The notes under the pieces were generated by a model. The model worked only from the letters and a program-made list of their open reading frames with translations. It had not been told where the DNA came from and ran no database searches. This document shows positions 1 through 33,901 of a DNA stretch of 33,901 nt, piece after piece. The first letter of the stretch is position 1, and each line of letters starts with the position of its first letter. The DNA is from a virus (Duplodnaviria; Caudoviricetes): the IMG/VR virus record IMGVR_UViG_3300025635_000093, positions 1-33,901 of that record. One strand, given 5' to 3'. The position numbers were made by a program, and so were the translations under genes.

Positions 1-127
1 AAACACCAGTAGAGGCGGTAGTAGAGGAAGCACCAGTAGTTATTGAATAATTATGAATCGTGGAGAACTTACAAATAACCTTATAGGAAACACTCTTGAA
101 AGACATGAAGAACTCATGAAGATAAAT
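1..127 (+). repeat. Terminal direct repeat, left copy (assembly overlap)
   Basis: Identical to 33775-33901; 127 is a common assembler k-mer. Confidence 0.95.
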
Positions 128-394
128 GGTGAACACATGTCGCATATTAGAGCAGACTTAACAGAAGTTAAGAATATTTTGGTTAAGAACGCAGAGGATA
201 CTAAAACATACAGAAAAACAGTCGATGAACACATGGCTAGGGTTGAACCTATTATAAGTGCCTATGAGAATGAAAAAGAAGCTAAGGAGTATTTAGACAG
301 CAAAGGTGAAAGTATAGTTAAATGGTCAGCTAGAATAGGTGCAATTGGTTTTATAGGTTCATTATTCTTATATTTATTAAAGAAATTCCTATGA
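53..394 (+). CDS. Coiled-coil protein with C-terminal TM helix, holin/lysis accessory candidate
   Basis: Helical charged N-terminus, hydrophobic IGAIGFIGSLFLYLL then KK; ATGA-coupled to next gene. Confidence 0.55.
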   Translation: MNRGELTNNLIGNTLERHEELMKINGEHMSHIRADLTEVKNILVKNAEDTKTYRKTVDEHMARVEPIISAYENEKEAKEYLDSKGESIVKWSARIGAIGFIGSLFLYLLKKFL

Positions 395-1218
395 ATCATA
401 CAAAAATTCCCCAAAATTTCATATATCCAGAAATAACACCTAAGCATTATCGCTTTGGTTCTAATCAAATAGAAGCAGATGATTTGCGTGAAGATGGTGA
501 TTGGAGAGGTTATCTACCAGAGCCAGAAGACCAGAATAAATGGGGGGTTGAGTCTTCGTCATGCTATGTGTTTAATCAGTTGTCAGCAATAGCAACACTT
601 ATTGAGGAGCAATATCAAATATTAAATAGTGACTTTTCAGCAAGGTTTAATGCTCTACTATCTAATGGTACACCATATGGTGGAGACCCATTAAAGGGAG
701 CAGAGTCCATTACAAATGATGGTGTTATAAAAGAAGAACTATTACCATTTCTTGAAAACATTAAAAAGTGGAGTGAGTATCATTCCTTTGTAGGAAGTGA
801 TGAGGAAGCGTGTAGAAAAGCTGGTCAAGAATTTCTTGAGGATTGGGAACTAAAATATGACATTGTTTTCGATAGGAATGACAGTATAGAAGATAAATAT
901 ATTAAGCTAAGAAAAGCGTTAAAAAAGAGTCCTGTTCCTATAGCCGTATATGCTTGGGTTGAGAATGGTGGAGTATATATAAAGCCAAAAGGAACAGAGG
1001 ATAATCATCTAACATTATGTGTATACCTTGATGAACAGAACCGTCCGTATTATTGGGATAGTTATTCACCATATTTAAAGGTGGGAGAGCCGTTTTATGA
1101 CTCTTCGTTTGCTATGAGATGGAGTGTTAAAAAAAAAGCTAAAGAGCCATCTTGGTGGGATATATTATTAGCTAATTTAAAGAAATACTATGAAAGACTT
1201 TTTAAAAAACTTATATAA
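391..1218 (+). CDS. Papain-like (C1-type) cysteine peptidase, putative lysis enzyme
   Basis: DWR..Q..SSC, NHLTLCV and WDSY motifs give the Q/C/H/D catalytic arrangement. Confidence 0.75.
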   Translation: MNHTKIPQNFIYPEITPKHYRFGSNQIEADDLREDGDWRGYLPEPEDQNKWGVESSSCYVFNQLSAIATLIEEQYQILNSDFSARFNALLSNGTPYGGDPLKGAESITNDGVIKEELLPFLENIKKWSEYHSFVGSDEEACRKAGQEFLEDWELKYDIVFDRNDSIEDKYIKLRKALKKSPVPIAVYAWVENGGVYIKPKGTEDNHLTLCVYLDEQNRPYYWDSYSPYLKVGEPFYDSSFAMRWSVKKKAKEPSWWDILLANLKKYYERLFKKLI

Positions 1219-1705
1219 ATATCTGTATAACACGGAGATACTACCCGTCCCCGCAATGCCTGTGGTTGCTCCAAAACTGCCTCCAGTTAAGAGTAATAGT
1301 GAGAAGTTCATGGATATATGTTTAGAGGCTTATGGGACAGACCCTACGCCAAAAGATGAAGTGCCAGACGAGGTCAGTTGTGTTTTTAGCATTACAACTC
1401 TTTTAAAGAAACTTTACCCAGATTTCCCAATACTTGATTATACGCCTACAATGTTAAGGCAATTACAATCTGATAAGAGATTTAAAGCCACAACAGAGTT
1501 CAAAGAAGGTAATATAATTATAAGTGTAACTAACACAGGAAACGGAAGATGGCAAGGTCACGTAGGTACTTGTGCAAAAGGTGGTAAAATTCTAAGCAAT
1601 TCATCTCTGACTGGAGAATGGTCAGATAAATTTGATAATTTGAGTTGGATTCAAAGATACAGTAGAGAGTCGCAACTTGCCACATACCTGTTTGAACTGG
1701 TATAA
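1190..1705 (+). CDS. CHAP/NlpC-P60-like peptidoglycan hydrolase (endolysin candidate)
   Basis: SCVFSI..GNIII..GHVG..ILSN catalytic Cys/His pattern. Confidence 0.7.
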   Translation: MKDFLKNLYKYLYNTEILPVPAMPVVAPKLPPVKSNSEKFMDICLEAYGTDPTPKDEVPDEVSCVFSITTLLKKLYPDFPILDYTPTMLRQLQSDKRFKATTEFKEGNIIISVTNTGNGRWQGHVGTCAKGGKILSNSSLTGEWSDKFDNLSWIQRYSRESQLATYLFELV

Positions 1706-1706
1706 T
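1698..1706 (+). promoter_or_regulatory. Extended -10 promoter, leaderless-type
   Basis: TGGTATAAT, 6 nt before ATG 1713. Confidence 0.55.
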
Positions 1707-1712
1707 AATGTC

Positions 1713-1922
1713 ATGAAAACAATTATACAAGAACATTTGGTTTCAGCATTACAAACGTTTTTAGCAACATTTTTAACTACAGTAGGTGCAACGATTTTGC
1801 TTGCAGACAGCATACAATGGACTGCTTCATTTTGGTGTTCAATCCTATTAGTAGGAGTTCGTGCTGGAGTAAAAGAATTGTTTGCACGTTTTGCCTCACC
1901 AAAGCTGGGGGGTAGAATTTAA
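1713..1922 (+). CDS. Holin-like protein, 2 TM helices (69 aa)
   Basis: ATG 1713 preferred to track start 1677; two hydrophobic segments and basic C-terminus; follows peptidases. Confidence 0.65.
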   Translation: MKTIIQEHLVSALQTFLATFLTTVGATILLADSIQWTASFWCSILLVGVRAGVKELFARFASPKLGGRI

Positions 1923-1929
1923 CAAAATA

Positions 1930-2076
1930 ATACACTTCACTTAGCTGTGGAATGCTCTTTCAAACTCGCGGTACAATTTAATAATTTGAATGATAATTAT
2001 GTTTTAAATTTCTGAAGTCAACTATCGCTGTTCGTGACTCGTCCACAGTAGTCACCCTCAGCTAAGTGAGGTGTAT
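1930..2076 (+). ncRNA. Candidate structured RNA with 18-bp stalk
   Basis: 1930-1947 pairs with 2059-2076 (one G-U on + strand); inner stems and a possible pseudoknot. Confidence 0.55.
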
Positions 2077-2083
2077 AAAATAT

Positions 2084-2248
2084 ATGATAAAAAATACAAT
2101 AATTATATTATCAATAATATTTATAGGGTTTCTGTTATTTACATTCTCAAGAACTGCTTCTTATGAAGCTCCAAATGATTCTGTAAGTGCGGTAGAAACA
2201 CCCTACCCTACATTTATTCCTTGTGAAAATGATGGCTGTAAGGGATAA
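2084..2248 (+). CDS. Small exported/membrane-anchored protein (54 aa)
   Basis: MIKNTIIILSIIFIGFLLFTF hydrophobic N-terminus, C-terminal CxxxxC. Confidence 0.55.
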   Translation: MIKNTIIILSIIFIGFLLFTFSRTASYEAPNDSVSAVETPYPTFIPCENDGCKG

Positions 2249-2285
2249 TTAAACGGGAGAAAGATGACTCCCTGATAATCTAATT

Positions 2286-2323
2286 GCAAAATAACCCCCT
2301 ACCGTAAGATAGGGGGCTTTTGC
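2286..2323. terminator. Bidirectional intrinsic terminator
   Basis: CCCCCTA..TAGGGGG stem with A/T tracts on both sides, at the convergence of the two transcription arms. Confidence 0.75.
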
Positions 2324-2325
2324 GT

Positions 2326-2463
2326 TTATGGTCTACAAACTTCAATGTGTCGATATACATGAAATTTGAGATGACACTCTACTGAACACCAGTAGTCACT
2401 GTCTTTGTAGACTGCTTGTGTTAGGAAGAACATACGACCGCATTTGCATTTCATTTGGTACAT
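2326..2463 (-). CDS. 45-aa Cys-rich Zn-finger microprotein (TRASH-like)
   Basis: Hand translation MYQMKCKCGRMFF..YWCSVECHLKF; overlaps end of upstream HNH gene. Confidence 0.55.
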   Translation of the reverse strand: MYQMKCKCGRMFFLTQAVYKDSDYWCSVECHLKFHVYRHIEVCRP

Positions 2464-2720
2464 ATTTTTCTCCTTACACAAATGAATTCGTAATCTCTAT
2501 CCAGCCATTTCTCGTTTAAGATGGCACAGATAGTCGGTGGTGTCAAGTTTGAAAATAGGGCGTGAAAATGCTGGTGGTCTGTCGCCTTCACAATTGAGAT
2601 GTTACTCTCATGATTTGTTCCCCCTAGACTGACACACTTTCTATGGTGTCTGGATTCTCCTTTCTGTATTTTTATTCTTCTAAGACTTTTTGAACCATGC
2701 CTTCTTTGCGAGCGGGACAT
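2451..2720 (-). CDS. Small HNH nuclease
   Basis: HHRK..GGTN..SN..DHQHFH; upstream TGGTATAAT near 2758-2766. Confidence 0.75.
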   Translation of the reverse strand: MSRSQRRHGSKSLRRIKIQKGESRHHRKCVSLGGTNHESNISIVKATDHQHFHALFSNLTPPTICAILNEKWLDRDYEFICVRRKICTK

Positions 2721-2758
2721 AAAAGACCTTTGGTTTAAGTTGTACTAATCTAAATATA

Positions 2759-3388
2759 TTATACCATGCTTCGTATCTTTTTAAGTGTTAGATACGCAGA
2801 CATATTAAAATGTTCACACCACTGGCTTAGTGTCTTTTGTTTATTATGATAAGTTAAAATTAAATTGTCCTTTCTATTATTTGCTTGTTCCTTGTAGGTA
2901 GACCATTTGCAATTGCTTGGTGAATAATTACCAAGACTGTTTATTCTATCAATGGTGGTCTGTTTTATTCCATGTTTTATTGTATGCTTTACATAACTTT
3001 CATACATTAAATCATAAAAAGACTGAAAGTCTTTAAATTCATTTTTTATACCAAGTTTACCGTAAAACCTATACGAAATATGTTTCTTGTTATGACACCT
3101 TTCGTTTAAATTAAAGTATGTTTGGTAAAACCTAGTTCCAAACATTCCATGTTTGTAGTTCCAGTATCTATCAGCTCCTTTGATATGTCCTACCTTCTTT
3201 ATCTGTTCAATAGTATAGCAACCACAACTATTTACGTTTTTATTACTAATATTTTGGTTTAACCTTGTTAGTATCTTTCCACAATCACATTTACAAATGT
3301 ATGCTTTTCTCCATTGTCCACCAACAAAAATTGAATCCGTCTTTTTTATTACAACTAGCCTACCGTATCTTTTGTTTATTTTATCCAT
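2759..3388 (-). CDS. HNH homing endonuclease with N-terminal Cys-rich domain
   Basis: RYGRLVV, CKCDCG, SCGC, IDRIN..GNYSPSNCKW..EQANN; ATG 3388 (MDKINK) preferred. Confidence 0.85.
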   Translation of the reverse strand: MDKINKRYGRLVVIKKTDSIFVGGQWRKAYICKCDCGKILTRLNQNISNKNVNSCGCYTIEQIKKVGHIKGADRYWNYKHGMFGTRFYQTYFNLNERCHNKKHISYRFYGKLGIKNEFKDFQSFYDLMYESYVKHTIKHGIKQTTIDRINSLGNYSPSNCKWSTYKEQANNRKDNLILTYHNKQKTLSQWCEHFNMSAYLTLKKIRSMV

Positions 3389-3484
3389 TGTGAGTATATA
3401 ATAGCACACATCATGGCATTATTATAGCACTATTTATTTACTTTAATGTATGCTACTATATCTACGGATACAGAATTATCCACG

Positions 3485-3796
3485 TTAGTCTTCTCCGCAA
3501 GGAGGTGAACACCTTTCTACAGAATAGGAAGGTGTTTTTTTATTTTCAAGTAAATAACTAATTTCATTTATCAATGGGTGGTTAAATAACTTATTACCTC
3601 TTTTACTATTACAGTCACCACATATCATTCTTATATTAGGAATATAATGTCCAAATATCTTTTTATTCTTTTTAGTCAATATATGACTATACTTTATTTT
3701 AGCTTTATCTAGTTTACGAATATAAGATACAGGCACTATATGGTCTTTAGTTAATTTATCTACCTCTCTTTTGCATAAATTACATACTAATTTCAT
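3485..3796 (-). CDS. HNH endonuclease (CxxC..DHIVP..CxxCN)
   Basis: CNLC, TKDHIVP, NIRMICGDCNSKRG. Confidence 0.85.
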   Translation of the reverse strand: MKLVCNLCKREVDKLTKDHIVPVSYIRKLDKAKIKYSHILTKKNKKIFGHYIPNIRMICGDCNSKRGNKLFNHPLINEISYLLENKKTPSYSVERCSPPCGED

Positions 3797-3802
3797 ATAA
3801 AT

Positions 3803-3852
3803 ATATTAGCATAAGTTATCCACTTCCCTATGTGCATAACTAGGTATACAAT
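3803..3852. promoter_or_regulatory. Divergent promoters with an inverted pair of DnaA-box-like sites
   Basis: TTATCCACT 3816-3824 and TGTGCATAA 3831-3839; TGcTAATAT on - strand (3803-3811), TACAAT on + strand (3847-3852). Confidence 0.55.
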
Positions 3853-3879
3853 TAAATACTGAAAGGGTTCTTTAAAACT

Positions 3880-4074
3880 ATGAGCAAAAATATGAAGATA
3901 GCATGTGACTGCTGTAACGCTATGGTGTTTCAGCACCAACTAACAATATTCAATGGTGAGGGTTACTGCCCTATTTGTACCGACCTCAATGCCGTTATGC
4001 CACAGGCAAGCGAGACAGCACAAACTATCGGGCAAGATACACTACTGCCATTTGAACATCAACACGCAGAATAA
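3880..4074 (+). CDS. Zn-finger microprotein
   Basis: CDCC..YCPIC. Confidence 0.65.
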   Translation: MSKNMKIACDCCNAMVFQHQLTIFNGEGYCPICTDLNAVMPQASETAQTIGQDTLLPFEHQHAE

Positions 4075-4248
4075 ATGCACCTCACTAATCACAAGTGCTT
4101 GAACTGCGGTAAGGTATTCACCTCCGCCGACTTCAAGTATCCTAAGACTGCCGTTAGACATCATCAGAAAGACTACTGTTCACATACTTGTAAGTCAATC
4201 TATGAAATCAAATCTGTTAATTTGGCAATGGAAGCGTGCAAGGTTTAG
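4075..4248 (+). CDS. 57-aa TRASH-like Zn-finger microprotein
   Basis: Hand translation MHLTNHKCLNCGKVF..DYCSHTCK; starts directly after upstream stop. Confidence 0.65.
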   Translation: MHLTNHKCLNCGKVFTSADFKYPKTAVRHHQKDYCSHTCKSIYEIKSVNLAMEACKV

Positions 4249-4316
4249 TCTCATTTTCATGGTGAGCCTCTATCTACTTCTCATATTCATGGCACTTACC
4301 GACCATTATCTTCGGT

Positions 4317-4352
4317 AAAAAACAAAACCCCTATTTACTAGGGGTTATTTTT
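4317..4352. terminator. Bidirectional intrinsic terminator
   Basis: AACCCCTA-TTTAC-TAGGGGTT with T tracts on both strands between convergent genes. Confidence 0.65.
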
Positions 4353-4693
4353 CTGACTACTAATTTATGTGTCATCCTATTGTCTCTCCACCTTGAAGGG
4401 TATGTTGGGTCATAGGCAAGTTTCCCATTCTTATATACAACCATGTGACTATATCTTTTCCATACAAGTGAATCGCCAACTATAATATGTGTTCCTCTCT
4501 TTGGTGGAGTTTTACATAACTCCCACCATACAATATATCCTTTTCTTTTCCAGTAGGAACGAAATCTCTTACTCCAAGACTTTCCGAACTTCACAAACAA
4601 AGGAACATGCTCTGGATGGATATTTAGGTAATAGCCTACACAGTCAGTCATACAACCTTCGTATCTTCGTATGTAACTATCTGTTTTTTTCAT
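4331..4693 (-). CDS. Small papain-fold (C39-like) peptidase candidate
   Basis: GCMTDCV..SHMVVYKNG..YDP gives a Cys/His/Asp order. Confidence 0.55.
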   Translation of the reverse strand: MKKTDSYIRRYEGCMTDCVGYYLNIHPEHVPLFVKFGKSWSKRFRSYWKRKGYIVWWELCKTPPKRGTHIIVGDSLVWKRYSHMVVYKNGKLAYDPTYPSRWRDNRMTHKLVVRKITPSK

Positions 4694-4712
4694 ATTATTT
4701 ATTCTTTTGAAA

Positions 4713-4814
4713 GACAGGGAACTATATTGCAGGATTTTGACACCATAATTCTGTACAGAATTATTGTTGCCCTATTGATTATTCAAGCAAAATCCAACAA
4801 TACAGCTCTCTGGC
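4713..4814 (-). ncRNA. Candidate structured RNA, unit 2 of tandem pair
   Basis: About 27-position imperfect stalk with G-U pairs on - strand, capped by two hairpins joined by TAGGGCAA. Confidence 0.6.
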
Positions 4815-4816
4815 TT

Positions 4817-4926
4817 ACAAATTACTCTCACTATTCTGGGGAGTATGCACTGTAGTTGAAGCTACAAAGTATACTTGCCCATCACGCTGTTTTAATACGT
4901 GCCCCAGAAGAGCAAGAGCAATCTGC
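4817..4926 (-). ncRNA. Candidate structured RNA, unit 1 of tandem pair
   Basis: 25-position stalk (1 mismatch, several G-U), two hairpins joined by ATGGGCAA; -10-like TATTATAAT at 4931-4939. Confidence 0.65.
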
Positions 4927-4956
4927 TTTTATTATAATATATCTTTTTGTTGTTTG

Positions 4957-5124
4957 CTATTTTAGTTGTTTAATCTTATCAATCCACCAATCAGCCATAT
5001 TACCGACTCCAATATATTTCTCATCTCCACTATCATTTGACCACATAATACTATCTGCAAAATCTTGAAATTCTTTTCGCAAATTTTCTTCCCAGTGTGT
5101 TGTTGAATCTTTACTGTGTGTCAT
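4957..5124 (-). CDS. Hypothetical protein (55 aa)
   Basis: Hand translation MTHSKDSTTHWEENLRKEF..ADWWIDKIKQLK; ATGA-coupled. Confidence 0.6.
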   Translation of the reverse strand: MTHSKDSTTHWEENLRKEFQDFADSIMWSNDSGDEKYIGVGNMADWWIDKIKQLK

Positions 5125-5454
5125 TTTAGTTTCCATCCTTCATATTCTCCTAAGTTTGTAAATTCTAGCGGTCTATCTAATGGAACAATATACGCAGGTT
5201 TCACTCCCGCACAATAATCAAGAGCCTCTTTGTAAGGCAATGTATCATTACTGTCTTGAACATCAATAAGCCAGTCACATCCAGAACAACTACCATAACT
5301 ACCTATAAAATAATATAACTTATTTTTGTCTTTTAGAATAGCCAAGTATTCTCCTTGATAGCCTCCATCCTCTTCAAAGCTAACAAGCTCTAAGTCATTA
5401 ATTTTGGGCAATTACTTCTCCATAATTCTCTGCTTTTATTGATGTTTTTTCCAT
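5121..5454 (-). pseudogene. Hypothetical phage gene split by a one-base frameshift
   Basis: ATG 5454 frame stops at 5398 after 18 aa; removing one C from ATT GCC C AAA joins it to the 96-aa track ORF. Confidence 0.55.
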
Positions 5455-5472
5455 TTCTTTTGCTTTATAGGG

Positions 5473-5865
5473 TTAGTCAACTAATTCTTCTAATAATTTA
5501 TTCCAATTACGCTTATCTTTACCGAGGATATAATTTCTACAATATAGATTTTTTATATTCTCAAGTAGTGCCCTGAAATTAAGGTCTTGTGAAGAAGCTC
5601 CCTCAATTAGTCTAGAGTGACCAACCACACCAAGACTGGGACGAATTAAATCATCTAGCAAGTCTCTTTCAAGCGACGTTATTTGACCATCTCTGAATGA
5701 TAGACGTTTTAATATCTCATCAGCTATCTCCATATCTAAGCCAAATAGTTTTTCAAGAGTTTCCTGTTTATTAGTAAACTGAGCAGAGCCTATCATCTGA
5801 TTGTATTGTCGCAATTTAGCAACCAATTCACCGTCTTTCATACTGTTAGCTTCTTTCTTTGTCAT
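5473..5865 (-). CDS. Hypothetical protein
   Basis: 130-aa ORF, ATGA-coupled in operon. Confidence 0.7.
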   Translation of the reverse strand: MTKKEANSMKDGELVAKLRQYNQMIGSAQFTNKQETLEKLFGLDMEIADEILKRLSFRDGQITSLERDLLDDLIRPSLGVVGHSRLIEGASSQDLNFRALLENIKNLYCRNYILGKDKRNWNKLLEELVD

Positions 5866-6287
5866 TTTAATTTATTTAATCCTGCTTTTGTTAATTTAAA
5901 TTCGCCTTTTTCATCGTAGTAACCATGTAAAGCATTTACTGTATAATTCTCATCTCTTGGTGACTCTTTCCTTTCTTTAGCTTTCTTTACTCTATACCGT
6001 GCCTTTATGGTTTCCTTATACTTTTCTCTATACTTATCTACTGCCTCTCTGTTCTTTCTTCTGTACTCCAGTAACTCTTCTTTAGTTTTGCCTCGCCTCT
6101 TTCTGTAATATTCTCTTTCATACTTCCTTACCTTTTCTAAATTCCTTTCTCTGTATAAGCGAGAGTAAAGCATATGCTTAAATCGCTTTTCTTCTGCTGT
6201 CTGCTTTACTCTTTTCTTTCTTACTTTGTGTAACTGTACTTCTGGGTTTTCTTGAAGATATTTTTGTAGTCTTTCTTCTTTGGTCAT
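5862..6287 (-). CDS. Highly basic Lys/Arg/Tyr-rich helical protein, probable nucleic-acid binder
   Basis: Repeated YRERN/YRKRR/YRRKN/YREKY units. Confidence 0.6.
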   Translation of the reverse strand: MTKEERLQKYLQENPEVQLHKVRKKRVKQTAEEKRFKHMLYSRLYRERNLEKVRKYEREYYRKRRGKTKEELLEYRRKNREAVDKYREKYKETIKARYRVKKAKERKESPRDENYTVNALHGYYDEKGEFKLTKAGLNKLK

Positions 6288-6291
6288 TAAA

Positions 6292-6720
6292 TTAGTATAT
6301 CTTTTGTAAAATACTTTCTACTAATTTCTCGCACAGGTATGTGTATGCTTCTTCGCTTTCTTTGGTTAGTGTTATACCTGCATTTGTAAGTACATAGTGA
6401 GTAAGGTGTAGACATTCGTGAGTAACCAGTCCAACGGTATCAACCAAATCACCACAGTGTGATATGAGCATAATATAACCTTTAGGTAGTTTCGTGTACA
6501 ACCTACCCCCTCCATCCATCTCATAATCATCTTTGTAAAGCTCTGCATTTTCTGAAACGTGCTTTTGAACCAATAGTGAGTTAGCCGTCTTATGCTTTTT
6601 TATTTCATTTAAAGCGTCAGAAAACTGTCCATTTACTACGACAATACAATCTTGGCTATATGGTTCTACGCTTAGAATAAATACAATTTTCTTTCCTATT
6701 TTTCTATTTTCTTTTTTCAT
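6292..6720 (-). CDS. Zincin-like HExxH protein
   Basis: VTHECLH..EEAYTYL. Confidence 0.65.
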   Translation of the reverse strand: MKKENRKIGKKIVFILSVEPYSQDCIVVVNGQFSDALNEIKKHKTANSLLVQKHVSENAELYKDDYEMDGGGRLYTKLPKGYIMLISHCGDLVDTVGLVTHECLHLTHYVLTNAGITLTKESEEAYTYLCEKLVESILQKIY

Positions 6721-6732
6721 ATTTTCATATTT

Positions 6733-6828
6733 TTAATCCTCTGGTACTTCTCCTAACTTAGCATTTTTTAGGACTATATATGTTATTACTAGAAATACTA
6801 TTAGTGCAATTATTAGTATATTTTCCAT
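6733..6828 (-). CDS. 31-aa single-TM microprotein
   Basis: MENILIIALIVFLVITYIVLKNAKLGEVPED; tightly packed in operon. Confidence 0.55.
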   Translation of the reverse strand: MENILIIALIVFLVITYIVLKNAKLGEVPED

Positions 6829-6829
6829 C

Positions 6830-6919
6830 TTATTTAATTAATTTTATAACCTCAACTGTTAATGCTATGTAAACTATACTCACTGTAACTGTTAGAAGAA
6901 GTTTTTGAGGGGTGGACAT
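6830..6919 (-). CDS. 29-aa single-TM microprotein
   Basis: MSTPQKLLLTVTVSIVYIALTVEVIKLIK; 1-nt gaps to both neighbours. Confidence 0.5.
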   Translation of the reverse strand: MSTPQKLLLTVTVSIVYIALTVEVIKLIK

Positions 6920-6920
6920 A

Positions 6921-7091
6921 TTATTTCATAATTAAATCCTCTGTCTCGTTATAAAATTCCCTTCTAGCTAGTACAAAATCATTCCTTGCTTTCTTTAATT
7001 CCTTTGAGGCTTCATCATACTTGTTACTAGCATTCACAAATTCCTGTCTTGTTTTTTTTAACTGTTCTAATGTATCTATTTGTTTATACAT
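6921..7091 (-). CDS. 56-aa coiled-coil microprotein
   Basis: MYKQIDTLEQLKKTRQEF..ARREFYNETEDLIMK. Confidence 0.6.
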   Translation of the reverse strand: MYKQIDTLEQLKKTRQEFVNASNKYDEASKELKKARNDFVLARREFYNETEDLIMK

Positions 7092-7099
7092 TGTTTTAT

Positions 7100-7216
7100 T
7101 TAATTATCCTCACTTGCTATTTTACTTTCCTCTTTTATATACTCTTGCTTTTCTCTCCCTTCGCTTTCTATTTCTGCTTTGTATGGTTCATTGTAATAAT
7201 CTTCTCGTGTGTACAT
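7100..7216 (-). CDS. 38-aa acidic microprotein
   Basis: MYTREDYYNEPYKAEIESEG..SEDN. Confidence 0.5.
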   Translation of the reverse strand: MYTREDYYNEPYKAEIESEGREKQEYIKEESKIASEDN

Positions 7217-7217
7217 G

Positions 7218-7310
7218 TTATTTGAATATTAATCTAATAAACTTTATTATCTTATTCTTCACCCTTCTCACGCGTAACTCACGATATATATTTGAATGTT
7301 TTATTTGCAT
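7218..7310 (-). CDS. 30-aa basic microprotein
   Basis: MQIKHSNIYRELRVRRVKNKIIKFIRLIFK; A-rich leader. Confidence 0.45.
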   Translation of the reverse strand: MQIKHSNIYRELRVRRVKNKIIKFIRLIFK

Positions 7311-7327
7311 AATTTTATTTTTCCTCA

Positions 7328-7476
7328 GTCCGATACGCCTTGCGAGTGTATCGGGCAAAAGACACAAGGCACTTAATAATTTGCATAGAAGTACTTTTAA
7401 TTAAAATCTGGCGAGTAACCGAGTATAGTACAAGACTTTACAAAGTTACCGATGTTTTATTTCTAAATACTTCTAT
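7328..7476 (-). ncRNA. Structured 5' leader or small RNA
   Basis: Starts at predicted TSS; stalk 7385-7396 with 7465-7476, second hairpin near 7328-7356. Confidence 0.45.
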
Positions 7477-7482
7477 AAATAC

Positions 7483-7535
7483 ATTATAGCGTGGTAGGCA
7501 TACCAGTGCAAATAAGTTATCCACAGGTATTCACA
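7483..7535 (-). promoter_or_regulatory. Sigma70 promoter with operator and DnaA boxes
   Basis: TTGCAC-17-TATAAT; palindrome TGGTAGGCATACCA 7492-7505 in spacer; TTATCCACA 7517-7525 and GTATTCACA 7527-7535. Confidence 0.8.
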
Positions 7536-7539
7536 GTTA

Positions 7540-7689
7540 CTAAAACGGAAATCTACTCATGTAATCATCTATCAATTCTCTTACTAATTCGCTTACTGAC
7601 TGCTTATTTCTCTTTGCTACCTTATTCAAGTATTTTATTTGAGCAGGTAGTAGTAAAGGTCTTAAATATTTATATTTCTTTGTTGCCAT
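7540..7689 (-). CDS. Ribbon-helix-helix (CopG/Arc-like) regulator, 49 aa
   Basis: MATKKYKYLRPLLLPAQIKYLNKVAKRNKQSVSELVRELIDDYMSRFPF; L..AK....SVSELVR..I..Y pattern. Confidence 0.75.
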   Translation of the reverse strand: MATKKYKYLRPLLLPAQIKYLNKVAKRNKQSVSELVRELIDDYMSRFPF

Positions 7690-8017
7690 GTTTATTTGAT
7701 ATTTTAATAAGTTCTATCCAATCTTCCGAGTTAATTACCATAAGCCAGTTTTTTTCTGGCATACCATCAAAGTGAATTGCTAATACAGGACTGTTGTGAG
7801 CAATACTGCTATCTCTTGCCACTTGCTTCCAAGCCTCTTTTAAGTTTATTTTTTTAACAGTTTTTACTTCAATTGTTAAGTCAAGATTATTTGCAATATC
7901 GCCTTTCCATACAGAGCCTCCTGACATACTATTTCTAAACGCCTTGATTCCATTCTCCATTAAGAAATGTGAAAAGTTATGTTCTCCTGCGTTTCCTTTC
8001 TTTTTTGCGTTTACCAT
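7670..8017 (-). CDS. Holliday junction resolvase (Hjc-like PD-(D/E)xK)
   Basis: KKKGNAGE..SGG..GD..IEVK. Confidence 0.8.
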   Translation of the reverse strand: MVNAKKKGNAGEHNFSHFLMENGIKAFRNSMSGGSVWKGDIANNLDLTIEVKTVKKINLKEAWKQVARDSSIAHNSPVLAIHFDGMPEKNWLMVINSEDWIELIKISNKHGNKEI

Positions 8018-8021
8018 GTTT

Positions 8022-8501
8022 TTAAAATTCTGTAATATTACCTTTTGGTTTTTCTAAATTTGAGTGTATTGTTTGTATATCAAACTCCTCTTTGTTATTA
8101 GCCTCTGGAATAATTATCCCCATAGGGGCAACCTCCGCTCTTATCCTCTCTATGTAATTTCCAAAATCTGCTTTACTTAATTCCGTAGTGCTTGCAGGTA
8201 CTTTAAATTCTTTACCCATTACCTTTTTAAATTCAGGTGGTAGGCAAACTCTCTTAAAGTACGCATGTAAGTCATTGACTGTATCACCATTATAATCTGA
8301 TATTGTTTTGTATACAACTCCCCATAGATAAGAGTTTTGGTCAAGACTTCTTTTGCTCTTTTCTTTTTCTATGGTTACAACATAACTACCTTTATATCCT
8401 TTTTCTTGATTATTTTGTAAGAATTTTGATAAAGCTAGTTTGTTATTAAAGTCTAGTTTTACTATTAACTCTTTTTCTGTTGCTTTAGCGTAAAATATCA
8501 T
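8022..8501 (-). CDS. NinB/Orf-like recombination accessory protein
   Basis: KRSLDQNSYLW..LHAYFK..STTELSKADFGNYIE. Confidence 0.7.
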   Translation of the reverse strand: MIFYAKATEKELIVKLDFNNKLALSKFLQNNQEKGYKGSYVVTIEKEKSKRSLDQNSYLWGVVYKTISDYNGDTVNDLHAYFKRVCLPPEFKKVMGKEFKVPASTTELSKADFGNYIERIRAEVAPMGIIIPEANNKEEFDIQTIHSNLEKPKGNITEF

Positions 8502-8518
8502 ACATATTACCTTATTTG

Positions 8519-8866
8519 CTAAAATGGAACATCATTTTCATCAGTGCTGTCTGTTTGTAAAATATTATCTGTTTCAGGCTTCTGTTCTTCTTTATTCTTA
8601 AACATTAAACCATCTCCAATTATTTTAGACTTAATCTTATTAGCCTTTTCCTCTTTTGTCTGTGTCTCTGCTATAAAATGAGTTTTATATAACTGATAAG
8701 TGTCACCATCTTTTATCAGCCTTGTTTCTTTTAATGGTACAAGTTCCAAATCTAATATTTTCTTTGTAATTGTTTCACCATCTTTTGTTGTAAATGTTTG
8801 TGTTATGATTTTTGTTTTATCAATCTTACTCACATCTAGCTTTAGTATTATTTTTTGATTTTGCAT
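8519..8866 (-). CDS. Single-stranded DNA-binding protein (putative)
   Basis: Acidic tail ending DENDVPF; lies in recombination module. Confidence 0.7.
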   Translation of the reverse strand: MQNQKIILKLDVSKIDKTKIITQTFTTKDGETITKKILDLELVPLKETRLIKDGDTYQLYKTHFIAETQTKEEKANKIKSKIIGDGLMFKNKEEQKPETDNILQTDSTDENDVPF

Positions 8867-9012
8867 TTTTGAATTTTTTTAACTTCTTTAATAAATCTTT
8901 TATACTCACTTATTTCATCTTCCGCCCATTTTATCAACTTATCAACTTCTTTCTTTGTCCTTAACTTACACATTTTCTGTGCATATTGTTCTGCTGTCTC
9001 GTCATATATCAT
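8848..9012 (-). CDS. Hypothetical protein (54 aa)
   Basis: MIYDETAEQYAQKMC..LIKWAEDEISEY; ATGA-coupled to exonuclease. Confidence 0.6.
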   Translation of the reverse strand: MIYDETAEQYAQKMCKLRTKKEVDKLIKWAEDEISEYKRFIKEVKKIQKCKIKK

Positions 9013-9638
9013 ATTATCTTTTCCAATGTATTATTTACTTCACTTATAAATTCTTCCACTTTTAATTTTGCCTCTGCTATCTGTATTTCATAATCCGACC
9101 TTTTAATTGTAATTATGAAAAACGGAATCTTACTAATGCGTGGGTCGTAGAATACAAAATCTCTTTCTTTCAAATCGTCATTTACTACAAATCCACTAAT
9201 CGCTTGTGCTACATATTCCTCTGGTATTTGCTGTGTAAGATATGTTTTTATATGTTTTGCACTTGATAGACATTTTACCTCAATGTCTTTTTCGTATATG
9301 CCGTTATTTTGCTCTATAAGAGCGTCTGGCGAATAGCCTAGCCATTTGTTATCTTTTCGTTTTACTAGTCCTATAAGCGAGATTTTTGCGTTTGTTTGTG
9401 TTTTATACTCCTTTATGGCTTCACTTTCTAGCCTTACGCCCCTATCCATAGCACTTTCATCAGAATTTGCCTCTGTGGATAGTCTTTCTGCTAGAATTTC
9501 ATAAAAGTAAGTTTCTCTAACTTTTGGAGTACCAATGACACTTTTTAATCCTGTGCCTGTTACCACTCCAAGTCTAGCACTATGCCAGTCTTCCGACCTT
9601 TGTTCTACATCAATAAGTTCAATATTATTTTTTGTCAT
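9009..9638 (-). CDS. YqaJ/lambda-exonuclease family protein
   Basis: EQRSEDWHSARLG, MDRGVRLE, YSPDAL, IEVKC. Confidence 0.9.
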   Translation of the reverse strand: MTKNNIELIDVEQRSEDWHSARLGVVTGTGLKSVIGTPKVRETYFYEILAERLSTEANSDESAMDRGVRLESEAIKEYKTQTNAKISLIGLVKRKDNKWLGYSPDALIEQNNGIYEKDIEVKCLSSAKHIKTYLTQQIPEEYVAQAISGFVVNDDLKERDFVFYDPRISKIPFFIITIKRSDYEIQIAEAKLKVEEFISEVNNTLEKII

Positions 9639-10320
9639 TGTATTTTTGCATGTTAAACTCGTAACTAGCTTTTACATCTAAATTATCCCTTTCCGACTGA
9701 CTTAACTCCAACCAGATTTTTCTTAATTCTTGTTTACTTTTTGAATTTTCAATTTGTTCAATAATATCTAATATTTTAGTTGTTTCTATTTGAGCATGTA
9801 GTCTATCTGCATAAACTATAAAGTCTTTTCTGTTTAAGTCTTTTCCAAATATTCTACCAAACTTTTCTGCTGCGTCTTTTATTGCGTAGCTTTCTGCCGC
9901 AGGTGTTCCTATTTGTATTGCACTTGAGTTCATCTTTTCAAAATTTGTAGCACCTTGTCCTTTTTGTACTTGTATTGGCATTGCACCAACTCCATCTTGG
10001 TAATCCATATTTCCTGTAATAGGATTTTGTACAGAAAGTCTTACTGTCACTACCACACTGTTTGCGATTAGCTGTACTGATTTTATTTCAACACTCCACT
10101 TTGAAAAAATCATTGTCAAAAGATATTCAACCCTTTCAATCGGGAGATATTTTAAATTCTTTACAAAGGGGTGTGTCTTTACCCATTCAGTTTTTGGCTC
10201 ACTGTTTAATATTATATTAAGTTTGTTTTGCTTAATAATTTCTATCTTATCATTATAAATTTCTTGTATTGTTGGAAGTAAGTTAGCTGTTTTTTGTTTT
10301 ACTACTGCTATTTTTTTCAT
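9625..10320 (-). CDS. Rad52/Sak-like single-strand annealing protein
   Basis: YLPIERV..QDGVG..AESYAIKDAAEKFG..GKDL; adjacent to exonuclease. Confidence 0.75.
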   Translation of the reverse strand: MKKIAVVKQKTANLLPTIQEIYNDKIEIIKQNKLNIILNSEPKTEWVKTHPFVKNLKYLPIERVEYLLTMIFSKWSVEIKSVQLIANSVVVTVRLSVQNPITGNMDYQDGVGAMPIQVQKGQGATNFEKMNSSAIQIGTPAAESYAIKDAAEKFGRIFGKDLNRKDFIVYADRLHAQIETTKILDIIEQIENSKSKQELRKIWLELSQSERDNLDVKASYEFNMQKYNDKK

Positions 10321-10525
10321 AATCTTTATTTATAATTGATTTTGTAATTGACCTTTTTGTATCTATTTTGATTTGTTGTCTTTTAGCTTCAAAAAGTAGA
10401 TGTTTTATTTTTAATGGTTTTTTGGAATAACGAAATAAATTTACATCAAATGATTTCTGTACTAATACTGTTTCTTCATCGTTGAGTATAAATACATATA
10501 TTTTGTGTTTCTTTCGGCTTAACAT
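10283..10525 (-). CDS. Hypothetical protein
   Basis: 80-aa ORF overlapping both neighbours. Confidence 0.5.
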   Translation of the reverse strand: MLSRKKHKIYVFILNDEETVLVQKSFDVNLFRYSKKPLKIKHLLFEAKRQQIKIDTKRSITKSIINKDYEKNSSSKTKNS

Positions 10526-10695
10526 GTGGTTATACTATCTTCTAATAATTCTTGCTGTTTCATTCTTAGTGCTTGGCTCGCCCTTAGAAGTCTATACCTA
10601 CATTTCTGCAACTTTGCTTTAATGAGGTGTTCTTCTGCACAAACACTAATATGTTCCTTTACTGCTTCACTATATTCTTTTATTTCTTTATCCAT
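10519..10695 (-). CDS. Hypothetical protein (58 aa), leaderless
   Basis: MDKEIKEYSEAVKEH..; ATG 6 nt after -10. Confidence 0.6.
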   Translation of the reverse strand: MDKEIKEYSEAVKEHISVCAEEHLIKAKLQKCRYRLLRASQALRMKQQELLEDSITTC

Positions 10696-10701
10696 GTGTA
10701 T

Positions 10702-10746
10702 ACAATAGCATGAGTAGGCTTACTTACAAAGTAAAACTGTGGATAA
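10702..10746 (-). promoter_or_regulatory. Promoter with operator and DnaA box
   Basis: TGcTATTGT -10 (10702-10710), AGTAGGCTTACT 10713-10724, TTATCCACA on - strand 10738-10746. Confidence 0.7.
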
Positions 10747-10747
10747 G

Positions 10748-11101
10748 TTATTTCAGTAATTTAATTTCTGATAGTGGGATATTTGTCTTTTCTGGAAAAT
10801 TTATTGCAGTATCTTTAGCCAAGTAAAGAATGTCTCGTATTTCTTTGTCTATCCCTTTTTGCTTCAGTTGGTTAAAATCATCTCCATCTAGTTGGTGGTC
10901 GTCATTCCATCCCATCGTTGCATTATAATCAGGTTCTATCCCTTGAATGCTACTACCTAATAAAGCAACTCCATTACTAAATACTCCTCTTTGGTCTGGA
11001 TTTAAGAATAAATAGTAAGCTTTATGAGCTTCATCAGCGTTTATTGTGTAATGTTGGTCTTTTCTAAAACCTGTTATAAGTTTAATTTTAAATTTATTCA
11101 T
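10748..11101 (-). CDS. Hypothetical protein coupled to replication initiator
   Basis: 117 aa, ATGA overlap; occupies the lambda-P position but has no recognisable motif. Confidence 0.7.
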   Translation of the reverse strand: MNKFKIKLITGFRKDQHYTINADEAHKAYYLFLNPDQRGVFSNGVALLGSSIQGIEPDYNATMGWNDDHQLDGDDFNQLKQKGIDKEIRDILYLAKDTAINFPEKTNIPLSEIKLLK

Positions 11102-11829
11102 GTGAATGCTATTTTTGGTTTCTTCTCTTTAATAATATTTTTATTCTGTTCTATAAATGCTAGTAACTTTCCTAAATTCTTTTCTAGTTCATACGGGGTA
11201 GTAATTCTTGGGGCATAGGGCTTGGTAATAATTTCTTGTAAAGCATTTGCTGTAGAAATCATTTTATCTAGCGAGTACTTCTGAATTAGTCTTACTGACG
11301 CTTTAATTTCTGTGGTATTACCAAATAACCTCTGATACGAAGGATTTACTTCTTTAAAGGAATTAATAAACAAACTAACATCCTGCGGACGCAGTCCGCC
11401 GTATATATCTATTGTATTAGTTTCTTTGTTTCTATTGTTAGTATGCGTTTGACTACTACTTTTGGTAGTCGTTTGACTACTGGGTAGTATGCGTTTGACT
11501 ACTGGGGGTAGTCGTTTGACTACTACCCACTCATCGTAATTCTGATTAAATTTATAGCTATTTTCTTTCTTTAGTAGTATGCGTTTGACTACTAACGATT
11601 TAAGCGATTTAGCCACATTACCATGCTTCATAGTAGTAAGCTTCTCAAATTGAGATAGAGAAATCCAGTCCCAATCCTTGTGTCTGTCACCATCTTTCCA
11701 TCCCCAAGTCTTACGCCAAACAACCCATACTATTCTCATTTCTGAACTAGGAATACTAAGTGTTGCAAACTTTTCTACTAGTTCTGTCGCGATTGATACA
11801 TAACCATTTTTTAATGCTGGATTAGCCAT
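11098..11829 (-). CDS. Replication initiator, lambda O-like N-terminal wHTH
   Basis: MANP..NGYVSIA..RKTWGW..DWISLSQF; internal iterons; ATG 11829 preferred to 11913. Confidence 0.85.
   Translation of the reverse strand: MANPALKNGYVSIATELVEKFATLSIPSSEMRIVWVVWRKTWGWKDGDRHKDWDWISLSQFEKLTTMKHGNVAKSLKSLVVKRILLKKENSYKFNQNYDEWVVVKRLPPVVKRILPSSQTTTKSSSQTHTNNRNKETNTIDIYGGLRPQDVSLFINSFKEVNPSYQRLFGNTTEIKASVRLIQKYSLDKMISTANALQEIITKPYAPRITTPYELEKNLGKLLAFIEQNKNIIKEKKPKIAFT
11439..11593. repeat. Replication origin iterons (5 copies)
   Basis: CGTTTGACTACT at 11446, 11470, 11492, 11513, 11582, flanked by AT-rich tracts, inside initiator gene. Confidence 0.85.
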
Positions 11830-11977
11830 GACATTCTTTATTAGTTGATTGTTCTGGCGGAGATATCTTTTTTGTCTCAAACCAATATAATCTATTACAG
11901 TGTATACATTCATAGACTAGAAAGCCTAATTCCTTTTCTATTAAAAGCGGTAACAAAACATGTTCTTTTATTTTCAT
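11822..11977 (-). CDS. 51-aa protein with CxxC, first gene after hairpin RNA
   Basis: MKIKEHV..YECIHCNRLYW; stop overlaps initiator start. Confidence 0.55.
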   Translation of the reverse strand: MKIKEHVLLPLLIEKELGFLVYECIHCNRLYWFETKKISPPEQSTNKECHG

Positions 11978-11987
11978 ATATTTTATA

Positions 11988-12052
11988 GGCAAAAGGTAGC
12001 AGTACACTGGAACTCCCCGACTAAAGGGAATGATGTACTACTACCTGCTGCC
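11988..12052 (-). ncRNA. Candidate CI/C4-like antisense regulatory RNA
   Basis: 13-bp stalk plus basal stem, 8-nt loop and 6-7-nt bulge complementary to leader sites 12074-12080 and 12087-12092. Confidence 0.6.
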
Positions 12053-12100
12053 AACAAAATTATTAAGTTGTTATTAGTCGTATTGTGTTCCATACATAGT

Positions 12101-12182
12101 ATTATACCTCATTTAAAAATAAATCAAGCAAAATAGTTATCCACACCCCCTCACTATACAAGTAAGCATACTAGTGTATACT
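12101..12182. promoter_or_regulatory. Divergent promoters with DnaA box and operator
   Basis: - strand TATAAT 12101-12106; TTATCCACA 12137-12145; AGTAAGCATACT 12161-12172; + strand TATACT 12177-12182. Confidence 0.7.
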
Positions 12183-12215
12183 TATAGCAGGGTTAGAAAT
12201 AAAAAAATAAAACAT

Positions 12216-12704
12216 ATGAAATATACAAAAGTGTTCTTTGGAGATAAGAGATTAAAAGATGTGGTTGTAGGAGCTACAAAGTGGCAGGTATTCAAATACA
12301 GGTTTGTTAAGATGGTTAGAAAGGTTGCAATAGCCTCTTTCATTATAGGGTTAGTTTATGGTTCATTTCATTTAGGTAGAAAAACTACTCAACCAGAGGT
12401 AGTATTTGCAGATAGAGAGGTTATGGTTGAAGTTGAAAAGGAGTCGCCAGTACTTAAGAGAATAGCGGTATGTGAAAGTGGTGGTAGTCACTATAACAAA
12501 GATGGACAAGTTATAATGAGAGCTAATACAAACGGAACTGTTGATACAGGCAAGTTTCAAATCAATTCTGTATGGAATAAAAAGGCAGGCGAAATGAAAT
12601 TAGATTTAACAAAGGAGGCTGATAATGAAACATTTGCTAAGTGGCTATACGCTAATAAGGGTACAGAGCCGTGGTATTCATCAAAGACATGTTGGAATAA
12701 GTAA
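12216..12704 (+). CDS. Membrane-anchored lysozyme-fold lytic transglycosylase (SLT-like)
   Basis: TM helix, then IAVCESGG..DTGKFQIN..W..N..A.WLY..G.EPW. Confidence 0.8.
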   Translation: MKYTKVFFGDKRLKDVVVGATKWQVFKYRFVKMVRKVAIASFIIGLVYGSFHLGRKTTQPEVVFADREVMVEVEKESPVLKRIAVCESGGSHYNKDGQVIMRANTNGTVDTGKFQINSVWNKKAGEMKLDLTKEADNETFAKWLYANKGTEPWYSSKTCWNK

Positions 12705-12713
12705 GTTACACCT

Positions 12714-12737
12714 AAGCCCGAAAGGGCTTTTTTGTTT
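12714..12737 (+). terminator. Intrinsic terminator
   Basis: AAGCCC-GAAA-GGGCTT followed by T tract. Confidence 0.85.
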
Positions 12738-12763
12738 ACAAAAATACTAATAGGTTATATAAT
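12735..12763 (+). promoter_or_regulatory. Sigma70 promoter
   Basis: TTTACA-17-TATAAT. Confidence 0.7.
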
Positions 12764-12806
12764 ATAAAGATAAAAATGCTAACGGTCGATTCTAAAAGCT
12801 AAATAA

Positions 12807-12935
12807 ATGACAATCATTATTGATAACTTTGAAAAGAAATGTGGGTTATGCAGTAAAGTTGATAAACAATACAACTGGAGTTGGAAATTAAGAATTTGGT
12901 TGTGTAATAAATGTTTTAGAAAACAAGAGAAATGA
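12807..12935 (+). CDS. 42-aa Zn-finger microprotein
   Basis: KCGLC..WLCNKCF; ATGA-coupled to next gene. Confidence 0.6.
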   Translation: MTIIIDNFEKKCGLCSKVDKQYNWSWKLRIWLCNKCFRKQEK

Positions 12936-13345
12936 AAATATCTAAACAATACCCTCCAAACTATACTCACATAATCTCAGTCTTTCCTAATCTATCAACA
13001 AGTAAACCAATATTCACTTATGGAGATACACTTTACAATCCATTTGAGATAGATGTAACACCAGATTTAGAAGTACATGAACAAGTACATACAAAACAGC
13101 AAAGTCTAACACCAGAGATATGGTGGAAAATGTATTTAGAAAATAAAGACTTTAGATTGACACAGGAATTAGAAGCATACGGAGAGCAGTATAAGTTCAT
13201 ACTAAAGCACATAACACAGTACAAGATGAAAGATTGGGTATTGGATAATATGGCGAGTGCTTTATCAGGTGAATTATATGGGAATTTATTAACATTTGGT
13301 CAAGCAAGAAGTAAAATAAGAAATTATGCTAAAAGTGTGGTATAA
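12932..13345 (+). CDS. HExxH metallopeptidase-like phage protein
   Basis: VHEQVHTKQQ..RLTQELEAY. Confidence 0.65.
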   Translation: MKISKQYPPNYTHIISVFPNLSTSKPIFTYGDTLYNPFEIDVTPDLEVHEQVHTKQQSLTPEIWWKMYLENKDFRLTQELEAYGEQYKFILKHITQYKMKDWVLDNMASALSGELYGNLLTFGQARSKIRNYAKSVV

Positions 13346-13346
13346 T
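13338..13346 (+). promoter_or_regulatory. Extended -10 promoter for packaging operon
   Basis: TGGTATAAT overlapping upstream stop. Confidence 0.55.
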
Positions 13347-13374
13347 AAACACATTAGTAAATAATCTAAATCAC

Positions 13375-13536
13375 ATGTTAAAATCAGGTAAAAAGAATAT
13401 AGGTAAAAACATAAGAGAACTAAGAGCAGACAATAAGAAAAAAGGTAATGCTAGAGGTGCTAATGGAAAAGTAAGAAGTAAGGCTCAAATACTAGCTATT
13501 GCACTTTCTAAGGCATATCCAAAGAGGAAAAAGTAG
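13375..13536 (+). CDS. 53-aa basic protein (DUF6496-like)
   Basis: MLKSGKKNIGKNIREL..SKAQILAIALSKA; this type of motif is common near terminase/head genes. Confidence 0.65.
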   Translation: MLKSGKKNIGKNIRELRADNKKKGNARGANGKVRSKAQILAIALSKAYPKRKK

Positions 13537-13565
13537 TAAATAAAAAACCTAAAAAACCTAATTAT

Positions 13566-13832
13566 ATGGCTGGAATAGCTTCTAAAATAAATGGAAAAAG
13601 TGGAGGTAGACCAAAAGGGGCAACATCAAAGCCTAAGTTTTCTGATTATATGTCAGAGGAACAGGCAGAAATACTTGTAAAAAAAGCAATTGAAATGGCA
13701 AATAATGGAAACGAGACTATGTTGAAATTTGTAATTGAACAGAGATTTGGTAAAGCAGTACAGACAGTAGCAGGTGATGTTGAAAATCCTTTAGTAGTTA
13801 AGATAAGCGGAATGAAGATAATAAAGCAATAA
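13566..13832 (+). CDS. terS: Terminase small subunit (putative)
   Basis: NGKSGGRPKG motif, abuts TerL. Confidence 0.7.
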   Translation: MAGIASKINGKSGGRPKGATSKPKFSDYMSEEQAEILVKKAIEMANNGNETMLKFVIEQRFGKAVQTVAGDVENPLVVKISGMKIIKQ

Positions 13833-15283
13833 TGGAATTAGAGTTCAGAACTAAAAACGATAAGCAGTTACAAGCATGTGAATATTGGATTGATGAGGTG
13901 AGTGAACAGATATTATTCGGAGGAGGAAAGGGAGGCGGTAAATCTTATCTAGGCTGCTCTCTGATATTTGGTGACGCACTAATCTATCCAGACACACATT
14001 ACTTTATTGCAAGAGGAGAGCTAACAGACTTGAGAAAGTTTACTATACCCTCTATTCATGAAGTGTTTAAGAACTGGGGATTAAATATAGATGACTATGC
14101 GACATTTGATGGACAGTACAATATTTTTAATTTAAAGAATGGCTCAAAGGTATTTTTGATTGCTTGTAAGGAATTACCAAGCGACCCTTTGTTTGAAAGA
14201 TTTGGCTCTATGCAGATGACTAGAGGTTGGATTGAGGAGGCTGGAGAGGTTGCAGAGTCAGCTAAAGCTAACCTATGGCTATCAGTAGGTCGTTGGAAAA
14301 ATGATGTATACAATTTAAAAAAGAAACTATTCATTACTGCAAATCCAAAGAAAAACTGGATGAAAAGGGATTTTATAGATTTATGGAAAGATAACAGACT
14401 ACCACCATCAAGAAAGTTTATTCAATCGCTAGCTACCGATAATCCATATCTACCACAGGATTATATAAATACACTTTCACAAGAGAAAGACCAAGTAAGA
14501 AGACAAAGACTATTTCTAGGTGATTGGGATTATGAGGAGGATAAAGACTCTTTGATAAACTCAGACGCTTTATCAGACGCTTTTAGTAATTCAATCATAA
14601 AAGATGGTCAGAAATACATTACAGCCGATGTAGCAAGATTTGGAGATGACTCTACTGTCATAGCTTTTTGGGATGGATTAGAGTTATACAAGATAGAAAG
14701 ATATCAAAAGCAAGCTATTACAGTTACGCTACAAAAGCTAAAGGACTTGGCTAGTGCAGAGAAAATACCGTATTCAAATATACTGATTGATGAAGATGGA
14801 ATTGGCGGTGGTGTACTTGATGGTATGTTTGGGGCTAAAGGCTTTGTAGCTAACTCTACAGCCCTTCCTACAGCCTCACAGATACAGGATAAATTGAGTA
14901 GAACAGATAACTATTTAATACCAAAGATAAACTTTGCTAATTTAAAGTCGCAATGTGCGTATAAGTTAGCAGAGTTGATAAACGAACATAAGATACGCTT
15001 TGATGTAATTGATTACCGAGAAGCGATAATAGAGGATGTATCGGCACTATTGAGAAAAAAAAGTGTTGATAGCGACGGTAAATTAACTATAAAGCCAAAA
15101 GAGGATGTTAAAAAGGATTTAGGAAGGTCGCCAGACATAGGAGATGTTATTATTTACAGGGCATGGTTTGAATTAAGAAAAGATACTTTGGTAATTACAT
15201 CACAGGATAAGACAATAATTCTTAAACAAAACGAAAGGTTTATGGCAAACAAAAATAACTTTAGTAAGAATGAAGCACAATAA
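13832..15283 (+). CDS. terL: Terminase large subunit
   Basis: Walker A GGGKGGGKS, WIEEAGE, TANP, nuclease motifs DVARFGDD and SPDIGD. Confidence 0.95.
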   Translation: MELEFRTKNDKQLQACEYWIDEVSEQILFGGGKGGGKSYLGCSLIFGDALIYPDTHYFIARGELTDLRKFTIPSIHEVFKNWGLNIDDYATFDGQYNIFNLKNGSKVFLIACKELPSDPLFERFGSMQMTRGWIEEAGEVAESAKANLWLSVGRWKNDVYNLKKKLFITANPKKNWMKRDFIDLWKDNRLPPSRKFIQSLATDNPYLPQDYINTLSQEKDQVRRQRLFLGDWDYEEDKDSLINSDALSDAFSNSIIKDGQKYITADVARFGDDSTVIAFWDGLELYKIERYQKQAITVTLQKLKDLASAEKIPYSNILIDEDGIGGGVLDGMFGAKGFVANSTALPTASQIQDKLSRTDNYLIPKINFANLKSQCAYKLAELINEHKIRFDVIDYREAIIEDVSALLRKKSVDSDGKLTIKPKEDVKKDLGRSPDIGDVIIYRAWFELRKDTLVITSQDKTIILKQNERFMANKNNFSKNEAQ

Positions 15284-15294
15284 CAAACTTGACA

Positions 15295-15322
15295 TTGCAT
15301 TAAAAAGTCTATGGTGTATAAT
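15295..15322 (+). promoter_or_regulatory. Sigma70 promoter for head genes
   Basis: TTGCAT-16-TATAAT, with a TTGACA immediately upstream. Confidence 0.55.
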
Positions 15323-15351
15323 TTAATAATTAAAAGAATTCTAAAATAAAA

Positions 15352-15747
15352 ATGAATACAATAAAAAAGGTTGGTATTTCAATATTGAGTATAGTAATAG
15401 TTGCAGTAATTTACTTAACAGGTGTTAATAGTAGAGTAGAGGAGTCAGTAATAGGAAGTGTTGGTCAAACAGGAGAGTACCAAGCTACATCAACATCATG
15501 GACATCAACTAGAGTTATTCAAGTCGCACCAGTTACATTAGGTTCTATAATAATAACCACCACAGACGCTTCAATAGTAAGAATTATGGACGCTACGTCA
15601 ACTACTGATATTGCCTCTACTACCGTTGCACAATTTCAGGCTTCTGCTGGTTTAGGTACATATACGTTTGATGTTGCTTTAAAGAGAGGTCTGGGTATAG
15701 ATACAGTCACTGGTTTTGCAGGAAAGTATACAGCAACTTATAGATAA
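15352..15747 (+). CDS. Beta-rich protein with N-terminal TM/signal helix
   Basis: KKVGISILSIVIVAVIYL, then Thr-rich beta domain. Confidence 0.6.
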   Translation: MNTIKKVGISILSIVIVAVIYLTGVNSRVEESVIGSVGQTGEYQATSTSWTSTRVIQVAPVTLGSIIITTTDASIVRIMDATSTTDIASTTVAQFQASAGLGTYTFDVALKRGLGIDTVTGFAGKYTATYR

Positions 15748-15778
15748 TAAATTAAATTTAACTATCGGCGGATAGTTT

Positions 15779-17662
15779 ATGGCAAAACAAACAAAAGAAT
15801 ATTCTGATAAAAATGAAATAGCAGAAATAGTTAGACAAAATGAGTCTGATTATATTAGTGGTAAAACCACCATATCAAAGTATGTTCAGCATTCCCTTTA
15901 TGACACCGTAAACACTATTGAGGCGTATTTAAACTCTAAACATATTTCAGGTGATAGAGACTCACAAGGTAGATTGAAACCATTTCCTAACATTGTTGTA
16001 TCAGCAAGTAACATCTGGTACAGAGCGACTGATATTGATAGAAAGAATATAAGAATAAAGGCAGGTAAGAGTAAAGATACTTTAAACTCACTAGTTGCCA
16101 CTGTTCTTGCTAGAGATTGGATGACAAGAAACAGTTACGGACAGTTTTTAAATAATTGGGGTAGAGTTCTATCAAGATATGGTTCAGCCGTAGTAAAGCA
16201 TGTAGAGAAAGATGGAAAGCTAATACCATCTGTTATTCCGTGGAATAGACTTATAGTAGATTCAGTATCATTTGAGGGTAATCCTGTAATAGAAGTTTTA
16301 GAATACACAGAGGCACAATTGAGAAAACAAAAGTCATACAATCAAGATGTGATTGAGGAACTTACAGAGGCAAAGAGGTCAAGAGAAAATTTAGATAAGA
16401 CAAGAAAAGATACAAAAAATGATTATATAAAAGTATATGAAATACACGGAGAATTTCCTCTATCATATTTAACAGGCAAAGAAAAAGATGAAGAAACTTA
16501 TGTACAACAAATGCATGTTGTATCATTCCTAGCAAATAAGAAGGCTGGAGAATATCAAGATTTTTGTTTGTATTCAGGTAGAGAGGAAAAAAATCCTTAC
16601 GACATAACTCATTTAATAGAAGAAGATGGTAGAACACTCTCAATTGGTGCAGTAGAGCATTTATTCCAAGCTCAATGGATGATGTGTCACACAGCTAAGT
16701 CAATAAAAGACCAGCTAGATATTGCAGGTAAATTGATATTCCAAACATCAGATGGAACATTTGTAGGTCAAAACGCTATCACAGCAATTGAAAACGGAGA
16801 TATATTGATACATGCAGTCAATCAGCCTCTTACACAATTGGCTAATAACTCTCATGACATATCATCATTACAGAGCTTTGGACAGCAATGGAAGGCACTA
16901 GGTAATGAAATTATAGGAGTATCAGAGGCTATGCTAGGAGTAGCACCAAAATCAGGTACAGCATGGAGACAAACAGAAGCATTGCTACAAGAGTCATATT
17001 CTCTATTTGAATTGATGACAGAGAATAAGGGACTTTACATTGAGAAATTCTTTAGAGAGAGAATTATACCTTTTATAAAAAAGACTTCACTAAAAACATC
17101 AAAGGAAATATCAGGAATACTAGAAGCACATGAGATATATTCAATTGATTCTAAATACATAAAGAATTATTCAATCAAGGAGTCTAATAGAATTATAAAA
17201 GACAAGGTATTAAATGGTGAGGAAGTAACACAAGAAGAACAGCAATCACTTATAGCTTCACTACAACAAGGTACACAAAGTGCATTGTCTGAACATGGTG
17301 TAACTAGATTCTTTAAGCCAAATGAAATAGATGATGTAACTTGGAAAGAGCAGTTTGCAGATATGGAATGGGAATTGGAAATAGATATAACAGGAGAGGC
17401 TAAGGATTATCAATCAGCATTAGCGACTCTAAATACAGCTTTACAGGTAGTAGTTCAGCCAGGTTTTGAACAGAATCCTAGAGCTAGAATGATTGTTGAT
17501 AAGATACTGGAAACATCAGGTTATATATCACCAATTGAATTATCACAAATTAAGAGTATGCCGTCGCCTATGCCTGCTATGCAGGGTGGTCAATCATCAG
17601 GCGGTGCAGTTCCAGTTTCAGGTGCAGTCCCTAGTGCGGTTGCAGGTACAACACAATTATAA
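15779..17662 (+). CDS. Portal protein
   Basis: 627 aa after TerL, YGSAVVK motif, helical body and Pro/Gln/Gly tail as in P22-like portals. Confidence 0.75.
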   Translation: MAKQTKEYSDKNEIAEIVRQNESDYISGKTTISKYVQHSLYDTVNTIEAYLNSKHISGDRDSQGRLKPFPNIVVSASNIWYRATDIDRKNIRIKAGKSKDTLNSLVATVLARDWMTRNSYGQFLNNWGRVLSRYGSAVVKHVEKDGKLIPSVIPWNRLIVDSVSFEGNPVIEVLEYTEAQLRKQKSYNQDVIEELTEAKRSRENLDKTRKDTKNDYIKVYEIHGEFPLSYLTGKEKDEETYVQQMHVVSFLANKKAGEYQDFCLYSGREEKNPYDITHLIEEDGRTLSIGAVEHLFQAQWMMCHTAKSIKDQLDIAGKLIFQTSDGTFVGQNAITAIENGDILIHAVNQPLTQLANNSHDISSLQSFGQQWKALGNEIIGVSEAMLGVAPKSGTAWRQTEALLQESYSLFELMTENKGLYIEKFFRERIIPFIKKTSLKTSKEISGILEAHEIYSIDSKYIKNYSIKESNRIIKDKVLNGEEVTQEEQQSLIASLQQGTQSALSEHGVTRFFKPNEIDDVTWKEQFADMEWELEIDITGEAKDYQSALATLNTALQVVVQPGFEQNPRARMIVDKILETSGYISPIELSQIKSMPSPMPAMQGGQSSGGAVPVSGAVPSAVAGTTQL

Positions 17663-17680
17663 GTTTAATTAATAAAATAC

Positions 17681-18244
17681 ATGGCGGAAAATAAAGTAGT
17701 TTCAACACCAGTGTCAGAAAAAGAGGCAGAGTTACTAAAGAGAACATTTAGTGGTAATGAATATTTGCTTAAAGTTTTAAGAGCATTATTTCTAGGTTTT
17801 CCTGTTAGTGACGAAGATAAGAAATTAGTAAAAGATACATTTGTTAATGATGAGTTAAAGTTGGCATTAAGAAAGAAAACATTTCCTATTTTAAACTTAA
17901 CTGATACACCTATCGGGCAAGTGGCGGATTTTTGGATAGGTACAGAACAGAATATATTAGGAGGTTCAAGAGAGTTGATAGCACAAGTTGTAGAGTCAAA
18001 ACAATTAGTTTATGAACTACTAACAAAGGCTTTTAAACTTTTGGATAATCCATTTGGTGAACAGCCAAATATAGATGTTAAATTAAATCTAATAGCAGAC
18101 CCTTATCAAGTGTCATTATTGGCAAGAAATTTGTTTATAAAGACAATTGAGACAGGTCTATTATTTGCTAAATTAACAGCAGAACAAAATACAGTTTCTT
18201 CATCTGTATCAAAAGAAAATAAAGAGAAAGATAGTAACCAGTAA
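17681..18244 (+). CDS. Hypothetical head-region protein
   Basis: 187-aa ORF after portal. Confidence 0.65.
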   Translation: MAENKVVSTPVSEKEAELLKRTFSGNEYLLKVLRALFLGFPVSDEDKKLVKDTFVNDELKLALRKKTFPILNLTDTPIGQVADFWIGTEQNILGGSRELIAQVVESKQLVYELLTKAFKLLDNPFGEQPNIDVKLNLIADPYQVSLLARNLFIKTIETGLLFAKLTAEQNTVSSSVSKENKEKDSNQ

Positions 18245-18247
18245 TAC

Positions 18248-18297
18248 TTGCTACTATTTTTATAAGTGTTATTATTATATTAACTGAGCAATGCTCA
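18248..18297 (+). promoter_or_regulatory. Promoter and short leader hairpin for scaffold/capsid operon
   Basis: TTGCTA-16-TATTAT with TG extension; TGAGCA-A-TGCTCA hairpin. Confidence 0.5.
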
Positions 18298-18310
18298 AAA
18301 TAAAAATCCT

Positions 18311-18916
18311 ATGGATAATAAGCTAAGTGGGGAAGAATTAGCAAGCGAACAGCAAGCTAATGTAGAGGTAAAGGAGGATGAGATACGAAACGAAATTATC
18401 GCAGAATATGGTTTCGATGAAACTACAGACTCAGATAAAATTGAAAAGCTAACTAATAAAGAGATTGAACACCGTAAAAAGTTTTCAGCCGTTATTGGTC
18501 AGAAAATAAAATATCGTACCGAAGCCGAAGAATTGAAAAAGAAAATTGGCAATCCTGTTCACAACAATAGTGAAAAGAATAATATTGACCTTTCACCAAA
18601 GGACGCAATAGCTATCATGCGAGCAAATGTTCACAATGATGATATTGACGAAGTCTTGGACTACGCTAAGTATAAAAAGATTTCAGTGGAAGAGGCTATC
18701 AAGTCAAGCACAATAAAGTCTATTTTGTCTGAAAGAGAGGAGTTTAGAAAGACTCAAGAAGCTACCAGTACAGGTGTTTCAAAGAGAGTAACTACAAAAG
18801 TTACAGATGAAAGTCTACTTTCTAACCTTTCTAAAGGAATTGTACCAGAAAAGGGAAGTTCAGACGCAGAAAGACTATTCTATGCAAGACGAGGGGGCAA
18901 AAAGGAGAGAAACTAG
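18311..18916 (+). CDS. Capsid scaffolding protein
   Basis: Acidic/coiled-coil protein directly before capsid gene. Confidence 0.65.
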   Translation: MDNKLSGEELASEQQANVEVKEDEIRNEIIAEYGFDETTDSDKIEKLTNKEIEHRKKFSAVIGQKIKYRTEAEELKKKIGNPVHNNSEKNNIDLSPKDAIAIMRANVHNDDIDEVLDYAKYKKISVEEAIKSSTIKSILSEREEFRKTQEATSTGVSKRVTTKVTDESLLSNLSKGIVPEKGSSDAERLFYARRGGKKERN

Positions 18917-18949
18917 TATCGGCGGTTTATTAATTTAAACCAAATAAAA

Positions 18950-19807
18950 GTGAATACACAATCAACATATAGTACCCGTGACGCATATTTTCAGTCACAG
19001 TTTGCTATCGTTCTAAGAAATGCTCTAGTAGCAGAGAAGATTTGTAAGGTAGATAATTCAGATGTTAAGAGAATACAAAATCCTTACGGAGGTCAGCCAA
19101 CAGCTACAATCCAAGCAGTTGCAGGTACTTACTCAGTATCAGCATGGACAATTACAGATGATGCACTAACAGTAACTGATGAAGTTATTTATGCAGAACA
19201 TGTATTTGCACATGAGGAATTCTTCTCAGTATTTGATGTTGCTACTTCAAGACTAGATAACATGATGTATGCAGTAGCTTACGGAGTTGATAAGTTCGTA
19301 CTTAACAACCTTTGTGAGGACGCAACTGGTTCATACACAACACCAGCTGGAGGATTTACAACAGCAGCTAACATTAACACTATCCTAGCTAACCTACAGT
19401 CAAAAGTAGCAGGTTATCAGAGTGTTGACGCTGTATCAGGAACATTCCTTGTTATAGAAAACACAGACCTTGTTGGATTTGCAATAGCAGGTGCAACAAA
19501 CGGTTTCAGTGTAGCAGATTCAGTTATCAATAACGGCTTTATGAACTCTTGGATGGGAACAGACATTTATGTTGTTCGCACAGGAACATTCGTAGACGCT
19601 ACAATTGGTACAACTACTGTAACAAACAGTGGACACAGAGTATTCGGTATTAAGAACACTTCTGTATATGCTTCACCAAGAGGTATGCAGTATGAGGAAA
19701 AGTCAGTTACAGGAAAGACAGGTAAGGAGACAGTAGTTTATTGTTTAGTCGGCTTTAAACTATGGGCTCAAAATACAGGTCTAGTTGTTGATATAACCAT
19801 AGCGTAG
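18950..19807 (+). CDS. Major capsid protein (HK97-fold, putative)
   Basis: 285 aa, position after scaffold, C-terminal G.KLW..VVDI pattern. Confidence 0.75.
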   Translation: MNTQSTYSTRDAYFQSQFAIVLRNALVAEKICKVDNSDVKRIQNPYGGQPTATIQAVAGTYSVSAWTITDDALTVTDEVIYAEHVFAHEEFFSVFDVATSRLDNMMYAVAYGVDKFVLNNLCEDATGSYTTPAGGFTTAANINTILANLQSKVAGYQSVDAVSGTFLVIENTDLVGFAIAGATNGFSVADSVINNGFMNSWMGTDIYVVRTGTFVDATIGTTTVTNSGHRVFGIKNTSVYASPRGMQYEEKSVTGKTGKETVVYCLVGFKLWAQNTGLVVDITIA

Positions 19808-19819
19808 TTTATTAGACCC

Positions 19820-19876
19820 CCCTGTGGGGTTTTAGGGAACTGCTCACCGCCGACGGTTCTCTAAATTCCCACAGGG
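19820..19876 (+). other. Long intergenic hairpin (processing or stabilising element)
   Basis: 9-bp plus 12-bp stems, loop CTCACCGCCGA, no U tract. Confidence 0.7.
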
Positions 19877-19891
19877 TTAAGTAAATATAAA

Positions 19892-20215
19892 ATGTCAGCA
19901 AAAGAAACAAAGAAAATAGCAGAGGTAGAAGTAGCAAAGGTAGTAGATATAGCACCAGAGGTTACAGACGACATAGTCGTCAAAGACCCTATGGTACTAA
20001 GACCAGTAGAGCTTCCTCTTGTAGTTACACTACCAGAGGGTGCAAGCGAGGCACAGGTTGAATATGCAAAAACATTAAATGCTTATGCGTATCAGAATCC
20101 AGAAAAGTGGGCTATTAAGAAAGATGTACTTATTGCGAGATTGAGAGCATTGAAAAATGCACCAGCTCCAATAAAGAGCAATCTATCTTATGGAAGTAAA
20201 AACAAATTATCATAA
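19892..20215 (+). CDS. Hypothetical head-region protein
   Basis: 107-aa ORF after capsid. Confidence 0.65.
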   Translation: MSAKETKKIAEVEVAKVVDIAPEVTDDIVVKDPMVLRPVELPLVVTLPEGASEAQVEYAKTLNAYAYQNPEKWAIKKDVLIARLRALKNAPAPIKSNLSYGSKNKLS

Positions 20216-20226
20216 TAATTATTAAA

Positions 20227-20859
20227 ATGGATACAAAAAATATAACAATAGGAGTATTTGTAGCCACAACACTTGTATTTGGTGTTCTTTTTATTAAGAA
20301 GCCAGCAATCGTAACAGAGTACAAGAGTCTAGGAGCTTCAGCAGCACCAGTTGTGAATGTACCAGCACCAGTTGTGAATGTATCTGTTCCAGAACAGTCA
20401 GCTCCAATCGTGAATGTAAATGTACCTAAGCAAGCAGTATTAGGTTCAGTCTCATCACCAGATATACAGTCACCTTACTTCTCTTTTGGAGGAGTAAGGC
20501 GTTGGGGAGCTAGAACAGAAACATTGAACAGTGCAACAACAACAGTTTGTGCATTACAAGCACCTGCTGCAACAAGTACACTAGAATTTGCTTCAATCAG
20601 ATTTAGTGTTTCTTCAACAACAGCTTCAACTGTAACCATAGCAAAAGCAACAACACCTTATGCAACAACAACATTGTTAGCGTCAGGTTCAGTTGCAGCA
20701 AATGCTCAAGCAACATTGGTAGCTAGTACAACAAATTCAGTAGTGGTTGATGGTATAGGTGTATTCGCACCAAACACATATCTAGTAGTAGGTATGGCAG
20801 GAGGAGCAGGTACATTTAGTCCAACAGGAGTTTGTCAGGCTACTTGGGTACAGAATTAA
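20227..20859 (+). CDS. Virion/surface protein with N-terminal TM and APVVNV repeats
   Basis: Hydrophobic N-terminus; 21-bp-period repeat 20342-20382; Thr/Ala-rich beta domain with Cys pair. Confidence 0.6.
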   Translation: MDTKNITIGVFVATTLVFGVLFIKKPAIVTEYKSLGASAAPVVNVPAPVVNVSVPEQSAPIVNVNVPKQAVLGSVSSPDIQSPYFSFGGVRRWGARTETLNSATTTVCALQAPAATSTLEFASIRFSVSSTTASTVTIAKATTPYATTTLLASGSVAANAQATLVASTTNSVVVDGIGVFAPNTYLVVGMAGGAGTFSPTGVCQATWVQN

Positions 20860-20873
20860 GTATAACAATCCCC

Positions 20874-20929
20874 TTGTGGGGTTGTTTGAGGGCATACTGG
20901 TCGGTGTGTACCCTCTAATAACCCCATAA
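20874..20929 (+). other. Long intergenic hairpin related to 19820-19876
   Basis: About 22-bp imperfect stem; both hairpins begin CCCYTGTGGGGTT. Confidence 0.65.
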
Positions 20930-20938
20930 ATATATAAA

Positions 20939-21655
20939 ATGCAATTCTCAAACACAAGCGACAATTCAGGTATAGCACAACAGGCAAGGACTATTGCTAG
21001 AGTAGACTCTACTCAATGGTCAAATGAAAAGATTGCTAACTCTGTTAATAATTACTTAGACATGGTAAATGGGTATTTGATTGCTACAGATACTAAGTTT
21101 AATTTTGATGACTCGAATCATACTAAATTACCCATTGGTACTACAAATCTTGTAGCTAATCAAAGTGATTATTCATTTCTTACAGATGAGCAAGGTAATA
21201 AGATTTTAACACTTACAAGAATAGATTTACTAGGTTCAGACGGCTTATACCATAAGCTAGACTTAATAGACCAAAACGAAATAGATGTAGCACTAGATGA
21301 GTACGAAAAGACAGCAGGTACACCAACTAAGTACGATAAGATTGCAGATAATATTATCAGACTTTATCCTAAGCCATCTACAAGCATTACATCAGGTTTA
21401 AAATTTTATTTCCAGAGGTCATCTTCATACGTTACATCAACTGATACAACTAAAGAAATCGGTATACCTGTAATACTTCACAGAGGTGCGGTAATTTTTG
21501 CAGCTTATGACTGTGCATTAACACTTGGTCTTGAAAATCTTTCAGTACTAGCTACAGAAATGCAAAGAGAGGAGCAAAAGATGATTACTTACTTTAAAGG
21601 TAGAAATAAAGATGAAAAAAGAAGAATAATCGCTTTTGCAGAAGATAATAGATAA
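20939..21655 (+). CDS. Head-tail adaptor-like protein
   Basis: NLVANQSDY..GTPTKY..IRLYPKP..IP..LH pattern and position. Confidence 0.65.
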   Translation: MQFSNTSDNSGIAQQARTIARVDSTQWSNEKIANSVNNYLDMVNGYLIATDTKFNFDDSNHTKLPIGTTNLVANQSDYSFLTDEQGNKILTLTRIDLLGSDGLYHKLDLIDQNEIDVALDEYEKTAGTPTKYDKIADNIIRLYPKPSTSITSGLKFYFQRSSSYVTSTDTTKEIGIPVILHRGAVIFAAYDCALTLGLENLSVLATEMQREEQKMITYFKGRNKDEKRRIIAFAEDNR

Positions 21656-21660
21656 ATACC

Positions 21661-21852
21661 ATGTCAATTACAAACATATCTAAACCTACTACATCTCTAA
21701 CAAATACAGACCGTATAGCTTCATACGAAACTTGGGCTAGTGTAACTTCTACATGGAGCAGTGAGTCAAGAACATGGGATGATATGGGTTCGCTTATGGA
21801 TGGTTTTGCAAAACCTACAACCTCTATTACTAATATTAATAAACCAGCATAA
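21661..21852 (+). CDS. Small Trp/Thr-rich virion protein
   Basis: TW repeated every 7 aa; ITNI.KP at both ends. Confidence 0.55.
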   Translation: MSITNISKPTTSLTNTDRIASYETWASVTSTWSSESRTWDDMGSLMDGFAKPTTSITNINKPA

Positions 21853-21855
21853 CAT

Positions 21856-22614
21856 ATGAGCACTTTAACTACAATAAATGGTAGCGACAATATTTCTTCT
21901 TCAAGAACAGTTATTAACACTAACTTTAGTAATTTAAATTCTGATAAGATTGAAACTTCTGTACTCGATACTGATACAACTTTAGCAGCTAATAGCGACA
22001 GTAAGGTTGCTACACAAAAGGCAGTTAAGGCATACGTTGACGCGGGAGGAAATGTAAATGCTTCTACTACTACGAGAGGTATAGTAGAGGAAGCTACAAT
22101 AGCAGAAATAATTGCAGGAACTGCCGTTGGAGGTACAGGGGCAAGATTATTTATTAATCCTTCACTAACTACCACATCATCTGCTGGTGCTGCTGATGAG
22201 GGCAAAATACCACGCCTCAATTCTTCTGGTAAATTACCAAGTACAATGACTTCTCTATCATGGGTAGGAGGTAGTACAACAAAAGATATTAGTGCAACCA
22301 CTACTACAACTATTGCTCATGGTTTAGGAGCTACACCTCAAAGAATTGCTATATATACTGCTTTTAATGGGTCAAACTCATCCACAGTATCTCAAGCTAG
22401 GGTTATAGGAGGCACATCATACTATGAGTGTATTATGGTGTCTACATCTACGACATTTAACACTGCCAATAAAGACAACTTTATGATATATGACACATCC
22501 GCAGCCTATATTACAGGAACAGTTTCCGTAGACGCTACAAATATATCAATAACATGGTCAAAATCAGGAAGTCCAACAGGGACTGCTACGATAAAATGGG
22601 AAGCATTTGGATAA
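21856..22614 (+). CDS. Short tail fibre-like protein
   Basis: SDSKVATQKAVKAYVD, ASTTTRGIVEEAT and IAHGLGATP fibre motifs. Confidence 0.7.
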   Translation: MSTLTTINGSDNISSSRTVINTNFSNLNSDKIETSVLDTDTTLAANSDSKVATQKAVKAYVDAGGNVNASTTTRGIVEEATIAEIIAGTAVGGTGARLFINPSLTTTSSAGAADEGKIPRLNSSGKLPSTMTSLSWVGGSTTKDISATTTTTIAHGLGATPQRIAIYTAFNGSNSSTVSQARVIGGTSYYECIMVSTSTTFNTANKDNFMIYDTSAAYITGTVSVDATNISITWSKSGSPTGTATIKWEAFG

Positions 22615-22624
22615 AAATATAACT

Positions 22625-24121
22625 ATGTCTAAAACAGTATCAATAAAAGCAGAAAGATTTGATGGAGGTGTCAGTGATGACATTCGATTAAATCGTTCCA
22701 ATGAATTTCAAATAGCAAAACACTTTGACATATATTCTAATCCTAGAAGGCTTACACCCTATCGCTCATTAGAAACAGATACAAATGATGGTTCAACAGC
22801 GACAGGGATGAAGCAGTACTATGTGCGAGATTTTGTCTATGCTTCGGCTTCTGCTAAATTATATGGTTTAGGGCAGACAGGTGCAGGACTTACTAAGATT
22901 GTTTATAAAGCAGACGCGACAACTGGTAACTGGACTTTACCATCATCTTCGGAGGGTAATGGAGCAGTTCTAAATGGTTGTTTTGTGGAATACAAGGACT
23001 ATCTATGGGGATTTCAGGGTACTACGCAGGTGTGGAAATGGGGATTGTTATCTGGTTCACCTTCAATAACAAATACGGCTGGTACTGTAGGGACTATAAC
23101 ATCTGTAGCACAAGGGATTATTGGTAAGGATGATAATTTGTATTTACCATACAACAATAAACTTGTAAGAGTAACATCAGGAGGCACAGTTAATGACGCT
23201 GTACTTACATTACCTACAGATTTAAAGATAACCTCACTTACTAGATATGGAAACTATCTAGCCATTGGTTGTGCTCCAATATCAACATTTAATGGTAAGT
23301 CAGTGGTATATTTGTGGAACTACTCATCTACAGATGTGCAAGAGACTATTGACTGGGGAGATGGTGAACTAAGAATCTTAGAGAATATTGAGGGTATGTT
23401 GGTCGGCGTTACAGATAGATATTTAAATAATGATACAGGTGCAGGTAGAGGTTCAATGATTATCCAGATTTATCAAGGAGGTACACCGTCTGTTTTTAAG
23501 GAATATTTTACAAAGAAACTTACTGGAAAAACTATTCCTATATCAAAGGCAGTAAAAAATAATCGTTTATTCTTTTCAGCCAAGATAATGACTAACGATA
23601 CAGGTACTGAATACCACGAGGGTATTTGGAGTTTTGGTAGAAAAAGTGTTGCATATCAATGGGCATTAAACTTAGATATTATTGATGAGAATGTATCTAC
23701 ATCAGGAATACAATCTTTTGGTACTGCCGCTAACTATTTCTTTATAGCTCATAGTGCAGACGGAAGTATAGATAAAACAAACGACACTGCAACATATAGT
23801 TTTACATCTGTTTATGAATCGCAGGTATATAATTTTGATAACGCCTTTGATGATAAGACTTTTAAAAAATTTAAGTTAGCAGTAAGAAAGTTGGCAAGTG
23901 GAGAATCTGTAACTGTAAAATATAAGGTTGATGATGAGACTTCTTTCACTACCATTGGAAGCATATCAACTACTGGGCTATTGGCTCGTTCATTCATAAA
24001 TATAGAATCTACAGGTGATAATTTTAAAACAGGTAGAGAATTTATATTCAGAATTGAGTCATCTGGTGGTGCTGAAATTACTGGATATGAAGCAGAAGCA
24101 ATAATAAATAATGCAATATAA
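22625..24121 (+). CDS. Tail nozzle/hub beta-propeller protein (putative)
   Basis: N-terminal FDGG, all-beta composition, size and position as in podovirus nozzles. Confidence 0.6.
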   Translation: MSKTVSIKAERFDGGVSDDIRLNRSNEFQIAKHFDIYSNPRRLTPYRSLETDTNDGSTATGMKQYYVRDFVYASASAKLYGLGQTGAGLTKIVYKADATTGNWTLPSSSEGNGAVLNGCFVEYKDYLWGFQGTTQVWKWGLLSGSPSITNTAGTVGTITSVAQGIIGKDDNLYLPYNNKLVRVTSGGTVNDAVLTLPTDLKITSLTRYGNYLAIGCAPISTFNGKSVVYLWNYSSTDVQETIDWGDGELRILENIEGMLVGVTDRYLNNDTGAGRGSMIIQIYQGGTPSVFKEYFTKKLTGKTIPISKAVKNNRLFFSAKIMTNDTGTEYHEGIWSFGRKSVAYQWALNLDIIDENVSTSGIQSFGTAANYFFIAHSADGSIDKTNDTATYSFTSVYESQVYNFDNAFDDKTFKKFKLAVRKLASGESVTVKYKVDDETSFTTIGSISTTGLLARSFINIESTGDNFKTGREFIFRIESSGGAEITGYEAEAIINNAI

Positions 24122-24384
24122 TGGACAATCAAAACTTAACAACAAGAGTCAGTGAATTAGAACGTCAGTTAGCAGAATTAAAGTCTGAATACTATAGCGG
24201 TAATTTTTCTAGTAGGCAGGATTTTACAAAGTTCTGTGATTTTCGTTATAGATTAAAGATTCCTCATTATTCAGCTACACCGACTACAGTTAGTGAAGTT
24301 GGCGAAATAATTGAGGTCGGTGGTATTGTTTATGTTTGCACTGCAACAACGCCAACATGGACTAAAGTAGGTACACAATCATAA
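24121..24384 (+). CDS. Small tail protein
   Basis: Coiled coil then GE..VYVCTA..WTKVG knob motif. Confidence 0.55.
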   Translation: MDNQNLTTRVSELERQLAELKSEYYSGNFSSRQDFTKFCDFRYRLKIPHYSATPTTVSEVGEIIEVGGIVYVCTATTPTWTKVGTQS

Positions 24385-24411
24385 AATCATGATATAATAA
24401 TAACAAAAACT

Positions 24412-26136
24412 ATGGCTTTTAACTATAAATTAAACGGTGTGACATATTCAGCAAGTAGTAACTCATCACTACCGCCAGGGGCAGTTCTTTTGGATGAATC
24501 AGGAACATCATCTCAAAAAACTAATAAGAGCGAATCTACTGTGCCAAGTAATCAATCTGTTTTTGACGCAGCCATGTCATATTATAAATCTAACCCAACA
24601 GCTTCTGCTGGTTCTTTTGATGTAAGTAAAGTTACACCTGCGTCTACTACTATTCCTCTTTCTACTGTAAACGAGAATGTAACGCCTATTCCTGTACCTG
24701 CTAAACCTACTCCAGCAAACTACAATCAGTTTCTTACGCCAGTAACTCTTACAACTCCAGCCGAGACGGGAACAAAAGCAACTCCAGTAACAGGTACTGT
24801 AGATACAGGAGCGACAAACTTTGATAAGCTTTTTAGTGACTACATAGGGGCAAAAAAAGATATTGCACCAGTTAATCAAGCAGACATATACAATCAGACA
24901 AGAAATGAAGCAGGTGTTATAGAAAAACAGCAAAAAGTTAATAATTTAGCAGGTCAGATTAATGCTATAGTAACCAAGTCACAAGCAGACCAATTATCTG
25001 TCACAGGGCAAGGTAGAGGCGTTCCAGAGGCTATAATTGGAGGTATACAGGCTCAAATATCAAAGGAGGCGGCAATACAGTCATTACCATTACAAGCTCA
25101 ATTATCCGCAGCACAAGGTGATTTACAAATGGCACAGCAACATCTTGATACGCTATTTAAAATCAGAGTAACAGACGCACAAAACCAATACGAATTTAAG
25201 AATAAACTAGTAGACTCTGTATTTGAATTTGCTAGTAAGAAAGAGCAGGCTAGGCTGGATGAACAGAAGGTACAAAATGAGAGAGCATATCAAGAACAAA
25301 AAACAAATCTTGATTTAATGAATGAATGGTCTAAAACTGCTGTAAAAACAGGTCAGTCATACTTAGTAGATTCATTTAATCAACTTGACGCAAAATCTAA
25401 AACATTTAGAAGCGATTTATCAAAGATAGTATCAAAAATAGATGACCCTACGGCAAGGTTAGATTTTGCTATTAAGAAGGCAGAACTTGAATATAAGAAA
25501 AAACAGACTGAATTATTAGGACAACCTACGAAGAAAGAATTACAAGCTAATGCAGAGCAATTAACAGAAGCTAAGGCAAGTTTGCCTGTTATGCAAGATA
25601 AAGTTGCTACCATAGATGTCCTAAAAGAACACCCTGGGCTTAATTCAAGAGTTGGAACAAATTTAGCGTCAAGAAGTGCTACAGGGTTATCAGGAAATCT
25701 TATAAAAGTTACATCTGTAGTCGGTATCCCTGGACTACTTAAAGATATTTATGCAGGTGCTACTGGAGAGGGTCAGGATTTTGCTGGAGGTGTCCATAAA
25801 TTGCTTGGAGGCTTAACATTACAAAATCTTATTGACGCTAAAGCTAGAGGGGCTACATTTGGTGCTTTATCAGAGGGCGAACTATCACTACTAGCTAGTT
25901 CCGCTTCTGCGATAAACGACTGGGAGATAAAAGACGACAAAGGGATTGGTATGGGGGTATGGAATATTGATGAGGAGTCATTTAAGAAAGAAATGAAAAC
26001 CATACAGGATTTAACAAATAGAGCTATTTTACTAAAAACTGGAACACTACTAGATACAAGCGAGCAGTCTTTACTAGATAACACATTTACTCCACAAAAC
26101 ATGAACACTAATCCAGCTAATTATTATTCTAACTAA
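24412..26136 (+). CDS. Internal virion/DNA ejection protein (putative)
   Basis: Pro/Thr N-terminus, Gln/Ala helical core, FGALSEGEL motif; TGaTATAAT at 24390-24398. Confidence 0.65.
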   Translation: MAFNYKLNGVTYSASSNSSLPPGAVLLDESGTSSQKTNKSESTVPSNQSVFDAAMSYYKSNPTASAGSFDVSKVTPASTTIPLSTVNENVTPIPVPAKPTPANYNQFLTPVTLTTPAETGTKATPVTGTVDTGATNFDKLFSDYIGAKKDIAPVNQADIYNQTRNEAGVIEKQQKVNNLAGQINAIVTKSQADQLSVTGQGRGVPEAIIGGIQAQISKEAAIQSLPLQAQLSAAQGDLQMAQQHLDTLFKIRVTDAQNQYEFKNKLVDSVFEFASKKEQARLDEQKVQNERAYQEQKTNLDLMNEWSKTAVKTGQSYLVDSFNQLDAKSKTFRSDLSKIVSKIDDPTARLDFAIKKAELEYKKKQTELLGQPTKKELQANAEQLTEAKASLPVMQDKVATIDVLKEHPGLNSRVGTNLASRSATGLSGNLIKVTSVVGIPGLLKDIYAGATGEGQDFAGGVHKLLGGLTLQNLIDAKARGATFGALSEGELSLLASSASAINDWEIKDDKGIGMGVWNIDEESFKKEMKTIQDLTNRAILLKTGTLLDTSEQSLLDNTFTPQNMNTNPANYYSN

Positions 26137-26142
26137 AAAACA

Positions 26143-28245
26143 ATGGCTTTTAATCAACAAGAACAAGATATAATAAAGTTTGGCTTACAAAATGGTAAGT
26201 CTAAAGAGGATGTTATTACTGCTATAACTAATTTTAGAAGTGGAGTTGTACCTAAACCAGCAGTACCTAAAGAGCCTTCATATACAGAACAGTTAAAGTC
26301 AGATTTAAACACGAGAGTAGATAGAACTGGTGAAATATTAAAGAGGCAAGATACGCCTATAGTCGAGAAAGGTATTCAACTACTTGGTCAAGGTACAGGT
26401 TTAGCTGCTAATCTAATAGAAAAATCCTTTGAACAAATACCAGGGGTTAAGCCGTTACTTGAGAAGGTAGGTAGTGGTATAAATTGGTTAGCTACATCTG
26501 ATTACTCACCTGTGAAAAAACTAGGTGAGTCTATTGGTAATTCTATTGGTAATACTAAAGTTGTTGGAGATATAGTTGGATTATACGATACTGACCCTAA
26601 CTTTAGAGATACAGTTGACGCAATAGCTAATATTGCAAGATTAGGAATGGATATATCGCCTATTGCTGAAAGTCCTGCTTTTATAAGAAATGTAACTAAT
26701 AAAATATTAAATGTGGCAAAGACAACTGCTTCGGGGTCAGTAGACACAGCACCTTCTTTAATTAAGACCATAGACGAGGCATTTAATTCAGCTAAGGCAC
26801 TAAAAGATGACATACAATTAACTGTTGCTAAAAAGAATGTAAACCCACAACTGGAGTCGTCTGCGAATAGATTATTTCTTGATGGTACAAAAAGATTAGA
26901 ATCCCCAGTAGAGACTTATGATAAATATTTGGTTCAATCTAAAAAAGCTCTAGGGGATATTAAGGCAGACCCTGCAATTTCAGAAGTTGGTAGTAAAATG
27001 GGTGACGCTTTTGATACTGTTGTAAAACAAAGACAGTCTGTTGGTAAAGTGTTAGGGAAAGAACTCAAGGCAAATGGAAAGATTAAAATCGATATTTCAG
27101 ATACTAGAAGTAATTTACTAAATGAACTAGACAATAGCGGTCTTTCATATAGTCCAAAAACAAACGAACTTACTTCATTTCAAGGCTCTAGGTTTGCACC
27201 AGAAGAAGTCTCTATGCTTAATGATTTTGTAAAGAGCTTAAATACGCTAGGAGATAATCCTACAGTTTCACAAATAGATAACTTTATAGCAAGGACCCGT
27301 ACAACACTTGATTTTACAAAGGGTAAAAGCGGCGTAATGGGAACTACAAATGCAGAAAGAATAATAAACGGAGGTGTCGCTAAGCTAAAGGAGACACTTA
27401 ATCCTAGTGTAAATGGTAATACTGCACTATCAAAGTATTGGAGAGCGAATAATGCGTATTCAAAGCTTTCTGATTTTATAGATGAGGGTAGTACATTTCT
27501 AGGTAAAAAAACATTATCTGGAGATTATGCAAAAGACGCTAGTGTTGCTAAAAGCTCTGTTCAGTCTATTCTTAATCAAGGCAAAAAAGACTTTATGATA
27601 AAGTTGGAGGCACTTACTGGATATCCAGCAATAGATGACGCTGTGCTTGCATTACAAGCCATGAAAGACGCTGGAGACTTTAGAGGACTCTCATTATTAC
27701 AGGCAATGTCTGATTCAGGCGGTATACCAACATCTAAAGCAGGATTTACCCAGCAAATACTGGATTACACAGTCAAAAAGGGAGGAGAGTTTGTTGCAGG
27801 AACTCCAGAACAGCAGACAAGAGCCTTGCTTCAAGACCTATCAAATAAGGCACAAAGCCCTAAACCGATAAACACTAAAGCAAAACCAACAGCAAGTGCT
27901 GGAGATAAGACTAATAGTACTAACCAAATTAATAACCCCATGTCTGATACCATACCACAGAAAAAAGGTATAATCCAGTCAGCTGTGGATAAGTATAAAA
28001 GTATACCAAATAAGCAAGGAGGATTTGTAAGAATCGGAGGTAAGACATTTAAAGAAATACCAGAGGCTACAAAGAAAGAAATGATACAGGTAATAGACTA
28101 CCTTAATCTTAAACAACCATACAATAAAGCAATAGAGTATAATATATCTAAATTGCTACCAAAGTATTCTATAAGCCAAGACTGGTCAAACGCCAAGATA
28201 GCAGATACATTAGAAAAATTAGTAGAGCGTACTAAAACAAAATAA
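26143..28245 (+). CDS. Large internal virion/DNA ejection protein (putative)
   Basis: 700-aa helical protein following first ejection protein. Confidence 0.6.
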   Translation: MAFNQQEQDIIKFGLQNGKSKEDVITAITNFRSGVVPKPAVPKEPSYTEQLKSDLNTRVDRTGEILKRQDTPIVEKGIQLLGQGTGLAANLIEKSFEQIPGVKPLLEKVGSGINWLATSDYSPVKKLGESIGNSIGNTKVVGDIVGLYDTDPNFRDTVDAIANIARLGMDISPIAESPAFIRNVTNKILNVAKTTASGSVDTAPSLIKTIDEAFNSAKALKDDIQLTVAKKNVNPQLESSANRLFLDGTKRLESPVETYDKYLVQSKKALGDIKADPAISEVGSKMGDAFDTVVKQRQSVGKVLGKELKANGKIKIDISDTRSNLLNELDNSGLSYSPKTNELTSFQGSRFAPEEVSMLNDFVKSLNTLGDNPTVSQIDNFIARTRTTLDFTKGKSGVMGTTNAERIINGGVAKLKETLNPSVNGNTALSKYWRANNAYSKLSDFIDEGSTFLGKKTLSGDYAKDASVAKSSVQSILNQGKKDFMIKLEALTGYPAIDDAVLALQAMKDAGDFRGLSLLQAMSDSGGIPTSKAGFTQQILDYTVKKGGEFVAGTPEQQTRALLQDLSNKAQSPKPINTKAKPTASAGDKTNSTNQINNPMSDTIPQKKGIIQSAVDKYKSIPNKQGGFVRIGGKTFKEIPEATKKEMIQVIDYLNLKQPYNKAIEYNISKLLPKYSISQDWSNAKIADTLEKLVERTKTK
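27831..27941 (-). CDS. Nested antisense 36-aa membrane microprotein (superinfection-exclusion candidate)
   Basis: MGLLIWLVLLVLSPALAVGFALVFIGLGLCALFDRS, with its own promoter. Confidence 0.6.
   Translation of the reverse strand: MGLLIWLVLLVLSPALAVGFALVFIGLGLCALFDRS
27949..27992 (-). promoter_or_regulatory. Intragenic antisense promoter with DnaA box
   Basis: TTATCCACA-29nt-TATGGT (TG-extended)-7nt-ATG. Confidence 0.6.
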
Positions 28246-28247
28246 CA

Positions 28248-29093
28248 ATGAATGAAGCCAACTCAAAACAAAATAATGTTGTAAACGAGAGACTACTAGC
28301 TAGGCTTGATAGTGTAATTCAATCTATTGATAGCGGGGCTGTGCAATCAGATGAATTTGCTAGAGCAATTAAGGCAATCTTAAACGTTGTAAAAGGTATT
28401 AAGCTAACTTTAGAGTCTGATATAAGTCTTTTAAAGACAGGTCATGAAGATAAGATATTAGAAATAAACGCTGATATATCTCAGTTAGAGGACTTTATGA
28501 GAGAAGTAGAAAGCACGTCTACTGAATACACAAAAGAGCAGGTTTTAAAACTAGAGGACAGGATAAAGTCTAGTATTAAAGACATAAGGGACTCTATACC
28601 TAATATGCCAGATTTGTCTGATATAAATAGTCGTATAGAAAACGCCTATAAGAAGTTTGAGGAAATAGAAAATAAAAAGCCAGAGGAAATAAAAGCTACT
28701 TTTATAAGAGACAGGCTAGAGTCATTACAGGACGAAGATAGATTAGACGCTTCGGCAATTAAGAATTTAAAAAAGTATATTGATATAGAATTGTCTAAGA
28801 TAAAGACAAGTGGAAAGACTGTATATGTTGGAGGTGGAAGTTCAGGTGGAGGTAGAATAGTTAAAAGTTATGACTTATTTTCTCAACTTAATGGTGTACT
28901 GAAAACATTTTCATTACCTGCTTTTCACCGTGTTATATCTGTACACAGTGCCTCATTTCCATTTTCATTTAGAGAAAATGTTGATTACACCACAGACGCT
29001 AGTGCAATGACTATAACTTTTACATCAGAAATAATTCCGCAGGAAACTTTGGCTACTGGTCAGACTGTGACCGTTGTTTATTCGGAGGCTTAA
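28248..29093 (+). CDS. Coiled-coil protein with Gly linker and beta C-terminal domain (tail-associated)
   Basis: Long heptads, RLDASAIKNL, GGGSSGGG. Confidence 0.55.
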   Translation: MNEANSKQNNVVNERLLARLDSVIQSIDSGAVQSDEFARAIKAILNVVKGIKLTLESDISLLKTGHEDKILEINADISQLEDFMREVESTSTEYTKEQVLKLEDRIKSSIKDIRDSIPNMPDLSDINSRIENAYKKFEEIENKKPEEIKATFIRDRLESLQDEDRLDASAIKNLKKYIDIELSKIKTSGKTVYVGGGSSGGGRIVKSYDLFSQLNGVLKTFSLPAFHRVISVHSASFPFSFRENVDYTTDASAMTITFTSEIIPQETLATGQTVTVVYSEA

Positions 29094-29103
29094 TTATAAA
29101 AAC

Positions 29104-31410
29104 ATGAAATATATATACACACTATTAATTGCACTTTTAATTCCACAAGTATCTTTTGCCGCACCGACAAATAATACAACATACACATCAATCGGAACTA
29201 CAACATCTGGTTGGTTTAATGCTACATCTACTACTAAAGCCTCCACCTTCCCACTAGCCTCTACTACTGCTATAAGCTCAACAGGTAGTGCGTGGTTTGC
29301 GACAGATGGGGGGAAAGTGGGTATAGGCACTACAAGTCCAGGTCAAATGCTCTCAGTTGCTGGTGACATACTCGGTAATAATATTATTGGTCAGTACTTC
29401 ACTGCAACATCATCTACAGCAACATCAACATTTGCGGGTAGTGCAACGTTCGGTGGAAATCTTGCAATTTTGGGAAATGATAAATATATCGCATTAAGAA
29501 ATGGTGCTATTAATATTCTAGATAATTCTGGTAATACAAGATATGAGGCAAATGGAGATGTGGATTTACGTTTTGACAAGGATAATAGCGGAAATGCTGG
29601 TGATGGTTTTAATGTTCAGGATGGGTCAGGGGCAACTTATTTGAATATTGATAATAGTGGTAATATGAGTGTTTATAAGTCAGGTGGTACAGGAAGTTAT
29701 TTTGATTATGCTACAGGCAATGTCGGAATTGGAACAACTACACCAAATAGCCTACTAGATATTGCAGGAGCTACACCAACTCTAACAATAAGTGATACAA
29801 CCGCCTCTATTGGTAGTGGTGGTACTTATGGAAACTTAGACTTCTATGCTTCTGATACATCTCAGGCTGGAGTAATGGGTAGAATACGAAGCCTAGCTTC
29901 TCCAGGGTCATTTGGTAATGCAGGAGAACTAGCTTTTTGGACATATAACTCATCAGGTGGTATTGCAGAGAGAATGAGGATTACAACTGCTGGCAACGTC
30001 GGTATTGGTACAACAACTCCTTCAACACTACTAAACTTGTATGGTAGTGCCCCTATCATTAAGATAGCTAATTCTAATTCTGGTAATATAGCTGGTTTAA
30101 ATATTGATTATCTAGGATTAAATAAGGCTGTTTTTACAGCTAATATGGCGACTGGTGAGGTAAAGATTGGAGGTTCAACAAATGGTTATTTCCCTACATT
30201 TTATTCACACGGTAGTGAGGTTATGAGAATTGGTACATCTGGAAACGTTGGAATTGGTACAACAACACCATATGCAAAGCTTTCTATCACAAACACAGGT
30301 TCTGACCCATCATTTGTTGTAGAGGATTCAACATCTCCAGATACTACACCTTTCATTATTGATTCAGCTGGTCTTGTAGGAATTGGTACATCTACACTTA
30401 CTTATACCCTTAATGTTCAAGGAACTTCAAACTTTGTAGGTACTACATATTTCCATCCTACTACCGACCCTACAAACACATCAAGAGGTGTATCTATTAC
30501 GCCTAGCGGAACTGGTATTAGTACATTAGATGTATGGGGTAACTCTGGAGGAGGATTGCAAATAAAAGGTTGGTCGACTGGTTCAGGTATAAGTACTGCT
30601 CAGATATTTATAAATCCATCTACATCAGGAATGAATCCATATATTGATTTCCTTACTGGAATATCAGCCGCTTCATCTCGTATGAGAATATTGGATACAG
30701 GCTTTGTAGGTATCGGTACAACAACACCATATACAGCACTGGGCGTAATGGGACAGGTAGTTATGACTAACTTCTTCGCTACATCAACTACGGCTACATC
30801 AACAATTGCTGGAGGTTTAACTGTACAAGGCATTACATCAAATCCTGCTATTGAATACGACCTATCTACAACAATGGTAACTATGCCTAATGTAACTCTT
30901 GGTGGCTTACAATTTGCACCAGATTCAGGCTTGGTAACTCTTGCAGATATGCCAGTTACATCAGATACAGCCGACGGTACTACTACAGGTTATGGTTTTA
31001 ATTTAAATGGTACATCACAACTCTTCATCTCAGGACTTGGAGATGGGCTTGGTTATCTAAGACAAGTGGGAGTAGGTATTGGTACAACTTCACCTATGGC
31101 TAAGCTTGCAATATTACTTGGTACAACTACCGACCCATTACTAGCTTTTGCAATTGCTTCTACTACATCTACTTTTGCAACAAGTACTTTGTTCTCAATT
31201 GATAACAGAGGCTCAGTAGACATAGGTACAAGCACTACAAATACAAATATACTAAATACATTTACAACAGGAACTACTACAATATCAGTTGATAGTAATT
31301 CATTGACACAAGGAAGTTGCCTAGAATTAAAGGATTCAGATGGTACTGGTTATACGTATATAACAGTTAATAATGGTGTACTAACCGCAAGTGCTACATC
31401 TTGTAAATAA
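29104..31410 (+). CDS. Fibre/adhesin with GNVGIGTTxP repeats and signal peptide
   Basis: MKYIYTLLIALLIPQVSFA; about 7 VGIGT units; ATSTTATST motifs. Confidence 0.75.
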   Translation: MKYIYTLLIALLIPQVSFAAPTNNTTYTSIGTTTSGWFNATSTTKASTFPLASTTAISSTGSAWFATDGGKVGIGTTSPGQMLSVAGDILGNNIIGQYFTATSSTATSTFAGSATFGGNLAILGNDKYIALRNGAINILDNSGNTRYEANGDVDLRFDKDNSGNAGDGFNVQDGSGATYLNIDNSGNMSVYKSGGTGSYFDYATGNVGIGTTTPNSLLDIAGATPTLTISDTTASIGSGGTYGNLDFYASDTSQAGVMGRIRSLASPGSFGNAGELAFWTYNSSGGIAERMRITTAGNVGIGTTTPSTLLNLYGSAPIIKIANSNSGNIAGLNIDYLGLNKAVFTANMATGEVKIGGSTNGYFPTFYSHGSEVMRIGTSGNVGIGTTTPYAKLSITNTGSDPSFVVEDSTSPDTTPFIIDSAGLVGIGTSTLTYTLNVQGTSNFVGTTYFHPTTDPTNTSRGVSITPSGTGISTLDVWGNSGGGLQIKGWSTGSGISTAQIFINPSTSGMNPYIDFLTGISAASSRMRILDTGFVGIGTTTPYTALGVMGQVVMTNFFATSTTATSTIAGGLTVQGITSNPAIEYDLSTTMVTMPNVTLGGLQFAPDSGLVTLADMPVTSDTADGTTTGYGFNLNGTSQLFISGLGDGLGYLRQVGVGIGTTSPMAKLAILLGTTTDPLLAFAIASTTSTFATSTLFSIDNRGSVDIGTSTTNTNILNTFTTGTTTISVDSNSLTQGSCLELKDSDGTGYTYITVNNGVLTASATSCK

Positions 31411-31415
31411 ACACA

Positions 31416-33458
31416 ATGAAAAAACTACTACTCTTACTACTACTCTTAATACCAACAATTACGAAGGCTGATACCAATGGGCTTGTAGGCTATTGGAGCT
31501 TTAATGAAGGTAAGCAGGGTATCGCACATGATTATAGTGGTAACAGGAATGATGCTACTGCGACCAGTTCGATAAACTGGACAACAGGCAGGTTGGGTAA
31601 TGGGATATTATTCCCTAGTGGTACGCAATTACTTACGGCTGGTACTGCTCCACAATTAAGTGGTACAGCATTAGGTCGTAATGTAACATTTAGTGCGTGG
31701 GTATATCCTACTTCATTTACCGACCATAGTTATCACACAGTTATAGCTAAAGTCTTTACTGCGAATTGGTGGTTTGGTTTGTACACTACAACTGGAAGAA
31801 TACAGACATGGGTAGGCGGTCTAGCAACTCAAAGTACAGGCTCAATACCGTTAAATAAATGGTCACATATAGCCTCTACATGGGATGGTGCAAATGTTAG
31901 ATATTATATAAATGGTGTGCTTGATTCTACCGTTGCGAATACTAACGCTCCTGTTGGTAGTTCAGCTAAGGTAACTATTGGTGCAGACTTTAATGCAGGT
32001 TCAAGTGCTCCATACAACTACTGGTTTACAGGCGTAATGGATGAAGTAAAGATATACAACCGTACTCTTTCCCCTAAACAAATACAAAGTGAGTATCAGG
32101 CTGGGCTAACCATCCTAAACGACATTTCAAATGACAAGCTAGTCGCACATTGGAGCTTTAATGAGGGGACAAGTACTTTGGTTCATGACATTAGTGGTAA
32201 TAATATAAATGCAACTACAACTGTATCAAACTGGACTGCTGGTAGACTTGGTAAAGCACTGAATCTTACAGGCGCATTAGCCGACTATGTTCAAATACAA
32301 AATAATAAACTAAATGTTTCTGGTAACAAGCTAACTTTAAGTACTTGGGTTTATCCTAGAGCATTAGCTAATTTATCCAATGGTAATGGTGTAATATCAA
32401 ATGGTAATAGTGTTAGAAATGATGGGAATTATGAAATATTATTAATACAGTCAAGTAGTAATAATTATGCTTTTTTTAGAACAGCACTTACATCTGTAAA
32501 TACTGCTTTAACAGGTACTAAAGTGTTGCCATTAAATAAATGGTCACACATTACGGCAGTTTATGATGGTGCTAATGCGTACCTTTATGTAAACGGTGTA
32601 CTTGATGTATCACAAGCAAGAACAGGCAATCTTACTACTGATGGAACTTTAACTAGAATCGGTCGCAGACATGTAAATGCTAACCCAGACTATATCAGTG
32701 AAGCATTTGATGATATGAGAATTTATAGTCGTGCATTATCAGCAGATGAGGTTCTAAGACTATATAAATCAGGTGAAACAATAGTGCAAGAGTTTGGAAA
32801 TAATACAGGCTTACTCGCCTATTACCCATTAGATGAAGCAACTAGCACCACAATGGCTAAGGACTATTCGGGTAATAACAATAATCTAAGACTTATTGCT
32901 ACGCCTACATGGGTATCAGGCAGAGTTGGTTCAGCTTTAAACTTCAATGGTATTTCACAAATGGCTTCATCTACTAGAAACCTCGGTATAGTAGGTAATG
33001 CCGAGTTTACAATGTGTTCTTGGATATACATGGATAGAACAACTGTACCGACAGGATACGAGTCATTTATGGGGAATGATTCTACTGGTACTACAGATAG
33101 GGGTTTATCTATGACGGTTCTATCAGCACGCCCAGCAGTGGACTTTTGGAATAATAGATATAGGGCAACAAATGCACTTTCCCTTAAAACATGGCATCAC
33201 GTTTGTGGTACAAAAGTAGCAGGTACAATATCACCAAATTCAAAAATCTATGTAAATGGTGTAGTAGTTTCTGGTGCGGTTGAGGGAACAAACTCAACGC
33301 CTAACATTCTAGATGCCCCTGCTGTTGTCGGTAGACTTTCAGCCAATAGCACCTATTGGTTTACAGGTAAGGTTGATGAGTCAAGGTTCTATAACCGTGC
33401 TTTATCTGCTTCAGAGATATATTCTCTGTATAAGTCGGGTTCAGCTTTTATTAAATAA
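31416..33458 (+). CDS. Triple LamG/ConA-like jelly-roll protein with signal peptide
   Basis: Three repeats LV.(Y/H)WSFNEG..D.SGN..GR.G..W.H..Y.NG..DE...YNR.LS. Confidence 0.9.
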   Translation: MKKLLLLLLLLIPTITKADTNGLVGYWSFNEGKQGIAHDYSGNRNDATATSSINWTTGRLGNGILFPSGTQLLTAGTAPQLSGTALGRNVTFSAWVYPTSFTDHSYHTVIAKVFTANWWFGLYTTTGRIQTWVGGLATQSTGSIPLNKWSHIASTWDGANVRYYINGVLDSTVANTNAPVGSSAKVTIGADFNAGSSAPYNYWFTGVMDEVKIYNRTLSPKQIQSEYQAGLTILNDISNDKLVAHWSFNEGTSTLVHDISGNNINATTTVSNWTAGRLGKALNLTGALADYVQIQNNKLNVSGNKLTLSTWVYPRALANLSNGNGVISNGNSVRNDGNYEILLIQSSSNNYAFFRTALTSVNTALTGTKVLPLNKWSHITAVYDGANAYLYVNGVLDVSQARTGNLTTDGTLTRIGRRHVNANPDYISEAFDDMRIYSRALSADEVLRLYKSGETIVQEFGNNTGLLAYYPLDEATSTTMAKDYSGNNNNLRLIATPTWVSGRVGSALNFNGISQMASSTRNLGIVGNAEFTMCSWIYMDRTTVPTGYESFMGNDSTGTTDRGLSMTVLSARPAVDFWNNRYRATNALSLKTWHHVCGTKVAGTISPNSKIYVNGVVVSGAVEGTNSTPNILDAPAVVGRLSANSTYWFTGKVDESRFYNRALSASEIYSLYKSGSAFIK

Positions 33459-33470
33459 TTTTAAATATAT

Positions 33471-33824
33471 ATGAATGAAATAACAATAGAAAAAGTATCA
33501 GATAGAGAGTATAAAAGAGTTGAGACTATACCAGCAACACCAGAGCAAATAATTGAGACTGTGGTCTCTCTTGATGAAGTTAAGAGTCAATTAGCTTCTA
33601 TTGAGACGGATATAGTTACATGGACAGGTTATCGTGCTACACCACTTGCAGAGCTTGCAAAGATAGACGGAAAGATACAGGAACTAAACGATACAAAGGC
33701 TAAGCTAATTGCAGAATTAGATAGTGCTAAAAAGAAAGGAGTAGTTGAGACACCACTAGAGGCGGTAGTAGAGGAAACACCAGTAGAGGCGGTAGTAGAG
33801 GAAGCACCAGTAGTTATTGAATAA
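33471..33824 (+). CDS. Coiled-coil protein with acidic repeat tail
   Basis: 117 aa, ETP.EAVVE repeats. Confidence 0.65.
   Translation: MNEITIEKVSDREYKRVETIPATPEQIIETVVSLDEVKSQLASIETDIVTWTGYRATPLAELAKIDGKIQELNDTKAKLIAELDSAKKKGVVETPLEAVVEETPVEAVVEEAPVVIE
33747..33813 (+). repeat. 27-bp coding tandem repeat, about 2.5 copies
   Basis: GA.ACACCA.TAGAGGCGGTAGTAGAG units. Confidence 0.85.
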
Positions 33825-33901
33825 TTATGAATCGTGGAGAACTTACAAATAACCTTATAGGAAACACTCTTGAAAGACATGAAGAACTCATGAAGATAAA
33901 T
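33775..33901 (+). repeat. Terminal direct repeat, right copy
   Basis: Identical to 1-127. Confidence 0.95.

Follow-up and report, generated by a model that had tools for sequence, protein, structure and literature searches.

The window, which is the whole stretch of DNA analyzed here (33,901 nt), constitutes an entire phage genome of 33.9 kb, 100% complete and carrying direct terminal repeats. In a scan of 52 of its proteins, the plus strand carried the terminase, head, and tail genes, and the minus strand a replication/recombination operon. The first large gene of this operon encodes a lambda O-like replication initiator (here called rep), whose MANP start at 11829 is fixed by conservation in homologues. 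The leader upstream of rep contains a small upstream open reading frame (uORF) that runs through a long hairpin, along with the following features:

12101..12106, minus strand: −10 box TATAAT, 7 nt before the uORF ATG, suggesting a leaderless start; no −35 match
12087..12092, minus strand: target a, TGGAAC, overlapping the uORF start codon
12074..12080, minus strand: target b, CGACTAA, the variable specificity segment
11983..12093, minus strand: uORF of 36 codons, probably leaderless, which traverses the hairpin and stops 5 nt short of the next ATG
11988..12052, minus strand: hairpin of 65 nt, extending to 11980-12060 and ending 2 nt before the next ATG
12034-12046 and 11994-12006, minus strand: arms of the hairpin stalk
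12018..12024, minus strand: loop b′, TTAGTCG, complement of b
12008..12013, minus strand: bulge a′, GTTCCA, complement of a, with 4 bases predicted to be unpaired
11991..11994, minus strand: short U run after the core stem, a weak terminator-like tail
11838..11854, minus strand: degenerate repeat of the leader site, separated from the rep ATG (11829) by 8 nt
11822..11977, minus strand: 51-aa ORF between hairpin and rep, its stop overlapping the rep start; no Pfam match
11098..11829, minus strand: rep, the lambda O-like initiator gene, 243 aa when counted from the conserved MANP start (PF04492, E 1.2e-17; PHROG 277)
11439..11594, no strand assigned: five 20-nt repeats inside rep, likely origin iterons

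Every letter and coordinate that an earlier note on this DNA had given for the leader and hairpin was returned on recheck. At −37.1 kcal/mol, the hairpin lies well outside what chance would give (z −6.88, 0/200 shuffles), and its opposite strand also folds (z −4.83). The proposal that loop and bulge expose exact complements of the two leader segments holds as far as complementarity is concerned, but the predicted fold leaves no more than 6 of 7 loop bases and 4 of 6 bulge bases open. Within this genome alone, the duplex between leader and hairpin apex is not significant against shuffles (p 0.10), and the proof of pairing therefore comes from relatives. A genome scan found no perfect second target elsewhere, the next best placement (score 12) lying inside a tail gene. 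The U run of the window has only 4 T and drew no call from a terminator scan, and the covarying outer stem continues beyond it. A two-hexamer promoter scan missed the TATAAT at 12101-12106; the same scan listed no plus-strand promoter-like site between 10500 and 12154. No processing signal was identified, and reading the CCA of the bulge as an RNase P signal is unneeded, since a segment complementary to the region of the start codon will contain it anyway.

Several other features of the surroundings bear mention. The role of the five 20-nt repeats in rep as origin iterons is our assumption from the lambda ori; two of the five are near-palindromic. Short words are common to these repeats and to the hairpin stalk and b segment, probably by chance, because one relative (L082) has the stalk but a different initiator. 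Divergent from the element lies a lysozyme/transglycosylase-like gene (12174-12704, plus strand, weak Pfam match), and similar genes were seen by eye upstream of the element in L007, L015, and L026. Gene starts are A-rich across the window, and none of the 39 genes checked has a Shine-Dalgarno (SD) motif.

Rep-based searches yielded 21 loci, the window's own contig included, and five more came from genomes. After removal of L025, which has no DNA upstream, and of the duplicates L018, L021, and L029, 23 loci remained, of which 21 have a long hairpin in the leader; the element is absent from L031 (137 nt of upstream DNA only) and L034. Since hairpin cores were set by hand after the sequences had been seen and the automatic pick for L017 was overridden, this set of 21 leaders is not blind, and some of its loci are related (L010/L011, L020/L022). 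Across the set, the summed duplex energy of cognate pairs was −446 kcal/mol versus −285 ± 16 kcal/mol under permutation (0/20,000 permutations), and a two-segment score was 283 versus 191 ± 9 (likewise 0/20,000). The signal per locus is modest, with the cognate leader ranking first in 5/21 by energy and 12/21 by segment score, and L013 has no 5-nt Watson-Crick match between segments.

A stronger test is the blind search with a scaffold DNA pattern that specifies neither b nor b′. Three of its 51 matches had the hairpin (L001 again, L055, and L082), and a second scaffold pattern returned the same three real ones among 53 matches. In the two close relatives found blind, loop and target had both changed together. 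The b/b′ pairs of the four scaffold relatives (the window, L001, L055, and L082) are CGACTAA/TTAGTCG, CGATCAA/TTGATCG, TCGCTAA/TTAGCGA, and TCGCGAA/TTCGCGA; complementarity is 7/7 in all four, compared with 2 to 6 of 7 across phages, and, of these four leaders, each apex pairs best with its own. In alignment A2, five of the seven b/b′ pairs changed on both sides, the stems covary too, and compensatory pairs number 13 overall versus 5.5 in shuffles (0/500). Covariation of loop and bulge with the upstream targets, which the earlier note had put forward as a check, is thus borne out by the permutations, the blind set, and A2, and on these comparisons we conclude that the leader-hairpin complementarity is real and under selection. 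Furthermore, folding is better for the rep-sense strand in 21 of 23 cases, and this strand has the excess of G-U pairs (86 versus 18), which points to RNA.

The hairpin takes branched forms in L007, L008, L030, and L033. In L020 and L022, a′ lies 5′ of b′ and the two are paired together in the upper stem, and both still covary with their targets. This order sits poorly with one simple duplex and suggests strand invasion or a junction instead. A model built from the four scaffold relatives and run over 45 sources recovered L012, L026, L015, and L017 at E<0.001 and L013 weakly (E 0.03). These make up a homologous core of nine members, and the other 14 follow the same logic without detectable homology. 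Used as a pattern in viral contigs, the window's own loop and target gave five matches, none with the architecture or a model match, while a back-translated rep start pattern returned only two contigs already known. Eight more distant PF04492-like loci (L088-L094 and L096) showed no element by reading or model, a PF04492 search of a 7-genome class gave no match, and blastn against phage and plasmid collections gave no match. The RNA model also gave no match over 150 genomes of the phylum of G001, a scan that is uninformative because it missed the known member L026, held in G001 itself.

The uORF is among the best conserved parts of the element, and the 36-codon ORF that had been noted across the hairpin can be accepted; its product has no Pfam or PHROG match. 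An ATG located 20 to 55 nt before the stem opens a frame to or past the end of the hairpin in 16 of 21 loci (1.7 expected). With L055 and L082 added, the uORF is open through the hairpin in 18 of the 21 loci that have the ATG, against 4.6 expected when the ATG is held fixed. Across relatives, the complementary segments a and b overlap or flank this ATG, and a −10-like box lies 5 to 8 nt before it in 11/18 leaders, compared with 93/1345 background ATGs (6.9%). Relative to the next ATG, the uORF stop falls between −8 and +7 nt in 11/18 leaders, often 5 to 7 nt ahead of the following gene; in L007, L016, L017, L020, L022, and L030 it is reached at the 3′ arm, and the distance to the next ATG is 24 to 99 nt, and in L008 the uORF continues over the rep start. 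Five of the 23 leaders (L010, L011, L014, L024, and L032) have no read-through ATG uORF, and in these a 5′ segment is a direct match to part of a terminator-like hairpin, either its loop or its 3′ arm.

The element precedes initiators of the PF04492, replisome-organizer-like, NrS-1-type primase-polymerase, HTH_36, and DnaD-like kinds. In L055 it stands ahead of a replisome-organizer-like gene (weak, E 0.007), in L082 ahead of an NrS-1-type primase-polymerase, and in L032 and L033 ahead of HTH_36 and DnaD-like initiators. A 2581-nt contig in run X1 (probably DNA) matches the window only over 11972-12094, with 3 differences in 123 nt, no listed difference in the loop, and unrelated flanks. Since this copy matches the span from the uORF ATG to the next ATG between unrelated flanks, that span is the unit of exchange. 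Beyond the junction, 30 letters read by eye resemble, in frame, the start of a P0057/P0058-type O-like protein. The slot 3′ of the hairpin is filled by unrelated small ORFs in many members, and an HNH-like ORF (by eye) lies between hairpin and rep in L030, L013, and L033.

Searches of the window for a tyrosine integrase, resolvase, or HTH_3 repressor found none, none scored above cutoff in four related records (one of them complete), and no partition gene was found among the 52 window proteins scanned. The window does carry a small ribbon-helix-helix gene (49 aa, 7540-7689, minus strand), with an RHH_1 match at cutoff (E 0.00045), and similar small genes were seen by eye in L055 (667-858, minus strand) and, just upstream of the element, in L082. 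Such genes are a possible protein layer of control, and given their presence in this phage, control by RNA only is not required. As for the host, the location of L026 in a Saccharibacteria MAG and the presence of a related rep in 5 of 401 genomes of that phylum make Patescibacteria likely. The three contigs examined are free phage sequences; of their 88 ORFs of ≥130 aa, 65 were screened, and none was an integrase. A related phage contig, L150, has a queuosine-pathway cluster (Tgt-like, QueC, FolE, QueE, and QueD; 1790-7074), which likely serves DNA modification.

The earlier note had likened this locus to the P4 CI and P1 C4 RNAs, a kinship that Rfam does not support: the C4, c4-2, and IsrK models gave no match at E≤5 in the window between 10500 and 13500 and none at E≤1 in 17 related loci, and we regard the matches to snoJ33 (E 0.047, far below gathering score) and PYLIS_4 as chance. 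P4 CI is described as being processed from the leader, pairing with seqA and seqC, and ending transcription of the replication genes (PMC4825925). Like P4 CI, the element has same-strand antisense segments inside the leader of a replication operon that pair upstream in that leader (PMC4825925, PMC3632133), and RNA would take the place of a repressor protein. Unlike P4 CI, it lacks a conserved downstream target, an integrase, and a C4/IsrK Rfam match, its hairpin either has a U run at its end or directly adjoins the next start, and its target overlaps the start of a probably leaderless uORF. With C4 of P1/P7 (RF01695) it has in common two short exposed segments, here a′ and b′, and specificity set by a few loop bases (PMC5320573, PMC8198154, PMC2864571), as well as the proposed block of a small ORF lying ahead of the gene under control. 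As these sources present it, however, C4 comprises three stem-loops (about 77 nt) with an RNase P cut and gates an antirepressor under C1 control by blocking the downstream icd start, whereas the element is one stalk with loop and bulge, would gate an initiator, and would block an ORF that starts upstream and traverses the antisense hairpin. The element thus lies outside C4/CI by model match, fold, and second target, and within it by two-segment upstream complementarity.

A further likeness is to repY/repZ of plasmid ColIb-P9, where initiator translation is coupled to a leader peptide whose translation melts an inhibitory hairpin, and where a cis pseudoknot competes with antisense binding, as we propose here (PMC4705826). 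The position of the uORF stop beside the initiator or next start, in the 11 of 18 leaders given above, is what such leader-peptide control of rep calls for. The tap/repA leader of plasmid R1 controls its initiator in the same way. The antisense RNA of ColIb-P9 and R1 is a separate counter-transcript, whereas the element has its complement on the same strand and makes no use of an SD motif (0/39 genes). By analogy, the element would work like P4 CI or P1 C4 combined with plasmid leader-peptide control (see also PMC5737381). A literature search, with most primary P4 and P1 papers beyond its reach, found no published description of the element. It is possible that the element was listed computationally as DNAVirus_4859, a 106-nt candidate structure from freshwater and marine viruses with no host given, which lies at most 25 bp from HTH_36/Phage_rep_O genes (Fremin et al. 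2023, PMC10690425). In the accessible part of that source it is listed without function and with 1 covarying base, and our comparison is by listing rather than by alignment.

Sequence comparison supplies the hairpin, the loop/target covariation, the open uORF, the stop beside the next start, and the placement before initiators. The reading we prefer, with a probability of about one half, is that the leader is a self-targeting RNA switch, in which translation of the uORF melts the hairpin and couples to rep, and hairpin RNA acting in trans blocks the uORF start. Transcription would start at the uORF ATG; leaderless mRNAs are described as being initiated by direct 70S binding at a 5′ AUG (PMC3177188). 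A ribosome on the probably leaderless uORF would open the hairpin and then reinitiate at the next start, 2 nt past it. In members with a weak U run, such as the window, the ON state would be this translational coupling, and in members with a strong U run it would be read-through of a terminator, with termination prevented by the ribosome. Transient cis pairing of a/b with a′/b′ may also disfavor the stem while the 3′ arm is being made. Prefix folds gave the a/b:a′/b′ structure at 76 and 88 to 92 nt, the hairpin winning from 96 nt, so that a/b would catch a′/b′ just before the 3′ arm is complete, acting in the same direction as the ribosome. In the OFF state, hairpin RNA from terminated or processed transcripts would bind a/b of new transcripts in trans, blocking both coupling and read-through; without processing, the leader might sequester the hairpin RNA attached to it. 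The outcome would be delayed negative feedback on initiator synthesis, specific to phages with a common b loop, and might amount to a replication throttle and superinfection exclusion. We give the trans model this weight because the loop turns over on a fixed scaffold like a specificity element and no other input is visible. The wider idea of an RNA gate on replication in a phage without cI is partly upheld: the element precedes initiators, the sense strand folds better in 21/23, and no HTH_3 repressor was found, but the ribbon-helix-helix gene is present.

Loop/target covariation fits cis pairing and trans pairing equally, and a switch acting in cis only, where a/b pair with a′/b′ on the same molecule and neither diffusible RNA nor immunity is involved, would account for all of it. 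We judge such a switch less likely, though it is the rival to be taken most seriously. It could be a transient antiterminator or a slow pseudoknot that closes the uORF start and thereby limits the burst of initiator per transcript. Prefix folding favors cis pairing, with cognate sequences above the shuffled mean in 23/23 leaders and p<0.05 in 8/23; no target is more than about 50 nt upstream of the stem; the 3′ arm itself is what the target matches in L014, L016, and L024, as would suit an antiterminator; and a cis pseudoknot following leader-peptide translation is described for ColIb-P9 (PMC4705826). However, cis pairing offers no reason for the b loop to turn over in four close relatives while scaffold and a stay fixed. 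Such a switch would also need an input, the only one visible being an RNA competitor, and two exposed segments on a stable stalk are what C4 is described as using in trans (PMC5320573).

The earlier note had gone further, proposing a processed CI-like RNA that needs both the upstream target and a second, seqC-like target at 11838-11854. The parallel with P4 CI pairing at seqA and seqC (PMC4825925) speaks for this, as does the leader-like repeat that ends 8 nt ahead of the rep ATG, which is weak (p 0.036, uncorrected). However, pairing of this copy with the hairpin was no better than that of shuffles (p 0.43 by energy, p 0.29 by segment score), and its score of 10 in the genome scan is reached or exceeded by 46 minus-strand placements, the leader scoring 13. 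The downstream windows of 21 relatives were at chance level, with p<0.05 in 1/21 by energy, 0/21 by segment score, and 2/21 for repeats. Furthermore, the initiator follows directly after the hairpin in L001, L055, and L082, and the X1 copy lacks the 11838-11854 stretch. The second target is therefore not conserved, the downstream copy is probably incidental, and the full model is improbable. The 51-aa ORF that contains the copy is a possible coupling link to rep and is likewise not conserved, being absent from L001, L055, L082, and the X1 contig.

Still less probable is a plain terminator or attenuator that senses uORF translation, with the complementarity as a folding aid and control left to a protein repressor such as the product of the gene at 7540-7689. 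U-rich tails follow the hairpin in most members (4 to 8 T in 8 nt, a partly circular count because cores were cut at the T run), reaching 7 or 8 T of 8 in 8/23, and the RHH_1 match at cutoff would suit a repressor, but this account leaves unexplained both the permutation results and the 7/7 compensatory complementarity of the four scaffold relatives. Finally, a DNA-level structure (a cruciform or a priming signal near the origin) or chance is very improbable: the element adjoins an initiator with iteron-like repeats and its opposite strand folds too (z −4.83), but stability and G-U pairs favor one strand, and the uORF and the loop-target covariation have no DNA reading.

Taking the preferred switch together with its distribution, we tentatively suggest that the element is a swappable module of 120 nt, probably of Patescibacteria phages, whose hairpin would serve both as a ribosome/terminator gate and as a diffusible antisense to its own leaderless uORF. 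It would provide protein-free control and a loop-encoded exclusion code to non-integrating phages with any initiator family. For the replication control and life style of small non-integrating phages of uncultured, SD-less hosts, the element represents a concrete, testable control unit that unrelated initiators have in common and that is exchanged in one piece. Should it act in cis only, it would still be an uncatalogued family of phage leaders. If it acts in trans, its 7-nt loop would define exclusion groups readable from sequence, would suggest a carrier or throttled state that involves neither integrase nor repressor, and may offer a minimal set of naturally orthogonal RNA switches.

Follow-up and report, generated by a model that had tools for sequence, protein, structure and literature searches.

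A small membrane-protein gene antisense to the likely ejection-protein gene of a podovirus-like phage, with a possible role in excluding related phages

The window (the whole stretch of DNA analysed, 33,901 nucleotides) is a complete podovirus-like phage genome of 33.8 kb. The virus record is complete, has a terminal repeat of 127 bp and a G+C content of 35%. Four sequencing runs match it, all of them of DNA and all from freshwater or drinking water; the sequence may derive from two of these. The genes are arranged in two facing blocks. The early block is on the minus strand and includes an O-like initiator, Rad52-like and YqaJ recombination genes, and HNH genes. The late block is on the plus strand and contains a terminase, a 627-aa portal-sized gene, a major head protein, an SU10 adaptor, genes of 504, 87, 574, 700 and 281 aa, a tail fibre and a LamG protein. 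By its place and size, the 504-aa gene may be the nozzle gene. The terminase has matches of 34-38% to Bacteroidota phages. Two scans of GTDB genomes and a tblastn search of the core of the 700-aa protein against GenBank phages returned no relative. A Shine-Dalgarno word is found at 3 of the 38 starts of the phage, so its absence before the small gene described below is normal here. Few Shine-Dalgarno sites and promoters of the TTGACA/TATAAT type would fit a Patescibacteria host.

The 700-aa gene (26143..28245, plus strand) likely encodes an ejection (internal virion) protein, and its product is a likely builder of the DNA-injection channel; gene order and some weak leads point to this. It lies where P22- and T7-type phages have their ejection genes, after the adaptor and probable nozzle genes of the short-tail module and before the fibre. 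The protein has no match in Pfam, PHROG, NCBIfam or the PDB. An Atlas search gives the P22 gp16 domain (PF26808) at a score of 0.87, which is a lead only, and phrog_342 is matched in 5 of 45 homologues, wherever in the protein the match falls. The conserved core (about aa 200-566, 26740..27840) ends in a GTPEEQTRAFL motif; beyond it, relatives either end or differ. Next come a linker (aa 567-620, 27841..28002) and a C-terminal cassette (aa 621-700, 28003..28245), which begins NKQGGFV and is variable among relatives; in some of them the same position holds Zeta-toxin-like or ADP-ribosyltransferase-like domains instead. The 80-aa cassette of the window resembles the tail of one homologue (P0102, locus L032) in which the small gene comes after that tail.

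The linker is the opposite-strand reading of a small membrane-protein gene (27831..27941, minus strand) and its promoter. The product is a peptide of 36 aa, MGLLIWLVLLVLSPALAVGFALVFIGLGLCALFDRS, encoded from 27941 to 27831 just as the first-pass annotation had it. It has an uninterrupted apolar run of 33 residues with a central proline (Pro14), is a predicted helical hairpin, and is probably translated from a leaderless mRNA. The plus strand is open across the whole small gene and reads as a K/N/T/P/S/A/I linker (aa 567-620 of ORF 26143-28245). The nesting had been called in-frame; the small gene does lie antisense within the large one, but the two are not read codon to codon, since the frame is shifted such that the third positions coincide. 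In this shared-wobble frame, plus-strand K/N becomes L/F, T becomes V, P becomes G, A remains A, and serine encoded by AGY becomes L. A 40-aa product from the in-frame ATG at 27953 was also considered and rejected: as that start falls within the -10 hexamer, the 36-aa product is likelier. Searches of Pfam, PHROGs, NCBIfam and the Atlas with the 36-aa peptide gave nothing convincing. It is also absent from a set of 15 billion proteins, which illustrates that nested copies are missed by gene callers.

The small gene has a promoter-like site of its own, the outer parts of which had been described correctly: the box TTATCCACA (27992-27984), 29 nt, TATGGT (27954-27949), 7 nt and ATG. The hexamer is part of an extended -10-like element, TGTGG-TATGGT (27949..27959, minus strand), which on the plus strand reads as the recurring residues TIPQ. 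A -35-like element, TGGATT (27972..27977, minus strand), is separated from it by a 17-nt spacer and has TTGATT, TTGACT or TTGCNN as its counterpart in relatives; this element, at 27977-27972, was overlooked earlier. The box (27984..27992, minus strand) is upstream of the -35 element, reads as V-D-K on the plus strand, and matches the DnaA-box consensus. The intergenic site put forward for comparison is likewise exact (box, 30 nt, TATTGT, 6 nt, ATG at 10746-10695). It has the same build (10695..10746, minus strand), with a box, TTGTAA, 16 nt, TG-C-TATTGT and 6 nt before ATG, and it also has a palindrome at 10713-10724. This palindrome, AGTAAGC[C/A]TACT, occurs only there and at 12161-12172. As had been noted, the promoter of the small gene lacks it; none is found near 27941 at up to two mismatches. 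The palindrome is at most a putative operator, and the proposed escape of the small gene from repression is not supported, the scan of 43 window ORFs having identified no repressor.

Boxes of the form TT[AT]TCC[AC]C are found 44-52 nt before the ATG in five of seven nested loci (those with the small gene inside the large one). Among 17 loci with a free-standing copy none has the box in forward orientation, and two (L004 and L025) have it reversed. We considered whether the promoter requires the box and rejected this, as most free loci do not have it. It can be read as an optional element, common to the intergenic sites at 3816, 7517, 10746 and 12137. The promoter in the window has 7 of 12 consensus bases and was not listed by a consensus scan. 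By an ad hoc sigma-70 score, 16 of 280 late-region minus-strand ATGs do as well (top 6%). Across the loci scored, all seven nested starts and 13 of the 17 free ones fall in the top 4% of 241 background ATGs, and the seven nested ones are above the 99th percentile. The weights of this score are self-set, the choice of starts was guided in part by the promoter, and two near-copies (L006 and L043) were left out of the test. Several free starts are near consensus, such as TTGATA-17-TATAAT in L040; at the four low-scoring ones another minus-strand ORF ends at most 30 nt upstream. The distance from the end of the -10 element to the ATG is 7-8 nt in 7/7 nested loci scored, which implies a leaderless or nearly leaderless mRNA.

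The window alone makes a weak case for the gene, because a K/N/T linker always casts a hydrophobic shadow on the other strand. The linker might be selected for the plus-strand protein, with the box and the -10 element being chance readings of VDK and TIPQ, and several results favour such a shadow. The mapping of K/N/T/P onto hydrophobic residues is deterministic, and the promoter in the window taken alone ranks no higher than the top 6%. Of 40 antisense ATG ORFs of at least 30 aa in the window, this one ranks first in hydrophobicity; when the whole genome was recoded synonymously, at least one equally hydrophobic antisense ORF appeared in 23% of 60 trials. Recoding of the large gene only (3000 trials) left the 36 codons open in 16% of cases, and open with an ATG in 0.6%; 75% of the linker recodings that stay open reach a hydropathy of 2.0. 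The low figures of 16% and 0.6% speak against a mere shadow. Given the 23% of recoded genomes with a like ORF, the status of the gene is decided by its relatives and not by the window alone.

A protein search found 218 homologues of the large protein, of which 120 were listed. Among those listed, the core is shared to about aa 566 and is followed by a stop, a K/N/T/I/S/P linker or another tail. DNA was obtained for 44 loci. Two with a core identical to the window (L013 and L014) and five duplicates (L018, L019, L029, L034 and L035) were dropped before counting, leaving 37 non-redundant loci. A first viral scan with a single protein gave one locus (L001), which matches only at the N-terminus and was excluded from the analysis; two further viral scans gave the same 10 contigs again.

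Positional homologues of the small gene are present in 25 of the 37 loci, as a hydrophobic gene of 33-50 aa at the end of the same large gene. It is absent from nine loci, and three end too soon (9/34 assessable loci are without the gene). Of the 25 copies, 18 are free-standing and convergent with the large gene, 14 of them after a short tail and four after a long one (L004, L012, L025 and L032). The other seven are nested in the read-through frame (L006, L007, L009, L016, L017, L021 and L026). The small gene thus stays at the end of this gene after short and long tails alike, and also where it is read through. The 18 free copies are outside any plus-strand frame that could cast them as a shadow; they are in other frames, mostly past the plus-strand stop, and so the plus-strand protein cannot explain them. 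Every nested copy occupies the same antisense frame, the only one that stays almost without stops opposite a hydrophobic peptide. An ORF of this kind ends where the core ends in 21/37 loci compared with 6/819 background upstream bins, and one is found at the end of the large gene in 16/33 loci compared with 1/48 other gene ends in the same loci. Linker serines are encoded by AGY in 23 of 27 cases, compared with 54 of 235 in the core, as leucine instead of Asp/Glu on the other strand requires; this comparison is partly circular, since picking loci for hydrophobicity favours AGY.

A close relative (run X4) bears directly on the shadow. The first-pass annotation had named an antisense frame broken in close relatives, beside a conserved linker, as evidence against its reading. 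The opposite is found: 12 of 37 residues of the plus-strand linker have changed and it then stops, whereas the antisense frame and its ATG are kept. Between 27837 and 27890 the peptide changes are R>K, L>F, G>A, I>V, G>V and V>L, with no stop (read by hand). The ATG has not moved, and two codons beyond it the plus frame reaches a stop, which lies within the last 16 letters of one contig. Changes in the core are mostly at third positions, and many of those in the linker are at first and second positions. The linker is diverging fast while the core is 98% identical. The sequence is possibly the same as P0002 and was counted once. Together with the free copies, the AGY bias and the homology between nested and free peptides described below, this has already largely refuted the shadow, which we regard as highly improbable. 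The small gene is very likely real. The claim of an antisense membrane-microprotein gene with its own promoter-like site is supported, and the gene is sited where P22-like phages keep sieA.

In 23 of 24 peptides a proline lies near the middle of an apolar stretch of mostly 28-38 residues with short polar ends (L044 was left out of this feature set); this arrangement predicts a helical hairpin. The nested peptide of L009 (MTASDLLIPILLGIFLSPVVGVIVFLFM...) can be aligned with the free peptide of L041 (MSEMDVLICIVLGIFISPIIGVGLFLLM...), and those of nested L007, L009 and L017 match free peptides better than 300/300 shuffles. For the peptide of the window, 17 of 300 shuffles do as well as the real match; the numbers for L026, L016 and L021 are 16, 111 and 169. 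The peptide of the window is thus not significantly similar to any free peptide, and it is tied to the family by where it lies, how it is built and its nested relatives. When 1.84 billion proteins were searched with a profile of 23 peptides, six matched: three of the free peptides themselves and three new ones. The small genes are a new, unannotated family. The literature searched, which took in few subscription papers, yielded nothing on this family or on a membrane gene engulfed by an injection gene.

It had been proposed that the small gene would be seen as a variable insert in the linker. This is not the case. The small gene is free-standing in 18/25 carrying loci, and where it is nested it is no insert placed in the linker; read from the other strand, it is the linker itself. 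The free genes suggest how this could come about. In 12/18 of them the shared-wobble opposite frame has no internal stop, whereas the other two frames are open in 1/18 each; this frame is mostly open because stops in it need Tyr, His or Gln in the peptide. Read in this frame, free genes resemble nested linkers. In four loci (L023, L027, L030 and L041) the stop of the peptide is one base off the nested position (-10 instead of -9), so a single-base shift would turn either state into the other.

A shadow test that uses protein sequence only agrees with the state of the DNA in 37/37 loci; 901 control windows peak at 2.58. Applied to 119 of the homologues listed, it gives 41 with a short end, 14 that read through and then stop, 30 that read through and have a long tail, and 34 with other tails, near-duplicates included and with one probably false call (P0015). 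On a core tree of 155 rows the nested state needs 13 changes, at least eight of which are forced by well-supported branches, and a single clade of the eight DNA-verified nested rows is rejected (p-AU 0.00087). This tree leaves out two short rows; it is unrooted and of a recombining gene, so that gain is not separable from loss. Repeated read-through, repeated truncation and cassette exchange each fit it. We think it likely that the ancestral state was free and convergent and that nesting arose by read-through from a free gene, with some lineages reaching cargo, because the peptide explains the composition of the linker and because free genes span the tree.

The series of events would be as follows. 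At first the small gene would have stood free, convergent with the last ejection gene and just beyond its stop. A shift by one base, or the loss of a stop, would have taken the large gene into a stop-poor frame, in which it would read through the small gene. In the 14 of 119 homologues listed that read through and then stop, the large gene would end near the start of the small one; in some lineages (30 of 119) it would have continued through the promoter into a cargo domain. Such read-through, or cassette exchange at the end of the core, would have happened more than once. As its opposite frame is nearly stop-free, a hydrophobic gene could serve as a ready-made bridge to cargo. Beyond the linker, the tails of P0004 and P0005 match Zeta-toxin, and P0021 matches ART-PolyVal over the cut-off (P0049 and P0103 are under it). 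Zeta-toxin- or ART-type domains are also found in tails without nesting (P0044, P0051 and P0077); nesting is thus one route to cargo and not the sole route. These loci offer a natural series for full antisense overlap, from free through slightly overlapping and read-through with a stop to read-through with cargo. They also give a protein-only signature by which nested copies can be found: K/N/T/I/S/P linkers, AGY serines and TIPQ.

As to expression, the promoter-like site makes it quite probable that a host polymerase of the sigma-70 type would produce a leaderless mRNA early after entry, independently of the late transcript. The peptide, in the cytoplasmic membrane, would jam a second phage's ejection conduit as it assembles. 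Exclusion is proposed because place, patchiness, an own promoter and membrane character are shared with sieA. That the peptide excludes kin phages by jamming the conduit, in the manner of SieA or HK97 gp15 while unrelated to both, is tentative, drawn from position only, and has a little less than even odds. Taken as a whole, the best explanation is a membrane hairpin, made from a minus-strand gene that is kin to the free genes, which blocks DNA entry by competing kin phages; we put its probability at about 0.5. Complex prediction with the C-terminal 206 aa of the core and the peptide gave a score of 0.00, which is no verdict either way.

The first-pass annotation went further and had the peptide locked to the very ejection protein that it blocks. 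A one-to-one lock is not borne out: peptide similarity tracks core similarity weakly (rho 0.28, 1 of 2000 permutations), and L016 and L017 have very similar cores (0.87) and dissimilar peptides (0.21). This weak co-divergence argues against a strict lock, although allele specificity is reported to be lacking among SieA types, too. It would also suit a real membrane microprotein that modulates a host membrane protein (a receptor, pilus, transporter or protease) or the timing of lysis, its place being a moron slot. The small gene is last in a small minus-strand unit in L023 and L030, behind a protein with a hydrophobic N-terminus, which agrees with such a role, as does its absence from 9/34 assessable loci. 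The nearest Atlas cluster is VraH, a 37-aa transporter modulator (score 0.79, below lead level). Against this stands the fidelity of the small gene to the end of the large gene (1/48 at other gene ends), and we consider a host-membrane modulator rather unlikely. One caution is that the site of the peptide is already known as a moron spot in P22-like phages; where the gene lies does not have to reveal its target.

The antisense RNA could itself be the active product, pairing with the late injection-gene mRNA of a superinfecting phage, with the peptide secondary; this has been proposed for STnc6030 of phage BTP1 (PMC7067206, available text), which is a precedent. The promoter of the small gene points into the injection gene, and the consensus scan found no terminator-like site past the stop of the peptide and one at 27902 inside the ORF. 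However, despite little sequence identity the loci preserve the length, the apolar run, the proline, the AGY bias and the ATG spacing, which indicates selection on the protein and makes an RNA product improbable.

A type I toxin of the Fst/Ldr kind, from an addiction module that stabilises a non-integrating phage, is more improbable still. No integrase was found among the 43 window ORFs scanned, no tyrosine integrase (PF00589) in five relatives and no serine recombinase (PF07508) in the window and four relatives, in line with a non-integrating phage; those 43 ORFs include no repressor either. The size, hydrophobicity and [SA]P-hydrophobic-G motif of the peptides resemble those of Fst/Ldr toxins; the apolar run of the peptides (about 30) is longer than that of the toxins. 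The 23 peptides have no Fst or Ldr match in Pfam at E up to 1, and PF13955 finds nothing in five genomes at E up to 10. The ATG is 6-10 nt past the -10 element, leaving no leader for translational silencing. Membership of Fst/Ldr was rejected for these reasons, the profile being unmatched and a long structured leader missing.

If blocking of kin-phage entry by the hairpin holds, the small gene would encode an entry-exclusion protein far smaller than SieA, for phages with short tails whose host is uncultured; its size would allow SieA-like conduit jamming to be tested by synthesis. The broadest picture is speculative and rather doubtful as a whole: a new family of exclusion hairpins of about 36 residues, whose gene would have been swallowed repeatedly by the injection gene that it targets and would serve as a bridge to interchangeable injected enzyme cargo, the linker and its motifs being no more than a shadow cast by the small gene together with its promoter.

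The closest known system in layout is SieA of P22-like phages. In the available text of PMC10883804, sieA is located between homologues of gene 16 and gene 9 and encodes an inner-membrane protein, and escape from SieA maps to the C-terminal parts of the ejection proteins gp16 and gp20. The small gene shares with it (PMC10883804, same text) a place just after the last ejection gene, membrane character, an own promoter and highly divergent alleles; here the large gene is only the probable ejection gene. Both are patchy, sieA being present in 22/66 P22-like phages (PMC10883804) and the small gene in 25/34 loci. As described there, SieA has 162-164 aa, three transmembrane segments and an FxRYPxEAxxFNK motif, and is encoded between genes by an integrated prophage (PMC10883804). 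The small gene, by contrast, has 33-50 aa (a fifth to a quarter of the size), occurs in phages in which no integrase was detected, and in many cases lies within the large gene. Expression from a lysogen, as with SieA, is thus without support, the search for an integrase in the window ORFs and relatives having found none. Homology to SieA was considered and rejected: the aligned peptides have no FxRYPxEAxxFNK motif, and no match in Pfam, PHROG or NCBIfam names SieA. Size also excludes it from the SieA family, with one apolar run here compared with about 160-210 aa and 3-4 transmembrane segments.

HK97 gp15 is presumably a moron product, small and encoded by a self-promoted gene among virion genes. 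It belongs to long-tailed temperate phages and is not nested, and there is no sequence match between it and the small gene. Along with other exclusion membrane proteins, gp15 is named in PMC10883804. Such proteins block DNA entry of kin phages, and a like block is proposed here. STnc6030 of BTP1 is antisense to a DNA-injection gene and mediates BTP1 exclusion (PMC7067206, in the part available); like the small gene, it lies opposite the 3' end of such a gene. However, it is a 786-nt non-coding RNA of a Salmonella prophage (PMC7067206), whereas here there is a conserved coding frame inside the gene. Polyvalent virion proteins are described in the available portion of PMC5512222 as products of the late region that carry variable enzymatic domains and whose injection is predicted. 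The ART-PolyVal and Zeta-toxin matches in homologue tails resemble these; a linker derived from an engulfed antisense gene sets the present proteins apart from them as described there. Antisense nested genes as such are already known (PMC8788219). An example, from a title cited in that paper, is ardD within tniA, a coding frame fully antisense inside another gene of a mobile element, as the small gene is within the large one. Such genes are usually read as new overprints. In the present case the older partner appears to be the nested gene, and the linker of its host gene the new one, which is the reverse of the usual story.

The 700-aa protein encoded on the plus strand (26143-28245) ends in a variable C-terminal cassette (28003-28245), which opens with a QGGFV-like word. 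The same type of word starts the cassette of the homologue P0102/L032. An uncontrolled count with a loose pattern found a GGF-, RGF-, AGF- or RGM-type word ahead of this domain in 44 of 63 long tails; such a word may serve in processing or docking. The related loci L006 and L007 are identical in the core end and linker but differ in the C-terminal domain, and they diverge immediately past the promoter of the small minus-strand gene. This difference is likely to be a recent cassette swap.

The linker itself varies. In P0006 and P0019, homologues available as protein sequences only, the linker following the core is about 25 aa longer than usual; its opposite-strand reading is hydrophobic all the way to the TIPQ-like motif (the plus-strand counterpart of the -10-like element), which suggests a longer nested membrane protein in each. 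Short linkers ending in KGxGTIPEN are found in L003, L015 and P0015. These retain the TIP-like word and lack the peptide shadow; the word is perhaps a promoter remnant left after loss of the small gene.

Where the peptide gene stands free of the large gene, it can have a minus-strand neighbour. A 68-aa ORF in L023 (1257-1051) and a 160-aa ORF in L030 (4202-3720) lie upstream of it with a 1-base gap; both have a hydrophobic N-terminus and form a small antisense unit with the peptide gene. L026 has a second hydrophobic convergent ORF (35 aa, minus strand, from 5664) after a different plus-strand gene, the sole such case in 48 control gene ends.

A putative lysis block occupies 53-1922 of the window. 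Its ORFs, of 275 and 171 aa flanked by two small hydrophobic ones, have no family matches, and no spanin-like gene was seen.

The palindrome AGTAAGC[C/A]TACT is present at two intergenic promoter-like sites of the window (10713-10724 and 12161-12172), of which one points in the early and the other in the late direction; the 43 window ORFs scanned included no recognisable repressor gene. A 58-aa minus-strand ORF (10695-10519), which falls under the 60-aa size cut-off and had no match in a Pfam search, starts 6 nt past the -10 of the comparison promoter (10746-10695). TTATCCAC boxes, which match the DnaA-box consensus, are grouped in either orientation in intergenic promoter-like regions of the window (3476, 3816, 7517, 10746 and 12137). 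Related genomes have 2-9 similar boxes.
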